Assembly (NCBI GenBank): GCA_024276825.1
Contig: JAJRWI010000004.1
Coordinates: 13,723 to 77,722 of the forward strand
Length of the DNA stretch: 64,000 nt
Direction: 5' to 3'
From: an archaeon
GTDB taxonomy: Archaea; Asgardarchaeota; Thorarchaeia; Thorarchaeales; Thorarchaeaceae
Each line of letters begins with the position of its first letter. Position 1 is the stretch's first letter. This document shows positions 1 through 64,000 of this stretch, one piece after another. A program made the position numbers and the translations under genes. The notes beneath the pieces are model-generated. The model did no database searches, was not told where the DNA came from, and saw only the letters and a program-made list of their open reading frames with translations.

Positions 1-2
1 GT

Positions 3-791
3 ATTGAAGAGATTAATGAGAATATAATCTGCGAGAAGTTTGAATGGTTTGCAAAACAACCATGGTGCAGGGGGATCATGCTATGGGGAAGTAGGGCCAC
101 AGGTTTTGGTGCATCTGATAGTGATTGGGATGCCCTCATATATGTGACCGACGAATATTTTGACTCACTCAAGCTCGAAGAAACATTATTGCTTGAATAC
201 GACGAGTCGGTTGAGCCAAAGCGACTGGTGATTGACTTCTCACCAATTTCAGACAAGTGGTTTAAGATTCAGATCAATTCACCATTGGACATCGATCACT
301 TCGCATATGCTGAAGGTGTTACCATTTACGATCCAACAGGAGAGTTGGAGGAGTGGCGACAACGACTGGCCAGATATCCCGAGGAGGAGCATACTGACAG
401 GTTGAAGAACAAGTACTTGCTTATGATTAGATCGTTTGGCTATGCTATGATTGACTACAGACGTGAATTCGAATTGGACTCGAGAATCAACCTATACAGG
501 TCTGTTGTTGCTGCGGTGAATCTCTGGTTCACTATCAAGAGATCGTGGACTCCTCCATTAAAGTGGTGGAGCAAGCACGCTAGAGAAATGGGGATGACTG
601 ATGAAACATATGAAATTTTTAGGAGTGCCCTTGTTGATACCAATTTAGAGAGTGTCAAATCGCTGATATCTCATCTCAAGCAGATGATATTAGATGAGGG
701 ATTTGAGTTTCCAAATGACACACTAATTGCATTTCTTGAAACAATCCACCCCAATGGCCGTGCCATGCAAATCAAACATTCGTATCTGTAA
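3..791 (+). CDS. Polymerase-beta superfamily nucleotidyltransferase (MNT/DUF4037-like), 5'-truncated by the window edge
   Basis: GS..G....SDWD motif (LWGSRATGFGASDSDWD) followed by a helical C-terminal domain. The frame is open from position 3 (IEEINENII...), upstream of the ATG at 78. Confidence 0.75.
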   Translation: MEEINENIICEKFEWFAKQPWCRGIMLWGSRATGFGASDSDWDALIYVTDEYFDSLKLEETLLLEYDESVEPKRLVIDFSPISDKWFKIQINSPLDIDHFAYAEGVTIYDPTGELEEWRQRLARYPEEEHTDRLKNKYLLMIRSFGYAMIDYRREFELDSRINLYRSVVAAVNLWFTIKRSWTPPLKWWSKHAREMGMTDETYEIFRSALVDTNLESVKSLISHLKQMILDEGFEFPNDTLIAFLETIHPNGRAMQIKHSYL

Positions 792-930
792 AGTTCATCT
801 TAGTCGATTGTGACTTCCACCAATCCTACGCCTATTTCACACTGTGACTGATTTAACTCTCACACTCCATATTGGTATGTCTTTGCAATATTATTCACTA
901 CAATCACTGTGGGCCGACCTCATCAATCTC

Positions 931-1917
931 CTATTCACGATTTCTATAGTATGGTGACATTCTCAGTAAGCGTCTTCTTGCTATTGGCCTGAATAATCGT
1001 ATAATATGACGCTTAAATCCAAGGGCTTCCCGTAATTCGTTCAGATAATCATCAAATGTGTGCTTCTGGAAATTCAGCAATTTCTGAGCCTCCAGCGTTT
1101 CCATGAAATCAGTATGAAACCAGTCCTCGTCGCGAACGGGTGTTAGAAATGCACTGTCAGGCAACATGCCAATGCCCGCGGTTTCAAGCATCCGCGACAC
1201 AAAATCCCGATACTTCATTCTGCATTGTTCTCCACCACCGAGTAGCAATATTTTTCCCTCAGTGGGAGCAACGACCACGTTTCGAAGGGCAAGTCCGAGA
1301 TCTCTTGTGTGAATGAATTCCAGTCGCTGTTCTAGAGGAATATTAAACATCATGGAACTCATTTCCTGTTGCAGCCATCGCTCGCCCAAAGGAGGTACTA
1401 CACCAAATCTCAGAATTGTCCATGGCAAGCCACTCTCCCTCACTTGGCGCTCGCACTCAATCTTTGTCTTTGTGTAGTTATCAGTCACGACTTGAGGATC
1501 ATTGGCAGTTTTTGGTGGGCCATTCCCCTTGTTATGGCCATAGGTGGCAATGGAACTGGCATAGACAAACTTTGGGTTCAGACCTGTTTTCTTACTCTCC
1601 TCTAGTAATGACTTTGTGCCCTCAACATTTACTGCCCATGCTAGGTCTGGCTTACTCTCGGACAGAGGAGGAATAATTGCGGCCAAATGGATTATGCAAT
1701 CGATGTCTTGGACTATCTCATGGACAATGTCCCTGTTTCTAATGTCCCCCCATACAATCTCGAACTTGCCCCTCTTAGAGAGTTCTCTTGCGACTTTGTC
1801 CGTCATGGGGTTTTTAATATCAAAGCATCGTAACTGATGCTCGCTTCCCAGAAACGATATTACCGCACTCTCACCCACATTTCCAAATGCGCCGGTCAAT
1901 AGAACTCTCATGTTCAA
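931..1917 (-). CDS. NAD-dependent epimerase/dehydratase (extended SDR)
   Basis: TGAFGNVG Rossmann motif, HLAA, VNVEGT, YxxxK (YTKTK). Confidence 0.9.
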   Translation of the reverse strand: MNMRVLLTGAFGNVGESAVISFLGSEHQLRCFDIKNPMTDKVARELSKRGKFEIVWGDIRNRDIVHEIVQDIDCIIHLAAIIPPLSESKPDLAWAVNVEGTKSLLEESKKTGLNPKFVYASSIATYGHNKGNGPPKTANDPQVVTDNYTKTKIECERQVRESGLPWTILRFGVVPPLGERWLQQEMSSMMFNIPLEQRLEFIHTRDLGLALRNVVVAPTEGKILLLGGGEQCRMKYRDFVSRMLETAGIGMLPDSAFLTPVRDEDWFHTDFMETLEAQKLLNFQKHTFDDYLNELREALGFKRHIIRLFRPIARRRLLRMSPYYRNRE

Positions 1918-1942
1918 TTTTAAAAAACCATGGATATATAAT

Positions 1943-2005
1943 TATTTCGCAAACGAAATATTCAATAACGAAAATTTCGAAACAGAAACATATCTATTCG
2001 ATAGA
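1943..2005. promoter_or_regulatory. Putative MarR operator array in the divergent promoter
   Basis: Inverted repeat TATTTCG-CAAA-CGAAATA (1943-1960). TTC-N6-GAA occurs three times at 15-bp period (1946, 1961, 1976). Palindrome TCTAT-TCG-ATAGA at 1993-2005. Confidence 0.55.
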
Positions 2006-2042
2006 CCTATATTCCACAATTATTCTGAATAACTGGCTCAAA

Positions 2043-2465
2043 ATGAAGACCAGGCAAGAACTCACCTACGAACTAATCGAGTCGTTAAGACGTCTGAGCA
2101 AGGTGAAGTGGTTTCTAGGCTCCTCAAAACTCACTCTTGAGGAGTTCATGGTTCTCGACCTTATCTACGAGTCTGAGAATTGTTCTATGAAAGACATCAC
2201 GACTACTTTCTCAATGCCCCCAAGTACTGCCACAGGCCTTGTGGATCGACTTGTTGAAAGAAAGTATGTCACACGTAGCAAGTCCAAAGATGACAGAAGA
2301 CGAATTCTCATCAAGATGACTACAAAGGGCAAGAGGGTATATACAACTTTCAAGTCTGAAGCACTGGCTCAACTGGAAGAATCATTGAGTCATTTGTCTA
2401 ATAACGAGATTGCAACTCTTCTTAAACTAATAAACAAGTTGATTGATGGACTTCACGAATCGTAA
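2043..2465 (+). CDS. MarR family transcriptional regulator
   Basis: PSTATGLVDRLVERKYVTR..DDRRR..I.MT.KG winged-helix signature. Start placed at ATG 2043. Confidence 0.92.
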   Translation: MKTRQELTYELIESLRRLSKVKWFLGSSKLTLEEFMVLDLIYESENCSMKDITTTFSMPPSTATGLVDRLVERKYVTRSKSKDDRRRILIKMTTKGKRVYTTFKSEALAQLEESLSHLSNNEIATLLKLINKLIDGLHES

Positions 2466-2550
2466 GGATTCGATTTTCCTCTCATGATCATCACAGCTCA
2501 ACCAGCCCTCTCTCATAATTTCACAACCCGTTAATCCAAATAGCAAAACC

Positions 2551-2570
2551 TTTAGAACACGTGTTCTAAA
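2551..2570. repeat. Perfect 20-bp palindrome TTTAGAACACGTGTTCTAAA
   Basis: Directly visible in the intergenic region between marR and the ORF at 2700. Confidence 0.85.
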
Positions 2571-2699
2571 TCCATTTATTAGTCTTGGTCCAATGACCAT
2601 CATTCATACTTTCCAATGGATTGAATAATGAGTCAAATTGCATCGTCCAAAATTGTTTTGAATGAATGTTTAACCGCAAAGAGTGTTTATTTCTGGTAG

Positions 2700-3173
2700 A
2701 TGAGCAGGATGGTACTGGAACGACCTCAAAACGCGAAGCAACTTGAAGACTTTGTTGAGAAAGCGATTAATGAGTACAAGCTCAGCTCCATTAGAGAGAT
2801 GAGCGAGATCGCAAATGTCAGTAATGATACTATTGTTGAAGTGATTCAGAAGCTTATCACTGAGAACCGGATTGATGGACGCATAGACCTTGAGGATGAA
2901 CGGTTCTTCAGCAGCAGGATTGATGTCTCTACTGCTCCAACAGTCAAGAGCTCAACAGAAGCAAGGATAGTCCAGCCAGATAATAAATATGGGAAATATG
3001 CGATATTGTCCGGTGCTGCCATCATCATTGTCGACGAGCTTATCCCAATATTTACTATCAACTCGATCTCCATGGCAGATGTCAAGGGGATCCTATTATT
3101 GATGGGTTTGGGCCTAATTATTGGAGGTCTATATTATACCAGCCAGAGAGGCACAGAGATAGTCACTGAGTGA
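2700..3173 (+). CDS. Winged-helix (PCI-like) domain protein with C-terminal transmembrane segments
   Basis: SIREMSEIANVS..TIVEVIQKLITENRIDGRID resembles a PCI winged helix. Hydrophobic C-terminus (GILLLMGLGLIIGGLYY). Confidence 0.55.
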   Translation: MSRMVLERPQNAKQLEDFVEKAINEYKLSSIREMSEIANVSNDTIVEVIQKLITENRIDGRIDLEDERFFSSRIDVSTAPTVKSSTEARIVQPDNKYGKYAILSGAAIIIVDELIPIFTINSISMADVKGILLLMGLGLIIGGLYYTSQRGTEIVTE

Positions 3174-3359
3174 ATGCTAAATGACCAGTGATTGGCATGT
3201 CCCTGAAGATAGACCTCGTACTCACAAGAAGTATCGCTAACAGGCAATTGGCAACTGACTTACGACAGTTGCTGTGATCTGAACAATGTTAAATCACTTT
3301 CGTTGGATCTTCTCATGTTGAAAGTTCAAATGAAAATGTATTTCTTATGCAGTTCGTAA

Positions 3360-4226
3360 TTGTTCGCTATGCCTACTCCGTTTATGCGTAATGGCAAGTA
3401 TCTAGTAGCAAAAGCCACTTTGGATCCAGGAAAGAGCCTGAAAGCAGTCATTACTACAGCCATTGATGCTATTGGCGGAATTGATAGGGTGATTCAACCC
3501 GGGGACAGGGTGACCATAAAGCCCAATTTAAACACCTCAGATCCTTACCCTGCATCTAGCGATCCCGCCTTTATTCAGGCTATTGGTGAATTAGCCCTCG
3601 AAGCAGGGGCTGCAAAGATCGAGATTATAGAAGACTCGATGTTTCGGCTCTCTACTCGCGAGGTGGCACAAACTGTTGGTATTGAAGAGGTTGCACACAA
3701 ACTCGATGCTGACCTGATATTTCTTGATGAACATGAGTGGGTGAAGGTTTCTTTTCCACGTGGAAAATATCTCAAGAGTGGTTCAATTGGAAAGCCCGTT
3801 TTGAATATTGAAAAGCTAATTCTTGCCCCATGTTTAAAGACACACTTTCTTGCTCGCTATACAGGGAGCATGAAGCTATTTGTGGGTTGGTTGAAACGAA
3901 AAGAACGCCTTCGGATGCATCTTAGAAACCTTGAACATAAAATACCTGATCTTGCATCCTTCTTTTCACCAGACCTGATAGTCATGGATGCTCGCACTTG
4001 TTTCATCGAAGGTGGACCTGCAACAGGTACTTGTTCTTATCCCGGGTTGATTTTGGCGAGTGGAGATATGGTTTCAATTGATGTTGAAGGTGTGCGAATT
4101 ATTCAGTGCTGCAACGGTAAGAACAAGCTTAATCTTGATGTCTGGGAAATCCCGCAGATAAAGAGAGCTGTCGAGATTGGCATTGGTGCAAAGAGTGATG
4201 AAGACATTATTGTCATAGAAATCTAA
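3360..4226 (+). CDS. DUF362 domain protein
   Basis: GDRVTIKPN, P.LKTH...YTGSMK..VG, DLIVMDA...EGGP, D.VSID motifs. Confidence 0.85.
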   Translation: MFAMPTPFMRNGKYLVAKATLDPGKSLKAVITTAIDAIGGIDRVIQPGDRVTIKPNLNTSDPYPASSDPAFIQAIGELALEAGAAKIEIIEDSMFRLSTREVAQTVGIEEVAHKLDADLIFLDEHEWVKVSFPRGKYLKSGSIGKPVLNIEKLILAPCLKTHFLARYTGSMKLFVGWLKRKERLRMHLRNLEHKIPDLASFFSPDLIVMDARTCFIEGGPATGTCSYPGLILASGDMVSIDVEGVRIIQCCNGKNKLNLDVWEIPQIKRAVEIGIGAKSDEDIIVIEI

Positions 4227-4293
4227 TTGATTGGAATTCAATTCGAAATGCACCCCGGTAAATCATTATGCGAGACTCAATTATGTAGTCACT

Positions 4294-7200
4294 CTAAGTC
4301 CGTTGAATTGCTCCAAAAATCTCCCCCTTTGCCCTTTTTATTGCGGCCTTGATCTCAGGGTCCTCTCGCAGCTCTGCCCATTTGTAGATTGCACCAACAA
4401 TCTCCATGGGATTGTATAACTCAGTAATAGCTGCTAGTATCTTATCCTTAACGCTCAGCACAGCTGCTCTGATTATTGGGTCATTTTCCAATACCCTCCA
4501 TCCGCCAACAGCATCTAGAATTATCCATGGCTCATTGTCACTTTTAATGGCTATTGCAATAGTTTTGTTGCTATTTTGAATCGATGATATTATCAGTGTG
4601 TCATGCATTATGTTTTCCCACTTTCGAATGGCACTTATTATTCTCCAAGAGGCGGAGTTTTGCTCAATGGCCTTTGCTATTGCCTGTCGTATTTGTGGGT
4701 CGCTAGTTAATTCACTCCAGCCACTGATATTATCAATTATTGTCCATGGTGCCTCATCATGTTCTATGGCCTCAGCTATTCTTCTTTCGACACTTTCAAT
4801 TGATTCCAGTATCATTGGGTTATTCCTAAGTTCACTCCATTTCCGTATCTCATGAATCATCATCCAGGGTGTTTCACCATGTTCAATGGTCCTAGTGATT
4901 GCTGCTATTACATTAGGGTCACTTCTCAGATCTGCCCATTTACTTATCTCTCTAATTAATAGCCATGGCATTTCATGTTGTTCAAGAATCCTTGCTATCA
5001 TTGCTTTAATTTCTGAGTCGTTTCTAAAATCATCCCATTCACAGACTTCACGTACTGTTCTCAAGTTTTTGATTGACTCTGTTATTGCTTGTCTAATATG
5101 AGGGTCGCTCCTAAGATGGTCCCATTTACAGACCTCACGAATTATCCACCATGGTTCGAAATCCAGTTTAATTGCATTAGCTAATGCCCTCGTAATTCTG
5201 GAATCATTTCGAAGCTCATCACGCTGCAAAATCACGCGGGTAATTCTCCAAGTCTCATGACCCGTTTCTAAGGTGCTTATTATCTTCCCTTTTACTCGTT
5301 CAACTGCAGCGCATATTTCAGGATCATCTCTTAGTCCCTCATTACTTAAGATGAAACTAATAACACTCCATGGTCTTTCATGCTGTTCAATACTATTCCT
5401 GAATAATTGGTGCCACTCCGTAGAGAATTGACGCCCCAACATCTCATCAATCATCACGGTTGTGCCTAAAAGTCCTCGGAAAAGATTCTCATATCTTGAT
5501 ATTGCTATATTGAAATAATTGATATAATCCATAATAGTTGATGGGATTATATGACTTGCATAATACTTCTCTATATTAATCACTATTAAGTTATAGATGG
5601 TATTTTCTAGGAGATCTGGGGCATTATTTCTGCACCACTCAAGAAGTGATAATATGAGTGTTTCATTAATTGTAATCGGTTGGTCCGCGATCGTATCTGA
5701 TGGTAGAAAGAAAACACTACTCTCATCTTTTGGTGTATGTCTCCAGAACTCCTCGGCCAATGTTCTATGGGGCAATTGAACCAGATCCAAGTCTTGCATA
5801 TTTACAATGATTAGCTCTCCCCATTCAACTAGCTTGGATATTATCATCTCTAAGTCAAACTTTAGGTTTCCCCTGAGCCTTTTCCTTACAGCTGTTATGT
5901 CCTCAGTAGACTCAATTAGATAATCTATTGGAACTGGCATATCATGCGCATTGAAGAAAGAAATGGTTGAAACTAATGCCTTGAATAGCCTTTCCTTTTT
6001 TGATCTATTCACAGTGAATGGTGTGTCAAACACATGTTTATGAATCCGATACAACAGCGAATGAGTCGAATCAAGGTCATAATAATACTTGCGAATTTCA
6101 TCCCCAATATCAAGTTCATCTATGTCCTGACCCGCTCTAAGCGAATTGAGGGCAAATGAAAGAAGCCATAGACTACCACGGGACTTCTCAGATATTTTTC
6201 TGACCAATGTTGAATCAATGTCTATCTTCTCTTTGAATTGGCTTATGATTCCCTCAATTGTTCTATCAAATTCCTCCTGTTGAAGCTTTGTTGTTGGAAG
6301 AAGTTTAGATGGCTGCTCATCATATGACTCTGCAATCCTTCTCTGCAAATCCATTACTGACCTGTCAAAATCATTATAGAGTGGACGTGCTAAAAATAGG
6401 AAATTAATGGCCCTATGAATGCTTTCTTTATTATGCTTTGAAGTCCTGTATCTTGAAAAGATCTCATTAGATACATCTACATTCACATGAATATTGTCTA
6501 TTATGAACAGCACTCTCTCTGGTAAAACCTTCTCGCCCAGCGATTGAACTGCTGAAACATTGTATAATGAGTTGATGGTTCCGAGAATCCGTTCAATATC
6601 CTCTATTATTTTATCTGCGATTTCTGCTCCAGTCTTGGACTCGAGATTCAGATAGTAAGTGAAATGTCCCCATTCACTGATCCGCTTAAACCCCAGGATA
6701 AAGCTAAGAGTAGTCTTGCCCGCGCCTGACTTTGCTACTATCAGCTGCATATTGGAGGTGTTTTCAAAATTGTGTTCAATGCTTTCAATCAGGTCGTTTC
6801 GTTCATAAAAATATTCTTCAATGAGATCCAGCCAACTTATGTGCGGCTTTCTGAAAAACATTGGCTTCGGCCGATGGCCCCCATATAGTTTCCATTCTTC
6901 AATGTCATTCAACACATCCTCAAAGAAAAGAACACTTTGCAACGAACGAAAGTATGTTGACCTGATTGGAGGAATCAATGTTTGTGATATATATTGTTGA
7001 ACGGTATTGATGTTCTCATGTACGGTGAACAGCAACTCCAGAATACTGGAGTCTGATGCCTGAACAGCTACGACTCTTGCAAGTCTAAGTCTTAGATGCA
7101 TGGCAATGGCTTGAGAAGTCTGTTGGTCAAATCCAGCACCTGTCAATATTGCTGAGATAATCTCAATAAATGACCTGTTGTTTTTTATGCTCTCAAATAC

Positions 7201-7506
7201 AAGGTCCTTCTCTTTGTGAATATGGTCTACAAGGCCATCAAGAACCTTCTTTTGCTTCCTGTCCAGTGTCCTGTAAATCTCTAGCTCCTTGATACTCTTT
7301 CTTATGCTCTTTCTTATTGCTCTTTGACAGTTCTTATTCCATAGCCACTCAAGAACCTTTACTACCGAGTCACCTGCCAGTTGCGAAAATGCTGATGATG
7401 CAAAATTGCCCGCCACATTCAACAGTGTTTTTATACTCTCTGAACTTGTAAGAATAAGAGCAATTCTTGAAAGGATACTCGGCGCGTCATTGGCATCGTC
7501 TGACAT
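4294..7506 (-). CDS. Large STAND/NACHT-like P-loop NTPase with C-terminal helical repeats
   Basis: Walker A AKSGAGKTT, Walker B VLFIIDNIH, GxL (SRGSLWLL) motif, winged-helix LPH motif, and about 10 C-terminal repeats. Confidence 0.7.
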   Translation of the reverse strand: MSDDANDAPSILSRIALILTSSESIKTLLNVAGNFASSAFSQLAGDSVVKVLEWLWNKNCQRAIRKSIRKSIKELEIYRTLDRKQKKVLDGLVDHIHKEKDLVFESIKNNRSFIEIISAILTGAGFDQQTSQAIAMHLRLRLARVVAVQASDSSILELLFTVHENINTVQQYISQTLIPPIRSTYFRSLQSVLFFEDVLNDIEEWKLYGGHRPKPMFFRKPHISWLDLIEEYFYERNDLIESIEHNFENTSNMQLIVAKSGAGKTTLSFILGFKRISEWGHFTYYLNLESKTGAEIADKIIEDIERILGTINSLYNVSAVQSLGEKVLPERVLFIIDNIHVNVDVSNEIFSRYRTSKHNKESIHRAINFLFLARPLYNDFDRSVMDLQRRIAESYDEQPSKLLPTTKLQQEEFDRTIEGIISQFKEKIDIDSTLVRKISEKSRGSLWLLSFALNSLRAGQDIDELDIGDEIRKYYYDLDSTHSLLYRIHKHVFDTPFTVNRSKKERLFKALVSTISFFNAHDMPVPIDYLIESTEDITAVRKRLRGNLKFDLEMIISKLVEWGELIIVNMQDLDLVQLPHRTLAEEFWRHTPKDESSVFFLPSDTIADQPITINETLILSLLEWCRNNAPDLLENTIYNLIVINIEKYYASHIIPSTIMDYINYFNIAISRYENLFRGLLGTTVMIDEMLGRQFSTEWHQLFRNSIEQHERPWSVISFILSNEGLRDDPEICAAVERVKGKIISTLETGHETWRITRVILQRDELRNDSRITRALANAIKLDFEPWWIIREVCKWDHLRSDPHIRQAITESIKNLRTVREVCEWDDFRNDSEIKAMIARILEQHEMPWLLIREISKWADLRSDPNVIAAITRTIEHGETPWMMIHEIRKWSELRNNPMILESIESVERRIAEAIEHDEAPWTIIDNISGWSELTSDPQIRQAIAKAIEQNSASWRIISAIRKWENIMHDTLIISSIQNSNKTIAIAIKSDNEPWIILDAVGGWRVLENDPIIRAAVLSVKDKILAAITELYNPMEIVGAIYKWAELREDPEIKAAIKRAKGEIFGAIQRT
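4297..5373 (-). repeat. Intragenic protein repeat, about 10 copies of roughly 30-40 aa, consensus PWxhIxxIxxWxxLRxDPxIxxAIxxxIE
   Basis: PWWIIREVCKWDHLRSDPHIRQAI, PWLLIREISKWADLRSDPNVIAAI, PWTIIDNISGWSELTSDPQIRQAI and similar units. Confidence 0.85.
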
Positions 7507-7912
7507 TGTGGACTCTCCATATATGCAAGGTTTCTAAACAGAGAATAGAATTTGAATCTTGTTTATCTAGAAACCATTGTGATGACTTTCTCGAATCTGG
7601 CATTATGAAACAAATAGTGCACTATTGAAGAGTGGTACTACAAATCATTATGATATGAATATGGTCATCTGCATATTTCGATCTTTGAAGATTATTGTTC
7701 ATCGTTACAGTTATATTTGCTTTTAGTAGTAAAGACTTGACCACCAATCGAAGGCAGGTATGAAAACTCACAAAGGACAAGACAAAGACATGTGGTATGA
7801 AAATCAGCAGCCTGAGAATCGCTGCAGTTGATATTACGTGTCCTATTCTACATGGTTTTTAATGCCTAGAGGAGACTAGGTGGTATGCCCGCAATAAGGA
7901 GTGTGATAAAAA

Positions 7913-9958
7913 ATGAAGACCTATCCTACTGACAGACCTGTTCTTGTGACATGTGGATTGCCTTATGCAAGTGGAACCATGCACATTGGTCATCTTCGCA
8001 CTTATGTGCCAGCTGATGTTTTTGTCAGACTCCTCAGAAAAATGCGGGTGGATGTGACCTTTGTGTGCGGATCGGACACCCATGGTACTCCAGTTGTGAC
8101 CGCCGCTGAAAAGGAAGGTGTCACTCCAAAGGAGTTGTACTCAAAGTACCACCAGCATTATCTCGAGATGTTTCCAAAGATAAACATAATCTTCGACAAC
8201 TATGGCACAACTGATGACCCCGAGAATATTGAACGGACAACTCAGATTGTAAATGAGTTGAAGAAGAATGGATACATCTATCCAAAGGATTTAGAAACCC
8301 CATATTGTGACAAGTGCTGACGGTCTCTTCCTGATAGATATGTACGAGGTGAATGCCCTTACTGTGGTGCTGATGCACGTGGCGACGAATGTGATCAGGG
8401 ATGCGGCAGGTATCTCGAGCCCGGTGAGATTCTTAATCCACGATGTGCCATTTGTGGGTCTCCAACAAGGCCAGTCACGCGTACTCATTACTATTTCAAA
8501 CTGACAGCATTTGAGGAATTCCTGAATGAATATCTAAAAAATGTCGATGGTACCAAGAACGCAAGAAACTACGCGTTGGGCTGGGTAAAGGAAGGTCTTA
8601 AGGACTGGTGTATCACACGAGACCTTGATTGGGGCATCAAGTTCCCAGGAGATGAGGATCTGACCCTATATGTTTGGGTCGATGCTCCAATTCATTACAT
8701 GTCAAGTACTGAGCAATGGGCCAAGAAGACGGGTAATCCTAATGCTTGGGAGAAGTTCTGGAAACCCGGCGATGGTATTATCGTTCATTACATTGGTCAA
8801 GACATTGTATATCACCATTGCATATTCTGGCCATCTATGTTAAAGGGAAGTGGATATAATCTCCCATACGCAATAGTTGCATCGGGCATGGTCAAGGTTG
8901 AAGGACATAATTTCAGTAGAAGTAGGGGATATGTTGTCTGGATAGAAGACGACTATCTTGCCAAAGGAATGGACCCAGACTATCTACGATACTATATGGT
9001 GAGTGCGACCAGTCAGACCAAAGATCTTGACTTCTCATGGGAGACCTTGAAGGACAAGGTGAACAATGAATTGGTAGCAACTCTTGGTAATTTTATCTAT
9101 AGGGCTCTTCATTTCACAAGGAAGAAGTTTGGAGTCATACCCGATGGTGTTCTTGATGCGAAGTTGAAGGATGAGATTCAAAAGACGGTTTCCACAGTAA
9201 TAGATGCAGTCAATGAATATGAACTCAAGAAGGTCAGTGACACAATACTTCACCTTGCCACAATTGGAAACGAGTACTTCCAAGAAAACAGGCCTTGGGA
9301 ACTAATACACACTGACAAGGAGCAATGCGGTCGCGTTCTGTTTAATGCGCTGAGTCTAGTAAAAGCCCTTGCAATCTTGATTGAACCCATAATGCCCTCG
9401 GTTGCTGAGAAGGTCTGGGGTCAGATTGGATACTCATCAAGTGAAATCCATTCAACTACTTTTGATGAAATTCTCTGTCCTCTTGAATCTGGAAGGGAAC
9501 TCCCCTCCCCAGTGCCAATAATCACAAAACTGGAAGATGACGTGCTAGAGTCCCTGAAAGATGTCCTAACAACAAGGATTAAAGCGGCAGAGGCTTCAGA
9601 GCGAGGTGAATCATCGGAGGAAAAAACCGTGGCAGTGTCTTTTGAAGAGTTCAAAAAGCTTGATTTGAGAGCAGGCAAGATTATCGAATGCGAGAAGGTA
9701 CCAAGAACCAAGAAGTTGCTAAAGCTCACTGTTGATATCGGCGACGAAGTCAGGACAATTGTCACAGGCCTTGCTGATCAATATGAACCGGAGGACCTGA
9801 AAGGAATCACAGCTCTGTTCTTGGTGAACCTCGAGCCAAAGAAATTTGCTGGGATTGAGAGCAAGGGGATGATTCTTGCTGTTGAGAAGGCCGATGAGCC
9901 CGGTCGTTGGATTCCAGTGAAGGTGGATGGCGTTCCGCCGGGAAGTAAGGCTGCATAA
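7913..9958 (+). CDS. metG: Methionyl-tRNA synthetase with C-terminal tRNA-binding OB domain, interrupted by an in-frame TGA at 8318-8320
   Basis: LPYA, HIGH, GSDTHG, Zn knuckles, YVWVDA, HYIGQDI, a KMSKS-equivalent FSRSRG and a C-terminal Trbp111-like domain. Track ORFs 7913-8320 and 8576-9958 share a frame, and the gap translates as [16 protein letters not shown]...HYYFKL. Confidence 0.93.
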
Positions 9959-9970
9959 GGGAGACTAGCC

Positions 9971-10009
9971 GGGAGCATCCTTAGCATGATGCCCCCTGTT
10001 TTTTCTTTT
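9971..10009 (+). terminator. Hairpin plus T-tract after metG
   Basis: GGGAGCATC-N8-GATGCCCCC followed by TGTTTTTTCTTTT. Confidence 0.6.
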
Positions 10010-10107
10010 CCAATCTTGATGTATGTGGTCTGATCTTCTGATGCCATAATCGATACATGATATGATTTTATGCACCTTGTTGTAACTCAGCATAACATTC
10101 TCAGGAC

Positions 10108-10677
10108 TTGATCATATTGCCTGCTCTGTTGTATCTCTTGAACCATACAGAACCTGAGGTAGAGTATGGTGAGATACCTAGCAAATGGAACCTCTCTCGA
10201 AAGGGCCGTGAGCAGGCTGTGGCTCTAGCACTTTCTGGAGTCTTCTCATCAGTTGATGTGATTGTGTCATCATCAGAACCTCGAGCTTTTCAGACTGCCT
10301 ATCCAATTGCTATTCGAAACAAAGTAAAGGTAATCAGAAATCCTCTATTCAATGAATTAAACCAAGATGGCGGGTTCTTCATGACCTCAAGGGGCTATGA
10401 AGAATCGGTAAAGATGGTACTGATGGACCCTGACTACAAAGTATATGGCTGGGAAACTCATCGTGCTGCTCTGGCTAGATTTCAAAATGGGATCAGGGAA
10501 ACTCTTGATGAGTACAATGTTGGGAGCATTCTTGTAGTCTCACACAATATTATTCTAACATTGTTCTTTTGTTATGTTCTTGGAGCTTTTGAATCAGCAA
10601 TAGAAAGATGGCAGTCACTCAAATATGGAGCATGGGGCATCATAAATGGTGATGTTGTGGTTAAAGACATAGTCTAA
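10108..10677 (+). CDS. Histidine phosphatase (phosphoglycerate mutase-like) family protein with degenerate active site
   Basis: LS.KGREQA, SS.E.RA.QTA, ILVVSH motifs are present. RHG is replaced by NHT. Confidence 0.7.
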   Translation: MIILPALLYLLNHTEPEVEYGEIPSKWNLSRKGREQAVALALSGVFSSVDVIVSSSEPRAFQTAYPIAIRNKVKVIRNPLFNELNQDGGFFMTSRGYEESVKMVLMDPDYKVYGWETHRAALARFQNGIRETLDEYNVGSILVVSHNIILTLFFCYVLGAFESAIERWQSLKYGAWGIINGDVVVKDIV

Positions 10678-10685
10678 ATTCAATT

Positions 10686-11216
10686 TTACTTTTCTGCCAT
10701 GCTCAATACGCTAATAGGAATGTTGTCTGGAGTAGTCTTTTCAAATGCTCCTGCAATAAGCTTGGCTACATATCCAACTATTGGAATATACAATAATAGG
10801 AATAGAGCTAAAATCAGATTAGACGCCAGACTGAATGGGATGAAGAAACCTCCTGTAATCCTTACGGGAATATCAATAATGAATAGAAAGACTATAAGGC
10901 CGATGCTATGCATGAGTTGAGATGAAATGCTATTATTAATCTCAATCTTCCAAAGAACTCGAGATATATATGCATTGATTAATCCGAAAGAAACTAGAAA
11001 CGCAATGGCGAAAATGAAATGGAACAAGGCCAGGATTTGAAAAGTTGCATAAATGAAAATAATGCAGACTCCGTGAATCAAATAGAGAAGCCAAGGCGAT
11101 GGTCCAGCTTGAGGTTCTTCTTCAGTTGAGTTGTCCCCTTCATAGATGGCCAAGGATCCTCCCCAATTTCCTACTCGATTCAAATTGATATTAACTTTGT
11201 GAATTTTTTCTTGCAT
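10686..11216 (-). CDS. Hypothetical membrane protein (about 4 TM)
   Basis: Four long hydrophobic stretches. Start uncertain. Confidence 0.6.
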   Translation of the reverse strand: MQEKIHKVNINLNRVGNWGGSLAIYEGDNSTEEEPQAGPSPWLLYLIHGVCIIFIYATFQILALFHFIFAIAFLVSFGLINAYISRVLWKIEINNSISSQLMHSIGLIVFLFIIDIPVRITGGFFIPFSLASNLILALFLLLYIPIVGYVAKLIAGAFEKTTPDNIPISVLSMAEK

Positions 11217-11270
11217 ATTCTGAGAATCGTTATAAACAGATGGTGTAATCAGTTATCATTGGTGAAATTA

Positions 11271-11789
11271 ATGAAAAAACTCACAAAGAGCCTTATCACT
11301 GACTATGAGAAGTTCAAGTCCGAATGGGAAAAGGATTCTGGCACTCCTGAAGAAACTATAATGTATTATATTATTGCAGCATTGAACTTGGAAAAGGATC
11401 GCAAACTCGGAGAAGCAATGATGACAGTGGTCGTTTCAAAAAAGGACCTAGTAGAAGATAGCAAGTCCCCCTCTGGATACAAATTGCGAAGAACTGGTTC
11501 TGGTTATTATATCGGACAATTTCTAAAGGACAAGAACATTGCAAGATCGTATGTGGGGGGCACGCCCGAGAACGACTATGAGATCAGCAAAAACAATCTT
11601 GTTATGTCTGTTGTCAAGGTTATTGATAGAAACGAGAAGACGAAAAAAATATTCATCCAGAGCGGTGGCAAAGACAACCCCACACCAGTGACGCTCAAGA
11701 TGAACCGCCATGGACAGTGGAAGTTGGTCGAATATTCTTCCATATGTACAGGTGTGAAGCCTCCTGCCTCTCAAGTTGATGATTTTTAG
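11271..11789 (+). CDS. Hypothetical protein (DUF6935-like)
   Basis: IARSYVGGTPENDY and FIQSGGKDNPTPVTL...GQWKL motifs. Family name recalled, not searched. Confidence 0.55.
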   Translation: MKKLTKSLITDYEKFKSEWEKDSGTPEETIMYYIIAALNLEKDRKLGEAMMTVVVSKKDLVEDSKSPSGYKLRRTGSGYYIGQFLKDKNIARSYVGGTPENDYEISKNNLVMSVVKVIDRNEKTKKIFIQSGGKDNPTPVTLKMNRHGQWKLVEYSSICTGVKPPASQVDDF

Positions 11790-12110
11790 GAAGCCATTGG
11801 CTTCTCCTTTTTTGCCAAAAGTGCTTTGAATCACCATTCCTCATTATGAAACATATGGTTTGACACAACTACTGACTAAATCATTAATTCATTTTATGGC
11901 AACATGGCATTTATGAACATAGAACATCCTTCCACAGATAATAAATAGAGGAATAATTGCCTCTCATGGCAGAATCATGGCTCCAAAAGGAAGGAGTCCC
12001 TTAAAAACCACGGACGGCAACTTTCTTAAGAGGTCTGTGGACAATAGATAATAATTCAAATAAATGTCGAAAATGAATTCATCCGTATATGCATTGAGGA
12101 GATGCTAGTT

Positions 12111-13154
12111 ATGGTTGGTATCGTCGGCTATGGAGTATACATACCAAGATATAGAATAAAAACGGAAGAGATCGCCAGAGTCTGGGGTGATGATGGCAAA
12201 AGGCTTGCCAAAGGTCTCGGGGTTTTTGAAAAGTCCGTGCCTGGACCTGATGAAGAAGTGGCGACCATTTCCGTCGAAGCGGCCAGAAACGCTGTAAAAT
12301 ATGCAGGAATTGATCCAAAGGATATTGGGGCAATCTATGTGGGTTCTGAATCCCATCCATATGCGGTAAAGCCCACTGGAACTATTGTTGCAGAAGCACT
12401 CAGTTGTACAACTGATCTGACCTGTGCAGACTATGAGTTTGCATGTAAGGCGGGAACTGCGGCAATCCAAACCACGATGGGTCTTGTCCAGTCTAACATG
12501 ATCAAGATTGGGTTGGCAATAGGAGCCGACACTGCCCAGGGGCGTCCGGGTGATGCTCTCGAATACAGTGCAGCAGCAGGCGGTGTTGCAATACTTGTTG
12601 GAATGGACAATGTGGTTGCCACCATAGAAGCGACCTCCTCATTCACAACTGATACCCCTGACTTTTGGCGTAGAGAGGGTGAAGACTTTCCTAGCCACGG
12701 AGCTCGATTTACAGGAGAACCAGCCTACTTCCGCCATGTGGGAGAAGGAGCTCGATTGCTCATGAGAAAGACTGGAACTACAATTGATGATTTTGACTAC
12801 TTTGTGTTTCACATGCCAAACGGAAAGTTTCCGCTTGCCATGGGTAGACAGTTGGGAGTTCCAAAGGAAAAACTCGAGGACAGTCTTGTAGTCAGACAAA
12901 TCGTAAACACATATTCGGGCTCAGCAATGATGGGCTTAGCACGAGTGTTGGACATTGCAAAACCTGGTGATAAAATCTTCATGGTAAGCTATGGTTCAGG
13001 TGCTGGAAGTGATGCCTTTATTATTCGTGTGGAGAAAGAGATTCTGAATCATCGTGGCAAAGTCCCGACAGTAGATGATTTCATTGCGAGGAAGACCTAC
13101 ATTGACTACTCAGAGTATGCCAAATACAGGAGAAAGATCAAGGCTCTTGCCTAA
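12111..13154 (+). CDS. mvaS: Archaeal hydroxymethylglutaryl-CoA synthase
   Basis: [19 protein letters not shown] (catalytic Cys), [35 protein letters not shown] upstream of ATG 12111. Confidence 0.95.
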
Positions 13155-13166
13155 GGAGGAGATTGA

Positions 13167-14327
13167 ATGGGAAATAGAGTAGCAATTGCTGGAGTTGGAC
13201 TTACCAAATTCGGTGAACTCTGGGATAAGAGTCTTAGAGACATCACGCTTGAAGCTGGAATGTATGCAATATTTGATGCAGGAATCAAAGGAAGCGAAAT
13301 TGATGCCGTGACCATTGGCAATATGAGCGCCGGCAGATTCACTGGACAGGAGCACCTAGGTGCCCTTGCGGTCGATCAGGGTGGCCTTGGAACAATACCT
13401 GCGTATAGTGTTGAGGCCGCCTGTGCCAGTGGTGGTGCAGCTGTTAGACATGCCTACATGGCAATAAAGTCTGGCGAGCATGATGCGATTCTCGTTCTGG
13501 GTTCTGAAAAGATGAGTGATGTGAATCAGTCACAAGCAATGGACACAGTTAGCGTTGCCTCAGACTGGGAGTGGGAAGGTCTCTTTGGTGCAACTTTTCC
13601 GGCACTCTATGCATTTATGGCACGAAGGCATATGCTCGAATATGGTACAACTGAAGAACAACTGAGTCTTGTAACAGTCAAGAACCATGCAAATGCGGCC
13701 AATAACCCATGGGCTCAATTTCAGAGGCCTGTACCATTGGAGATCGTGATGAACTCTGGGCTTATCGCCGATCCAATCAGGGTCTTACACTCATCACCAA
13801 TCAGCGATGGTGCAGCAGGTCTGATTATGTGCACTGAAGAGAAAGCCAAGGAACTCACAGACATTCCCGTTTACATTGAGGCATCCACACAGGCCAGTGA
13901 TACATTGGCCCTACATGATCGTGAGGACATTACAACAATGGCTGCCGTGAAGAAGTCATCTCGCGAAGCACTGCAGAAGGCGGGTCTGACCATTAATGAT
14001 ATCGATGTCTTTGAGGTCCATGATAGTTTCACAATAGGTGAGATAATAATCACCGAAGATATTGGGATAACTGAAAAGGGAAACGGTGGTAGGATAGTGG
14101 AAGAGGGACTCACAGCCCTCGATGGTAAATTCCCAGTCAATCCCTCTGGTGGCCTTAAAGCGCGTGGTCATCCAATAGGAGCCACAGGTGTCGCTCAGAT
14201 TGCTGAACTGGTCCTTCAACTCAGGGGCGATGCTGAGAAACGACAGGTTGATGGTGCTGAGACCGCTATGGCAGTTAATATTGGAGGCACGGGTGCAACC
14301 TCAATTGTACACATCTTAAGGAGGTAA
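13167..14327 (+). CDS. Acetoacetyl-CoA thiolase (archaeal type)
   Basis: EAACASGG, VKNH, SPISDGAA, EVHDSF, NPSGGLKARGHPIGATG. Confidence 0.95.
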   Translation: MGNRVAIAGVGLTKFGELWDKSLRDITLEAGMYAIFDAGIKGSEIDAVTIGNMSAGRFTGQEHLGALAVDQGGLGTIPAYSVEAACASGGAAVRHAYMAIKSGEHDAILVLGSEKMSDVNQSQAMDTVSVASDWEWEGLFGATFPALYAFMARRHMLEYGTTEEQLSLVTVKNHANAANNPWAQFQRPVPLEIVMNSGLIADPIRVLHSSPISDGAAGLIMCTEEKAKELTDIPVYIEASTQASDTLALHDREDITTMAAVKKSSREALQKAGLTINDIDVFEVHDSFTIGEIIITEDIGITEKGNGGRIVEEGLTALDGKFPVNPSGGLKARGHPIGATGVAQIAELVLQLRGDAEKRQVDGAETAMAVNIGGTGATSIVHILRR

Positions 14328-14331
14328 TCGA

Positions 14332-14760
14332 ATGGGAGAACAAGGTGTAGCACATGTCTGGAGAAAACTGAGAGCCATCTACAACATTGAAGGTAACCAC
14401 TGCAAGACCTGCGACTCATACTTCTTTCCGCCACGTCTGGTCTGTCCCAATTGCAGAAGAAAAGGACAGCTTGAAGAGCATCATTTCAAGGGCCTTGGAA
14501 AGGTCCATACTTTCGCAATTGTTAGGCAGGCCCCAGAGGGCTTCAAGAGACAGGTCCCATATATTGTGGCTCAGGTTGAACTCGATGAGGGTGTGCGTCT
14601 GACAGCGCAGATTGTCAACTGTGATCCTGAGGATGTAGAGATTGGGATGCGTGTTCGTGCATGCTTTCGAAAGATCACCGAGTACGGCGAACGTGGAATC
14701 ATAGTTTATGGATACAAGTTTGAACCTGTGCTGAAGGTCACTGGACACCCCTATCCTTAA
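14332..14760 (+). CDS. DUF35 Zn-ribbon/OB-fold scaffold of the thiolase-HMGCS complex
   Basis: CxxC...FPPR..CPxC zinc ribbon, OB fold ending YGYKF, adjacent to thiolase and HMGCS. Confidence 0.93.
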   Translation: MGEQGVAHVWRKLRAIYNIEGNHCKTCDSYFFPPRLVCPNCRRKGQLEEHHFKGLGKVHTFAIVRQAPEGFKRQVPYIVAQVELDEGVRLTAQIVNCDPEDVEIGMRVRACFRKITEYGERGIIVYGYKFEPVLKVTGHPYP

Positions 14761-14773
14761 ACTGATAATGCTG

Positions 14774-15463
14774 TTAGAGCTCTATCTCGGTAATGGTGCC
14801 AACTGCTGGGATTGATACATTGTATACGAGTGTCTTTCCCAGCTGAGCTCTATATCTTACAGATCCATGCACATGTCCATGAATCACCAAATCTGGTTGA
14901 TGCTCCATTATCACTGTGTAAAACTTGCGACTTCCCAGCCATCCAAAGGTTCTGCTGTCCTCTCCTTCACAGGTTTCTAGACATGGACTATAATGCATTA
15001 ACAGGATTCTAAAGTCAACTTTGTTCATTAACTTGTTCAATAGAAATGCAGCTCGTTCTGCTCTCTGAACATATAGCCTACGGATATTGGGGATCATTCG
15101 TTTCTGCCAGTTAGTAGGTCTATCAAGAGAGCCCTGAGTTCCTATGATGCCCACTTTTATGCCTTGAATTTCTTGGGTCACTAACTTTTCGTCCAAGAAT
15201 ATGACTCTGTGCCCATCTGATGAGAGCAGCTCCTTGCGCGACTCTGCATATTCCTCATTGCCAAAGCACGCAATGATTGGGAACCCATCCCCTAGAATCT
15301 GATGGATCAGATCGACAAGTTTTGGAAACTCATCAATTTTGCCACGATTTATCATATCACCTGCCATCAGAAACAGGTCAGGAGTGTTAACCCGTTCGAG
15401 ACCCCTGATGAAATCATCATAATAGCGGGGGCTGTGAACATCTGACACTGCTAGTATTCTCAT
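14774..15463 (-). CDS. Calcineurin-like metallophosphoesterase
   Basis: SDVH, AGD, GNEE, MHYSP, HGHVH motifs. Confidence 0.9.
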   Translation of the reverse strand: MRILAVSDVHSPRYYDDFIRGLERVNTPDLFLMAGDMINRGKIDEFPKLVDLIHQILGDGFPIIACFGNEEYAESRKELLSSDGHRVIFLDEKLVTQEIQGIKVGIIGTQGSLDRPTNWQKRMIPNIRRLYVQRAERAAFLLNKLMNKVDFRILLMHYSPCLETCEGEDSRTFGWLGSRKFYTVIMEHQPDLVIHGHVHGSVRYRAQLGKTLVYNVSIPAVGTITEIEL

Positions 15464-15523
15464 GGCATTTACGAATCATGATTAATGAGTAGAGTTATTA
15501 AAGTTTAGACAATCGGGTAGAAT

Positions 15524-16525
15524 GTGAAAGAAGAAAGGACAATTGCACTCAATCTTTTTGATCGGCTGCATCTTGGACATCAGGTGCTTATTGACCGCCT
15601 TTCTGAGATGCCCAATCCAATCGCAGGAGTGAGTGATGGCGGTCTAATAGGCAGTGAACTCGAACTTGCTGAAATCATACAGCCTGTTGATTTGCGAGTT
15701 GAGAACTTAAAAGCGTATTTGTCCGAATCAAGGCTTGATAGAATTGATGTTCAAGTGTTCTCTAGTTATGATGCCCTTTTGAACATACAAGGACCAGTCA
15801 GGTTTTTGATGTTCATGGGCCCATGTTGTAGTGAGATTGAAGAACACATAATCAAATCACTGCAGGCAGATTCTAAGCCGAAAGTGTCCTTTGAATTCAT
15901 GAAGCCCGTAAGGGCAAATGATGGCGACAAACTGTCATCTGCAAGAATTAGACTGGGGGAGATTGATCGATCGGGTCGCCCACTCGTAGGCACTGACGAA
16001 CCCCCCAGAAGACTCGGCGAAGAACTAAGGAAGGACCTCCAGACCCCGAAGGGCGAGGTCTTTGCAGCCAAGGATGGAAATCCCGAGGAACGAGTAGTAG
16101 AGAAGATCTATCATGAGGGGCCGCCTTGCATTATTGCAGTTGGCGATGTCACATGCGCAACCCTTGCTGAAGTTAATTACTTTCCTGATGTTCAAGTGAT
16201 AGATGGCATAACTAAGCGTGGACGATATGCTCGTGAATTCAAAGCCCACATCGAGTATACGATATACAATCCCCCTGCTACTATTTATCCTGAAGCATGG
16301 TCAGCGATGAAGACTGCCATCAAGAATAAAAGAACTACTCTGATCAAGGTTGAAGGCGAAGAAGACCTACTTGGATTCCCTGCTGCATTACTTGCACCTG
16401 ATGACGCTGTCTTGCTCTATGGCCAACCCGATGTTGGAATTGTCTGGGTTCCAATAAATGATGAGAACCGACGGCGTGCAAGAGCGTTTCTTGAAGCCAT
16501 GCCAATCATCACTTGTAATGACTAG
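15524..16525 (+). CDS. coaD: Fused phosphopantetheine adenylyltransferase / GTP-dependent dephospho-CoA kinase (DUF359)
   Basis: N-terminal FDRLHLGH and LSSARIRLGEID. C-terminal VGDVT, DG.TKR, NPPATI, GEEDL, YGQP. Confidence 0.85.
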   Translation: MKEERTIALNLFDRLHLGHQVLIDRLSEMPNPIAGVSDGGLIGSELELAEIIQPVDLRVENLKAYLSESRLDRIDVQVFSSYDALLNIQGPVRFLMFMGPCCSEIEEHIIKSLQADSKPKVSFEFMKPVRANDGDKLSSARIRLGEIDRSGRPLVGTDEPPRRLGEELRKDLQTPKGEVFAAKDGNPEERVVEKIYHEGPPCIIAVGDVTCATLAEVNYFPDVQVIDGITKRGRYAREFKAHIEYTIYNPPATIYPEAWSAMKTAIKNKRTTLIKVEGEEDLLGFPAALLAPDDAVLLYGQPDVGIVWVPINDENRRRARAFLEAMPIITCND

Positions 16526-18037
16526 CTAACGCATGGCATCTGGAATTTTGGAAATGCAGTCTGTGGCTGTAATATGTTCTCCATGATCTTCAACAGCCTT
16601 CTCACCTGCAAGTCCCGAAACATACGCTGCTGCCGCAGCTGCAAAGAATGCTCTCTCACCTCTCGCCATAAATGACGCACAGATTCCTGTAAGCACATCG
16701 CCTGTTCCTCCAACCGTCATTGCAGGAGTCCCAGTTCTATTTAATTTATAACTTCCATCTGGCATTGCAATAACGTCAATTGCTCCTTTCAAAAGCACCG
16801 TGGAATTGTACATCTTTGCTGCATCATTTGCTTTCTCAATGCGCCTTTCTAGACCCCCTGAATCCTTGATGTGCGAATGCAGTAATATATTCAACTCTCC
16901 CCAATGAGGCGTAAGGATGCATCTTTCTGGGTCAAAGGTAAGACCCGATCCTGATAATGCCTTAAGACCATCGGCATCAATAACTAATGTTTTCTTCAGC
17001 TCAGTCAAAGAATGAGCTAGCTTCACAACTGCAATGCTTGTTTCGTGGTCAAGACCTAGACCCGGACCTATCACAATCACATCAGAACTCTGTGAAGCCA
17101 CTATTATCTTATCAATTGACTCATCAGTCAAGATGTTTTCATCAAGTGCTTGGACCATTAGGTTGGGACTGTAAGAACGGATGGCAGGAACTACTGGATT
17201 TGGTGCCATTATTGAAACAAGATCGGCACCTGCACGCAGAGCCGCCATGCCTGCTAAGGCGGGGGCCCCGGAAAAGACATCACTCCCCCCAATTATGAGA
17301 ATTCTTCCAAAGTCTCCCTTATGCGAATCAGGTTTTCTGGGTCGATTGAACAGCCACAGGTCGCCAGGTCCAGCAGTAATTTCAGCTTCTGGTGGGATCC
17401 CAATTGGCACTAGATAGAGTTCACCTACATATTCCTCAGCATTTAGAAGTCCTGTCTTGGGCGCATGAAGTGTGATTGTGGTATCAGCCTTAACTGCCAT
17501 TCCCATGACCTCCCCCGTGTCTGAATTGATGCCAGTTGGCACATCAACCGAATACTTTGTTGCTGATGCCTTGTTAATCACCTTGACCGCTGTCGCTATT
17601 GGTTCTCGAAGTTTCGACTTTAAGCCAAATCCCATAAGTGCATCGATTATAATGTCAGCTTTGCTAATCGATTTGCAACTCTTGATCTGTGACTCTGTTG
17701 GAAGTGCGACATTTGGGATTGTTCGCATGCTATTCAAGATGTCCCAATTGAATACAGTGTCCGGACTTGAAATATGACGCTCGGAACCAATGAGATAGAC
17801 CTCCACATCTGCGCCAGCCTCATTCAGGTGGCGTGCGGCAACCATGCCATCGCCGCCATTGCCTCCACCTCCGCATAGGATGACTACTAGTCTTGAGTCG
17901 AGGTCTTCATTCATCTCAACTATTCTGGCAACTTCTCTCCCTGCCTGCTGCATCAACATGCTAAGTTCTATGCCCAAATACTGAGCATTCAATTCCAGGA
18001 CACGCATCTCTTTTGAGGTCATTGGAGTGTGCTTCAT
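16526..18037 (-). CDS. nnr: Bifunctional NAD(P)H-hydrate epimerase/dehydratase
   Basis: G.GGNGGDG, DVPTG, HKGDFG, IGPGLG, DADGL, TPHWGE, GGTGDVLTG. Confidence 0.95.
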   Translation of the reverse strand: MKHTPMTSKEMRVLELNAQYLGIELSMLMQQAGREVARIVEMNEDLDSRLVVILCGGGGNGGDGMVAARHLNEAGADVEVYLIGSERHISSPDTVFNWDILNSMRTIPNVALPTESQIKSCKSISKADIIIDALMGFGLKSKLREPIATAVKVINKASATKYSVDVPTGINSDTGEVMGMAVKADTTITLHAPKTGLLNAEEYVGELYLVPIGIPPEAEITAGPGDLWLFNRPRKPDSHKGDFGRILIIGGSDVFSGAPALAGMAALRAGADLVSIMAPNPVVPAIRSYSPNLMVQALDENILTDESIDKIIVASQSSDVIVIGPGLGLDHETSIAVVKLAHSLTELKKTLVIDADGLKALSGSGLTFDPERCILTPHWGELNILLHSHIKDSGGLERRIEKANDAAKMYNSTVLLKGAIDVIAMPDGSYKLNRTGTPAMTVGGTGDVLTGICASFMARGERAFFAAAAAAYVSGLAGEKAVEDHGEHITATDCISKIPDAMR

Positions 18038-18140
18038 ATCTCAATCACTCTCTAATCATATAATGCAATTTCTACTTCATACCTATTTGTCTTTGGTTGT
18101 AATGACCTCTGAACAAGTCCTCATTCATGGGTGGTCATAA

Positions 18141-18758
18141 TCACTGTCCCTCCACATAAAACTCATACTCATCATTTGGCTTCATTTGAAGCCAATAGCA
18201 ACATATACTCACAAAGATCGCAACGCCTCCAAACAATACTAGATTTCCAAAATCAATTACTGATTGAGGTTCCATGATATCTTGCATAGTGATAGCTTGG
18301 ATTGTGGTTTCATTCCAGTTTCCGAGAGTGTCATTAGCCATAAACTTCAGCAATAACACCAATTTAGACACTCCAATTGTGCTAAATGTGATATTTCCGA
18401 GATATGTGTTGCGACTAGAATTCGTTGGAACATGTTGCAATGTTGTGTTTTTCCAAGAGTCTGTCCACTCATTTGGTTCTCTCACAGACAACTGCCATGA
18501 CACAAGTGCTGTGTCCACGCCATCGATATCCCATATATCGGCCCATACTACTAATGTCTGATCAGTTCTTTGAACTCCTCCTGATATATGGATACTTTCT
18601 GTGAAGTTCTCAATTATCGGCGCATCGCTCTCAGCTAGAGTCCAAACAATGCTTTGATGATTCAGTCCTATTTGATAGGAATGACTGGACGAAACTCCCG
18701 AAATAAAAGTGAATATTAAAACAATGCAGACTATCTTACATCTTCTGAAGAGAATCAT
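18141..18758 (-). CDS. Secreted, membrane-anchored protein with an Ig-like domain
   Basis: N-terminal signal-like hydrophobic segment, ANDTLGN motif, C-terminal TM helix. Confidence 0.6.
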   Translation of the reverse strand: MILFRRCKIVCIVLIFTFISGVSSSHSYQIGLNHQSIVWTLAESDAPIIENFTESIHISGGVQRTDQTLVVWADIWDIDGVDTALVSWQLSVREPNEWTDSWKNTTLQHVPTNSSRNTYLGNITFSTIGVSKLVLLLKFMANDTLGNWNETTIQAITMQDIMEPQSVIDFGNLVLFGGVAIFVSICCYWLQMKPNDEYEFYVEGQ

Positions 18759-18945
18759 CTCTTAATCACTGAATGTTTTGAATTTTACAAGATATGTTTT
18801 TCTCAAAGAACTTGTTAAAATTAACAAGGCCAAATTGAAAACTGCTGTTTTCCGTCCAAAACCCATTTATTCGGCAATTTTATTTGAATTCAATTTCAAT
18901 TTCTTTTTGCTATTATTGTAATTTCTATAGTGTATCGGGTCCGCT

Positions 18946-20910
18946 ATGGTTGGGTGGAAGAATATGATAAGTCTGAAGAAAATTCTAGTGTTGGTTCTAG
19001 TGAGTATGATGCTATTATCTCTTAGTCCAACTCAAGGAATAGTTGGACAAATGGAAGAACAGGGGCAAATGCAAGGAAATGTAATGGTCCTCGCAAGCTA
19101 CACCCCTCATGCTCCCTTTAACATAACTTGCAATAAGGACTTTATTGATCAGGGATGGCCAGGTTCAGGCACCACAAGTGATCCATATATCATCTCAGGT
19201 TTGAATATCACCGATGAGAATCAAGCAATATGGATCTTCAACACATCCGCTTATGTTGTCATTGAAGACTGCTATTTCAGAGTCACTAACACAACTAAGT
19301 TGATTGCAATATATCTGGCAAATGCAAGCAATATTGCTTTACGTGGTTCAATATTAACAGCCCTTGGTTATAATTTGGTTGTTCAAAATATGACAAATCT
19401 TGAAGTCAAAAACTGCACTCTCAATGGTGGTCTGGGCACTAATGCTGTATTTGCAAATGTGCATAATGCCATGATCGAATACAATCAATTCAGTCCTGGG
19501 TACTATGACACAAATGCTGTGAATTTTGCTGGCGTTGAAAATGTCACATTTCAGCACAATCTGATTGATGGTTTTCAATGGAGTGGGATAGAATGGGGAT
19601 ATGCCAGCTCTGACTGCTTAGCATACAACAACACCTTAATTGGTTCCACTACTGATCCATTTTTGCAAGCATTCTATGGTATAATTATAGAGGGCGACTC
19701 GGCGGTTGATATCATTGATAACAGAATTCAAAATGCTTCAGTAGGCATCCTTCTTCAGAACTACAGTTCAACAGTGGAATTGAACACAATCACTTATTGC
19801 ACCACAGGCATTGTGTTGCAGGACTCTGTTGGGGCCTCTGTCCACAACAATTTCATCAATTGCACATTTGGAATTGATTTGCAAAGCACTGTGGATTGCA
19901 CCATTCAATTGAACACAATTAGGGCCCTACATTCTGGGATAACGCTTGCTCAGTCTCTGAGAGCCAATGTGAATAGCAACACAATATCATCACGCGTAAA
20001 TGGTATTGTTCTATATAATGCCAACAATTTTGGACAGGACGCACCGCATCTGGAGTTCTGCGATATAAGCAATAATTACCTCTCTGGTGGTGGATTTCAA
20101 TTTATGGTTAATGATGTATCCGAACTAAATCATAAAATAAGGGGCAATGTCCTTAATGGCGGTGCATATGGATATTTCCTTTCCAACGAGAGTATCACTA
20201 TTGATGGTGAATTATTCAGATCATTGACTCTGGTGAATGTTTCAGATGTGACAGTCAAAGGTGGAGAGTTTCAAAACACAACCGTGGGAATTGAGGTCTT
20301 ATATTCACATGATGTGACAATCACGGATGCGATAGTTCATAACACAACCTATGGAATCAGCTTGAAAGAGTCCCTTGAATGTGATATCACCAATAATCAT
20401 CTCTACTATAATGGGATGCCTTTGAAATGGCAGCATTTGTATATACAGATGGGAGCTGCAATCTCCATTGAAAACTCTCGCAATGGCACCATGAACAATA
20501 ATGACATCCACGACAACTACGATGGCATTGCACTTGCTTCCACAAACAACTTCCTCATAACTTACAACTTGATCTATAATAATTCCAATTACGGAATCTC
20601 TCTTGATGGATTATGCTCCAATAACCGCATTTACCAAAATCAAATTGGTTGGAATGGAATCAATGCCAAGGCACAAGCGGCTAGCAACTACTGGGACGAT
20701 GGTGTATCGATGGGCAATTACTGGTCTGATTACGATGGCTCTGGTGAATATGAAGTACTGCCTAATGGCCTTGACCATTATCCAAAACTACTCACCCATC
20801 TGATGCCATTCATGACTGAGGGAATTCCCCTCGATGCCACTATCATTCTTATTGGCGGAGTGGCCATAGGTGTGATTGCAGTGGCTATAATCTTTCTAAA
20901 GAAACGATGA
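18946..20910 (+). CDS. Cell-surface right-handed parallel beta-helix (NosD-like) protein
   Basis: Signal peptide, GWPGSGT.SDPYII, repeated GI.L....N.I..N units, GNYWSDY, C-terminal TM plus KKR. Confidence 0.85.
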   Translation: MVGWKNMISLKKILVLVLVSMMLLSLSPTQGIVGQMEEQGQMQGNVMVLASYTPHAPFNITCNKDFIDQGWPGSGTTSDPYIISGLNITDENQAIWIFNTSAYVVIEDCYFRVTNTTKLIAIYLANASNIALRGSILTALGYNLVVQNMTNLEVKNCTLNGGLGTNAVFANVHNAMIEYNQFSPGYYDTNAVNFAGVENVTFQHNLIDGFQWSGIEWGYASSDCLAYNNTLIGSTTDPFLQAFYGIIIEGDSAVDIIDNRIQNASVGILLQNYSSTVELNTITYCTTGIVLQDSVGASVHNNFINCTFGIDLQSTVDCTIQLNTIRALHSGITLAQSLRANVNSNTISSRVNGIVLYNANNFGQDAPHLEFCDISNNYLSGGGFQFMVNDVSELNHKIRGNVLNGGAYGYFLSNESITIDGELFRSLTLVNVSDVTVKGGEFQNTTVGIEVLYSHDVTITDAIVHNTTYGISLKESLECDITNNHLYYNGMPLKWQHLYIQMGAAISIENSRNGTMNNNDIHDNYDGIALASTNNFLITYNLIYNNSNYGISLDGLCSNNRIYQNQIGWNGINAKAQAASNYWDDGVSMGNYWSDYDGSGEYEVLPNGLDHYPKLLTHLMPFMTEGIPLDATIILIGGVAIGVIAVAIIFLKKR

Positions 20911-20918
20911 ATATCTAT

Positions 20919-20966
20919 GAGCATGATGGCAAATGCCCGCTCATGCTCTCCCTTCCTTTTTGTTTC
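20919..20966 (+). terminator. Hairpin plus T-tract
   Basis: GAGCATGA-TGGCAAATGCCCGC-TCATGCTC followed by TCCCTTCCTTTTTGTTT. Confidence 0.6.
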
Positions 20967-20996
20967 ATGTTCTTTCAGGCAGGCTCTTGGTATCTT

Positions 20997-21923
20997 TCAG
21001 AGTGAATTACTGATTTTGGTACAAAGTTCAGCCAGCATCCTAGCTCTTGGTCCGAATAGGTAAAGGATTGGCTCAATACCAATTCCTCCGGGTACATGTA
21101 TTGCAATCAGTTCTTTTGTCCTTGGTCTTCTCTTGATTGCGATCTCAGTTGCTTTAATTATGTCATCAGCATCAGCAAATGCCCTATTCAACGAGATTAC
21201 ATAAAATCCCTGTTTCTTTGCAGCACTTATAATTTCTTCACTACCCCGTATGCAAAGGCATGCATGCACTGCTTCAAACTTCTCCTTTGCCCATAATAGA
21301 ATGCTTGCAGTATGTCTTGATGCACCAAACTGTGGACTGCTGTGAATTGTCGCTCGCCCATTGAATATGAATATCCTCCCTGGCACCCCCAACACATCAG
21401 CAGTTGTGGTCGCATCTTTAAGACAGACGACAAGATTTGCCCTAACCTGAGGGATCACTCTCTCAAAGGCATCATTGACTTCTAGTATCTCCAGTGCGGC
21501 GTTCATATCACTCAATAGCTTTGCCCGTTCACCAAGTTCTATTGGCTCATTCCTGATGAGGTCACTACAAATTTGACATTTCTCGTTTCCAAGCTCTCTA
21601 ACAGACCCCTGATGAGCCTTGCATATTGCCCCTCCAATTCTCATCTCGATGCAGTGTTTGCAGATCTCATACACCATGCGGCTCACTGTTTCACTCTCAT
21701 CGAGAATCATTTGTTCCAGTTTTTGGACTGCGGTATCTATCTTATCAAGAGGAAGACAAGTGGATGGCTGCTGCTTTAGATACTTGCTGACTGCAGCCTG
21801 TGTTATCAATAGTTTCTCTGCTATCTCTATCTGAGAAACTCCTCGGTCATTCAATCTCCTTGACAGTCGCGCTCTGAGAACTGGGAGGTATTCCTTTTGC
21901 ACAAGTTCGCATGGTGGTCTCAT
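20997..21923 (-). CDS. thiR: ThiR-type regulator (HTH plus thiamine-phosphate synthase ThiN-like domain)
   Basis: MRPPCE..., SQ.EIA..L.ITQAAVSKY HTH, IPQVRANL, VPGRI, PQFGASRH, GIEP. Divergent from the thiamine ABC genes. Confidence 0.85.
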   Translation of the reverse strand: MRPPCELVQKEYLPVLRARLSRRLNDRGVSQIEIAEKLLITQAAVSKYLKQQPSTCLPLDKIDTAVQKLEQMILDESETVSRMVYEICKHCIEMRIGGAICKAHQGSVRELGNEKCQICSDLIRNEPIELGERAKLLSDMNAALEILEVNDAFERVIPQVRANLVVCLKDATTTADVLGVPGRIFIFNGRATIHSSPQFGASRHTASILLWAKEKFEAVHACLCIRGSEEIISAAKKQGFYVISLNRAFADADDIIKATEIAIKRRPRTKELIAIHVPGGIGIEPILYLFGPRARMLAELCTKISNSL

Positions 21924-21962
21924 TGACTTCACCCACGGCAACATATTTATTCAGGTGTTTTC

Positions 21963-21990
21963 TATAACTGGGTTGTATAACTCAAATATA
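21963..21990. promoter_or_regulatory. Putative ThiR operator
   Basis: Imperfect palindrome TATAAC-TGG-GTTGTA overlapping a second TATAAC half-site in the short thiR/thiB divergent gap. Confidence 0.45.
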
Positions 21991-22005
21991 AAGGTGATTG
22001 GTCTT

Positions 22006-23130
22006 ATGACCTCGCAGCAGTATCCGACCCGAAGAAACCCAAAGTTCCTGATTGCAGGCGTTGTAGTCGTTTCTGTAATAGTCATAGCATCAATAGCAAT
22101 CATTACAGCTCCCCGTCCTAAATTCATTGTCTATACTTACGACTCATTCATGGTCTGGGGAGATGATCCAGACACCATCGATGAGCGGGCGTTTGGTGCC
22201 TTTGAGAAACAATTCGGTGTGGATGTCGAGATAGTGCGTCTAAACCTAGATGCAAATGGGATTGTGGCAAGACTGAAAGCTGAGTCTGCAAATCCAGTGG
22301 CCGATGTTGTGATAGGCATCGATAACATTCTTATTTTGCAAGAGGGTGTCAAGGATGTTTTGGAGCCTTATACTCCGGAAAACATCAGCTTTGTGAACTC
22401 TGACCTCATTAATGCTCTCGACCCCGAACATTACATTGTGCCCTTTGATTATGGTCTTGTGACAGTAATCTATTCAACAGAACTCATCAACACTACAACT
22501 CATCCCGAGCTTGCAGAACTCACATTCACCGACCTTGCAACTCCCGACCTTGCATCAAGTTTCGTCACTGAAAATCCCCAGTTCAGTAGTCCAGGTCTTG
22601 CATTTCTGCTCACTCAAATTGCAGTATATGAGAAGCTGATGGGCGAAGACTGGAAACAATGGTGGCAGTCAGTAAAGGAGTACATTGACGTACAACCAGG
22701 CTGGTCTGAGGCATGGGCGAAATGGGACTCGGACCCAACCATATCAATGATGGTGAGTTATGGCACTGATCCCGCATATTCTGCATGGGCATCTGGAACG
22801 GCTCCCACAACTGCAATTGCTCCCATACATCATAGCGGCACAACATATGCATGGGTGCAGGTTGAAGGGATAGGTCTTGTGAAGAACGGGCCCAACCCCG
22901 ATCTTGCAAAAGCATTCATTGACTACTGTCTATCAGATACCGTGCAAGAACTCATCCCATTGAACCAGTGGATGTTTCCTGCAAGCAGTCATGCCACGCT
23001 CCCTGCAGTATATGACTATGCCATTCATCCCAATGAGGTTTCGTTGCTCAACAACATTTTAACTAGGACGGAGATCGAGCAGAACCTGACTGCTTGGCTT
23101 GATGACTGGGCAGCAATAATGACAGGGTGA
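22006..23130 (+). CDS. thiB: Thiamine ABC transporter substrate-binding protein
   Basis: VYTYDSF, ADVVIGIDN, PFDYG, SSPGLAFL, SYGTDPAY, QVEG, NQWMFP; N-terminal membrane anchor. Confidence 0.9.
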   Translation: MTSQQYPTRRNPKFLIAGVVVVSVIVIASIAIITAPRPKFIVYTYDSFMVWGDDPDTIDERAFGAFEKQFGVDVEIVRLNLDANGIVARLKAESANPVADVVIGIDNILILQEGVKDVLEPYTPENISFVNSDLINALDPEHYIVPFDYGLVTVIYSTELINTTTHPELAELTFTDLATPDLASSFVTENPQFSSPGLAFLLTQIAVYEKLMGEDWKQWWQSVKEYIDVQPGWSEAWAKWDSDPTISMMVSYGTDPAYSAWASGTAPTTAIAPIHHSGTTYAWVQVEGIGLVKNGPNPDLAKAFIDYCLSDTVQELIPLNQWMFPASSHATLPAVYDYAIHPNEVSLLNNILTRTEIEQNLTAWLDDWAAIMTG

Positions 23131-23140
23131 TGGCCTCAAG

Positions 23141-24793
23141 ATGAAGATTCTTCGAGGGAGAGACCCTTTCTCCCTCACATCTCTATTTCCAGTTGCTATC
23201 CTCATCATATTTGTTGTTCTTCCTGTTTCATATGTCATCATAATCGGAATCATGGATGATCCAGTAGGGGCATTTATCACAACCCTCTCATCACCAGTGA
23301 CTCAGAGAACCATAATCTTCACAGTTCTGCAGGCCCTTGCAAGCACCCTCTTGGCAGTCATCCTTGGGCTTCCTGGTGCATTCCTGCTAACCCGCCTTGA
23401 ATTCAGGGGCAAATCCCTTGTCCGAGCATTGATTCTGGTACCGTTTGTTTTACCCCCAATCGTTGTTGTTGTGGGATTCCTGAGGATGTTCGGTCGAGGT
23501 GGAATCATCGACTCATTCCTCATGCTTCTAGCAGGCTCTGGTCAGTCGGTGATTGATCTCTCATCTGGTATATTTGGAATAGTCCTAGCTCATACTTTCT
23601 ATAACATCCCCTTGATCATACTACTGGTGTCAGCATCACTCATAAGGCTCAATCCCGAGGTGGAGGAGAGTGCTGAGATTCTGGGGGTGTCCAACTGGCA
23701 AAAGTTCAGACATATTATATTCCCACATATTCGGCGATCACTCTTTGCTGCCAGTATTCTTGTATTTCTGTTTTGCTTCATGTCATTTCCCATAGTCCTT
23801 GCTCTTGGACAGAGTCGGCTGATGACAATCGAGGTGCAGATATTTCATGCATTCAGAGAATTGGACTATGCAGGAGCAAGCACTCTGGCCCTCATGCAGC
23901 TATTGGTCACTCTCTCACTAGCATACATCTACATTAAGGCTGGATCATCAGACAACGAGTATATGGGTTCAACATCTGAGATTAAGACGCTCTCATTTCA
24001 AAAAATGCCAATGAGATACAAAGTGACCTCAATCGTATACTCATTACTGATAATAGTGTTGGTAACAGGTCCATTCATTGCAATTATAGAGTCCTCAATA
24101 TACGACCCCTATGTTGGGGAGTTCACCTTACGAGGGTTTGCAAACCTGTTGAGCACAGGCATTGGCGGAGGGCTCCTGCCCTTGATGAACTCTCTAATGT
24201 ACTCGACTCTTGCAACATTATTGACCTTATTTCTTGCAATTCCACTAGCTTACTCTCATCGTTCCAAGACATACGGTGTATCATCTACCCTATCCTCATT
24301 GACGCTGCTTCCGTTGGGAATATCTTCCATCACTCTTGCTTATGGCCTTATGATCGCCATCACCGTGCCACTGGGTCTCACAACTTACCCTTGGCCAATA
24401 ATTGTAATCGCACAGACCATTATAGGGCTACCATTTGCAGTCAGGGCAATCGAGGTCTCTCTGCAAAATATAGACCCGGAGATTTTGGACCAGGCCACAG
24501 TTCTCGGGGCAAGTCGATTTCAACGCCTGTTCTTTGTAGAGCTCCCCTTGGTTGCTCCCGGTATGCTTGTTGGGGCGGTTTTTGCATTTGCCATGGCGAT
24601 TGGTGAGATGTCAGCCACATTGTTCATTGCGTTGCCGCAAAACATCACACTATCTATAGCTATATATCAATATTTAGGAGTAAGAAAGTTTGTGGAAGCT
24701 GGAGCGAGTGCCTTTGTGATTGCTATGGTCTGCTTCTTTGCATTTTTAATCCTTGAACGCTATTCTGATGTCACAGCAGGAGGAAGTCCATAA
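23141..24793 (+). CDS. thiP: Thiamine ABC transporter permease
   Basis: Two permease halves with EAA loops (EESAEILG, DQATVLGA), plus LAHTFYNIP. Confidence 0.88.
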   Translation: MKILRGRDPFSLTSLFPVAILIIFVVLPVSYVIIIGIMDDPVGAFITTLSSPVTQRTIIFTVLQALASTLLAVILGLPGAFLLTRLEFRGKSLVRALILVPFVLPPIVVVVGFLRMFGRGGIIDSFLMLLAGSGQSVIDLSSGIFGIVLAHTFYNIPLIILLVSASLIRLNPEVEESAEILGVSNWQKFRHIIFPHIRRSLFAASILVFLFCFMSFPIVLALGQSRLMTIEVQIFHAFRELDYAGASTLALMQLLVTLSLAYIYIKAGSSDNEYMGSTSEIKTLSFQKMPMRYKVTSIVYSLLIIVLVTGPFIAIIESSIYDPYVGEFTLRGFANLLSTGIGGGLLPLMNSLMYSTLATLLTLFLAIPLAYSHRSKTYGVSSTLSSLTLLPLGISSITLAYGLMIAITVPLGLTTYPWPIIVIAQTIIGLPFAVRAIEVSLQNIDPEILDQATVLGASRFQRLFFVELPLVAPGMLVGAVFAFAMAIGEMSATLFIALPQNITLSIAIYQYLGVRKFVEAGASAFVIAMVCFFAFLILERYSDVTAGGSP

Positions 24794-25851
24794 TGGTACA
24801 GGTTGAACTAAGATCACTGACTCGTGTCTTCAAAGATGGCACGCGCATCGGACCCATTGATCTGACTGTTAAGGATGGCGAATTCATAACCCTGCTCGGA
24901 CCCAGTGGGTCAGGCAAGACCACAACACTTCGTCTTGTTGCGGGGTTCATTGAACCTGATGAGGGGAGTCTTCTGTTTGATGGTGTGGATGTTATCAATG
25001 TCCCTCCCAATGAGCGACAGATTGGCATGGTCTTTCAATCGATAGCCCTGTTTCCGCATATGACTGTCTATCAGAACATAGCATTTGGTCCTGAAATGGC
25101 TGGATGGACCCGTGAAGAGACAATCAATCGTGTTGAAGAATTGGCAGACCTACTTGGCATCAGGAGTCTTCTATTCAGACGAGTTAATGAGATCAGTGGG
25201 GGCGAAGGACAGCGCGTTGCCCTTGCGAGAGCTCTGGCCCTGAAACCAAAACTGCTTCTTCTTGACGAACCTCTGTCTGCTCTCGACCAACAATTGCGCG
25301 AGCGACTTCAAGGCGAAATAAGAAAGATTCAGAGCAGATTGAAGATAACGACCATATATGTGACCCACAGTCAGGATGAAGCATTTGCAATCTCTGATCG
25401 GGTCGCAATATTGAACAATGGGATTGTTGAACAAGTTGGAACACCAAAGGAATTATACTCTTCACCTAGGAATGAGTTTGTTGCAAGATTTCTGGGTGGT
25501 AATGTGTTTGAAGGAACTGTCGAGAGTTCCGAGTCTAACATCTCAACAGTAAGAATCAATGGTTATTCCTTCAGAGTACACGAACCCCTGCAGACTGGCT
25601 CTAAAATACTGTTCTCAGTTCGGCCTGAAGAGGTCAGGATTCACTATGATGATGCTGTGTCATATCCCTCTGCGGAACTCATCTCAATAACACCGCAAAT
25701 TGGTATGGCCAAGGCTTCGTTGGACTTCAACGGCCAGATTATTACTGTAGCAGTGTTTGATCTTAATCTAGTCGAACGATTGAAACCTCTAATTGGCAAT
25801 CATGTGGGTTTCTCCTTTGGCGAAAACTCCATTCATCCATTGAATAAATAG
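24793..25851 (+). CDS. thiQ: ABC transporter ATP-binding protein (thiamine)
   Basis: GPSGSGKTT, ISGGEGQR, LLLDEP, VTH; 1-nt overlap with the permease stop. Confidence 0.88.
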   Translation: MVQVELRSLTRVFKDGTRIGPIDLTVKDGEFITLLGPSGSGKTTTLRLVAGFIEPDEGSLLFDGVDVINVPPNERQIGMVFQSIALFPHMTVYQNIAFGPEMAGWTREETINRVEELADLLGIRSLLFRRVNEISGGEGQRVALARALALKPKLLLLDEPLSALDQQLRERLQGEIRKIQSRLKITTIYVTHSQDEAFAISDRVAILNNGIVEQVGTPKELYSSPRNEFVARFLGGNVFEGTVESSESNISTVRINGYSFRVHEPLQTGSKILFSVRPEEVRIHYDDAVSYPSAELISITPQIGMAKASLDFNGQIITVAVFDLNLVERLKPLIGNHVGFSFGENSIHPLNK

Positions 25852-26146
25852 ATAAACTTTCTAATTGACTAGAAAATATGTTAGCCAAGATAACATAAGA
25901 AACTTAATTACTGCTGCTTTTCAGTATGTCCTAATGTTGACCCGTGCTGAGGGTCTAAAAACTGCTATTCAGAGGATACATAATGGTCATTGAGCATACT
26001 GATGCAAATGGGCATGAAAACGTACAGCAAACAATATTATATTACAAACTGTTAGATTTGACTGTACAAAACATGCTTTATAGTGGAAAAATATGCTGCA
26101 TGGATGATTATGGTCATAGCTGAAAAAACGCAAAGTCGTGATTGTT

Positions 26147-27118
26147 ATGGTAATAGGGTACGAGGTTTCTGAGGATGGTACTGTCCAAGAAATAGAGGTC
26201 ACAAAAGAAACTCTGGATCCAAAAAGCGTGATTTGCATTATTGATGAGGTTTCAAAGAGTATCTTTCTTTGGAAGGGGTCTCAATCGGGAATACGTAAGA
26301 AATTCATTGGAGCACGAGTCGCTACAAACTTGCGGTCCGAACATGGTTTTCATTTCAAAGTGAAACCACTTGACGAAGGTGAGGAACCTCCTGCCTTCTT
26401 CTCAGCATTGGATATGGTTGGGGCAGTTGCTCCCCCACCAAAACCCAAAGCTCACGGTCCTCCCCCAGCTCCTCAAGAATCGGCCCCAGCTGGAATGCCT
26501 GCTGCTTCAGCACCAAAAAAGCCTACTGTACCAACTGAAACTCCTCAAGCACCTCCTCCAACCCCGACCGCACCTCCTCCTACAAGACCCACAACTCCAC
26601 CGCCTAAGCCTCGAACAACCACAACGACCCCTCCCCCTAGACCCCCAACAACAACTACTAGACCGAGTACTACTGCTGCCCCAACTAGAGTTTCCGTGGA
26701 TCAATCAATTATTGATCAAATGATCAGCGAGCTTGAGCAAACAGATCCGCCAGAGGGCTATCAACGGGAACTACTGATAGTATATAATGAACTATACACT
26801 GTTGTTGAGCACCGAAAAGTGGTTTTTGGAAGAGAAACCGTTGAACACCGTTTTGAAAAAGTAAAAGACCCGCCCGAGGGAACATTCATGGCAGAGGGCT
26901 TTATTCCCCGAGTCATTGTGAAAGACGGAAAGGTCTTGGGTATCGAGCTTCTCAAGGGCACACCCGAAGCCATTTTAAGCCCAATAAAAGCAGAAATGAA
27001 GGAACGCCTTACTGATCTTATTAGTTTCTTCAAGTCTGAGATTGAGAGTGCTGAGTTAGATGCACCGGCAAAGCCTGCAAGCAAGAAGAAGAGAAAGAAG
27101 AAGCTTGTCGCAAAATAG
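26147..27118 (+). CDS. Asgard gelsolin-domain protein (single gelsolin domain, Pro/Thr-rich linker, C-terminal domain; 1DGelX-like)
   Basis: LDPKSVICIID...IFLWKGSQS...KF.GA..A...DEGEEPPAFF is a gelsolin repeat. It is followed by about 90 aa of Pro/Thr-rich linker and ends in a basic tail KKKRKKK. Confidence 0.85.
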   Translation: MVIGYEVSEDGTVQEIEVTKETLDPKSVICIIDEVSKSIFLWKGSQSGIRKKFIGARVATNLRSEHGFHFKVKPLDEGEEPPAFFSALDMVGAVAPPPKPKAHGPPPAPQESAPAGMPAASAPKKPTVPTETPQAPPPTPTAPPPTRPTTPPPKPRTTTTTPPPRPPTTTTRPSTTAAPTRVSVDQSIIDQMISELEQTDPPEGYQRELLIVYNELYTVVEHRKVVFGRETVEHRFEKVKDPPEGTFMAEGFIPRVIVKDGKVLGIELLKGTPEAILSPIKAEMKERLTDLISFFKSEIESAELDAPAKPASKKKRKKKLVAK

Positions 27119-27136
27119 ACTAATGGAGAGAATACG

Positions 27137-27526
27137 ATGTCATCACAACTTGATCCAAACAAAGAGAAAGAACTGGTCGAGCTCCTAATGGGGCTAACGA
27201 ACTACGCCGATCTGGACGCAATTGCAGTAGTGAGCAAACAGGGTGTTAAGCTTGCATACTTTGCAACAGAAGAGTCCGATGCTGATCCAGACCTTATGGC
27301 TGCTATGAGTGCTGCACTCCTAGTGCAGGGCGAGATGGCTGCAGACAAACTGGAACTCAGTGAGCTTTACGAAGTCATCATTCGTGGTGCTGATGGCTTT
27401 GTTGTACTGTCCCATGCAGGTGACTTTCTCCTCATGGGATCTGCACGGGATCTGCGTTCCATGGGTCTTGCCATAAGCCAAATGCGAAAATACGCAAAAG
27501 AGATCGGCAAGCTGCTGGGAAAATAG
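27137..27526 (+). CDS. Roadblock/LC7 domain protein
   Basis: AVVSKQG, D.MAAMSAALL..G..A..KL, EVIIRG.DG, MGL pattern; 129 aa. Confidence 0.88.
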   Translation: MSSQLDPNKEKELVELLMGLTNYADLDAIAVVSKQGVKLAYFATEESDADPDLMAAMSAALLVQGEMAADKLELSELYEVIIRGADGFVVLSHAGDFLLMGSARDLRSMGLAISQMRKYAKEIGKLLGK

Positions 27527-27606
27527 GTTTCATCTAAGGCAAAGGCCAGAAATAAAATCTGGCTTTTACAGTAAATATATTTAGTCGATGGCTTGTTGCT
27601 CAAATT

Positions 27607-28818
27607 GTGAATATGATGAATCTGGGCATAACCTCTCGGGCATCTAATCTCAAATATGCAATTCGAGACATTGTTGTTGCAGCCAAGGCCTATGAGCGAA
27701 AGAGCGGAGAATCCCCATTGTATCTCAACATTGGGGATCCGATCAAATATGACTGGAAAACTCCTGACTTCATGGTCGACGCAATTTGCGAGGCCGCTCG
27801 TAAGGGGATCAATGGTTATGCCCCTTCTGAAGGTCTTGATGAACTTCGTCAGGCCGCAGCCGAGAAAGAGAAAAGAGTAAACGGGATTGATGTTGACCCC
27901 TCTCGGATTCTTGTGACCACTGGAGTGTCAGAGGCCATTCAATTTCTTGCTGGAGCACTTGTCACTGATGGTTCTGAATTACTTGTTCCTGGGCCCTCAT
28001 ACCCCCCATATCTCTCATACATACAATTCTTCGGCGGAAAACCTGTCCCTTACAGGACTGTTGAGGAAAATGATTGGAACCCCGATGTTGATGATCTTCG
28101 TTCGAAAATCAATGAAAAAACAGTTGGCATTGTTGTTATTAATCCAAATAACCCCACAGGCTCCGTTTATAATAGAAGCACGCTGAAGGCCATAGCTGAC
28201 CTTGCGGGCGAATACGAATTACCATTAGTGAGTGATGAGATATATGACCAACTCACTTTTGATAAGGATCAGACCCCCATGGTCAAAGTTGCTAAAGATG
28301 TTCCAGTGATTGGCTTCAATGGTGTGAGCAAGGTCTATCTCGCACCCGGCTGGCGTGTGGGCTATGTGTATTTCCATGATGGTGATGGCGAACTAGAACC
28401 TCTGCGAGATGCCATGGTCCGTCAGGCAAGAATCCGGATCTGTTCAAATGCCCCTGCTCAATATGCTTCCGCGGCTGCACTACGAAGTGATGGAAGTCAC
28501 TTGAAGGATGTCATGAAGCGGCTTCGAGAGCGTCGAGACCTCATTTACAGGCGGCTCAATGAGATTCCATCAGTTTCAAGCAGACTTCCACAGGCCGCAT
28601 TCTATATCCTGCCAAAAATTGAATTGAATGGAAGGTGGAAAAACGATACAGAGTTTGTTCTTGATGTATTAAACTCCACTGGCGTTGTATTTGTTCCCGG
28701 TTCTGGATTTGATCCAATTTACGGTGACGGACACTTTAGGAGTGTATTCCTGCCACCTCTAGATATGATTTCCGAGGCTATGGACCGTCTTGAGAGCTTC
28801 ATGAACTCCCATGAATAA
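27607..28818 (+). CDS. Class I/II PLP-dependent aminotransferase (alanine aminotransferase-like)
   Basis: YAIRD, LNIGDP, INPNNPTG, SDEIY, NGVSK..LAPGWRVG. Confidence 0.92.
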   Translation: MNMMNLGITSRASNLKYAIRDIVVAAKAYERKSGESPLYLNIGDPIKYDWKTPDFMVDAICEAARKGINGYAPSEGLDELRQAAAEKEKRVNGIDVDPSRILVTTGVSEAIQFLAGALVTDGSELLVPGPSYPPYLSYIQFFGGKPVPYRTVEENDWNPDVDDLRSKINEKTVGIVVINPNNPTGSVYNRSTLKAIADLAGEYELPLVSDEIYDQLTFDKDQTPMVKVAKDVPVIGFNGVSKVYLAPGWRVGYVYFHDGDGELEPLRDAMVRQARIRICSNAPAQYASAAALRSDGSHLKDVMKRLRERRDLIYRRLNEIPSVSSRLPQAAFYILPKIELNGRWKNDTEFVLDVLNSTGVVFVPGSGFDPIYGDGHFRSVFLPPLDMISEAMDRLESFMNSHE

Positions 28819-28819
28819 C

Positions 28820-30583
28820 CTAGACTGATGACTGCTTCTGATTGAATATGTCAAGCAGCTTTCTTCTTATCTGTTCAAGGCTTTCCAGTGCAACTCTTAT
28901 CCTTTCTGGGACCTCTGGAACTGTTCTGTCGGCAAGATAATCAGCTTCTAGAAGTGAAGCAATATATGATTGAATCTTCTTGATCTTCTCACGTTCCTCC
29001 TCAAGGGCTGTCCTCACCTTGGTTCTTGCAGCAGCCTCAGCAGGATCTTGAGTTGAACTGGCAGTTGGAAGACCGTTATAGATCAGCTCAAGATTATAAT
29101 TGATGTCTGCAATCCTACTTTTGAGTGATGATATTGAATCAAACACCTCTTTCCGTTTTGCATCAAGGTCCATGATTTCTTGTTTCACAGGTAGTATCTT
29201 CTCCCGCAATTCCGACTCGATAGATTCCAGTGTTCCCTTAATACTCTCCTCGAGTTCTTGTAGCAGTTTAATGCCATGCTCCCTAAGTGCCTTCTCTCTC
29301 TTTGCCTTGATCTCTGAAATCATCAAATCATCGCCAAGCAACGAATCAAATGCATCAATGAGTTCATTGACTATTGAAATGCGAGTTTTTGCTGCTTCAA
29401 GGTTCTTGCCGCTTATGTCCTCATTTACTCTCATCAGAGTACTTGTCAATGCATCAATCATCCTGCTCAATGGTTCTTGCTCTAGTATGGATTGTTCTAC
29501 GGATGTTCTTAGTAGTCCTATGCGACCGTCAGTCACATCTCTATCATGCTGAAGTTTTTCTGTTTCACGAAAGTCCTTGAGAAGAATCTTTGCTGGTCCC
29601 ACTTGCAAGGAGTACTCGGTGTTCAGCTGATCGCGATATGTGCCCTTCAATAACACTGAATACTCCTTTGTCCCTGTGAGTTCTTGTGATGCCTTTGCCA
29701 CAATCTCAAGTGTGATTGATTCATCAGGTCCTAAAACTTCAATTGAACGCTTGATATCACCTGCACTAACCACGAGTTCAGGGTCAAGATGCCATTCAAC
29801 TGCCAAATCAAATGCGTTTCCATCCCCAATGTTATTCAAAATGGCCTTTATTGTGAATTCATCGGAAAATGTCTTATCCACAGGTAATTCAATATGACTT
29901 GTGATATTTGGAGTTTTGATCTTTCCTCTAAAGATCTCACGAATCATCCCAAGTCCTTTCTCAACATACCTGTAGAATGACTCCGCATCACGACCGAGAG
30001 CGGTCTTCAACTCTGTTGCAACTGAATTCTCAGCTGAACTGAATGAATTAATATCGACATTGACCAGAGCTGCTTCAAACTGCTGTGGTATCTGACTCAG
30101 CCTGACCACATCCGGATACACAATTTTTGCCGAATGATCAGAGACAAACTGCCTGGCCTTTAGAAAGGCAGTGTTATCATCACCCACCATGAAATAGATC
30201 ATACAGGCTGATATTGCAAGGGCAGTGCCGCGTTTGATTTCAGCAGGATCATCCCATATCAGATGCTCCTCGGCGGCATGAAGAAGGTCTTCTGCTGCCA
30301 AAGAATATGCATTAATAGCCTGTGTGGAGTTCCCAATCTCTGAGTACACATCGCCGGCATTACACATTAGCAAAGCGGCCTTCTTGAAACTCTTGCCCTG
30401 TCTATACTCTAGAGCCGAGGTTTCGAAAGCTTGAGCTGCTTCAATCAGCTTCTTCTCAGCCTCATGAAGATTACCCCTTTCTAGCAGCTGCTCTGCTTCT
30501 TTCAAAGATTGATTTCCCGCTGCTTGACGCATGAGATCTCTACGAATCATTTGCAAAAACCGATTTACTCTCTCTTCTGACAC
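28820..30583 (-). CDS. Hypothetical protein: SNAP/TPR-like helical repeats, Ig-like beta-sandwich, coiled coil
   Basis: EAAQAFETSALEY...FKKAA...NAGDVY...AINAYSLAA helical hairpins. L.NIGDGNAF...LGPDES beta-sandwich. Heptad-rich C-terminus. No signal peptide. Confidence 0.6.
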   Translation of the reverse strand: MSEERVNRFLQMIRRDLMRQAAGNQSLKEAEQLLERGNLHEAEKKLIEAAQAFETSALEYRQGKSFKKAALLMCNAGDVYSEIGNSTQAINAYSLAAEDLLHAAEEHLIWDDPAEIKRGTALAISACMIYFMVGDDNTAFLKARQFVSDHSAKIVYPDVVRLSQIPQQFEAALVNVDINSFSSAENSVATELKTALGRDAESFYRYVEKGLGMIREIFRGKIKTPNITSHIELPVDKTFSDEFTIKAILNNIGDGNAFDLAVEWHLDPELVVSAGDIKRSIEVLGPDESITLEIVAKASQELTGTKEYSVLLKGTYRDQLNTEYSLQVGPAKILLKDFRETEKLQHDRDVTDGRIGLLRTSVEQSILEQEPLSRMIDALTSTLMRVNEDISGKNLEAAKTRISIVNELIDAFDSLLGDDLMISEIKAKREKALREHGIKLLQELEESIKGTLESIESELREKILPVKQEIMDLDAKRKEVFDSISSLKSRIADINYNLELIYNGLPTASSTQDPAEAAARTKVRTALEEEREKIKKIQSYIASLLEADYLADRTVPEVPERIRVALESLEQIRRKLLDIFNQKQSSV

Positions 30584-30656
30584 AGGCTACTAACCTCCCT
30601 CATCTTATATGTCCAAGACAAAAATGAAGCTTTTCATCCATTGATTGAATACTATC

Positions 30657-30947
30657 TTAATATACCTCACGCGGTGATTGCTTCAGTCGCTCGGGAAGAG
30701 CGCCACCTTGCCCTTCAATTACAAGTTCGAAATCTCTTCCTATTCGTCCGCCTTTCTGAAGCTGAAAGCCTGATTTCTGGATTGATCTGGCATTTCTTTC
30801 TGCGGCTCGTCGCATGATCATACTGACCCCATTGGGAACTGTAAGTATCAGCTTTTTTTGAGCCATATCTATTTTTAGTGTGATCTGGGTTGTTGGAGTC
30901 CCAGTGCACTCATGAAACTTGCTATCTTTATACTCTAGAATCGTCAT
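30657..30947 (-). CDS. Small protein, possibly a divergent gelsolin-like domain
   Basis: Aligns without gaps to the gelsolin domain at 26147 (IDMAQKKLILT..RRAAERNARSI vs IDEVSKSIFLW..KFIGARVATNL). Confidence 0.5.
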   Translation of the reverse strand: MTILEYKDSKFHECTGTPTTQITLKIDMAQKKLILTVPNGVSMIMRRAAERNARSIQKSGFQLQKGGRIGRDFELVIEGQGGALPERLKQSPREVY

Positions 30948-31220
30948 TTTCTTTCCCGTCCTAGATGATGTCAATTATGGATTACAACATGTATTATATT
31001 AGCGTTTACCAGATGAAATCATCTCACTCAAGCATGACAAAAGCCCTATTTATCATTTTAATGAGCAAACCTTTGCATTCCTGATCTAATGGAATTGCCA
31101 GAGTAGGTCTTACCTATTATCCATTTTGATTATAAAAGAAATAGCCATGAGTCCTGAGAGTCTTGCCCAGAGAGCTCCTCTCTAGGACTCTATGCTCAAA
31201 TAAGCTCGGTGCCTGGCGTT

Positions 31221-31499
31221 TTAGTCAGGTGGGGGTGGCGGAGGTGGTGTGTCCTCAACCCTTGTGTCAACTGGAGCAGTGACTGAATCGCGTTTCTTCT
31301 TTGTGTAGAAGAACCCAAGAATAATGAATACCAGCCCAATTATTGCAACGACTCCTCCAATCAAAGTCTGATTCATCATAAATGATGGTCCCATATTGAC
31401 CATGATTGCAAGAATGGACCCCGCTATTACCAACAACACGCCAAGGCATATCAGCCAAGACCGTGCATATTCGCGCCATGTTAGATATGACATATCCAT
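31221..31499 (-). CDS. Small two-TM membrane protein with C-terminal polyproline tail
   Basis: Two hydrophobic helices, KKKR stop-transfer, ends TPPPPPPPD. GGAG RBS upstream. Confidence 0.75.
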   Translation of the reverse strand: MDMSYLTWREYARSWLICLGVLLVIAGSILAIMVNMGPSFMMNQTLIGGVVAIIGLVFIILGFFYTKKKRDSVTAPVDTRVEDTPPPPPPPD

Positions 31500-31598
31500 A
31501 AGTCTCCTTTTCGAGGTTTTTATTCCTCGTCTAAACAAATTCTATTCAGTAAGATTGATTTAAGCATATCTACGAACAATAATGCCGGTGATAGATTA

Positions 31599-32480
31599 TC
31601 AATCAACAGAGATTGTGATTATACATCCAGTGGATGAAGTGTTTATCCTTATTTTCAGGCTTGTAACCTCACTGACTTTCTCTGCTATCGCTTCATGGAA
31701 TGCACAAGGAAATTTTGGCGGGGCTTTTGTTCCAGCATCCACATACCACTTGCCATCTATAAGAAGTTGACATTTTCCGGACTCAATCACCAATGTATTA
31801 TCGGCTGTGGTTGGTATCTGCCCCTCATTAGTGCAGCTCATGATCATATCAACAAATAGTTGGATTGGCATTTTCGGATCTTCATATGCGGACCATCTTC
31901 TCACAGTTGCCTCTGCAATTCTTGAGATCATTGCTTCAAGGTGTCCTTTCGGCAGGTTTGAACCGTATGCAGTGATCTCCTGAATGGCTGCAGCAAGAAC
32001 CTCAATCAGACTCTCCTGTTTTCGAACATTATCCGTCGCATAGACCTTTGGAACTGCACCGAGGGGTCTGGCGACAAGGTCCCTCTGCGATGAGGAGGTT
32101 GCGTTTCCTGCGGGAATGTCGATTGCTTGTTCACTAGATGTTTCCGCAGCTCCACTCCCAGTTGTTGTGCCATCTTCTCGCACAAGGCCTGGAACTTCGA
32201 AATTTGGACATATTCCTGACTGCTGATAGCGTCTAGCAAACTGCATGAGACGCCCTGCACATTGAGCCACCTCATACCTGCTTAGCCCTGGAAGCCTTGC
32301 ATGACCATAAATAACGCCGACAAAGTTGTCGAGAGTGAGGTCTGAGATAGTCTTCTCTACAAGTATCTTCCTTCCTCTAACAACCCTTGCGGCCCACATG
32401 TCATTCATAACGCCAGCCTGAGCTGCGTAGCTCGTATTCTTGATGGGGACAAGGGGCGAGATAGGATAGAACTCACTCAA
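31599..32480 (-). CDS. Hypothetical protein with a C-terminal V4R-like (Cys-liganded) domain
   Basis: LVIESGKCQL...FPCAFHE....TGCIITI matches the C/C/C spacing of V4R-type domains. Confidence 0.5.
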   Translation of the reverse strand: MSEFYPISPLVPIKNTSYAAQAGVMNDMWAARVVRGRKILVEKTISDLTLDNFVGVIYGHARLPGLSRYEVAQCAGRLMQFARRYQQSGICPNFEVPGLVREDGTTTGSGAAETSSEQAIDIPAGNATSSSQRDLVARPLGAVPKVYATDNVRKQESLIEVLAAAIQEITAYGSNLPKGHLEAMISRIAEATVRRWSAYEDPKMPIQLFVDMIMSCTNEGQIPTTADNTLVIESGKCQLLIDGKWYVDAGTKAPPKFPCAFHEAIAEKVSEVTSLKIRINTSSTGCIITISVD

Positions 32481-32560
32481 CTTCTGAACCTCTACTTCTA
32501 TTATTCATTGGTCTTTATCACATAGCGACTCAAAAGACTATTGTTAATGTATCTGTGATG

Positions 32561-35050
32561 TCATTGTTTCTTGAATTGTATTTTCAAGGTTGCTATCGCA
32601 TGCGGGTCCAATGCAATCTGCGCTGAGTTCTTCTCAAACACAAGGTCTCCAATCTCTCTCTCAGTGAGGTCAACTAACTTGACTGATTCAATGTCTTGTG
32701 AAAACTCAATATCAATGCACGAGGTCTCGCCATTCATCTCAAAGAGTCTGAATATGTATTCTTTCTCATTAGTGGTTGGCTTCACGCAGGTGATCATCAC
32801 CTCGCCGCCACGCACACTAACCAGTGAATATTGCACTGGCATTGACCTGTCGGTCTCGTCTATTACCCTGTGCAGTAGCGGAAGTCTATGCTCTGATGCT
32901 CTCCTCCAGACTTCTGAATCCTCAGGACTGTCTTTGAATGTCGAGATCATGTACCGATAGAATAGCCTGCCTGTTTCGCGGGATGTCTTGGTTTCAACAA
33001 CATCATCATCAAGGCCACGCGAGAGATGGTCTACACTCCTAAGTAATGTTGCTCTAAGTTTTCCATCGGTAAACTCGAACTCATGCAATCCTGGAGCTGA
33101 TATGCAGATGGCAAAATCTGGGCTCTCACAGAGCACCCAGTCCAAAGCACTAAATGCCCCTTCTGCTGGGTCTTCCCATGAATAGAGCTCTTGGCTTCTG
33201 GTACTCCTGCTCTCTGCGATGAATTGTGCTCCAACTTTCACATGATCATTGAAGACGGTCAGAGGGAAGTTGAGTCGCATTCTCTTTGAACGGCCTTTAA
33301 AATCAACCCCCAGCGTCATATCAATGCGTGTGATACTATCATAGACCATGATCTCCTGTTCAATCGCCATACCTCCCATCTCTCGCGTGACTCTCATTAC
33401 CCCTCTTACAGGACCTTCCTCAATAACCTCAAGTTTGCCCGAAACCCTTTCACTAGTGAGGTCACTCTCTGGTGTACTGAGCTCAGAACGCGAATACCTG
33501 TATAAGTCCCCAACATCATTCTCTATGGTTATGTAGTTTCCAAGATCAGATAGTACCTCAAACTGTCCTGTTTTGTCGAGGATTCGAGATATTGACCCAC
33601 TAAAGTCTTCAAACTCAATTGAGAAAATCCTTGACTCAAGCCAATTCTTTCCGCTTCGTATTTGTGACTCGAACTCTGGTTGTCTTTCCACTGGAACTAC
33701 CGAGAACACCTTGTATCCCAGGGGCGGGAGGTCCCTAGCAACGAATACGATATCAGCAGAGCCCGTTTCATCATTAATTCCGTTTATCTGATACACCATG
33801 TCATTACCCTCAGTGTCCTTGATAGCAAAGAACTCGCTATCAATCTTCGAGAGGTCAATGACAGTTTCCACAACATCTGTGCGTTCCCAGTTTAGAGGGT
33901 TAAACACGGCAATGCTAAGACACTCATTAACAGTCGCAATCTTCCTTGTTAGCTTCCTAATTGTTTCATCAAGCATCTGCTTAGCTCGCTCTTTGCCCTG
34001 ATTGAACCTCTTTACTGCAAGTTGATATGGCGCATCTGCACAAGTCCCTCGAATAATATTGTGATCCTGATTGAACAATAGAATCCTCCATATATTCTCA
34101 ATTGATGTGCCATTGTTCTTTTCTCCCAGAATAGAACGAAATACCTCAATCATATATAACAGCCCTTCCAATTCTCTGTTAAGAAGTTTTAACCTGATTC
34201 TTCCTGACAGTCCGCCAGACCTGATCCCTGCAAATCTCCCTGCAATTAGGGGACCTGCTATGACTGGAAACTCTGCCTGAACTGACTTGATCTTGTCAAT
34301 ATACTCTCGAGGGGTTGTGATAACCAGACGCGTGTCTTGAAATGTCATGTTCCATTTGTGGACAAGATCTGCCAGATGCGGGGGTGGCGGTACCAACTCT
34401 CCACCGACAGGAATGAACAGATTTGACGAGACCGATCTCTGACTACTCTCTTCAATAATCCCCAGTAAATTAGAGAATGCCTCTCGTGCGTTCTCCGATA
34501 GCCATGCTGCTACCTCATAGCCCATTGGCAACCAGATTGCATTCACACGACTTCCATCTGGACCTTTCCAAACGAACTCGGTTGGTGCATCATATGGCAT
34601 GCCCCTCCAGAAGAAGAACGAGTCAATTCCACACAGTCTCAAGATCTGAGGCAGTTGGGAACAATGACCTGCCGAGTCGATTGCCCACCCTGTCTTTACA
34701 TCAATGCCAAACTCTTTTCTGAAGTAGTTCATCCCGATTAGAAACTGTCTAACAATTGACTCACCATCAGGGATTATGAAATCTGGCATGACATAGGTTC
34801 CGCCCACCAGCTCCAATTGTCCATCCAGCACCTTCTTCTGCAACTCGTCCCAGTAATTTGGAAATAGTCGTTGAAACCCTTCAAGGAGGGTGACTTGATC
34901 AATACAGAATTTGTGTTCCGACTCGATATTCAAATAATCAAGAGCGCTCTTAATGTTCCATGAAGCTATACTGATATTATGCTCGAAGGTCTGTATTCTA
35001 GAGTTATCAAAATGCAAGAACGGGCAGACATTTACCATCCAACGTTGCAT
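32561..35050 (-). CDS. Glycoside hydrolase family 38 (alpha-mannosidase-like)
   Basis: HFD, LELVGG..VMPD..PDGES..RQ, W.IDSAGH..QLPQI, FVWKGPDGS, NQDH, VFNPL.WER, LPPLGY. Confidence 0.88.
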   Translation of the reverse strand: MQRWMVNVCPFLHFDNSRIQTFEHNISIASWNIKSALDYLNIESEHKFCIDQVTLLEGFQRLFPNYWDELQKKVLDGQLELVGGTYVMPDFIIPDGESIVRQFLIGMNYFRKEFGIDVKTGWAIDSAGHCSQLPQILRLCGIDSFFFWRGMPYDAPTEFVWKGPDGSRVNAIWLPMGYEVAAWLSENAREAFSNLLGIIEESSQRSVSSNLFIPVGGELVPPPPHLADLVHKWNMTFQDTRLVITTPREYIDKIKSVQAEFPVIAGPLIAGRFAGIRSGGLSGRIRLKLLNRELEGLLYMIEVFRSILGEKNNGTSIENIWRILLFNQDHNIIRGTCADAPYQLAVKRFNQGKERAKQMLDETIRKLTRKIATVNECLSIAVFNPLNWERTDVVETVIDLSKIDSEFFAIKDTEGNDMVYQINGINDETGSADIVFVARDLPPLGYKVFSVVPVERQPEFESQIRSGKNWLESRIFSIEFEDFSGSISRILDKTGQFEVLSDLGNYITIENDVGDLYRYSRSELSTPESDLTSERVSGKLEVIEEGPVRGVMRVTREMGGMAIEQEIMVYDSITRIDMTLGVDFKGRSKRMRLNFPLTVFNDHVKVGAQFIAESRSTRSQELYSWEDPAEGAFSALDWVLCESPDFAICISAPGLHEFEFTDGKLRATLLRSVDHLSRGLDDDVVETKTSRETGRLFYRYMISTFKDSPEDSEVWRRASEHRLPLLHRVIDETDRSMPVQYSLVSVRGGEVMITCVKPTTNEKEYIFRLFEMNGETSCIDIEFSQDIESVKLVDLTEREIGDLVFEKNSAQIALDPHAIATLKIQFKKQ

Positions 35051-35150
35051 TGTTCCTCAACTCGCATGTTAAGAGAAAAAATGGCATCTCACCTTTATAG
35101 GCATTCGGTGTGTCTGCCATCAACACTCAAAGGGATATTTGTGTTGACAT

Positions 35151-35227
35151 CTTCTAAAAAGAAAAGTGTTGAACGCCTCTAATAGAAGGATTCAGCACTT
35201 GTGAATGTCTATTAGAGGCATTCAACA
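35151..35227 (-). terminator. Long hairpin (20-bp stem) plus T-tract downstream of cdc48
   Basis: TGTTGAACGCCTCTAATAGA (35167-35186) pairs 19/20 with TCTATTAGAGGCATTCAACA (35208-35227); the mismatch is a G-U pair on the minus strand. CTTTTCTTTTTT follows on the minus strand. Confidence 0.7.
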
Positions 35228-35292
35228 TCTTGGTTATATCTTCTTGGCGGGTCTGTTTCATCTAGAAACTGGCCTTGGTTGAATGCTGGCAA

Positions 35293-37485
35293 TCACACAA
35301 ACCCTGGTGGCTCCGCCTTTCTTGGATCCGGTCTTCGTCGGATGACTCTGTCTGCCATCTCCCTGAATCGTTTGATGTCTTCAGATGCAATGCTCGGTCT
35401 GACTTCCTCCATTGCCTTCTTGAAGTGTTCCATTCTAATGGGTTTGGCTTTCCAGTCATCACGGACAGCAGCCATTGCTGCCTCCCTGCACAATCCTTCA
35501 ATGTCCGCACCAGAGTATCCCTCGGTCATATTGGCCAATTCCTCTAAATCCACATCATCATGAAGTGGCATGTTCTTGGTATGCACCTTTAGAATCTCCA
35601 GACGGGCATCTCTATCAGGAGGCGGCACAAAGATCACATTATCAAACCTGCCTGGTCTGAGCACCGCAGGGTCAATGATATCTGCCCTGTTTGTGGCACC
35701 AATCACAAGGACATTCTTGAGACTTTGAATTCCATCGAGTTCCGCAAGGAACTGGTTCACAATCTTTCTGCCAACTCCAGAGGTCTCATCACGTAGACTT
35801 CTTGATGCAAGGATTGCGTCAATCTCGTCAAAGAACAGGACGCATGGAGCCGTCTGTCTGGCCTTCTTGAAGATCTCTCTGATGGCTCGCTCAGACTCAC
35901 CGACCCATTTGTTAAACACTTCAGGCCCACGGATTGAGATGAAATTGGCCTCACTTTCGGTTGCCACTGCTTTTGCAAGTAGGGTCTTGCCAGTACCAGG
36001 AGGTCCGAATAGAAGCACTCCCTTTGGAGCTCGGATCCCCATCTCCTTAAACACATCAGAGTGTTTCAATGGTGCTTCTACTGCCTCCTTAAGCTTCGCC
36101 TTGACATCCTTGAGCCCACCGACATCATCCCAATGGACATTTGGCTTCTCAACAAGAACTTCTCTAAGAGCAGATGGTGAAACCTCTGACACTGCTGACT
36201 CAAAGTCTTCCTGAGTGACAAACAGCTGGTTCAATACATCTGATGGTATCTCACCAGTCACCGGGTCCACGTGTGGTAATGCACGACGCAGCGCATGCAT
36301 TGCAGCCTCTCTTGCCAGAGCCGCAAGGTCTGCACCAACGAAACCATGGGTTCTGGCAGCAAGGCTCTCCAGGTTAACATCATCTGCAAGGGGCATTGAT
36401 CTGGTGTGAATCTCAAGTATCTCCAGTCTTCCCTTCTTGTCAGGAACACCGATCTCGATCTCGCGGTCGAATCTGCCTGGCCTGCGAAGGGCCTCATCGA
36501 GATCATCAGGCCTGTTTGTTGCTCCAATAACAATGACCTGACCTCTTCCTGCCAGGCCATCCATTAGTGCAAGGAGTTGTGCCACTACTCTTCGTTCCAC
36601 CTCTCCAGTCACTTCAGACCTCTTTGGAGCAATGCTGTCAATTTCATCAATGAAGATTATGCTTGGAGCATTCTCCTCTGCCTCTTTGAATATCTCTCTC
36701 AGCTTCTGCTCTGATTCACCATAGAATTTGCCCATTATCTCTGGACCATTGATTGTGAGGAAGTTTGCTCCAGCCTCATTTGCAACAGCTTTTGCAATCA
36801 ATGTCTTTCCTGTGCCTGGTGGACCGTGCAATAGCACTCCTTTTGGCGGGGTGATGCCAAGACGCTTGAATAGTGCTGGTGACTTCATTGGGAGCTCGAT
36901 CATTTCTCTGATCTTCTGCAGCTCCTTGCTCAAGCCACCAATGTCCTCATAAGTGACAGATGGCGTTGCATAGTCTTCTGGTGACACAGGCTTCTGCATG
37001 ACTTCGACTTTGGTGTTCTGGTCAATCTTTGCAAATTTGCTAGGACTCACACTTGTGACCACGAAGTACATCCCGCGTCCGAGTACTCCAACGACCATCA
37101 CATCGCCACGAGTCACTGCCCTGTACAATATCCTGTTCTTTATATACTCGTCAAAGCCACGTCCAGTTGGAATTGGTTCGGTTGGTGCAATGACCACTTT
37201 CTGAGCAACAGGTGGTTCTACCTTCCTCACTTCCACCATGTCCATGAGCTTTACACCTGCATTATTACGAATTATGCCGTCCATTCGAATGATGTCTTCA
37301 TTCTCATCTTCCATCATTGCAGGCCTGAATGTGGCTATGGTCTCCTTCTGTCCCTTGATCAAGACATAGTCGCCAGTCCGGAGACCTAATTTCTCTCTCA
37401 CTCTTGAATTCAATCTTACAAAACCGCGGCCATGGTCTTTGGGAAGGGCCGCGGTCACCTGTAGCTGTATTGACTCCCCAGTCAT
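35293..37485 (-). CDS. cdc48: CDC48/VCP family AAA+ ATPase
   Basis: N domain plus two AAA modules (GPPGTGKT twice, DEID twice, RPGRFD twice). Confidence 0.97.
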
Positions 37486-37500
37486 CTTCTTTCCCTCCTT

Positions 37501-37944
37501 TTAGATCATCCTGATGCTCCTATACTCGTCATCGTTGCTTTTTGAGTTCTCAGCTTTAAACAGCTCAACCTCGATGGTCCCGTTTCTGAATGAACCGGTT
37601 GACCTCTCTATGTCAACCTCAAAGGGCAACTCAACTGTAATCTCCTTGCCCTCTTCCTCCTCACTAAGTACTCTCATCTTCTTTCCTCTCACTAGTATTG
37701 ATGGCTCTTTCTGATATGCAAATCCATCAATGACCACTAGCATCTTGTCGCCGAGTTCTATCTTCTCAACAGATGCCTTGCTTTCTTCCTTAACTCTTGG
37801 TCTTACCTGATTGGTTTCAATGTTTGGAGCACTGGTCGCATGAACTCGTATCTGAAATGCACCATTGCCACCTAGACCAAAGGAGTTTCCAAAGAATCTC
37901 TCTATTATCTCTCGAAACATTCTGTCAAACTCATCTTCTATCAT
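37501..37944 (-). CDS. hsp20: Small heat-shock protein (Hsp20/alpha-crystallin-like)
   Basis: DEFDRMF N-terminus, VELPFEVD...SFRNGTIEV, C-terminal IxI-like motif, GGAGG RBS, directly upstream of cdc48. Confidence 0.75.
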   Translation of the reverse strand: MIEDEFDRMFREIIERFFGNSFGLGGNGAFQIRVHATSAPNIETNQVRPRVKEESKASVEKIELGDKMLVVIDGFAYQKEPSILVRGKKMRVLSEEEEGKEITVELPFEVDIERSTGSFRNGTIEVELFKAENSKSNDDEYRSIRMI

Positions 37945-38039
37945 AGCTATCAACCTCCTTTGGGGAAGCCCAGGCGGCAGATGCCGCCTCAGAATCACTT
38001 GGGCTTCTTTTTGTGCGTGTTAGCTAGTGGGACTAAAGC

Positions 38040-38079
38040 CCTTTTGGTATATTAGTGCTAGGGACCTTTTGGTATATAA
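38040..38079 (-). promoter_or_regulatory. hsp20-cdc48 promoter with tandem 13-bp direct repeat
   Basis: CCTTTTGGTATAT at 38040-38052 and 38065-38077. A minus-strand TTATATA box (38073-38079) overlaps one copy. Confidence 0.55.
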
Positions 38080-38168
38080 GGTTTACGTTTGCTCAAGAAT
38101 ACATCTGGTCTGTGCTTCACTGAAGGATGAAAAACGAAAGGTTAACGTTTAGGACTGAATTATAATGT

Positions 38169-39560
38169 TCAATCAACAGTGATGTTTTCTTTTCTTAAGA
38201 TGTCCCTTGCAATTATGACACCTGATACTGAAGCCTGCATCAGCCCTCGCGTCAGTCCTGCACCATCGCCAGCAACATAGAGGTTTTTGATCTCAGTTTC
38301 GAGATATTCATTCGTTCTCAATCGTGTCGAATAAAACTTGACTTCAACCCCGTAAAGTAAAGTTCCATCATCAGCAACGCCTGGACAGAGTTTGTCAAGG
38401 GCATCGATCATTTCAAGTATGGAACTAAGATGTCTATATGGCAGGGCGAAGCTGAGGTCGCCAGGACAAGCACTTGGTAATGTGGGTTTTACAGCACTTC
38501 GTGAAATTCTCTCAGCAGTACTTCTTTTTCCTCTTCGAAGATCTGCTAGTCTTTGAACGAGAACACCATCTCCAAGCATGTTTGCAAGTCCTGCAATTGA
38601 ACTTCCATACCTGATCGGCTCGTTGAACGGTGCAGTGAACTTGGTTGATACAAGAAGTGCAAAGTTTGTATTGCCAGTCTTCTCATTGGCAAAGGACTGT
38701 CCATTGACAGTGAGGATGTCTTCATAATACTCAGTCGTAATCACACCCCCAGGATTGAAGCAGAACAGTCTGACCTTATCATCGAACTGTTTTGAGTAAT
38801 AGATGAGTTTAGGTTCATAGAGTGCCTTGGCAATATCTTCCATCACTGGTGCTGGGATCTCCACTCGCACACCAATGTCTACGTAGTTGTTCTCCTGAGA
38901 GAGAAACAGTCTGTCAGCTTGACTCTTGAGCCATTGACTGCCTACCCTGCCTGGAGCCGCTATGACATATTTTGAAGTTATCCTTGTGCCTCCGTTAGTG
39001 TCAAGACCCTGGACCAGCGAACCATTAACATGAAGGTCCTTGGCCTCTGTATTGAATTGAATCTCGACATTTTTGGCCAGATCATTAAACATTTTACTCA
39101 TGACCTCAATGCAGCCCTCCCTGCCCATATGACGGACTCTCTGAGGTATGAGTTCCATGCCCACTAGAGCAGCCCTTCTTGAATATTCATCAATGGCATC
39201 CTGATCTGCTCCGAATACTTTTTCGGGCGCTCCATACTTGATGTAAATGTCGTCAACATACTTCATCAGTTCTAGAAGTCTTTCCTCTCCAATAATCTCA
39301 TCCAGCCACCCGCCAACTCTAGTGGAGAAAGTGAGCTTGCCATCTGAAAAGGCTCCTGCACCACCCCACCCCGCCAAGATATGGCAGGGGTTGCATTTCT
39401 TACATCCTCTGGCCATCGTAGAATTTGGACAGTGCCTCTTTTTAATGTCCTTGCCCTTCTCTATCATTACTATTCTTAGATCCTGCTTGTGCTTTATCAG
39501 CTCGAGCGCACAAAAGATTCCGGCTGGACCACTACCGACGATCGCTACATCAAATTCCAA
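38169..39560 (-). CDS. FAD-dependent oxidoreductase (COG2509-like)
   Basis: IVGSGPAG, GGAGAFSDGKL, APGR.G, DIGVRVE, FCFNPGG, AGDGAG.TRG. Confidence 0.88.
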   Translation of the reverse strand: MEFDVAIVGSGPAGIFCALELIKHKQDLRIVMIEKGKDIKKRHCPNSTMARGCKKCNPCHILAGWGGAGAFSDGKLTFSTRVGGWLDEIIGEERLLELMKYVDDIYIKYGAPEKVFGADQDAIDEYSRRAALVGMELIPQRVRHMGREGCIEVMSKMFNDLAKNVEIQFNTEAKDLHVNGSLVQGLDTNGGTRITSKYVIAAPGRVGSQWLKSQADRLFLSQENNYVDIGVRVEIPAPVMEDIAKALYEPKLIYYSKQFDDKVRLFCFNPGGVITTEYYEDILTVNGQSFANEKTGNTNFALLVSTKFTAPFNEPIRYGSSIAGLANMLGDGVLVQRLADLRRGKRSTAERISRSAVKPTLPSACPGDLSFALPYRHLSSILEMIDALDKLCPGVADDGTLLYGVEVKFYSTRLRTNEYLETEIKNLYVAGDGAGLTRGLMQASVSGVIIARDILRKENITVD

Positions 39561-39700
39561 AGTAGAACGCTCCAGATAATTGGCTCCGGGTCAATCGCAA
39601 CTAATGTGAATGATTCTTAAGGCTTTGCGTTCATTGCAAAACTTCGACCATACCTCAAAGATTTAACTAGGATGGACACATTCAAAGATTGGTGCTAGAA

Positions 39701-40612
39701 ATGGCAAATTGCTCCCTCTGTGGTGCCGAAACCACTGCCTTCATTTGTCCCTACTGTAAAAGCGTGTTTTGCTTTGAACACAAATTGCCAGAGAGCCATG
39801 GATGTCCGGCATTTCAAATGACTCAGGCTCCAGGAATTATAGATAATGAAGAATATGAAGAGCCTGAGCCATCACGAGTTTCTCGCTTTCGGCCAAGAAA
39901 GAAGCAAATTCAGTCCCGGTCCATTCCATATCGCGGATCAAGAAGAAAGACTAGGTTTTCAGAAAGGGAGAAGAAAGACCTTTTAATTGCATCAATTCTT
40001 GTGATACTGGTCAGCATATCCATGATGGGCTTTGGTCGTGGAGGAATCATTAGTGCTATTGCCAGTCTTTATGTATTAGTTATGTCGGGCTTTTGGTGGG
40101 CTCCAGTCATCACCAGTTCTATCTTCCTCTTTTCGTTTATGGCACATGAGATGGCACACAAGTTTACGGCGCAGAAGTATGGAATGTGGAGCGAGTTTCG
40201 AATGACAGTTTCTGGCTATTATCTCTCTCTCATTGCGATTCTATTCTCATTTCCAATTTTTGGCACAGGTGCAGTATTCACTAGTGGGACTGCAAGTGAG
40301 GATGAAATTGCCAAGAGTAATCTTGCTGGCCCCCTCACGAATTTTGTGATAGCCTCGATTTTGTCTGTTGTGATCATATTAGCAGTAGGAGCCCTTGGAA
40401 GTCCCAGTTCAAGTTATGCATTGTATGTGTTCATTGCAATGGTGAACTTTGGAGTCATTCTAAATGGTTGGCTTGGTCTATTCAACATGATTCCTTTTCA
40501 GCCCTTTGATGGTGGTACCGTGTTCGCATGGAACAGAGTTGTATGGGCAGTACTAACAATTGGACTTGTATTTCTCATGATTCTGGGATATCTGATCTTT
40601 CCAGCGCTATAA
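39701..40612 (+). CDS. AN1-type zinc finger fused to an M50 (site-2) intramembrane metalloprotease
   Basis: CSLC..CPYC....CFEHKLPESHGC, then HEMAH, LAGP..N, FNMIPFQPFDG. Confidence 0.88.
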   Translation: MANCSLCGAETTAFICPYCKSVFCFEHKLPESHGCPAFQMTQAPGIIDNEEYEEPEPSRVSRFRPRKKQIQSRSIPYRGSRRKTRFSEREKKDLLIASILVILVSISMMGFGRGGIISAIASLYVLVMSGFWWAPVITSSIFLFSFMAHEMAHKFTAQKYGMWSEFRMTVSGYYLSLIAILFSFPIFGTGAVFTSGTASEDEIAKSNLAGPLTNFVIASILSVVIILAVGALGSPSSSYALYVFIAMVNFGVILNGWLGLFNMIPFQPFDGGTVFAWNRVVWAVLTIGLVFLMILGYLIFPAL

Positions 40613-40695
40613 TCTAAGCCTGCATAAAATATTACCATGGTTTATAGTATTCATCGTGTTGTTCATCTTATTATCTCAGATGAGGGACCATACGA

Positions 40696-42213
40696 TTGAT
40701 GCTAACCACTCACGACTCTCATGTCATCGAACTCTCCATTTCGGAATGGTTCTATCGAAATCGGAATATTGCGGGTTTTGATAATCCTGCAAGATCACTC
40801 TACGTTTCAATCAGAGAGATAGTTGAGAATGCATTGGACGCCTGCGAGTCAGCGGGAGTCCTACCAGGTGTAAGAGTGACTCTATCTCCTGCCTTTAGAC
40901 TGGACACTGAGATTGGAATTAACACGGGACCCCAGGTCTTCACTCTGACCGTCTCAGATAACGGTTCGGGAATAAAGCGGGACCATATTCCCAAGTTGAT
41001 TGGCAAAATGCTGTCTGGTACAAAGTTCCAGAATCAACAGAGTCGCGGCACTTTTGGTCTCGGTGGAAGTCTTGCATTACTCTATGGTCAGATCACCACT
41101 CAATCACCAATTGTTGTCAAGACGGGTTGTTCAGGCGAAGACTGCTATCATCATCTCTCATTGAAGCTAGACATCGAGAAAAACAAGCCACTCATCCTTG
41201 AAGAGACCATACATACAAAACCTATTCATGAACATGGAACAACAATCTCATTCAATCTTCGTGGCGACTGGTTCAGAAGTAAAAGAAGAATCATTGACTA
41301 TTTTCATCAGACCAGCATCATTGTGCCATATGCTTCAATTCGGTTTGACACTCCCGATGGTGAGAGCTTGAAGTTTCCAAGACTGGTAGAGCAGCTACCT
41401 CCAGCTCCGAGAGCAACCAAGCCCCACCCCCGCGGTATTGATGTGGAGATGCTGAAACAGATGATAAACACCACCAAGAGAAGCACATTATTGAAATTCA
41501 TGACCTCAAGTTTTCAGAGTATTGGGGTCTCAACAGCAAAGAAGTTCTTTGAATTTGCAAAGATTGATCCTGAGAGAGCTCCCAAGTCCCTGACATCTGA
41601 AGAACTGATCAATCTCATGGCTGCCTTTGAAATCTATGACAAGTTTAGGCCACCCTCCTCTCGTTCACTATCACCTGCGGGCGAAAAAGTCCTGAAGGCG
41701 GGTCTCACCAGAATCAGTCCCGAGTTCATTGTTGTCAGGCAGCGACCTCCGAATGTGCATGGTGGTCATCCATTCATAATTGAAGTTGGCGTTGCATATG
41801 GTGGTGGCATTAGTCCTGGAATCTGCTTACTCAGATTCGCCAACAGAATCCCACTACTCTATGATGAGCGGAATGATGTTGCCAACCGTGTAATTCGCGA
41901 ATTGAACTTGCGAAACTATGGGCTGAAGCAAGATGATCCCCTCACTTTCCTTGTTCATATCTGCAGCACTCGAATACCCTACAAGACAGTCGGCAAGGAG
42001 TTCATTGCAGATGTGGATGTGATTCGCAGAGAAATAGACCTTGGATTCAAAGACTGTCTTCGACGATTGGGTGACATGGTGAGAAGAAAGACAAGGACAA
42101 TGCGCGTGCGTGCACGTGAGAATCGACTTATGAAATACTACCAGTTTATTGCTGAAACTCTTGGAGAAGCGGTGAGTCGACCAGTAAGCATTGAGCGTCT
42201 GTTTGGAGAGTGA
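40696..42213 (+). CDS. top6B: DNA topoisomerase VI subunit B
   Basis: REIVENALDA, DNGSGI, SRGTFGLG, KPHP.G, H2TH domain, RFANRIPLLY, STRIPYKTVGKE. Confidence 0.92.
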   Translation: MMLTTHDSHVIELSISEWFYRNRNIAGFDNPARSLYVSIREIVENALDACESAGVLPGVRVTLSPAFRLDTEIGINTGPQVFTLTVSDNGSGIKRDHIPKLIGKMLSGTKFQNQQSRGTFGLGGSLALLYGQITTQSPIVVKTGCSGEDCYHHLSLKLDIEKNKPLILEETIHTKPIHEHGTTISFNLRGDWFRSKRRIIDYFHQTSIIVPYASIRFDTPDGESLKFPRLVEQLPPAPRATKPHPRGIDVEMLKQMINTTKRSTLLKFMTSSFQSIGVSTAKKFFEFAKIDPERAPKSLTSEELINLMAAFEIYDKFRPPSSRSLSPAGEKVLKAGLTRISPEFIVVRQRPPNVHGGHPFIIEVGVAYGGGISPGICLLRFANRIPLLYDERNDVANRVIRELNLRNYGLKQDDPLTFLVHICSTRIPYKTVGKEFIADVDVIRREIDLGFKDCLRRLGDMVRRKTRTMRVRARENRLMKYYQFIAETLGEAVSRPVSIERLFGE

Positions 42214-42217
42214 AACA

Positions 42218-43354
42218 ATGGCAGATTTCGGACTGAACAGAGAGGTGCTTGATCTAATAGATAATATATTGGAGACCTTGGCTGAAACAGTGGAGGATGG
42301 AGCATTCCCACAGATTGGTTATTATGGCTCTTCGAAAAAGAATGTGAAGTACTCTCCAGAAATGGGATACAAACACATTGACTCCGTGCCCTCCATCATC
42401 GACGGCAGAAAAGTGGAGAGTGCAAAGACGATTGCTGGACTTGTATACGGGATGACACGCTTCAAGGAGCATCTTGAGCAGGGCATGTCCATGTCATTAA
42501 GAGATTTTTATTATATGCACAAGGTCAAGCATGTTCAGGACATTCTGAAGATTTCTAATCAGAACGAAACAAATCGACTGATCAACCTCTGTGAGAGAAT
42601 TCTTAGGATACGTGGGAAATTTGTCCCACGCGAAGAATTTGGAGTTGTCAGTTCTCCCAAAGGTACGTTCTATGGTGATGTCACTCTACAAGATCTGTCA
42701 GGCAAGGTAATCAACTGCACAAGCACTGGCGAATATGGATGGTTCATCTCATCAAGACCGTTTGAGGTCAAGATTCACAATATCAACATTGATGCTGCCA
42801 TTTTTGTTGAGAAGGAAGCCATGGCACGAAACCTGATCGAACTTGGAATACCTGAAGAGCTCAAGGTTGGAGTCGGCGCTCTATTTGGCCAGCCAGGAAG
42901 AAACATGCGGGCTTGGATTCGCAGATTGGCCGATGAAGAAATTCCAATTCTTGTGCTTGTTGACATGTCCCCGTGGTCACTTAGAATATTCTCTACAATA
43001 AAGAGCAATTCAATCGAACTTGCCAATATCAGCGGTATTTCTACACCCGAGGCAAAACTAATCGGTCTAGCAACACAAGACTTCTGGGGGCGAAAAGGAC
43101 TTCTTAAGGACATCAATCACTCTCTTGAGGCCATGTCGAAGTCTGACATCAAGTGTGCGCAGCAAAACAAAAACATTCCTGCAATTGGTCAGGACCCAAT
43201 ACTCTCGCATGAGAATCAGGTCATGCTTAAGAATCGCAAGAAGGGCGAACTAGAGGCCTTCAAAGCATTTGGACTTCCTCTCGCAAAACTCAGACAGAAA
43301 TACATTGAATACATTATAATCAAGGCACGCGAAAATGATGTTTCACTAAAATAG
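42218..43354 (+). CDS. top6A: DNA topoisomerase VI subunit A (Spo11-like), divergent
   Basis: LRDFYY (catalytic Tyr), REEFGV, FVEKEA, GQP, KGELEA. The TOPRIM DxDP.G motif reads DMSPWS. Confidence 0.85.
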   Translation: MADFGLNREVLDLIDNILETLAETVEDGAFPQIGYYGSSKKNVKYSPEMGYKHIDSVPSIIDGRKVESAKTIAGLVYGMTRFKEHLEQGMSMSLRDFYYMHKVKHVQDILKISNQNETNRLINLCERILRIRGKFVPREEFGVVSSPKGTFYGDVTLQDLSGKVINCTSTGEYGWFISSRPFEVKIHNINIDAAIFVEKEAMARNLIELGIPEELKVGVGALFGQPGRNMRAWIRRLADEEIPILVLVDMSPWSLRIFSTIKSNSIELANISGISTPEAKLIGLATQDFWGRKGLLKDINHSLEAMSKSDIKCAQQNKNIPAIGQDPILSHENQVMLKNRKKGELEAFKAFGLPLAKLRQKYIEYIIIKARENDVSLK

Positions 43355-43414
43355 GAAAATGTGTTCATAAATTGTTATAAGTGAAAAAGCGCCTTGGCAT
43401 TTGAGGAGAGACAT

Positions 43415-44140
43415 ATGTCTGCAGAGAGAGAGCAACTAGTTACAGCCATGGATGACCTGAAGGAGAAGATTATCAAGCTGATTGATGAATGTGAACGACT
43501 GGAGAAAGAAAATGAAGAGTTACGCTCCGCCCGAAGAAAGGCTGAAGAAGAGGTCTGGGCTGTTAAAGAGGAATTGAAGACAAAGACCGAGGAGTTGCAG
43601 ACAGAACTTGATTCCGTCAACTCTCAACTTGAAGAGGCAAAGGGAACAATTGAAAGTCAGAAGTCTGAGATTGATGAGGCAACTAAAACAATAGAGTCAT
43701 TGAAGTCTGAAATTGAAACTCTCAAGTCGGAACTTGAAGAAGCAAAGAAGTCAAGCGAGTCAGCTTTTGAAGAGATTACGAGGGAACGCGACGAACTCAG
43801 GGCAGAGCTGGACGAGATCAACTCAAAATTGCAACGGGTTTCAGAGCTTTATCGTGAAACAGCTGCAGAGAAGGCAAAACTTGAGGAGAAAGTGGATGTC
43901 AGTGATCTCCTTGCAATCTATATCATGCTCATTGAAACGGTATTTTATGGAAAGCCGCATGCGCGAATTCTATATACACTTCACAATACCAAGAAACCAA
44001 TCACTCGCAGAAATATTGCATCAAGCACTGGCATTCAACCAGCAGTGGTACAGAAGGCTATCTTCGACCTTGTAAATGCTGGTCTGGTCAGCTATGATGA
44101 AGAAACGCAAGAGGCAAGACTAATCAAAGAAATAATGTAG
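43415..44140 (+). CDS. Long coiled-coil protein with C-terminal winged helix
   Basis: About 160 aa of heptad E/K-rich sequence, then ARILYTLH...TRRNIASSTGIQPAVVQKAIFDLVNAGLVSY. GAGGAG RBS. Confidence 0.75.
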   Translation: MSAEREQLVTAMDDLKEKIIKLIDECERLEKENEELRSARRKAEEEVWAVKEELKTKTEELQTELDSVNSQLEEAKGTIESQKSEIDEATKTIESLKSEIETLKSELEEAKKSSESAFEEITRERDELRAELDEINSKLQRVSELYRETAAEKAKLEEKVDVSDLLAIYIMLIETVFYGKPHARILYTLHNTKKPITRRNIASSTGIQPAVVQKAIFDLVNAGLVSYDEETQEARLIKEIM

Positions 44141-44158
44141 AACAAAGGAGAAAGTGTA

Positions 44159-45154
44159 TTGGGCAAAAGAGTTGTGTATCCTCCTGAATTGAAGAAATAT
44201 GTCCAGAAGTATAATCTGCAAGAAAAGATGAGGTCAATCCTCGGTCTTCTAGGAACCGAGGCTCAAGATATAGTGAACTGGGCTGCAAAAGAGGTAAAGG
44301 CAGAGTCCTCTAAAGGCAAGACTGATGTTGGAAGGAAAATCTTTCAGAAAATCGCTCGGGAAGCAGCAATCCGTCTAGTTCAGCAGAATCATCGGCGTGG
44401 CAAGATTACAACAAAGGCAGAGGTCAAAAAGAGGACAGGAATTCAAGTTGAGATGCCAGTCTTGTACAAAGATGCGGGTTTCAGGCATCCTCAAGAGGCT
44501 AGAAACCTACGACACAATATCTTTCACCAAGCCTTCCTTGCTCTCGTCATGACATACTTTCCTGATGTCCACACATGGGTGCCAGTGACAGGGCAGGGTT
44601 CACTCACTCCTGACTTGATTGTTGAACACGAAGATCCCAAATGGACGATTGCTGTTGAATACAAGGGCTATCGAAATGTGACCCTTTTGAGTGAATCTGA
44701 AATTCTGAAAGGAATGCGATATCAAAAAGTGTATGGTACAGCATGGCTAGTCACTTCAACAGAGAAGAGTGTTCATAGATTGTATGGCCGATCACTGAAT
44801 TCTGAGAGTCTAATAGATCAAGGAATTGAACGTCTTCAGCGCATTCTGAAAAAGAAGGCTTATACTTCTGAGCAAAAGGAGAATAGGGGAATTGCAAGAA
44901 AGGGACTGAAGCATCTTGAAAAGCACAGGGGTATTAACATACGATGCAAGATGATTTCTGCTGAAGAATTGATAGAATCATGTCGAAATGGCCGCCCCCT
45001 TAAGGGTCTAGCAATCACTACGGGCATGGAATTGGTAGAAATGCTCCGTGGGGCTGGTCTTGATGAGCATGCTGACAACATCTTACGTGTGATGAAGTCT
45101 CCAACTCGATTAGTCCACAGCGAGAGTGTTACTTCTATGCGTTTGATTGAATGA
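44159..45154 (+). CDS. PD-(D/E)xK superfamily nuclease-like protein
   Basis: TPDLIVEHEDPKWTIAVEYKG...EILKGMRY...AWLVT; basic protein. Confidence 0.6.
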   Translation: MGKRVVYPPELKKYVQKYNLQEKMRSILGLLGTEAQDIVNWAAKEVKAESSKGKTDVGRKIFQKIAREAAIRLVQQNHRRGKITTKAEVKKRTGIQVEMPVLYKDAGFRHPQEARNLRHNIFHQAFLALVMTYFPDVHTWVPVTGQGSLTPDLIVEHEDPKWTIAVEYKGYRNVTLLSESEILKGMRYQKVYGTAWLVTSTEKSVHRLYGRSLNSESLIDQGIERLQRILKKKAYTSEQKENRGIARKGLKHLEKHRGINIRCKMISAEELIESCRNGRPLKGLAITTGMELVEMLRGAGLDEHADNILRVMKSPTRLVHSESVTSMRLIE

Positions 45155-45272
45155 AAACCTCGAATCATTAAGTAACACAAGACTTGATAGCAAGTTATTC
45201 AAAGGATACTTGATATGCTTACATGCAACAGGCTTAAGTAAAGCTCTTATAAGAAAAGCAGGGGTTTCAACC

Positions 45273-45665
45273 TTGATACAGGATGAGAATGACGAACTCC
45301 AAGGGCAGTTGAAGAGACTCCTCACCGAGTTTGCAAATAACACTCCTATTCTTGGAGCTGCAATTCTTTCTGTTGAAGGCCTGCCTTTGGTCAGTAATTT
45401 TCAAGCGGGCACGGAAGAAGTGGCTGTTGCTGCAATGGTTGCTGGGATTCATTCCGCCAGTGAGCAAGCTGTACAGGAGCTTCGTCAGGGAAACCTCAAG
45501 TCAATAATTATTGAGGGCGATCAAGGGACCATTGTAATCATATCAATTCGCGGTGGCTATTTACTGGCAATCACTTCTCCTGAAAATGTACGACTTGGGC
45601 TGGTCTTTAACGATGGAAAGCGCGTTGCCCGTAATGCAGCAAAGATCCTACTAAACATTGGTTGA
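45273..45665 (+). CDS. Roadblock/LC7 domain protein
   Basis: ILGAAILSVEGLPLVS, VAAMVA, QELRQG.L..IIIEG..G, RLGLVF. Start probably TTG 45273 after a TATA-like CTTATAAG. Confidence 0.88.
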   Translation: MIQDENDELQGQLKRLLTEFANNTPILGAAILSVEGLPLVSNFQAGTEEVAVAAMVAGIHSASEQAVQELRQGNLKSIIIEGDQGTIVIISIRGGYLLAITSPENVRLGLVFNDGKRVARNAAKILLNIG

Positions 45666-45674
45666 GATGCAATC

Positions 45675-46490
45675 ATGAGATATCCCTTTGATTTTCACCC
45701 CTGCTGGGCTAAAGACAGACGTCATCTGTGGGAGCGCATTCATCTTCCAGTTGCGCCCAAATGCAATGCAAAATGCTTCTTCTGTGACCATAATGTTGGT
45801 GCCTCTTGCCATTTTCCAAAGCCTGGCAGAGCAAACAGGGTAATGACCGTTGATGAAGCTATTACTGTTTTGAAACGCGAGTTGTCAAGCAGGCCAAATC
45901 TTCGAATAGTTGCGGTTTCGGGTCCTGGCGAACCTCTATACAATCCAGAGTTCTATGAATTAATGAAAGCAGTTAAGGAGATAGACGCTGAGCTCAAACT
46001 TTGCACCAGCACAAATGGCATCTTACTACATAATGCAATCGAAAGTCTACTGGATCTTGGTATTTCAACAGTGTCCATATCGGTTCATACTCTGTCAATC
46101 GATACCGCACAGAGTATTTATGAATGGGCCATAATTGATGGTGTGCGGCTTTCAGGTGTGGAAATGGCTCATGAGCTTATAAGGAAGCAAAGACAGGGAA
46201 TATCTGCAGCTGTGGACTCTGGAATCCATGTTAAGGTGAATACTATTTTAATTCCTGGCGTGAATAATGATCAGATGGCACATATTGCTTCTGAACTGTC
46301 GGGAATGGGTGTGAGATTACAAAACATTGTACCCCTTGTCCCACTTGGGAATTGTACACCTGGCCGACCAACCCATGATGAACTAATGGCAGCACGATTG
46401 AGTGCATCTCATCACATTAAACAGTTCTATCATTGCAAGCAATGTAGAAGTGATGTTGTAGGAATTCCTGGAAATGATGTCATTCTTTAG
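45675..46490 (+). CDS. NifB-like radical SAM protein (no NifX domain)
   Basis: HPC, RIHLPVAPKCNAKCFFC, SGPGEPL, CTSTNG, KVNTILIPGVN, HCKQCRSD. Confidence 0.85.
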   Translation: MRYPFDFHPCWAKDRRHLWERIHLPVAPKCNAKCFFCDHNVGASCHFPKPGRANRVMTVDEAITVLKRELSSRPNLRIVAVSGPGEPLYNPEFYELMKAVKEIDAELKLCTSTNGILLHNAIESLLDLGISTVSISVHTLSIDTAQSIYEWAIIDGVRLSGVEMAHELIRKQRQGISAAVDSGIHVKVNTILIPGVNNDQMAHIASELSGMGVRLQNIVPLVPLGNCTPGRPTHDELMAARLSASHHIKQFYHCKQCRSDVVGIPGNDVIL

Positions 46491-47308
46491 CTCTTCTTGA
46501 CTAGGCATCCAACTTCAACAAGCTTGTTGATCAAGAACCACAATGCAGTACTGTCATATGGGAGAGACTCTAGTACATCCTTTATCCTTCTTATTCCATC
46601 AAATGACAGCATCACATCTTCAAGAGGCTTGCCATACTGGGCCTTGAGTCTAGTCAGCACAAACTCTTTGACTTCTGCTTTTTCAAGGATATCTGATTCA
46701 CTCAGTCTACTTTTGAACTCGATGCAGTCGAATTTGCCAAGAATAGAGATCAGAGCGATGACTTCCTCATCTGGCAATTGAATAAGGTCCATGATTTCTG
46801 CAACTGTTCTTTTTCCATTAATGAACGCTTCAACCTGCTCAAGCTTCTTATCTATGATCCCAACGCGATAGGGAATACTATCACATGACTTGATAAGAGA
46901 TGGCACAAGATCCAAGTCTGGAACAAAATATGGAAACGCTTTCAAGACATCTAAAGTGAACTCCCTATAGACTCTAACATCGCCTTCAAAATTATCGAGG
47001 ACTGTCCCATGCTTCTCCTCAATCTCTTCTAGTATCCTTCTCATTCTCTCTCTATAGGGCTCCTCATCGGGGACTGGGTCTACAACTAATAGAATAAGCA
47101 CATGCTTGCCAACTTCTATCAAAATGTCATAAATGGCTTTCCGAATTGTTCGGATTGGATTCTTGGCAAAGATGATCACCGCAGTCACAAAGCCTGCAAT
47201 GAGGTCTGGATCAACAGTCATCTTGGCGTACGGCACATTTAGGATTGATTCACCACCTTCTAGACGTATCACCGAAATGTACCGTACTTTCGAAGTTTCC
47301 ATCATCAT
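46487..47308 (-). CDS. Longin-like domain plus tandem winged helices (NPRL2-like architecture), paralogue 2
   Basis: DPDLIAGFVTAV longin helix, DLVP, FINGKRTVAEI and FDGIRRIKDV repeats. Confidence 0.65.
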   Translation of the reverse strand: MMMETSKVRYISVIRLEGGESILNVPYAKMTVDPDLIAGFVTAVIIFAKNPIRTIRKAIYDILIEVGKHVLILLVVDPVPDEEPYRERMRRILEEIEEKHGTVLDNFEGDVRVYREFTLDVLKAFPYFVPDLDLVPSLIKSCDSIPYRVGIIDKKLEQVEAFINGKRTVAEIMDLIQLPDEEVIALISILGKFDCIEFKSRLSESDILEKAEVKEFVLTRLKAQYGKPLEDVMLSFDGIRRIKDVLESLPYDSTALWFLINKLVEVGCLVKKS

Positions 47309-47415
47309 TGTTCCAGACCTTCTTGCTTGCCGCTACTCACCATAATTACTTGATATGATTTCACCCTCCATGTTGTCAAGACTTACCCTGAACATTGAGG
47401 GAGCTTTTTCCCTCT

Positions 47416-48285
47416 TCAATCTTCAGCTGCCTCCTCCATGTCTGACTTGTGGGCGAGTACATTCAGAGTTATAAGTGTCTTGGCTATTGTTCTCACAACT
47501 TCAACACCCGTAGGGAGCAAGTCACAAACTTCTTTAAGAGTCCGCGTTCCATCGAACAAATCAAGGATTTGGTTCAGCTGATCGCCATAAGCTACAAAAT
47601 AGCTTTTTGGCGGGTCCATCACCTTGATCAGCACGGTATTGTCTGTGAGTGGGCGCGAGAAGATGATCCATTTATATCTATCAAGCATGGAGAAAATCGC
47701 TACAACCTCTTCTTCTGGCAATCCTGAGGCTTCAATGATCTCTCTGACAGTTCTCTTTCCATTGATGAATCCGAGGATCAGCTCGATTTTTTCATAGGTT
47801 GTTTCCACGCTCCATGGAATCTCCTGTTTGTAATCTGGTGTCGCCTCTGACTTTGCAACAATGCTTGGCACCAGATCAAGATTAACACGATTGTATGGAA
47901 ACACGCTAAGAATGAATAAAGCGAACTCCCTGAATGGGCGAATGTCTCCCTTCCAATTGTTCAATTTTGTTTCATATCTCTCTTCAAATGCATTGATGAT
48001 TAATTTTAGAGATTCTCTATATGGCTCCTCACTCTCGACTTTATCAATGATCAGGATTCCAATGATATGCTTTCCTTCCTCTATGAGAACAATATAGCCT
48101 TCTTTGGTGAAGTTCCTTAATTGTTGCTCCTCGTATATCACCACCGCAAGAACAAAACTGGCAACAAGGTCTGGATCCACTTTCATCTCTCGATATGGTA
48201 TTCCTAATATAGGCTCACCACCTTCTCTTCTCACAAGTGATATGTAGCGGATCTTCTCCTCATCAACAGTTTCGTTCATCATCAA
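47416..48285 (-). CDS. Longin-like domain plus tandem winged helices (NPRL2-like architecture), paralogue 1
   Basis: DPDLVASFVLAV, FEERY..L.NWKGD...F, DLVP, FINGKRTVREI, FDGTRTLKEVC. Confidence 0.65.
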   Translation of the reverse strand: MMMNETVDEEKIRYISLVRREGGEPILGIPYREMKVDPDLVASFVLAVVIYEEQQLRNFTKEGYIVLIEEGKHIIGILIIDKVESEEPYRESLKLIINAFEERYETKLNNWKGDIRPFREFALFILSVFPYNRVNLDLVPSIVAKSEATPDYKQEIPWSVETTYEKIELILGFINGKRTVREIIEASGLPEEEVVAIFSMLDRYKWIIFSRPLTDNTVLIKVMDPPKSYFVAYGDQLNQILDLFDGTRTLKEVCDLLPTGVEVVRTIAKTLITLNVLAHKSDMEEAAED

Positions 48286-48359
48286 ACTCCAACTATTACA
48301 TTTCTCTAATATATAGTTGGGTGATATATTTACTGCATGACTTGCAACAATTCAATGAT

Positions 48360-49247
48360 TCAGAAGAACTCTTCAAGCGACGATTGAGCCTCTACACTGA
48401 TGCTTTCATTGATGTTAAGGTCATACCCTATAATCCCTTTAAGGTCCACGATTTGATATGAGTGTGATATGTCTGTTATCAATAGTGAGCCCTTCATACC
48501 AACCACTTCTCCCACAATTCTGAGGTTTCTAGAATTGTTTCTCATTGTGAACAATGAATATGGGTTGCGCTTAATATTTGGAAAAGCATAATATTTCGAT
48601 AAAGGAATAATCATATATTCAGGATATTCGTTTAACAGACCATTATTCTTAAGGAATGCATGGACCAGTTCTTTTGCGCTTTTCCTGTCTGGTGACTTGA
48701 ACAACATCACAACTTTTCTCTGACTACGGACTTGCTTCGCAATTCCTTCAAGTTTCCCAATCTTGCTTTCAATCTGCCTTGCTAATTTTCCGCCTGTCAC
48801 TCTCTCTAGGATAACCCCAAAATCTGCCCCTTGTTCAACCCACCGTGTGAAAAGGCGGTTCTCAGTAGATACCCCAACTTTAAGAATAGAGTCACCGAAA
48901 ATTGCTAGATAGACCACATAGTCAGTAATTCTACAAGTTTCCCAGCGTTCGGGAGTGGCCAAACAAGTGTTTCCAGTACATCTGACACATGATGAATAGA
49001 AGTCAGCAGCATCACATGATTTGCATCTTGCGCCAATCGATGCACGAGCATGATCCGGACATGGGACCTGCATAGCTTCATGGTTTGCAAACCCAATGCA
49101 CATCCTCGGACCTGTCACCTGCCAGCTTACTCTTTCGCCTGATTGTATCTGCAAAAACTCAAGCCTCGTTCTTTTCTCATCCCAAGCCATGATGCCTGAA
49201 GTGAACTTGTCATCTTGTTTTTGCCATTTAATCGAAACAATTTGCAT
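48360..49247 (-). CDS. DUF2797 domain protein
   Basis: Cys clusters, VYLA, LKVGV, RWVEQGA, AR.IE, GEVVGMKG. Confidence 0.8.
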   Translation of the reverse strand: MQIVSIKWQKQDDKFTSGIMAWDEKRTRLEFLQIQSGERVSWQVTGPRMCIGFANHEAMQVPCPDHARASIGARCKSCDAADFYSSCVRCTGNTCLATPERWETCRITDYVVYLAIFGDSILKVGVSTENRLFTRWVEQGADFGVILERVTGGKLARQIESKIGKLEGIAKQVRSQRKVVMLFKSPDRKSAKELVHAFLKNNGLLNEYPEYMIIPLSKYYAFPNIKRNPYSLFTMRNNSRNLRIVGEVVGMKGSLLITDISHSYQIVDLKGIIGYDLNINESISVEAQSSLEEFF

Positions 49248-49256
49248 CTAACAGCC

Positions 49257-50303
49257 TCAAAACCAACCGATTCGTGACTTTCCAGTTACCATCCATTCAA
49301 CCCCAGCAATATTAAGGTCAGCGTGACATTTCGGACATTTGCCATCTTCATCAAGATGATTTGCTTTTAGGAATACCGAATAACGATCAACTGCAATAGT
49401 CCCGCAATTTGGACAAAAAGTGTTCTCATAATCGTGTCCTGCAATGTTTCCTGAATAAACAAACACAAGACCCTCTTCTTTTGCTATTCTGATATGGCGT
49501 TCAAGCATGCTGGGCGGGGTTCTTGGCAGGTGTGTCATTTTGTAAGTCGGAGCAAATGCAATTATATGAAAGGGTGTTCGTTCGCCAAGATTCTCAACGA
49601 CCCATCTTGCCAACTTTCTTGTGTCCTCTTTAAAGTCCCCAACCTCTGGAATGATCAGATTAGTCAATTCAATGAATACACCATTCTCCTTCAGTCGTTT
49701 CATTGACTCGAATATTGGAGTGACCTTGGGCACAGACATCAGATTCTTGTAGAAATCAGGATTTCCGCTGCCTTTGAAATTAATAGACGCTGCATCGAGA
49801 TTTGGATGAATGGCATCAATGGCTTCTTTCGTCATGTAGCCGTTGGTCACAATTGTATTGAACATGCCTTTCTTATGAGCAAGTTCAGCGGTATCACAAG
49901 CAAACTCCCAGAACACTGTTGGTTCAGTATAGGTGTAAGTGATTCCTGAACATCCATAATGTTCTGCAAGGTTGACAATGTCATCTGGGCTTAGATGTTC
50001 TCCCACAGGTTTTTCCCTATGCGCCGAGTGATAATTTAGACAGAATTGACATCGAAAGTTGCATGATGACGTACTGATGGAGAAAGTACGAGACCCTGGT
50101 GCAAAATGAAAAAGTGGCTTTTTTTCGATAGGATCCGCTGCCATGCCGTCAATGAGTCCATATACCATCGTGTACAGCTCTCCATCCTTCATATACCTCA
50201 CTCTGCAGAAGCCAAATTCCTTCTCTCTTAGAACGCATCGCCTTGCGCAGAGGTCGCATCGGATACCATTGGGAATTTTGGAATAGAATCTTGCCTTGCT
50301 CAT
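49257..50303 (-). CDS. amrS: AmmeMemoRadiSam system radical SAM enzyme
   Basis: CDLCARRC...FCRVR, DPIEKKPLFHF.PG, CNFRCQFC, YTYTEP, VYSGN, T.CP.CG. Confidence 0.9.
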   Translation of the reverse strand: MSKARFYSKIPNGIRCDLCARRCVLREKEFGFCRVRYMKDGELYTMVYGLIDGMAADPIEKKPLFHFAPGSRTFSISTSSCNFRCQFCLNYHSAHREKPVGEHLSPDDIVNLAEHYGCSGITYTYTEPTVFWEFACDTAELAHKKGMFNTIVTNGYMTKEAIDAIHPNLDAASINFKGSGNPDFYKNLMSVPKVTPIFESMKRLKENGVFIELTNLIIPEVGDFKEDTRKLARWVVENLGERTPFHIIAFAPTYKMTHLPRTPPSMLERHIRIAKEEGLVFVYSGNIAGHDYENTFCPNCGTIAVDRYSVFLKANHLDEDGKCPKCHADLNIAGVEWMVTGKSRIGWF

Positions 50304-50409
50304 CTCACCTGATTAATAGTACTGCGCCCCTTATTCATCTTTGCGTGTTGTCAAATCCGCTCTAGTCATTGTTAAAAGGAAAAGTGTAGTACTCAATTAC
50401 GATTATGTG

Positions 50410-50859
50410 ATGACAAAGAGAAATGAGCTTCGCCTTGTAGCAGATCTCATGAATGCCCTGGGGAAACAAGACGCTGTATTCTTGGAACATTGTAGAACTC
50501 TGAAGCATCTTGCTCTGGTTGACCCCCCACGCGCAATCAATGAATACCACTCACTTGCAAAACAGCTATTGGTAGAATCACACGAATGCACAATATACTC
50601 TGAACTCTGCAAGAAGGAAACTGCAATGGCCCTTCGATTAATACAGCGCGGAGTAATCACTTTGGAACTCATTGAAAGTCTGAACCTATTACGGCGCTCG
50701 TTTCTTGATCAGGCTGTAAGACCCGCCCTTTCTGCATATCTGAAGGGCACTAGCAACGACTTGAAATCATTGCAGAACCTCTATCTAGCATTGTTCAAAA
50801 TCGATGAGCTGATTACAATTGCTAGTTTCATTTTACGAATGAGTCATCACAGTTCATGA
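50410..50859 (+). CDS. Hypothetical alpha-helical protein
   Basis: Open frame of about 150 aa divergent from amrS; no recognised motif. Confidence 0.5.
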   Translation: MTKRNELRLVADLMNALGKQDAVFLEHCRTLKHLALVDPPRAINEYHSLAKQLLVESHECTIYSELCKKETAMALRLIQRGVITLELIESLNLLRRSFLDQAVRPALSAYLKGTSNDLKSLQNLYLALFKIDELITIASFILRMSHHSS

Positions 50860-51003
50860 ATGCTTTCAATATTGATTAGTTGTGAGATCCTTTCCATTTT
50901 GTAAGTAGATTTTCACTGAACTTTAACGCTTGATGCTTGAAAAATTATAGTTCTAATACTTCGCATCTTGTCTGAATTTTGATATCATATATGAAATTAA
51001 TGG

Positions 51004-51043
51004 AAATAAAAAAGCGATTGATGGGACAGATTTGTCCCATCAA
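51004..51043 (-). terminator. Hairpin plus T-tract after the 1061-aa surface protein gene
   Basis: Perfect 11-bp stem TTGATGGGACA-GATT-TGTCCCATCAA followed on the minus strand by TTTTTTATTT. Confidence 0.72.
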
Positions 51044-51053
51044 CTTGATGCCA

Positions 51054-54000
51054 CTATTTGCTCCTACGTCTTACAAAAATCTTTGCAATGATTATGATTG
51101 CAATGACGGTCCCCGCTCCAATGAAGAAGCCATATTGAGCCAAGGCTGAACTAAGAATGTCAGTGATCACTTCCACTCCCACTGGATTGTGGACTTGATA
51201 TTCCATAGTGATCACAATACTATTGCCTGCATTATCAATTGCTGTGAAAGTCAGGGTATAATTCCCATTCGTAAAGTCGAGCGTGTTCCATGCAATGGTG
51301 TTCCCACTTGTCGATGAAACGGGCTCTCCATTGACTCTAAACTCTATACTGCTCACACCACTGCCTTCATCCTCTGCAGTGACATAGAATGTCACTACAT
51401 CTCTCACGGGTTCATGAATGGAAGGACCTGACACAGTGAGGATCGGAAGCGTAAAGTCATCGACAAAGTAGCTCAACGGATCGGACTCGTTACCTATGGA
51501 ATCGTATGTGCCAAAGACATCATATGCCACAATATAGTACTCGACTGTTGAACCATACGACTGCGCAGGAATAACTGATCTGTATAATATTCCATTTTGT
51601 GTCATCAACATTGATGTCCACGTGCCATCATTTACCCTGTAAAACAGTGTGATATTCTTGACACCATTGACATCAATCGCGCCAACCGAAATTGTCACAG
51701 CCTGTCCATATTGCGGTTCTTCAGGGCTCATTATGAGTTCAGTAAGTTCAGGTGGTGCCACATCATTCTGAACATCTACTGTGATATAGTCCTCAGCTGT
51801 GAGTCCTGCCACATCATATGCCCTGACAATCAATGTCCTTGTTCCATTACCTACCGTTCTAGAATTCCAGAGGAACTCGTAAGGTTCTGAGCTATCATTA
51901 TATACAGACGTTCCTTCGACAATGAATTCCACATGGTCAATTCCGCTCCCTTCATCATCCGCTGTGGCATTCAATAGAACCTCGCCAACGACAACAATGC
52001 CTGTGTCCGGGTGATCAAAACTCACTGTTGGAACAATATCATCGCCAACAGAGTAGGAATAGTATGCGCCTCCATTGTCATCAATAGCAATATTGCCACA
52101 CCAGTCAATTGCTTGCACATAATATTCGACTGTCTGTCCATATGGCTGAGCTGGAATTATGGCCTGATACGAGTTCGACTCAATTGCTTCTATTGATGTC
52201 CAAGAGCCAGTGGTGCGATAGTACACACTGACCTGCTTAATGTTATATGGCTGGTTATCAATTACATCTAGACTTAAAGCCGCTGATTGATAATACATTG
52301 GTTGTGTTGGATCTAGGGAAATTCCTGTAATCTCTGGTGGAATCTCTTCAACAAATCCGATGTCATCAAATAACACCGTCATGTTATATCCTGCTTCTGT
52401 ACTGGCGATCAGCTCAATCCCAGTGACATTCCACTTATGCTCACCAAAGCTGACATTTAGATCATGAGTGATATTCCTATGTGTTGTTATCCATGAGTCA
52501 GTAATATTGAAATCATCTACAAAGTAAAATACATTGTATGTGTTGTTTATTAGATTACTAGCTGGTGATGCCGCAACTACATAGTGCAAACTATACCCTC
52601 CTTCAAGGGACAGAGTAATCTCAGCTATGCTCAACATTGAGGCTTCGATGTTTAATTTGTTAATCTTCCAAGAAAAGTCAAAGAAATATTCTGGTTGAAT
52701 CTGTGTATGATCATATCTTTCCACTGATATCCACTCTGAATTAACAGATGTGAGATTTAGTGAATATTGACCCGAATGTGCATCGCTAGACCTGGAAATT
52801 CGAGAGGTGTCATAAACACTAGTTACCCATGAATTGATGTTTCCAGATGCTGAGTCCTGACAGTTTCCCTCAAAGCTCGGATCACCAAAAGTATATGTGT
52901 ACAATTTCATGTTATCAATGAGAAGATTAACAGATGAGTTTGCAAATGAACCCAGATTGAGATAAAACCGAACCTCTCTGATACTCATATTGTTGAAATT
53001 GTTATCCAACATAGCTTTAGTTAGATCACATGTGAATCTATTCCACTGGTTTCGAATGCCAAAATCAGGTGCTTTAAGGTATACTGAACCACTCGAATTT
53101 GTAAAATAAATCTCATCCAAATCACTTCCAAGCATGTAATAAAGCCAGACCGAGCCGGACGAGTTTGCAAATTGTACCCGTACATATGCATATTGTCCTC
53201 CTCCATTGTAAATGTCTTTATATTTCCAATCAAACTCGAGTATCGCAGAATACGGTGAAGTTGGATATATTTGCAGATATGGTTGATATGTGACTCTATA
53301 CAGATTAGCAAAGCCAGTATGGTATTGCCCACTTGACCTAATTGTAATGTTTGCCGCATTATTCCCATCAGCCGTGTCAGATGATGTTGTTAACTCTGCT
53401 GGCGATCTATAAGATCCGTACCACGGCGACCCTGTTCCTGACTCAAAGTCACCATTTTCTATTAGTTCGTATCCGGTTCCATTCTGAATGCTTACATCAT
53501 CGATTACCATTGAATTCAGCTCATTGCTATATATTTGGGCATATGTTTGAAGCCAGATTGACGTGATGCGCCTTGAACTATCAAATGGCAAATAACTATA
53601 TACAGAATAGAAGTCCTGTGTCAAGTTCCTTGAGAACAAGTTCCATACACCTATGCTGCTGTTCATCATGAAATATGTTGTATATGTTGAATTTGATGCA
53701 GAATAACTCCCATAACAAACAATATAGATGAAAGAAAAATAGACATTGCTGGAGTTTGTCGTTTCAAAATATATCTGGAACATTGAATTTTTATCTAATG
53801 CACCAGGATCCTTAATGTAGTAATAAAGATTGGCAGTCAGACTCTCATTAATAAAACTGTCAGAATCTGAAAAATACTGTCGGATTGATGGATATGCATT
53901 GGCCATAGATGAAGCATGCCCTTCAATATATCCTGAATATGCCCCATTGTGAACTATATCTTGATATGTTGAATTATATAATGAATATTCTGTTCCATAA

Positions 54001-54239
54001 GCTGAGAAGTAGAGGGGTTGTCCCTCTGCACTGAGTTCTTCAAATGATGGGTTTCTAATCACATTTGTTTTCAACAGATCACTATATGATTCTACTGCTT
54101 TCTCGTTTGTATGATTGTTCATGTTTCTATTCTGAACAATCTGTACCCTCTCATTTGATGGCAATATTGACACAACAATCACTGATTGAATCAATAAGAC
54201 TGAAATCAGACAAAGAATCATGATACTATTTTTCCGCAC
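51054..54239 (-). CDS. Large cell-surface protein: three CBM-like jelly-roll repeats, Ig-like domains, C-terminal TM anchor
   Basis: Signal peptide; NPSFEE, NGDFES, DPSFEG starts with ..IDDV/IDN/FDD ends; AIDWCGN, AYDVAG, AIDNAGN Ig repeats; TM plus RRRSK. Confidence 0.8.
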   Translation of the reverse strand: MRKNSIMILCLISVLLIQSVIVVSILPSNERVQIVQNRNMNNHTNEKAVESYSDLLKTNVIRNPSFEELSAEGQPLYFSAYGTEYSLYNSTYQDIVHNGAYSGYIEGHASSMANAYPSIRQYFSDSDSFINESLTANLYYYIKDPGALDKNSMFQIYFETTNSSNVYFSFIYIVCYGSYSASNSTYTTYFMMNSSIGVWNLFSRNLTQDFYSVYSYLPFDSSRRITSIWLQTYAQIYSNELNSMVIDDVSIQNGTGYELIENGDFESGTGSPWYGSYRSPAELTTSSDTADGNNAANITIRSSGQYHTGFANLYRVTYQPYLQIYPTSPYSAILEFDWKYKDIYNGGGQYAYVRVQFANSSGSVWLYYMLGSDLDEIYFTNSSGSVYLKAPDFGIRNQWNRFTCDLTKAMLDNNFNNMSIREVRFYLNLGSFANSSVNLLIDNMKLYTYTFGDPSFEGNCQDSASGNINSWVTSVYDTSRISRSSDAHSGQYSLNLTSVNSEWISVERYDHTQIQPEYFFDFSWKINKLNIEASMLSIAEITLSLEGGYSLHYVVAASPASNLINNTYNVFYFVDDFNITDSWITTHRNITHDLNVSFGEHKWNVTGIELIASTEAGYNMTVLFDDIGFVEEIPPEITGISLDPTQPMYYQSAALSLDVIDNQPYNIKQVSVYYRTTGSWTSIEAIESNSYQAIIPAQPYGQTVEYYVQAIDWCGNIAIDDNGGAYYSYSVGDDIVPTVSFDHPDTGIVVVGEVLLNATADDEGSGIDHVEFIVEGTSVYNDSSEPYEFLWNSRTVGNGTRTLIVRAYDVAGLTAEDYITVDVQNDVAPPELTELIMSPEEPQYGQAVTISVGAIDVNGVKNITLFYRVNDGTWTSMLMTQNGILYRSVIPAQSYGSTVEYYIVAYDVFGTYDSIGNESDPLSYFVDDFTLPILTVSGPSIHEPVRDVVTFYVTAEDEGSGVSSIEFRVNGEPVSSTSGNTIAWNTLDFTNGNYTLTFTAIDNAGNSIVITMEYQVHNPVGVEVITDILSSALAQYGFFIGAGTVIAIIIIAKIFVRRRSK

Positions 54240-54716
54240 TTTCTCTCACCTTGTTGACTCAAAACCATGACAAGGAGAATTGGCCAGAAATCAATCAATA
54301 CTGGTTGCACTTTATACATTTGCCTTACTTCCTTGGCGCGGCATCGAGTTTCCTTAATTTTTGAATAATTCACGATCAAGCAATATTAAAGATTTCGAAA
54401 AACAGAAACTTCAGTTGAGGGATCAGTTCGTTTGATAGAAGAAATCTGTACAACTGGACAAAGTTATTGAATGGACCCGCTTTCTCATGAATTTGACTAA
54501 TCAGCAAATGCTGAACTATTTGAGGTAAACTTTCATCGAGACCGAATTGTAAATTATAATTATAGATGCAAATCGGTGGAATTAGATATATTTGATTTAT
54601 AGCAAGAACTGGGAGGTTTTTTCAACTCATTAATTTCCTCATTCCTACTTACTGCTTGATGGGGAAAAAGTGAATAATATGATGGCACAACAATAGTAGT
54701 ATTAGAGGACATAATC

Positions 54717-57560
54717 ATGAGAACGCGTGCTTCTGCAATTGTTCTGGCTTTAATTCTTACTGGAATGCTTCTAATTGCCATTTATCTCACACAACCGAAG
54801 CCAATTCATGATAAAACACCCCCCGTAATCACAATAACAACCCCCATCGATGGCGCCACTTTATCGGGGCTAACAACAGTTTCGTTTTCTGCTACTGACG
54901 ACAACACAATAGTGACTTATGAGATCAGAATTGATGATATCATCCGCGCCAATACATCGACCTATGAATGGAATACCACCCTTGAACTTGATGGTGAACA
55001 TATTGTCCTATGTCGTGCTCAAGATGATTCTGGAAACTGGGGCGAATCTTCAATTTCGGTGACTATTGAAAACAATGAATCTCCACAACCCGCTCCTGCA
55101 AACGAATATATTTTCAAGATTATGACCTATAACATCGAAGAGAGTGGTGTGAATCCCGACTGGAAGAAAGTGGTCAAAGAGGAGAATCCCGACATTCTCA
55201 TCCTTATTGAAACAGGCACATGGGATGACAATAGCAGCGAGGTTCTCACTAAGGTGGTTAATGAGTTCAATGAGTATTTTTCTGATGAGCAGCCATATGT
55301 TGGCTATTGCGCTCAGGGCATATCTTTTGATACTGATGGTGAGGCGATTTTAAGCAGATTTCCTGTGGTTGCATTTAACCAGATTTCAACTGTCGAGCTT
55401 GATAATGGAAGCAGTTATGATGTGACTCATGACTTTATCGAAGCAGTTGTCACAATTGGTGATGACAATGTACATATCTTCGGCGCTCATCTGAAATCGA
55501 GTTCTGGCGCTGAGAATGAATGGCGCAGAGAACTTGAAACAGAGGGCATAATCAACTATATGGACTCTCTGGGGGATGTTCCCATCATATATATGGGCGA
55601 CTTGAATTCTTTCTCTCCGGATGACACGGGAAACCTTGCACCATCAGGTGATCTGGGATATGGACCTCTCACTATGATGCTTCATTCTGAAGACTCAACT
55701 TATGGAAAACACTCCTCAACAGTACACTCATTTATTGATATATTTAGAACCCTCAATCCTTCGGAACCCGGCTATACATATGGACACCAGAATCCCTCTT
55801 ACAAGTCCAGGATAGACTACATCCTTGCGAATTCGTTCTTCTTAAAGAAATTGATAAACTCCACAACAGGTGATACTCCTTCAGCGGACACTGGTTCAGA
55901 CCACTATTCGGTTGATGTGTTTATCAACTGGAATTCCACGATTGAACCCGACTCCACTCCTCCCAGCAAGGTCATAGGCATAAATGCAACTGCAGTGAGC
56001 ACCTCACAGATTGATCTTGTTTGGTCTGCAAACACTGAACCTGACTTGCTGTACTATAGAGTCTATAGAAATGGGAGCCTACTTACAGCAACCTCCAACA
56101 CATCATATTCCGATACAGGACTCATAGACGCAACAACATACTTCTATGAGGTTTCAGCAGTGGACACAAGCCTGAATGAGGGCCCGCCTTCAGATCCAGT
56201 CAATGCAACTACTTACAGAAGTGGGGATCCTGACCTTGTTGTGATCAATGAATTCCTCCCCGACCCAGATGTATCCTACACTGAAGAATGGATCGAACTC
56301 TATAATCCCCAACCTTTGGCTACTGACCTAACAGGATACTACCTCGATGATGTGCTAAACAGCGGAAGCTCACCATATCAAATTCCCTCAGGGACTGTTA
56401 TTGATGCTTATGGTTTTCTTGTATTTTATCAGAATGAAACAGGAGTAAACCTCAATAATGCAGGCGATGATGTTAATCTGTTGAAACCCGACGGTCTAAC
56501 TGTGATTGACTCGTGCTCATATAACTCATCAAGCAATGATGTGAGTATTGGCCGTGCCAGTGATGGAAATGGAACATGGATATCTTTCAGCAATCCCACT
56601 CCTGGCGCAAGCAATAATATTACCAGCAATGATGCTGATCTGATTGTGATAAACGAGTTCCTGCCCAGTCCGAATACCGAATATTCGGTGGAATGGATTG
56701 AACTTTATAACCCTCTCAACATTTCAGTTGACATCTCAGGGTATTACCTTGATGACAATATTACTGGCGGCAGCAGTCCATATAGGATCCCAATCGGCAC
56801 AGTCATACCTGCTCATGGCTTTCTAGTGTTCAATCAGAGCGCGACAGGAGTCATACTTAATGACGCTGGCGACTCGATAAACTACATCAAAGACAATGGC
56901 ATTGATGTATTGGACTCCTATACTTACTCATCACTAGGGGATGACATCAGTATAGGTCGAACTGTCGATGGAGGCTCACAATGGACAACATTCACTAGCC
57001 CAACTCCGGGAAGGAGTAATAATGGTTCAAATAGCAACGCCGAATATATAGTGCTCAACGAGTTTCTTCCCGATCCCAATACATTGTTCAGTGAAGAATG
57101 GATAGAACTCTACAATCCCCTAAACATTAATGTTGATGTTTCAGGATTTATAATTGATGACATTATCTCTGGCGGGAGTTCCCCATTCACAATTCCCGAT
57201 GGCACAATAATTCCTGCCCGAAGCTTTATTGTGTTCACTCAGAGTACAACAGGAATCTATCTGAACAATGCAGGCGACACGGTCAATTATATCGCGTCTG
57301 ATGGGATCACGATCATAGACTCCCATTCCTACCCCTCTTCCAGTAATGATGTCAGCATTGGACGGATCACAGACGGGAATTCCACTTGGACCACATTCAA
57401 TAATCCAACACCAGGCTCAAGCAACAACAGCTCAGCTCTATTTTCGCTCTCGCTGGCTCTGTGGACCGACAAGACAATTAATCTAGTCAACAATAATCAC
57501 ATCCTGTCAGTTAATATGAAACCGAACATCTACAAAAGGATTCTTTGCCCAACTAAATGA
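54717..57560 (+). CDS. Secreted endonuclease/exonuclease/phosphatase with Ig-like, FN3 and three lamin-tail domains
   Basis: MTYNI, DIL.L.E, HLKS, GDLN, RIDYI, SDHY catalytic set; FN3 (Y.DTGL...Y.VSAVD); three INEFLP.P..EWIELYN...LNNAGD...PTPG units. Confidence 0.88.
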   Translation: MRTRASAIVLALILTGMLLIAIYLTQPKPIHDKTPPVITITTPIDGATLSGLTTVSFSATDDNTIVTYEIRIDDIIRANTSTYEWNTTLELDGEHIVLCRAQDDSGNWGESSISVTIENNESPQPAPANEYIFKIMTYNIEESGVNPDWKKVVKEENPDILILIETGTWDDNSSEVLTKVVNEFNEYFSDEQPYVGYCAQGISFDTDGEAILSRFPVVAFNQISTVELDNGSSYDVTHDFIEAVVTIGDDNVHIFGAHLKSSSGAENEWRRELETEGIINYMDSLGDVPIIYMGDLNSFSPDDTGNLAPSGDLGYGPLTMMLHSEDSTYGKHSSTVHSFIDIFRTLNPSEPGYTYGHQNPSYKSRIDYILANSFFLKKLINSTTGDTPSADTGSDHYSVDVFINWNSTIEPDSTPPSKVIGINATAVSTSQIDLVWSANTEPDLLYYRVYRNGSLLTATSNTSYSDTGLIDATTYFYEVSAVDTSLNEGPPSDPVNATTYRSGDPDLVVINEFLPDPDVSYTEEWIELYNPQPLATDLTGYYLDDVLNSGSSPYQIPSGTVIDAYGFLVFYQNETGVNLNNAGDDVNLLKPDGLTVIDSCSYNSSSNDVSIGRASDGNGTWISFSNPTPGASNNITSNDADLIVINEFLPSPNTEYSVEWIELYNPLNISVDISGYYLDDNITGGSSPYRIPIGTVIPAHGFLVFNQSATGVILNDAGDSINYIKDNGIDVLDSYTYSSLGDDISIGRTVDGGSQWTTFTSPTPGRSNNGSNSNAEYIVLNEFLPDPNTLFSEEWIELYNPLNINVDVSGFIIDDIISGGSSPFTIPDGTIIPARSFIVFTQSTTGIYLNNAGDTVNYIASDGITIIDSHSYPSSSNDVSIGRITDGNSTWTTFNNPTPGSSNNSSALFSLSLALWTDKTINLVNNNHILSVNMKPNIYKRILCPTK
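56230..57430 (+). repeat. Three tandem lamin-tail-domain coding repeats (about 400 bp each)
   Basis: Near-identical protein units starting at VINEFLP / LNEFLP around 56240, 56645 and 57050. Confidence 0.8.
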
Positions 57561-57698
57561 TTAAATCCCCACAACACCCTTGAATCGTAATTTTGAAAAC
57601 AAACCACAATTTTATTTGCTTTTGACTCCACCATATCAATGTTTAAAACAAGATATTCAACATATCGACATAGTACTCGAATATACGGGTGTAATAGA

Positions 57699-58574
57699 AT
57701 GGCTGATGCAATTGAATGGACAAATGCCGGACCAGATCAAATAGTCTGGCGCTATCCGAGCAACCGAATAAAATGGGGTTCAGAACTAATCGTTATGGAG
57801 AACCAAGCCGCTATCTTCTATCGAGATGGAAAGGCTCTCGACACATTCCTCGCAGGTCGTCATAAATTGACCACCAGCAGCATGCCAGGCCTTGCAGGCT
57901 GGCTTCAGAAAAAAATCAAGGGCGATGTGTTCGAAGCAACTTGCGTGTTTATATCTAGATCACAATTCCAGGGAAAGTTTGGTGGCCGCGGTCAGACGAG
58001 TGACCTCGCGCCTCTCATGTTCCATGGCAATTTTTGGTATCGCGTTAAAGAACCTAATATTTTTGTGCAAGATGTTGTGGGCAATCAGAACGCCTTCTCA
58101 ACTAAGAAAGTCAATGACTACCTTAGATCCTTCATGAATGAACGCATTATTGATGAGTTTGCTCACTACGACCTCCAGACTGTCTTCACACAACTTGATG
58201 AAACCTCTTTGAAGGTCAAGACCAAGGTCAGAATGGCCTTCGAGAGAATTGGTCTTGAACTAGTGGACCTAAAGTTCGAAGGAATTGATACCACTGAAAA
58301 ATACAGGGAGAGACTATTCTGGTTGAAGACCGGTGGTGTGAGTGGTTCACAGGTGATGGGTGCCGAAACCATGGAGAGTGCCGCAGAGTCGTTGGGACAC
58401 AGTCCTGGAGCGGGCTTTGGAGCAGGCATGGGATTCATGGGAGCAATGGCTGGCACATTGCAAGGTGGTCAGGGTGGAGCAGCAGCTCCCGCAGGAGCAA
58501 AGTTCTGTCCCAACTGTGGTACCAAGCTGAACGGGGCGAAGTTCTGTCCAAACTGTGGTACAAAGATCGGTTAG
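57699..58574 (+). CDS. SPFH/band-7 domain protein (YdjI-like) with double zinc ribbon
   Basis: IVWRYP...GSELIV.ENQ.AIF..DG, GAG.GAGMG linker, FCPNCG.KL..AKFCPNCG. Confidence 0.88.
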   Translation: MADAIEWTNAGPDQIVWRYPSNRIKWGSELIVMENQAAIFYRDGKALDTFLAGRHKLTTSSMPGLAGWLQKKIKGDVFEATCVFISRSQFQGKFGGRGQTSDLAPLMFHGNFWYRVKEPNIFVQDVVGNQNAFSTKKVNDYLRSFMNERIIDEFAHYDLQTVFTQLDETSLKVKTKVRMAFERIGLELVDLKFEGIDTTEKYRERLFWLKTGGVSGSQVMGAETMESAAESLGHSPGAGFGAGMGFMGAMAGTLQGGQGGAAAPAGAKFCPNCGTKLNGAKFCPNCGTKIG

Positions 58575-58580
58575 TCTAAA

Positions 58581-58623
58581 TGCTGAGTGGGGAGCGTCCC
58601 ACTCGCACCTCTTCTTTTTATTT
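58581..58623 (+). terminator. Hairpin plus T-tract after the SPFH gene
   Basis: GAGTGGG-GAGCGT-CCCACTC followed by GCACCTCTTCTTTTTATTT. Confidence 0.65.
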
Positions 58624-58690
58624 CCTCCTCGCAAATCACTCAGAGTAAGCGAGTGTGGAGCTTTTATCATAATTCTGCGCACAATTAATC

Positions 58691-58969
58691 ATGACACAAA
58701 TTTGTAATGATACTGTTCTTGTCTTTCAGAACGCGATAACTTATGCTATGAATGAGGAATGGCGAAGGCAATACGATCCTGAGTATATGGACTTAGAGCA
58801 CACTGCAGAGATTGAACAGGTGCTTGAGATTCCATTTGAAAATTGGCCCTATCTTCCACTGCTAGGCCTACACTTTCTTCTCATGGCCCTGATTCGGCGG
58901 GGGCACGATATTGAAGAGATTCATAGCAAATACAATGCTTACATGAATGATGTCTATTGGGCTTGTTGA
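58691..58969 (+). CDS. Hypothetical protein (92 aa)
   Basis: ATG-started ORF with protein-like composition, after a TATA-like TTTTATCATAA. Confidence 0.4.
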   Translation: MTQICNDTVLVFQNAITYAMNEEWRRQYDPEYMDLEHTAEIEQVLEIPFENWPYLPLLGLHFLLMALIRRGHDIEEIHSKYNAYMNDVYWAC

Positions 58970-59918
58970 TCGGATAACATCCCACCAAATTAGCAAAAGG
59001 GCAAGCTCTCCTGCGAGTGCTTTTCCTCGCATGCATTTTTGATATGACTTTTTGATACACACCCCAGTGTTAATACTTGGGGATTGTGCGTAGATGCGTA
59101 GAGCTTGGACAGAGTTGGACACCAATCAAAAGAACATCTAAGAAGTCCTCTATGAAATTGTGAGGAGTTTAAATGGTCTCATCGGAAACAATGGTCTGAA
59201 ATGTGTTCACTGCCATTCGTGGACGGACAGTACTATTATGTCCAAGATTGTGTTCAATTTACAATAAACGGTATAAAGAAATGCAGTAATCACAGTTCTG
59301 ATTGCAGAGCCTGAAGTGATGTATCTCTAAATGTGAATGAGCAGTCCAAATGTAGTGTATATTGCTACAAAGGCCAGAACTCTTATCACCACATCCTTTG
59401 AATGGTCAATAGAGCTCATTGTAATGCTGAAGGAATTGATATAGAATACAAGCACTTTGGGCGATTGGCTTGTGATGAGACCCCTTCTATTTTGAGTTAG
59501 TCTACTGATGACTTTTGAATATTGCAATTTTTCCATAATCCAACTCAATTGTTCTACGAGTTCTTTAATATTGCTGATAATATCTCATGCTGATGAGATT
59601 GCAAAGAGAAATGCGAGTCAAGCTTACCACTCAAGATATTTACAGACCTTTGCTCAAAAATTATTTGGGAACTGAAATAATTTGCATAGTTTTGTCCAAT
59701 TAATTGAATCTATTCGCATTTGCGAATTGGGTTAATGACTTTTATTTTTGGAATAGAATCTCTTTTTCTCTCATCAACAATTGACCTGGCCACTTTTTCC
59801 TATTCCCACTTATTCATCCACTGTTATAATATCTGCCATATTAAGAATTATTCTGGGTTGTTGATCAAACAACAAATTGATCTGATGACAAATCTATGCC
59901 TATCATTTTGATGCAAGA

Positions 59919-60365
59919 TCATGATTTCATTTTGAAATCATGCAACCTCTCAAGGAGTTCATCAATACTGTACACAATGACTCCCGCCAATTGGATTGCA
60001 CCCATAACATACTGATTCTTGTACATTCTACCTTGTCCCTCCCGTTTTGCTCTGATGTCGGTATATAGACCAATGATTGGTTTTTCAAGAGCATAGGCAA
60101 CGCCAATCTCACAGGCAACGCCGCTGTCAATTGGGAACTGATCGATGCATGCCACAAGGAGATCACACGAGCGAATCGCTTCAGTGTCAACCTCAAAGAT
60201 CTTCTCATTTGTGGGTGCCGTTTCATAAGTCATTGGAGTTTCCTGTGGTAGGAAAACCTCATAGCCAAGGTTTCTTAGCTTCTCTGCACACATTTTATTG
60301 AACATTCGATCGGCTTGCGAAAACAAAGCATTAGCCCAGTAGATTTTCTTGATTTTCCCATTCAT
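59919..60365 (-). CDS. Nucleoside 2-deoxyribosyltransferase family protein
   Basis: KIYWANALFS, VFLPQE, IF..D..AI..CD, DSGVACEIG.AYA..KPI, NQYV.G. Confidence 0.88.
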   Translation of the reverse strand: MNGKIKKIYWANALFSQADRMFNKMCAEKLRNLGYEVFLPQETPMTYETAPTNEKIFEVDTEAIRSCDLLVACIDQFPIDSGVACEIGVAYALEKPIIGLYTDIRAKREGQGRMYKNQYVMGAIQLAGVIVYSIDELLERLHDFKMKS

Positions 60366-60497
60366 GGCTGAACACCTGAACTTGATCAGTTGCATTATCT
60401 GTCTTTTGATCTGCAGCTAGTATAATGATGAACAGGAGTTCTTAGATGCTGAGGCTTATATACATGAAGCAAGTGAACGAATAATGGAGAATATGTC

Positions 60498-61115
60498 ATG
60501 AGCCCTGAATCCGACTTGCCCGATGATGCAGAAGAGATGGCTGATGAGATAGTGAATGCTGTTGAAGAACAGGATGAAACTGATGATGCACTTACTAGTG
60601 CTGAACGTGAGATTGAACGAAAGAAAGAGATTGAACGTGTGAGAAAGGCAAGGGAGCTCAAACGCCAGCTGAGAAAGCGTGAGCTGGGATTGCTCTCCTA
60701 CAGATGGCCCGCACTTATTTTAATAGTCGCAGGTGCTCTCTCAATTTGGACCGAGTTTCTTGATGTCATGGTTCATCCTGATGGTCTGGGCTACGATAGC
60801 TTTTGGCAGATGTTCAATCTACGCCCGGAAATCAATGTGAAATTCTATTTCTTTATTCCAGTCATTGCAGGAGCTCTCTTTATCCTATGTGGAATAGTGG
60901 CTTATCGAGACCCGCGTGGGGCATTCACTGCAATTCTCCCATCTCTGATGATGATAATGGTTGGAGCAAATGTCTATTTTCAAGTCACCTTCCTAGTCAC
61001 TTTCGCCTACGAATCCGGGCTTGATGTCACGCTGTATGCCACAGGTGCCCCCCTGACCATGTTGATCTGTGGTCTTCTAGGGTTTCTGGCACTGGCGATG
61101 AGGGAGAAGGAATAA
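60498..61115 (+). CDS. Membrane protein with acidic/coiled N-terminus and about 4 TM helices
   Basis: Charged N-terminal 60 aa followed by four hydrophobic segments. Confidence 0.65.
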   Translation: MSPESDLPDDAEEMADEIVNAVEEQDETDDALTSAEREIERKKEIERVRKARELKRQLRKRELGLLSYRWPALILIVAGALSIWTEFLDVMVHPDGLGYDSFWQMFNLRPEINVKFYFFIPVIAGALFILCGIVAYRDPRGAFTAILPSLMMIMVGANVYFQVTFLVTFAYESGLDVTLYATGAPLTMLICGLLGFLALAMREKE

Positions 61116-61682
61116 TCAGTCCAGATATTGATCCAGCTTGCCCTCACTCTCCAGTTTCTGCATCCAGTCTATTCTCACAGTTGTGTCAGGACTGTTCAGT
61201 TGTTCGATAATACCCTCAGCCACAGCATTTGCATTTATTCCTGTCGTGTCAATCTCAACCACTCTTCCCTCTCCAAATGCATCTAGGGCATCCAATTGGC
61301 ATACGCCAATCACTTCTGCCTCAACATTCTCTCTAATCTTATCCTCCTTGTAGTCCCTATCTGCCAGCCTTCTTTTCAGCTCATCTGGGTGGGTTCGGAG
61401 AATGATCGCAAGTTTCACACGATAGCTAGGAACCAGATCGATATAATGGCCTTCAATGATTATGTCCTCTCCTTCTTCATCAAGAATTTCAACAAGTGCC
61501 TGAACAAGACAGTCCTCATCGATCACCTCTGTATCGCGTTCATCATCATGAGTGCTCAGACAATCATGTTCTCTTGCAAGTTCGCCCAATGACAGGACTC
61601 TCAATCCTAGTCTTTCAGACAGAATCTCAGCTGTTTCAGTCTTTCCTGTTCCTGGTGTACCACCAATTACTATTGCTTTCAT
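61116..61682 (-). CDS. Adenylate kinase AK6/Fap7 family
   Basis: GGTPGTGKT, IIEGH, LR..P..L..RL..R.Y...KI.EN..AE. Confidence 0.9.
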   Translation of the reverse strand: MKAIVIGGTPGTGKTETAEILSERLGLRVLSLGELAREHDCLSTHDDERDTEVIDEDCLVQALVEILDEEGEDIIIEGHYIDLVPSYRVKLAIILRTHPDELKRRLADRDYKEDKIRENVEAEVIGVCQLDALDAFGEGRVVEIDTTGINANAVAEGIIEQLNSPDTTVRIDWMQKLESEGKLDQYLD

Positions 61683-61767
61683 ATGTTTTTGCTAGACCAA
61701 GATACAAATAAGGACTAGGAAACCGTATATTGTATGAGTACAACATCTTGTCTGAGGAAAAAGCAGA

Positions 61768-62421
61768 ATGTATAGGGACAACTGGGAATCACGACAGTTC
61801 TTTCGTTCACTATTGATAGCTTCAATTCTCATATTGGTTGCAGCATATCTTTGGTGGTCCTATACACTGTTTGCTGTTCTGCTTGTAATTGGGTCGCTGT
61901 TCTTCTGTGTTCAAGGTTGCTGTCAGGGCGACTCCCTAGTTACAGGCGTGCAGATGAGAACACGAAAAAAGATGCTGAGACTTCTTCCGCCCGATGAGTT
62001 TTCGGAAGACATTGACATTTCCTTTGATGCCGAGGAGGACATTCCTCTTGACATACCACTTGATGTTCTTGAGGGTGTTGATCCCTTTATTCTTGGGAAG
62101 CTGGAAGAACTGGATATCACATATTTAGCTGACCTCATTGAATCAGACCCACATGTTTTGGCCGACCTCACTGGAATCTCGCTCAGTACCATCAAGTATT
62201 GGATTACTGACGCTAAAGTCATGCTCAAGTGTGCAGGTCTGATTGACCTCTATGAATTAAGCAATGCTAGCCCTGAATCAATCATGGAGGGCTTTGAAGT
62301 ATGTCTTGAACACGGTCTCATTCGTCTGCCCAATGGCTACAGGTTGACTATTGAAAAAGTAGAGCACTGGATCTCTGCAGCAAAGGATGAGATCACTCGT
62401 TTGGGGCTATATGACCGCTGA
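61768..62421 (+). CDS. Membrane-anchored helix-hairpin-helix (DUF4332-like) protein
   Basis: Two N-terminal TM helices; LEGVDP...KLEELDI..LADL; two ..W I..A units. Confidence 0.6.
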   Translation: MYRDNWESRQFFRSLLIASILILVAAYLWWSYTLFAVLLVIGSLFFCVQGCCQGDSLVTGVQMRTRKKMLRLLPPDEFSEDIDISFDAEEDIPLDIPLDVLEGVDPFILGKLEELDITYLADLIESDPHVLADLTGISLSTIKYWITDAKVMLKCAGLIDLYELSNASPESIMEGFEVCLEHGLIRLPNGYRLTIEKVEHWISAAKDEITRLGLYDR

Positions 62422-62998
62422 CAAGAATGATTATTCACAATACGCAATTGATAAAAGAAGAATAGAAATCAGCTACAAAAGTAAAATAGAAGGTCCTGAC
62501 AGAACCATGAACTTTGAGATTCGACAGTTTCAACCTGAGGACATAGGTTCAGTGATTAGTATTAATCGACTCTGTCTGCCTGAGAATTATCCCGAACAGT
62601 TCTTCATGGGTCTGTACTATCACGCGCCCAAGGCCTTCTTTGTGGCAGTATCCGAAGACAAAGTAATAGGATACATCATGTGTCGTATCGAAAGAGGGAT
62701 CTCTCACTTTAGCAGGCGTCCCATAAAAAAGGGTCATATTGTATCAATTGCTGTTAGACCTGAATATCGCAGACATGGCATAGGAACGACACTCATAGAG
62801 TCTGCCATTAATGGGATGATTGAATACGGCGCAATTGAAACATTCCTTGAAGTTCGTCAGTCAAATGTGGATGCAATATCAGTCTACGAATCACTCGGAT
62901 TTAAGGTAAAATCTGTACTCAAGGGCTACTATCGTGATGGCGAGAGTGCATATCTAATGGCAAAACGCCTTCTCACGGAGGACACATCTGTTGAGTGA
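62411..62998 (+). CDS. rimI: N-terminal acetyltransferase (Ard1/RimI-like GNAT)
   Basis: CLPENY, GYIMCRIE, KGHIVSIAV.PEYRR.GIG, LEVR.SN..AI..Y, YYRDGE.A. Confidence 0.92.
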   Translation: MTADKNDYSQYAIDKRRIEISYKSKIEGPDRTMNFEIRQFQPEDIGSVISINRLCLPENYPEQFFMGLYYHAPKAFFVAVSEDKVIGYIMCRIERGISHFSRRPIKKGHIVSIAVRPEYRRHGIGTTLIESAINGMIEYGAIETFLEVRQSNVDAISVYESLGFKVKSVLKGYYRDGESAYLMAKRLLTEDTSVE

Positions 62999-63905
62999 TA
63001 GGCCGATAAGAGTCCCCCTCATTCCAGAATGCTCTGCCTGCATTGTTCACAGTATTAACAGGTTTCTTCCAGTTATAGCTCCTGAATTTGAGAAGCAGAC
63101 CGAATATGTTAGACTCGTCTACTCATTACTTGCTGAGGGCTTTAAGAATAAGATTGATCCATTACCTCTATCAATCAAGATCTATAGTGAGCTTTACAGT
63201 CTTGCTGACATGTACGACCCCTACAAGGAAGTCAAGCAGGAGTCCAACAGGGCTGCACTCGAAGCACTTCCTTTTATTGATGAGAGAATATCCAAGTTCG
63301 ATGGTTGTGAGCGACTACGTGCAGTCTTGGCCGCTGCGATTGCTGGCAACATGATCGACTTCAACACAGCTGGTCATGAACCAGTTCTTGAAAGACTAGA
63401 AGTCGCCTATTCCGACATCTTGTCAAAGGGTTTCCAAATTGACGACTCGGCAAAGCTCTGGGAAATGTTGGTTGAGAAGACTGGGACTCTTGCTGTGCTT
63501 GCTGATAATGCTGGCGAGTCGATTCTTGATATTCCCTTGCTCCGATTTTTGAATGAGATGAACTGGGATATTGTCTATGTCGTGAAGGGAAAACCAATGA
63601 TCAATGATGTTACCGCTGATGATATCGAAGGGACTGAGATTGAAAAACTTGCTACCATATTGAGCTCTGGTGCATGGGCCCATGGGGTTCCTAGAGACCT
63701 TGTGAGTGAGGAATTCATGAACACCATGGCAAAGATGGACCTGGTGATATCCAAGGGTCAGGCAAATATCGAGTCGTTTCCCGAGATCCAAGATGATTTG
63801 AAGATTCCAACATTCTACGTGACTCGTGCAAAGTGTCCACACATATCTCGTATCATCGGTGCAGAGAAAGGCGACAATGTTGTTCTTTATCGATGCGTGT
63901 ATTAA
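62991..63905 (+). CDS. DUF89 / ARMT1-like damage-control phosphatase
   Basis: ECxxC, DPYK..K..SN, AIAGN.ID, DNAGE, P.INDVT, SKGQAN.E, AKC. Confidence 0.9.
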   Translation: MSDRPIRVPLIPECSACIVHSINRFLPVIAPEFEKQTEYVRLVYSLLAEGFKNKIDPLPLSIKIYSELYSLADMYDPYKEVKQESNRAALEALPFIDERISKFDGCERLRAVLAAAIAGNMIDFNTAGHEPVLERLEVAYSDILSKGFQIDDSAKLWEMLVEKTGTLAVLADNAGESILDIPLLRFLNEMNWDIVYVVKGKPMINDVTADDIEGTEIEKLATILSSGAWAHGVPRDLVSEEFMNTMAKMDLVISKGQANIESFPEIQDDLKIPTFYVTRAKCPHISRIIGAEKGDNVVLYRCVY

Positions 63906-64000
63906 AATGCAATATTGATGTCTACTGAGAATGGCAAACGGTCTTTGAAAAGATCATTAACTCAGTCTTAGCCCAAATTGCCAATGAATCTCACCCAAAT

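Follow-up and report, generated by a model that had tools for sequence, protein, structure and literature searches.

We found that the gene at positions 4294..7506 on the reverse strand of the window (the whole stretch of 64,000 nucleotides that was analysed) encodes a protein of 1070 aa, P0001, which is probably a stand-alone NLR-like STAND NTPase of one Thorarchaeota family with, most likely, a role in conflict or defence. An immune role is plausible, and its most likely form would be the sensing of a virus or another mobile element. The protein has the build that an earlier note on this DNA had proposed for it, that is, an N-terminal domain, an NTPase (NOD) module and then a series of repeats. 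No other prokaryotes are as closely related to eukaryotes as the Asgard archaea, and eukaryotic immunity and cell biology rely centrally on NLR-type STAND receptors and on ARM/HEAT solenoids. The gene shows that one Thorarchaeota family has built STAND receptors of its own, with parts specific to the lineage: the repeats belong to a new sequence family, the helical N-domain is new as well, and both are missed by Pfam thresholds as well as by PADLOC.

The gene and its host

The gene is intact and real, a single ORF with an ATG start and no internal stops, and its host belongs to the Thorarchaeota, which confirms the Asgard origin given in the earlier note. It occurs as a single copy in its own genome, a 98%-complete Thorarchaeota MAG. 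As had been noted before, it is richer in AT than its neighbours (GC 0.396, the lowest value, with 0.445 +/- 0.023 for the 35 window ORFs of 250 aa or more) and stands alone beside metG, a divergent neighbour across a 406-bp spacer, no conserved partner gene being found across homologue loci. Selenocysteine at the TGA in metG is unlikely, because relatives carry Gly, Ala, Asn or Lys at that position, not Cys. Searches with P0001 in NCBIfam and, with the whole protein, by phmmer against the PDB gave no match.

The NTPase module groups with STAND by sequence

The NOD module (aa 201-480, positions 6067..6906, reverse strand) was delimited by the invariant columns of an alignment of 19 family members and by nSTAND matches. 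The two P-loop NTPase motifs reported earlier are both present, on a single P-loop domain with Walker A of the form GxxxxGK[ST] and Walker B of the form hhhhD: AKSGAGKTT at aa 258-266 (6709-6735, reverse strand), with K264, and FIIDNIH at aa 334-340 (6487-6507, reverse strand), with D337. Within SGAGKTT (aa 260-266) and FIID (aa 334-337), the two Gly, the Lys and the Asp are invariant in the 19 members. The module also holds a pre-P-loop motif, FFRKPxxxWxD (aa 216-227), the segment LFLAR (aa 369-375) with a conserved Arg, and a conserved SLWLLSF (aa 445-451). In 16 of the 19 members the Walker B Asp is followed directly by Asn and by neither Asp nor Glu, and since IIDNxH lacks a second acidic residue, this sequence suggests a slow-hydrolysing switch and not a motor.

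Judged by its sequence, the NTPase falls among the STAND families, of which nSTAND5, nSTAND3 and nSTAND1 (PF25199, PF20720 and PF20703, respectively) are the closest. In P0001 itself, aa 231-465 give a full-domain match to nSTAND1 (profile positions 14-245, E 2e-4) that scores 21-22.5 bits where the cut-off is 27.1, and the protein stays below every Pfam curated cut-off. Within the family, nSTAND5 is matched by 17 of the 19 members at E<=0.01 (best 4.3e-9) and nSTAND3 by 12 of the 19, while one relative, P0015, passes the curated nSTAND5 cut-off (35.0 vs 34). The nearest language-model (Atlas) clusters, NPHP3_N, nSTAND3 and NB-ARC at 0.95, are all STAND. Together these results support the STAND claim of the earlier note. 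NACHT (PF05729) was not matched by P0001 and was found in only two of the 19 members, below cut-off (best E 3.6e-4). Weak nSTAND scores are unspecific when taken alone, because UvrA paralogues also give short nSTAND matches confined to the P-loop.

We consider it very improbable that P0001 is instead a divergent P-loop protein, AAA+ or otherwise, which ends in a solenoid, or that its gene is an accessory one that is decaying and has no function. The best PDB profile matches are indeed AAA+ domains of the Hsp101/ClpB type (E 2.6e-6), and the position of P0001 under the Pfam thresholds would agree with such a reading. However, these matches are limited to some 100 residues around the P-loop, and the plant NLR ADR1, NAIP and NLRP2 were matched among the AAA+ proteins in the same search. 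The long nSTAND matches, the language-model neighbours drawn from STAND alone, and the combination of a single NTPase domain with repeats, a relative in which WD40 replaces these, and a conserved LPH motif all argue for STAND, while the unbroken ORF of 1070 codons, in which every motif is conserved, argues against decay.

The LPH motif lies in the region that follows the NTPase (aa 481-708, positions 5383..6066, reverse strand), a helical and putative winged-helix part and then a linker, conserved in the 19 members. It reads GE..(n)..LPHxTLA, with aa 578-588 in P0001, and is conserved across all 19. In the sequence alignment, the positions of SLWLLSF and GE...LPHxTLA fit the places expected for the helical and winged-helix domains of a STAND protein, in which a conserved His contacts the nucleotide. 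The region after the NTPase may hold a winged helix.

The C-terminal repeats form an ARM/HEAT-class solenoid

Ten three-helix repeats occupy aa 709-1067 (positions 4306..5382, reverse strand) and make up the candidate sensor solenoid, as defined by AF2, Foldseek, Atlas and a unit HMM. Their number and their motif, PW...W..LR.DP.I..AI in P0001, agree with the earlier description of about ten repeats. Units are 30-40 aa long, mostly 33, or 40 where 7 aa are inserted into the last helix. The unit HMM found 253 units across 42 family proteins, with the consensus EPWRIIRAISGWEELREDPEIRAAIESVAPKIAEAI, in which P2 (95%), W3 (82%) and A24 (89%) are conserved. The second Trp is conserved in only 25% family-wide, and therefore the label "Trp-rich" given in the earlier note fits the P0001 subfamily and not the whole repeat family. 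TRF found no DNA-level tandem repeat in the gene, which indicates that the units are old and diverged and rules out the recombining, internally highly conserved type of repeat known from fungal NLRs.

The repeat was also called unfamiliar, and this holds for its sequence and not for its fold. Among 30 repeat segments scanned with Pfam, HEAT_2 was matched by one, Cohesin_HEAT by two and Arm by none, a dimer of the family consensus matched no HEAT, Arm or LRV family, and these scans likewise uphold the claim that it differs from TPR, WD40, ankyrin and LRR. The AF2 model of the repeats (pLDDT 95.1, pTM 0.87) gives each unit three helices, 8, 4 and 10-13 residues long; Foldseek placed ARM-type proteins at the top, and Atlas returned HEAT/ARM clusters (TM 0.5-0.56), including NACHT-HEAT_2 proteins. 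The repeat is thus, according to the model, an ordinary three-helix alpha-solenoid of the ARM/HEAT/PUF class, and, since it belongs to no Pfam family, a new sequence family with an already known fold. It shares the stacked three-helix solenoid with armadillo and HEAT repeats (PF00514; PF02985, PF13646, PF03130), the class compared here comprising importin-alpha, designed ARM proteins, Pumilio and HEAT_2/HEAT_PBS proteins, while a sequence-profile match to these families is absent.

Prokaryotic STANDs commonly have solenoids of the ARM/HEAT class as sensors. Sequence comparison suggests a sensor-like pattern of divergence here too: the repeat core is conserved and surface positions are variable, and between P0001 and P0002 the repeats diverge most (36% identity, against 57% for the NOD and 51% for the N-domain). 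Within the unit, variability falls on positions 4, 7, 8, 10, 11, 13, 14, 16, 17, 19, 20, 22, 23, 26 and 27.

Relatives, distribution and genomic context

Sequence comparison of the relatives shows that N-domain, NOD and repeats are all shuffled among them. P0020 has the N-domain and NOD of P0001 with WD40 in place of the repeats, so that the C-terminal superstructure-forming repeats are exchangeable; P0018 combines N-domain and repeats without an NTPase, P0010 is an Arf-like GTPase fused to repeats of the P0001 type, and many family proteins consist of repeats only. The gene is rare and patchy, and it hardly occurs outside one Thorarchaeota family. There are 42 cluster representatives among 1.8 billion; the repeat occurs in 32 of 76 genomes of that Thorarchaeota family and in one of 224 other Asgard genomes, and the NOD module in 10 of 80 same-family genomes, with zero to four full copies each (two of them in tandem in genome G006). 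The module was not found in G001, a same-genus genome that is 86% complete. None of the 29 other metG loci of the Thorarchaeota type carries the gene, and same-genus genomes have different genes at the corresponding position. This is not the conservation and synteny of a housekeeping gene, and none of the outcomes that the earlier note named as refuting its reading was observed. P0001 found no relative in genome contigs or viral contigs.

PADLOC-DB, a check suggested in the earlier note, returned no family for P0001 at E<=1. Of seven homologue loci inspected, a single one has a defence-like setting, the relative there adjoining DruA, RAMP, VapB and AAA_21; at the other six the neighbours are metabolic or housekeeping genes. 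These two results, together with the fact that ARM/HEAT solenoids are typical scaffolds, lend some weight to a less probable, though not negligible, reading in which P0001 is a STAND signalling or scaffolding ATPase for a non-immune cellular process, with an interaction or regulatory N-domain. The repeat would then be a general, lineage-specific protein-binding module, and its presence on an Arf-like small GTPase and in the many repeat-only proteins speaks for a general-purpose module. A cellular function would, however, predict wider conservation and synteny than a NOD present in 10 of 80 same-family genomes, and the negative result in G001, the copy number of zero to four, the lack of a conserved genomic position and the atypical composition point in the same direction. 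We therefore still regard a role in conflict or defence as the most likely one.

The N-terminal domain and a possible mechanism

The N-terminal domain (aa 1-200, positions 6907..7506, reverse strand) is the candidate output or effector module. In agreement with the helical N-terminus described earlier, AF2 modelled aa 1-215 as wholly helical, with moderate confidence overall, low pLDDT at aa 30-50 and a confident core at aa 58-150, in which about 6-7 short helices pack into a compact bundle. Near the N-terminus lies a moderately hydrophobic, Gly/Ala/Ser-rich helical hairpin (aa 8-55, positions 7342..7485, reverse strand), recognised by Kyte-Doolittle analysis and alignment, in which small residues are spaced as G32-S36-S40-G44. 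The 19-residue Kyte-Doolittle maximum is 1.18 in P0001, below a transmembrane-like level, and 1.4-2.0 in P0002, P0003, P0004 and P0007. A strongly basic amphipathic helix follows, KNCQRAIRKSIRKSIK (aa 58-73, positions 7288..7335, reverse strand), with a hydrophobic moment of 0.77 and a helical course in the AF2 model.

The domain is specific to the family and has no known sequence family or fold match: Foldseek and VIA gave nothing above noise with the model, and its profile retrieved only designed helical bundles from the PDB. An Atlas language-model lead to NNH2 (0.91, 168 shared) was not borne out by Pfam, scans of 11 N-domains giving no NNH match. A weak N-domain match on contig 25 of the same genome is a UvrA paralogue.

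It seems to us unlikely that P0001 is an NLR-like sensor in which the N-domain serves as a death-fold-like adaptor and recruits a separately encoded effector. Helical adaptor domains have been described at STAND N-termini (PMC8195603), and the compact helical core, the language-model lead to N-terminal helical domains of NACHT proteins and, in one homologue, P0003, a faint match of the homologous region to CARD (E 0.003-0.005) would fit such a role. On the other hand, a profile search of its own genome recovered the domain on no other protein, a fusion with an enzyme occurs in none of the 42 family representatives, no death-fold structure is among its best 50 fold matches (VIA), and there is no conserved gene neighbour.

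If P0001 is a defence sensor, as we favour, its solenoid would, by analogy with Apaf-1, NLRs, Avs and MalT, keep the nucleotide-bound NOD closed in the resting state. A ligand, protein or other, on the variable solenoid surface would release the NOD, and nucleotide exchange would then lead to oligomerisation and to clustering of the N-domains. The output would be the N-domain itself, since the genome holds no second copy for homotypic recruitment. The moderately hydrophobic small-residue hairpin and the basic amphipathic helix after it would make membrane perturbation the most likely form of that output, in line with the membrane-acting effector that the earlier note considered possible.

Comparison with known systems

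nSTAND1 has been named among the NTPases of prokaryotic conflict systems (Kaur et al., eLife 2021, PMC8195603). As in nSTAND5, nSTAND3 and nSTAND1, whose models match the P-loop NOD of most family members over the full domain, the build is tripartite, with a helical N-terminal module and C-terminal superstructure-forming repeats. Unlike these, P0001 lies below the curated cut-offs and has a family-specific FFRxPxxxWxD motif and IIDNxH Walker B; the family is archaeal, almost confined to one Thorarchaeota family, and its N- and C-terminal modules are not those described there. With Avs1-5/AVAST and bNACHT it shares a single-gene effector-NOD-solenoid build, a patchy and paralogue-rich accessory spread and an alpha-solenoid as candidate sensor. 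In contrast to those systems, it lacks a PADLOC match and a recognisable nuclease, SIR2, protease or TIR effector, NACHT is matched weakly in two of the 19 members, and it is known from sequence alone.

Should a defensive function be demonstrated for the family, the catalogue of archaeal defences would gain one type of effector and one of sensor, and the family would offer a handle on interactions between Asgard archaea and their viruses; otherwise it would be one more orphan STAND among many. The P0001 N-domain has no detected sequence or fold similarity to that of the plant CC-NLR resistosome (ZAR1) or to HeLo/MLKL-type N-domains, and it resembles them, by analogy only, as a helical, non-enzymatic domain with a hydrophobic N-terminal segment placed on a NOD. 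More speculatively, and rather improbably in our view, these proteins could be Thorarchaeota-specific immune receptors in which an ARM-like solenoid that arose in this lineage senses Asgard viruses and the new helical N-domain forms membrane pores on oligomerisation, an archaeal functional analogue of the CC-NLR resistosome; they would then be immune receptors invisible to current defence-finding tools.

An intact STAND gene beside metG

The gene encoding P0001, a STAND-like protein, is a single uninterrupted reading frame of 1070 codons that begins with ATG (window 4294-7506, minus strand), and it is divergent from metG, the methionyl-tRNA synthetase (MetRS) gene, across a spacer of 406 bp. 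Its GC content of 0.396 is the lowest among the 35 window ORFs of at least 250 aa (0.445 +/- 0.023). The earlier note described a gene beside metG that looks AT-richer than its neighbours, with a helical N-terminus, a P-loop NTPase and Trp-rich repeats, and all of these features are present. The Asgard host it named is also correct, judging by the flanking MetRS, which shares 65-73% identity with the MetRS of MAGs labelled Candidatus Thorarchaeota or Promethearchaeota, against about 50% with methanogen enzymes, and by the named homologues of P0001, which likewise come from Thorarchaeota or Promethearchaeota MAGs. P0001 is a real feature and belongs to a known kind of system, the NLR-like STAND proteins, with a putative function; what is new in it are two modules, both lineage-specific and uncatalogued.

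The NTPase (NOD, aa 201-480) carries Walker A AKSGAGKTT at aa 258-266 and Walker B FIIDNIH at aa 334-340. Its nSTAND1 match is sub-threshold, yet it covers aa 231-465 against profile positions 14-245. Because UvrA paralogues of the same genome also match nSTAND models via the P-loop alone, the STAND assignment rests on such long matches. When 19 family members were scanned singly, 17 matched nSTAND5 (best 4.3e-9), 12 nSTAND3 and five nSTAND1, and the relative P0015 passed the curated nSTAND5 cut-off. The language-model neighbours of aa 201-700 are STAND clusters throughout (NPHP3_N, nSTAND3, NB-ARC, NACHT; 0.92-0.95), and the domain therefore groups with STAND NTPases, as first proposed. A PDB profile search returned ADR1, NAIP and NLRP2 together with Hsp101/ClpB-type AAA+ domains, each over only about 100 residues. 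That P0001 is no STAND at all, or is functionless, appears very improbable.

In the alignment of the 19 members, invariant or near-invariant positions comprise FFRxPxxxWxD ahead of the P-loop, the G, G and K of Walker A, IIDNxH of Walker B, the Arg in LhhAR, SLWLLSF, and a downstream GE...LPHxTLA, at the place expected for the winged-helix His motif of a STAND. The residue following the Walker B Asp is Asn in most members, which may point to a slow-hydrolysing switch. In the same genome, two UvrA-like genes of 943 and 971 aa lie in tandem at an end of contig 25 (L108:835-6578).

A new repeat family of a known fold class

The C-terminal 360 residues of P0001 are made up of ten repeats with the motif xPWxxIxxIxxWxxLRxDPxIxxAI. 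Their length ranges from 30 to 40 aa; most have 33, or reach 40 through 7 residues inserted into the last helix. Tandem Repeats Finder detected no repeat at the DNA level, and the units are therefore ancient and diverged. From 30 aligned family segments, AF2 predicted a regular solenoid (pLDDT 95.1, pTM 0.87) with helices of 8, 4 and 10-13 residues per unit. The top Foldseek matches in the PDB were importin-alpha, designed armadillo proteins and Vac8 (E 3e-4 to 1e-3, with TM of only 0.3-0.4), while the ESM Atlas yielded HEAT/ARM clusters (TM 0.5-0.56), actinobacterial NACHT-HEAT_2 NTPases among them. Neither the 30 segments nor the family consensus EPWRIIRAISGWEELREDPEIRAAIESVAPKIAEAI, scanned as a dimer, matched the Arm, HEAT, HEAT_PBS or LRV models. 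The repeat, called unfamiliar at first, is so in sequence and not in fold: it is a new sequence family whose predicted structure belongs to the well-known ARM/HEAT class.

Across 253 units, the conserved core consists of P2, W3, I5, I6, I9, L15, I21, A24, I25, I32, A33, A35 and I36, and entropy is near-maximal at the positions in between, as is typical of a fixed scaffold that would bear variable binding surfaces. In the Thorarchaeota MAG proteins P0010, P0046 and P0047, nine units of this repeat are fused to Arf-family small GTPases, so it serves non-STAND signalling proteins too.

The N-terminal domain and a proposed mechanism

The N-domain (aa 1-200) was modelled by AF2 as entirely helical, in agreement with the first reading (pLDDT 74.7 overall, 85-92 in the core at aa 60-150). 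Searches by fold and by profile gave no match; a language-model likeness to NNH2, a NACHT N-terminal helical domain (0.91), and a faint CARD match in the homologue P0003 are leads only. A small-residue-rich, moderately hydrophobic hairpin at aa 8-55 (Kyte-Doolittle maximum 1.2; homologues 1.4-2.0) is followed by a basic amphipathic helix at aa 58-73 (moment 0.77). An adaptor-type N-domain would recruit a further effector, as in the 'EAD principle', where a homotypic adaptor recruits a separately encoded effector (PMC8195603). This is unlikely, since a profile of the domain recovered no further copy from the gene's own genome, which is 98% complete; this result favours the N-domain as the probable output itself.

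We consider P0001 to be, fairly probably, a ligand-gated STAND switch. A trigger would be bound by the variable solenoid, nucleotide exchange in the NOD and then oligomerisation would follow, and the N-domains, once clustered, would exert their effect, with the membrane as the most plausible target, in a setting of conflict or defence.

Direct contextual support for a defence role is thin. The locus of P0018, a relative joining N-domain and repeat, contains a DruA-like gene, a NucS_C-like gene, a VapB antitoxin, a RAMP protein and an AAA_21 ATPase (L096:1-9652), and looks like a defence island on an uncultured archaeal contig; six other homologue loci have ordinary neighbours. A survey of Asgard defence lists NLR among the Asgard systems and describes it as acting via a NACHT module (PMC11291487). 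No PADLOC-DB model matches P0001. A non-immune signalling scaffold is the less probable reading, with perhaps a minor share of the likelihood.

Distribution and module shuffling

Only three matches, the query and two relatives, were found in a set of 5.8 billion proteins, and 42 representatives in one of 1.8 billion, their 90%-identity clusters holding 1-3 members each. The nearest two relatives (47% and 33% identity) come from a single MAG, where they are paralogues with differing neighbourhoods. The NOD module occurs in 10 of 80 other same-family genomes, with up to four full copies (G017) and two in tandem (G006), and the repeat in 32 of 76 same-family genomes versus only one of 224 from other families of the phylum. 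Of the same-genus genomes, G001 (86% complete) gave no match and G002 has a diverged copy at another location. At 29 other metG loci of Thorarchaeota type, no P0001-type gene lies within 8 kb; upstream of metG, the same-genus genomes have instead beta-propeller proteins or a DDRGK-like gene. The pattern of a conserved, syntenic housekeeping gene, which the earlier note set against its own reading, was hence not seen.

Modules are shuffled as well, as in a WD40 version (P0020), the Arf fusion P0010, P0018 and many repeat-only proteins. Identity to P0002 falls from 57% in the NOD and 51% in the N-domain to 36% in the repeats. Rarity, patchiness, paralogues, shuffling and repeat divergence match the way in which NLR-like conflict genes evolve.

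In the related genome G017, the NOD is present in full at least four times, alongside many repeat-only ORFs, on short contigs (C134, C156, C194 and C74; L005 and others), which suggests a local expansion that breaks assembly. Four adjacent large ORFs (749-1157 aa) at G006:C24:93099-102291, each a distant NOD-profile match (E ~1e-13), look like another STAND family arrayed in tandem in this related Thorarchaeota genome.

The metG neighbourhood

Codon 136 of metG (window 8318-8320), immediately past the first CxxC zinc knuckle, is TGA in frame; the 681-codon MetRS gene is otherwise intact. The ORF is uninterrupted in both same-genus genomes, and 22 Thorarchaeota-type relatives have GGN (Gly), GCT, AAT or AAG at this position; a single base change from GGA would therefore yield the TGA. 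Selenocysteine is unlikely because the relatives lack Cys there; a sequencing error, readthrough or a very recent lesion is possible.

Also near metG, a 157-aa protein with weak PCI/winged-helix matches is encoded at window 2700-3173 (plus strand). Its G002 homologue (33% identity; L116:7137-7667) is immediately upstream of metG and matches the DDRGK domain below threshold (25.4 bits; cut-off 27.8), and the DUF362 and STAND genes thus look inserted between the two in the genome studied here.

Follow-up and report, generated by a model that had tools for sequence, protein, structure and literature searches.

A divergent topoisomerase VI pair of Thorarchaeia belongs to an archaeal clade with Ser or Asn at the second Asp of the TOPRIM DxD motif

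Introduction

The 64,000-nucleotide stretch of Thorarchaeial DNA analysed here (the window) encodes a topoisomerase VI (Topo VI) gene pair whose A subunit reads DMSPWS where DxDPxG is expected. We consider it probable, judging from the sequences, that this pair is a normal, functioning Topo VI from a divergent lineage and is catalytically competent. The direct observations concern the integrity of the genes, their residue pattern, and the clade with its distribution and its sole-copy status.

It is already known that Asgard archaea carry multiple Top6 pairs (Nat Ecol Evol 2025, PMC12680538). In the main text of that paper, various Asgard clades have a second Top6A/Top6B copy and Thorarchaeia a third, these copies being kin to those of other archaea and not of eukaryotes, and one Top6A is described as conserved across Asgard. 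That main text makes no mention of the DxD change, and we did not find the clade-wide DxS signature or the sole-copy status described in the literature.

Results

The gene pair in the window

The two genes are intact, adjacent and co-directional open reading frames (ORFs):

40696 to 42213, + strand: top6B, third copy; GHKL ATPase, H2TH and transducer domains; 505 aa
42191 to 43354, + strand: top6A, third copy; 5Y-CAP/WH and TOPRIM domains; 387 aa from TTG 42191

Residue numbers of Top6A follow the 387-aa ORF from TTG 42191; the likely translation start is ATG 42218 (residue 10 of this ORF). Top6B scored 549 bits against NCBIfam NF003218 (cut-off 274) and 436 bits against TIGR01052 (cut-off 380.7), and aligned end to end with Top6B of S. 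shibatae (E 1.5e-113). Its transducer domain matched PF09239 (E 9e-50), and the alignment was unbroken across the H2TH region of 1MX0. Top6A fell below every NCBIfam equivalog cut-off (best 262 bits versus 424) and exceeded the cut-offs for PF21180 (82.7 versus 24.1) and PF04406 (27.6 versus 26). The AlphaFold2 model of Top6A had a pLDDT of 95.2, and the top Foldseek matches of this model were all Top6A chains, the best PDB entry being M. mazei 9o0g_C (TM 0.81/0.86). Most close homologues of the window Top6A carry the NCBI name 'hypothetical protein'.

Comparison with canonical archaeal Topo VI (M. mazei 2Q2E/9O0G, S. shibatae 2ZBK and M. jannaschii Top6A 1D3Y) revealed the same two-gene B-A arrangement and domain order. 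The window pair shares the catalytic Tyr/Arg, the TOPRIM Glu, the first Asp, the clasp Glu and the predicted fold of the A subunit, as well as the GHKL motifs, H2TH domain and switch Lys of the B subunit. However, the A subunit is only 24-28% identical to its canonical counterparts, Ser replaces both the second Asp of DxD and G263, Ile replaces A200, and R47 is lost; in Thorarchaeial Top6B, LRNY stands instead of WKxY.

Active site of Top6A

The active-site features of Top6A are as follows:

42500 to 42514, + strand: RDFYY; clasp Arg104 and catalytic Tyr108, aligned to M. mazei R102 and Y106; invariant in 122/122 sequences
42806 to 42814, + strand: VEK; TOPRIM Glu207, metal site A ligand, aligned to M. 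mazei E202; invariant in 122/122 sequences
42962 to 42979, + strand: DMSPWS; Asp258 kept (M. mazei D254), Ser260 at the position of M. mazei D256, the second Asp of DxD
43238 to 43261, + strand: KKGELEAF; Glu353, which pairs with Arg104 in the clasp and is the fourth acidic residue; aligned to M. mazei E342

Across 122 aligned Top6A/Spo11 sequences, the Glu, first Asp, Arg and Tyr did not vary. The second Asp position was occupied by Asp in 103 sequences, Asn in 10 and Ser in 9; therefore, the DxS deviation is real and rare, and not due to chance. An earlier note, made from the letters of the window alone, had read the catalytic Tyr, the TOPRIM Glu and DMSPWS in Top6A, and the alignment to M. 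mazei agrees. It had also held that DMSPWS is not a simple error. This was borne out: the Ser260 codon (TCC, 42968-42970) is at least two base changes away from GAY, and the residue pattern is conserved in 120/120 homologues.

Published structures place the Glu and first Asp at the catalytic metal site A and the second Asp at a structural, non-catalytic site B. The second Asp has been described as a ligand of site B only and as 'dispensable for DSB formation', yeast Spo11 D290N being nearly wild type (PMC11746154). The distance between D256 and the metal in the M. mazei cleavage complex is ~4 Å, which is outer-shell, and the role of E342 as fourth acidic residue and clasp partner has been described (PMC13040014). 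Plant SPO11-2 is always DxN (PMC11302465). In plant and protist SPO11-2 (DxN) and in yeast spo11-D290N/A, exactly the same TOPRIM position is substituted and cleavage is retained (PMC11302465, PMC11746154). The statement of the earlier note that both Asp residues bind the catalytic Mg is contradicted by the site-B placement of the second Asp, the mild D290N phenotype and the natural DxN of SPO11-2. As a metal ligand, Ser is inferior to Asp and Asn, and the cleavage/religation balance or the metal preference of the enzyme may differ.

Furthermore, of 27 columns with at least 80% conservation among other Top6A/Spo11 proteins, the Dx[S/N] clade keeps 22, including R104, Y108, Q124, R147, E207, D258 and K351/E353; Glu353 is invariant within the clade. 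Four clade-specific invariant polar residues (N326, N342, E313 and R265) replace hydrophobic or variable ones, Asn326 and Asn342 standing where others have hydrophobic residues. With the exception of E313, no clade-specific Asp or Glu stood out as a compensating acidic residue for Ser260.

Motifs of Top6B

Alignment to S. shibatae Top6B located the following features:

40825 to 40842, + strand: N-box ENALDA; general-base Glu44 and Mg-binding Asn48, aligned to S. shibatae ENSLDA; kept in all orthologues examined
40957 to 41067, + strand: G1 DNGSGI and G2 RGTFGLGG, both aligned to the S. shibatae motifs, and ATP-lid Lys
41908 to 41919, + strand: LRNY in place of WKxY; Trp replaced by Leu, basic residue and Tyr retained
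41980 to 42000, + strand: transducer switch-lysine loop YKTVGKE, aligned to S. shibatae YKSAGKE, which holds K427

This alignment agrees with the earlier reading that Top6B keeps its GHKL motifs and transducer Lys and that WxxY reads LRNY. The ATPase motifs and switch Lys were retained in all orthologues examined. The Trp of WKxY was Leu in 10/10 Thorarchaeial orthologues, followed by Lys or Arg in nine and by Thr in one. Elsewhere in the clade, the equivalent motif reads WRRY in Atabeyarchaeia, WSTY in Korarchaeia and WKNY or WRNY in Brockarchaeota-like metagenome-assembled genomes (MAGs). In M. mazei, WKxY is a DNA-contact element needed for supercoil relaxation.

Phylogeny and distribution

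All 120 close homologues of the window Top6A carried Dx[S/N], as did 80/80 species-level loci (DMSPWS in 50, DLSPWS in 22, DFSPWS in 5 and DLNPYS in 3), and no stop or frameshift was found across these 80 loci. The change is thus not private to this assembly. The Dx[S/N] Top6A proteins formed one clade with 100% SH-aLRT support and a long stem of 1.06 substitutions per site; therefore, a single change suffices to explain the motif. Members come from Thorarchaeia, Atabeyarchaeia, Korarchaeia, Brockarchaeota-like Thermoproteota and Methanocella, including the cultured methanogen Methanocella paludicola (WP_231845116.1), and the tree places the DxS change before Thorarchaeia. In every lineage, the Dx[S/N] Top6A is co-inherited with its own Top6B, the two genes overlapping or abutting.

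The clade branches among archaeal-type Top6A, and starred branches separate it from the group that holds copy 1 of genome G000 and the DxN sequences. The DxN group lies apart from the archaeal Dx[S/N] clade, so the substitution arose independently in the two. SPO11-2 and Spo11 are eukaryotic meiotic break-formers on a separate branch with degenerate B-like partners, whereas the window Top6B is fully intact. Membership of the Spo11/TopoVI-like meiotic lineage was rejected on the position of the clade among archaeal-type Top6A, away from the Asgard-conserved/eukaryote-like clade, and on the intact Top6B. Assignment to Topo VIII or Mini-A was likewise rejected, given the separate B and A genes, the conserved chromosomal neighbourhood and the lack of a PADLOC match.

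The window pair is one of the extra copies reported in the main text of PMC12680538, and its tree placement here agrees with that report. Beyond what that text describes, the DxS type was the only Top6A found in Atabeyarchaeia and was also present in Korarchaeia, Brockarchaeota-like MAGs and Methanocella. A further extra Top6A among Asgard archaea, a paralogue of Odinarchaeum, likewise scores low on Pfam (about 82 bits); it gave no match to the window Top6A at E<=1e-5.

Genomes with a single Top6A

Atabeyarchaeia-1 (CP147779.1), Ca. Atabeyarchaeum deiterrae (CP147780.1) and one MAG each encode one Top6A (DLSPWS) and one Top6B, and no GyrA/ParC domain was found in these two complete chromosomes and the MAG; the completeness of the two chromosomes is given in PMC11529989. 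A single Top6A of the divergent type was present in each of the five Korarchaeia genomes checked (5/5, completeness figures lacking), among them Ca. Methanodesulfokora washburnensis, and GyrA was not found in these five. In three Brockarchaeota-like MAGs, for which completeness figures are likewise lacking, the Dx[S/N] type was the only Top6A found and no GyrA was found. A Dx[S/N] Top6A stands alone in these genomes and no GyrA/ParC-type enzyme was found, and therefore it would supply type II topoisomerase activity there, with the proviso that a Topo VIII or Mini-A might slip past the PF21180 profile. By this gene complement, the Dx[S/N] enzyme must be the housekeeping type II topoisomerase of the sole-copy genomes. 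The description of the motif as 'broken' in the earlier note found no support; the clade provides the only Top6A found in the Atabeyarchaeia, Korarchaeia and Brockarchaeota-like genomes checked.

The third pair within Thorarchaeia

The genome of the window encodes three top6BA pairs. The other two are canonical, their Top6A reading DSDPYG and DGDPWG, and the window Top6A shares 22-28% identity with these two copies. The earlier note had taken the pair for a specialised paralogue, not the housekeeping enzyme. With two further canonical pairs present, the window pair is not the only one in the genome and is indeed an extra paralogue; however, the proposed roles of clamp, nickase or break-former found no support, and elsewhere the same type is the sole Top6A found. 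A binning or assembly artefact was rejected, as a single 1.55-Mb contig of one genome (G021) carries all three pairs, and a single chromosome record of another (G001) carries copies 1 and 3.

Pair 3 was absent from 7 of 24 same-family genomes (about a third) and is therefore not essential in Thorarchaeia. In five of the genomes that lack it, the coiled-coil gene comes immediately after the M50/zf-AN1 gene, the remainder being intact. Some genomes have copy 3 without copy 2 and others the reverse, and none of those searched lacked both. Within the Thorarchaeial family, identity was 72-77% (A) and 57-63% (B) for pair 3, 80-89% and 70-81% for pair 1, and 62-71% and 46-51% for pair 2. The conservation of pair 3 thus lies between those of the two canonical pairs and is on par with that of the neighbouring CDC48 (72-75%). 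Synonymous sites are saturated at 72-77% protein identity.

Downstream of the pair, genes for a coiled-coil+wHTH protein, a 331-aa protein, a Roadblock/LC7 protein and a radical SAM enzyme follow in an order kept in 10 Thorarchaeial genomes. A functional link to these genes was rejected: the neighbours are intact in the five same-family genomes without the pair, and Atabeyarchaeia, Korarchaeia, Brockarchaeota-like MAGs and Methanocella have other neighbours. The 331-aa protein had no PDB sequence match at E<=10, and its sole Pfam match, DUF6227, was under the cut-off. PADLOC returned no match for either Top6 subunit and the GC content of the pair is like that of its surroundings, so an origin from a defence system or mobile element was also rejected. 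The PADLOC matches of the coiled-coil neighbour to JetC/LmuB reflect generic coiled-coil similarity.

Discussion

For catalysis and for the role of pair 3 in Thorarchaeia, we infer the following. The pair would form an A2B2 type IIB topoisomerase that performs ATP-driven strand passage via a Tyr108 phosphotyrosyl intermediate. Both metal ligands of site A (Glu207 and Asp258), the clasp formed by Arg104 and Glu353, and every part of the Top6B ATPase apparatus are intact, and the non-catalytic site-B metal ligand alone would have been altered, in a single event ancestral to the clade. In Atabeyarchaeia and Korarchaeia, the Dx[S/N] enzyme, the only type II topoisomerase found, would act by itself; in Thorarchaeia, it is a third, dispensable copy beside two canonical pairs. 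There, pair 3 probably overlaps in function with the second (archaeal-type) pair, and its sub-specialisation is possible.

A rival explanation is that the Thorarchaeial pair still cuts and has been sub- or neo-functionalised by the site-B change together with the Trp-to-Leu change in Top6B, as a weaker relaxase, a dedicated decatenase, a cleavage-prone or regulated break-former, or an enzyme with different metal use. Two other Topo VI pairs per cell leave the dispensable pair 3 free to specialise, and L[KRT]xY occurs in 10/10 Thorarchaeial orthologues, with the Trp kept in the sole-copy Atabeyarchaeia and Korarchaeia; relaxation of supercoils by the M. mazei enzyme needs the WKxY contacts, and N326, N342, E313 and R265 are specific to the clade. 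We nevertheless regard this explanation as unlikely. DxS is older than Thorarchaeia and consistent with a housekeeping role as sole copy, WKxY still has Lys or Arg at its basic position in 9/10 and Trp to Leu is conservative, the ATPase and cleavage residues are all retained, the pair is conserved like the canonical ones, and the adjoining genes are not tied to it.

Plants offer a precedent for a Dx(non-D) partner, namely SPO11-1 with the DxN SPO11-2, and three Top6A proteins occur in one cell, copies 2 and 3 never both missing among the genomes searched. On this model, the DxS Top6A would be half of a heterodimer with a canonical Top6A. Such an arrangement seems very improbable to us, because the protein has its own co-inherited Top6B, encoded by an overlapping or abutting gene in every lineage, has clade members that act by themselves in Atabeyarchaeia and Korarchaeia, is only 22-28% identical to copies 1 and 2, and occurs without copy 2 in some genomes, as copy 2 does without it in others. 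Least probable of all is that the pair is a non-cutting pseudo-enzyme (a DNA clamp or regulator) or a decaying gene. One classic TOPRIM acidic residue is gone, the NCBIfam score is under the cut-off and the pair has been lost from some genomes, but there is no variation at the Tyr, Arg, Glu, first Asp or clasp Glu, 0 stops or frameshifts occur in 80 loci, identity is 72-77% across genera, and complete genomes carry the type as their sole copy.

A working Topo VI of a divergent lineage hence remains our preferred reading. Several points weigh against it: the NCBIfam score of Top6A below the cut-off, the long stem of its clade, Ser as the weaker ligand, Leu for Trp in the WKxY of Thorarchaeial Top6B, and the absence of the pair from 7 of 24 same-family genomes. 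This reading can be extended, tentatively and with considerable doubt, to a scenario in which the Dx[S/N] clade represents a naturally occurring type IIB lineage that functions without a site-B carboxylate, serving as the sole type II enzyme of Korarchaeia and Atabeyarchaeia. In that scenario, the lineage arrived in Thorarchaeia, or was retained there, as a third enzyme and is now starting to specialise through altered DNA-arm sensing via LKxY, for example as a dedicated decatenase or with a shifted cleavage/religation balance or metal preference.

The clade member in cultured Methanocella paludicola makes experiments feasible. These results add detail to what has been published on multiple Topo VI pairs in Asgard archaea: the third pair of Thorarchaeia belongs to the Korarchaeia/Atabeyarchaeia type, is dispensable and has no relation to the origin of Spo11. 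An apparent defect in a catalytic motif of the Topo VI/Spo11 family would represent a lineage-wide functional state, and annotators should not call DxS/DxN Top6A dead. If a lineage free of the site-B carboxylate is indeed specialising in Thorarchaeia, it would provide a natural experiment on the two-metal mechanism of type IIB enzymes and on the way labour is shared among Topo VI paralogues in the archaea closest to eukaryotes.

A third Topo VI pair in the window genome

The window (GC ~44%) carries the following genes around the Topo VI pair:

39689–40612, +, AN1-type zinc finger fused to an M50 (site-2 protease-like) membrane domain
40696–42213, +, top6B, ORF of 505 aa
42191–43354, +, top6A, 387 aa counted from TTG, co-directional with top6B
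43394–44140, +, coiled-coil protein with a C-terminal winged-helix domain
44159–45154, +, 331-aa protein, family unassigned
45147–45665, +, Roadblock/LC7 protein
45675–46490, +, radical SAM enzyme

The Top6A database protein begins at ATG 42218, four bases past the top6B stop. Judged by sequence, the B subunit is a textbook Top6B: it scored 549 bits on NF003218 (cut-off 274), and its residues 12–469 aligned with S. shibatae Top6B (E 1.5e-113). Both Pfam domains of Top6A exceeded threshold, and every NCBIfam equivalog cut-off was missed (top score 262 bits vs 424), which explains why most orthologues are named 'hypothetical protein' in GenBank.

Searched in full with Pfam, the 2.94-Mb assembly (98% complete, 1.8% contamination) gave three Top6A TOPRIM domains, each paired with an adjacent Top6B transducer (three in total), and no GyrA/ParC domain. 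The search for a second canonical top6AB thus yielded two, making the window pair an extra copy. A binning artefact was ruled out, as the relative G021 holds all three pairs on a single 1.55-Mb contig.

Table. The three Topo VI pairs of the window genome, with identity to that genome across the family
Pair 1: contig 63; long Top6A with HhH-repeat N-terminal arm, DSDPYG; Top6A 80–89%, Top6B 70–81%
Pair 2: contig 45; short canonical Top6A, DGDPWG; Top6A 62–71%, Top6B 46–51%
Pair 3: contig 49; window pair; Top6A 72–77%, Top6B 57–63%

In copy 1 (L001:1480-3357 and L005:1249-3297), Top6A measures 625 aa or more and carries helix-hairpin-helix repeats on a lysine-rich arm at its N-terminus, and Top6B is ~682–694 aa long; in our tree this copy clusters with the eukaryote-like clade. 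Multi-copy Topo VI in Asgard archaea, including 'Thorarchaeia a third copy', has already been published (Nat Ecol Evol 2025, PMC12680538); the main text of that paper is silent on the DxD change. No description of a clade-wide Dx[S/N] signature or of its sole-copy status was found in the searchable literature.

Substitution of the second TOPRIM aspartate

The earlier note had reported a Top6A with intact catalytic Tyr and TOPRIM Glu in which DxDPxG reads DMSPWS, next to a Top6B with its GHKL motifs and transducer Lys and with LRNY for WxxY. This observation was right in every detail. Alignment to M. mazei Top6A matched R104/Y108 to R102/Y106, E207 to E202, D258 to D254, S260 to D256, and E353 to E342. 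The motif is encoded by gac atg tcc ccg tgg tca, and the Ser260 codon TCC lies two changes from an Asp codon. The 122 diverse Top6A/Spo11 representatives aligned all share the Arg, Tyr, Glu, and first Asp; at the second Asp position, 103 have D, 10 have N, and 9 have S. The Dx[S/N] clade retains 22 of 27 family-conserved Top6A columns, differing at R47, A200, D260, G263, and G273.

The note's premise that both Asp residues bind the catalytic Mg was too strong, given the Spo11, M. mazei, and SPO11-2 evidence. The Spo11 cryo-EM work places Glu and the first Asp at metal site A, which is catalytic, and the second Asp at site B, which is structural. It describes this second Asp as 'mostly but not strictly conserved' and as dispensable, D290N having little effect and D290A causing partial loss (PMC11746154). 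For M. mazei, the cleavage complex shows ~4 Å between the metal and the D256 carboxylate, beyond inner-shell contact (PMC13040014). Plant SPO11-2 invariably reads DxN and nevertheless forms breaks (PMC11302465). The AlphaFold2 model of the window Top6A (pLDDT 95.2, pTM 0.91) was closest to M. mazei Top6A chains (TM 0.81/0.86), followed by S. shibatae and M. jannaschii, whereas the Spo11 structure was more distant (0.58).

In Top6B, the N-box, G1, G2, and switch Lys are all retained, as is the DNA-contacting basic residue of WKxY. Leu replaces Trp of this motif in 10/10 Thorarchaeial orthologues, the only Thorarchaeia-specific oddity; Atabeyarchaeia, Korarchaeia, and Brockarchaeota-like MAGs retain Trp. 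WKxY contacts matter for relaxation by M. mazei Topo VI.

Distribution and phylogeny of the Dx[S/N] clade

The substitution is clade-wide and not private to this assembly: D[ML]SPWS occurred in all of the at least 120 homologues listed (72–77% identity, almost all of them annotated as Thorarchaeota). When cluster representatives at 50% identity were searched exhaustively, only three further relatives rose above the generic Top6A background: a Korarchaeota protein (DLSPWS), a Brockarchaeota/Thermoproteota protein (DLNPYS), and WP_231845116.1 of Methanocella paludicola (DLSPWS). Scanning species-representative genomes gave 80 loci (~58 Thorarchaeia, 3 Atabeyarchaeia, ~19 Korarchaeia/other Thermoproteota) reading DMSPWS (50), DLSPWS (22), DFSPWS (5), or DLNPYS (3). 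None of the 80 had DxD, and all retained Tyr and Glu; a decaying gene was rejected, as no stops occurred across these loci.

An IQ-TREE phylogeny of 104 sequences recovered the Dx[S/N] clade as monophyletic (SH-aLRT 100), with a long stem of 1.06 substitutions per site. It fell amid archaeal-type Top6A, near copy 2 of the window genome, and supported branches parted it from a group holding copy 1 and six DxN sequences, most likely eukaryotic SPO11-2. By this placement and by PMC12680538, the pair does not belong to the Spo11 line. Top6B similarity fell from Thorarchaeia through Atabeyarchaeia, Korarchaeia, and own copy 2 to copy 1, the same order as Top6A, so the pair was inherited together; top6B lies directly upstream of Dx[S/N] top6A in every lineage.

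Separately, ~16 Top6A cluster representatives of ~570–920 aa (P0143, P0146, P0163, P0164, P0170, P0173, P0175, P0188, P0193, P0196, and others) matched the Top6A profile in two stretches, an N-terminal WH and a C-terminal TOPRIM separated by a large insert (~450–500 aa), which could be an intein or inserted domain.

Genomes with the divergent enzyme as sole Topo VI

The comparison with sole-copy genomes was the decisive one for activity. The chromosomes of Atabeyarchaeia-1 (G036, CP147779.1) and Ca. Atabeyarchaeum deiterrae (G073, CP147780.1) are circular, curated, and complete according to PMC11529989. Each of them, like a third Atabeyarchaeia genome (a MAG), gave exactly one Top6A TOPRIM match, even at E≤10, one TP6A_N match, one Top6B, and no GyrA/ParC domain. 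Their single Top6A reads DLSPWS. Five Korarchaeia genomes (including Ca. Methanodesulfokora washburnensis and a Korarchaeum sp.) likewise had one divergent-type Top6A each and no GyrA. Three Brockarchaeota-like MAGs carried the DxN form alone; relatives carried both forms or the canonical alone. Topo VI is regarded as ancestral among archaeal type II topoisomerases and as nearly universal, having given way only in Thermoplasmatales, to gyrase (PMC9348778). Complete genomes that encode no other representative thus indicate that the Dx[S/N] enzyme must work.

Conservation and absence within Thorarchaeia

Of 24 genomes from the family, 16 yielded the DxS copy, either whole or split, and one more yielded a fragment; in seven (completeness 87–97%) it was not found. 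Five of these seven show a clean two-gene absence within an otherwise intact neighbourhood, the M50/zf-AN1 gene being followed directly by the coiled-coil gene. Copy 1 was present in 24/24. Copy-2 Top6A was not found in G001 and G016, both of which carry copy 3; no genome among the 24 lacked both copies 2 and 3, numbers too small for a test. The neighbouring CDC48 ATPase is 72–75% identical across the family, and the identities (Table) thus make pair 3 more constrained than the canonical pair 2, with conservation similar to that of CDC48.

Several irregular loci were also observed. The single-contig Thorarchaeote chromosome G001 (CP070761.1) encodes a copy-2 Top6B (G001:C1:1273748-1275091, 49% identity, open frame of 503 aa); its Top6A was not found with either query, for which an orphaned B subunit or local loss is a possible explanation. 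Copy-1 Top6B of two same-genus genomes (G003:C5:163506-165440, G018:C7:21660-23591) has one in-frame TAG and is otherwise full-length (75–76% identity); sequencing error, pseudogene, or recoding are possible. Three 1.3–1.4-Mb Asgard genomes of one genus, likely Odinarchaeum, carry a second Top6A-like ORF of ~332 aa (G026:C1:678747-679181, G037:C1:567489-567938, G079:C11:33103-33549), with ~82 bits on PF21180 and no match to the window Top6A at E≤1e-5.

The upstream AN1/M50 gene is kept in all Thorarchaeial relatives examined (45–55% identity). The downstream genes (43394–46490) are tightly packed (gaps −8 to 40 bp), and the 331-aa protein shows a possible PD-(D/E)xK pattern by eye (PDL...EYK). 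Their order is kept across the family with the Topo VI pair present or absent, so a tie of the pair to these genes was rejected. A defence module was also rejected, neither subunit being matched by PADLOC.

The earlier note had favoured a specialised paralogue over the housekeeping decatenase. The pair is indeed an extra copy, but the same clade supplies the sole Top6A elsewhere and, by inference, works there; the Leu-for-Trp change in Thorarchaeial Top6B leaves room for some specialisation. The window pair is most likely a functional Topo VI from a divergent lineage of the Korarchaeia/Atabeyarchaeia type, retained in many Thorarchaeia as a dispensable third enzyme.
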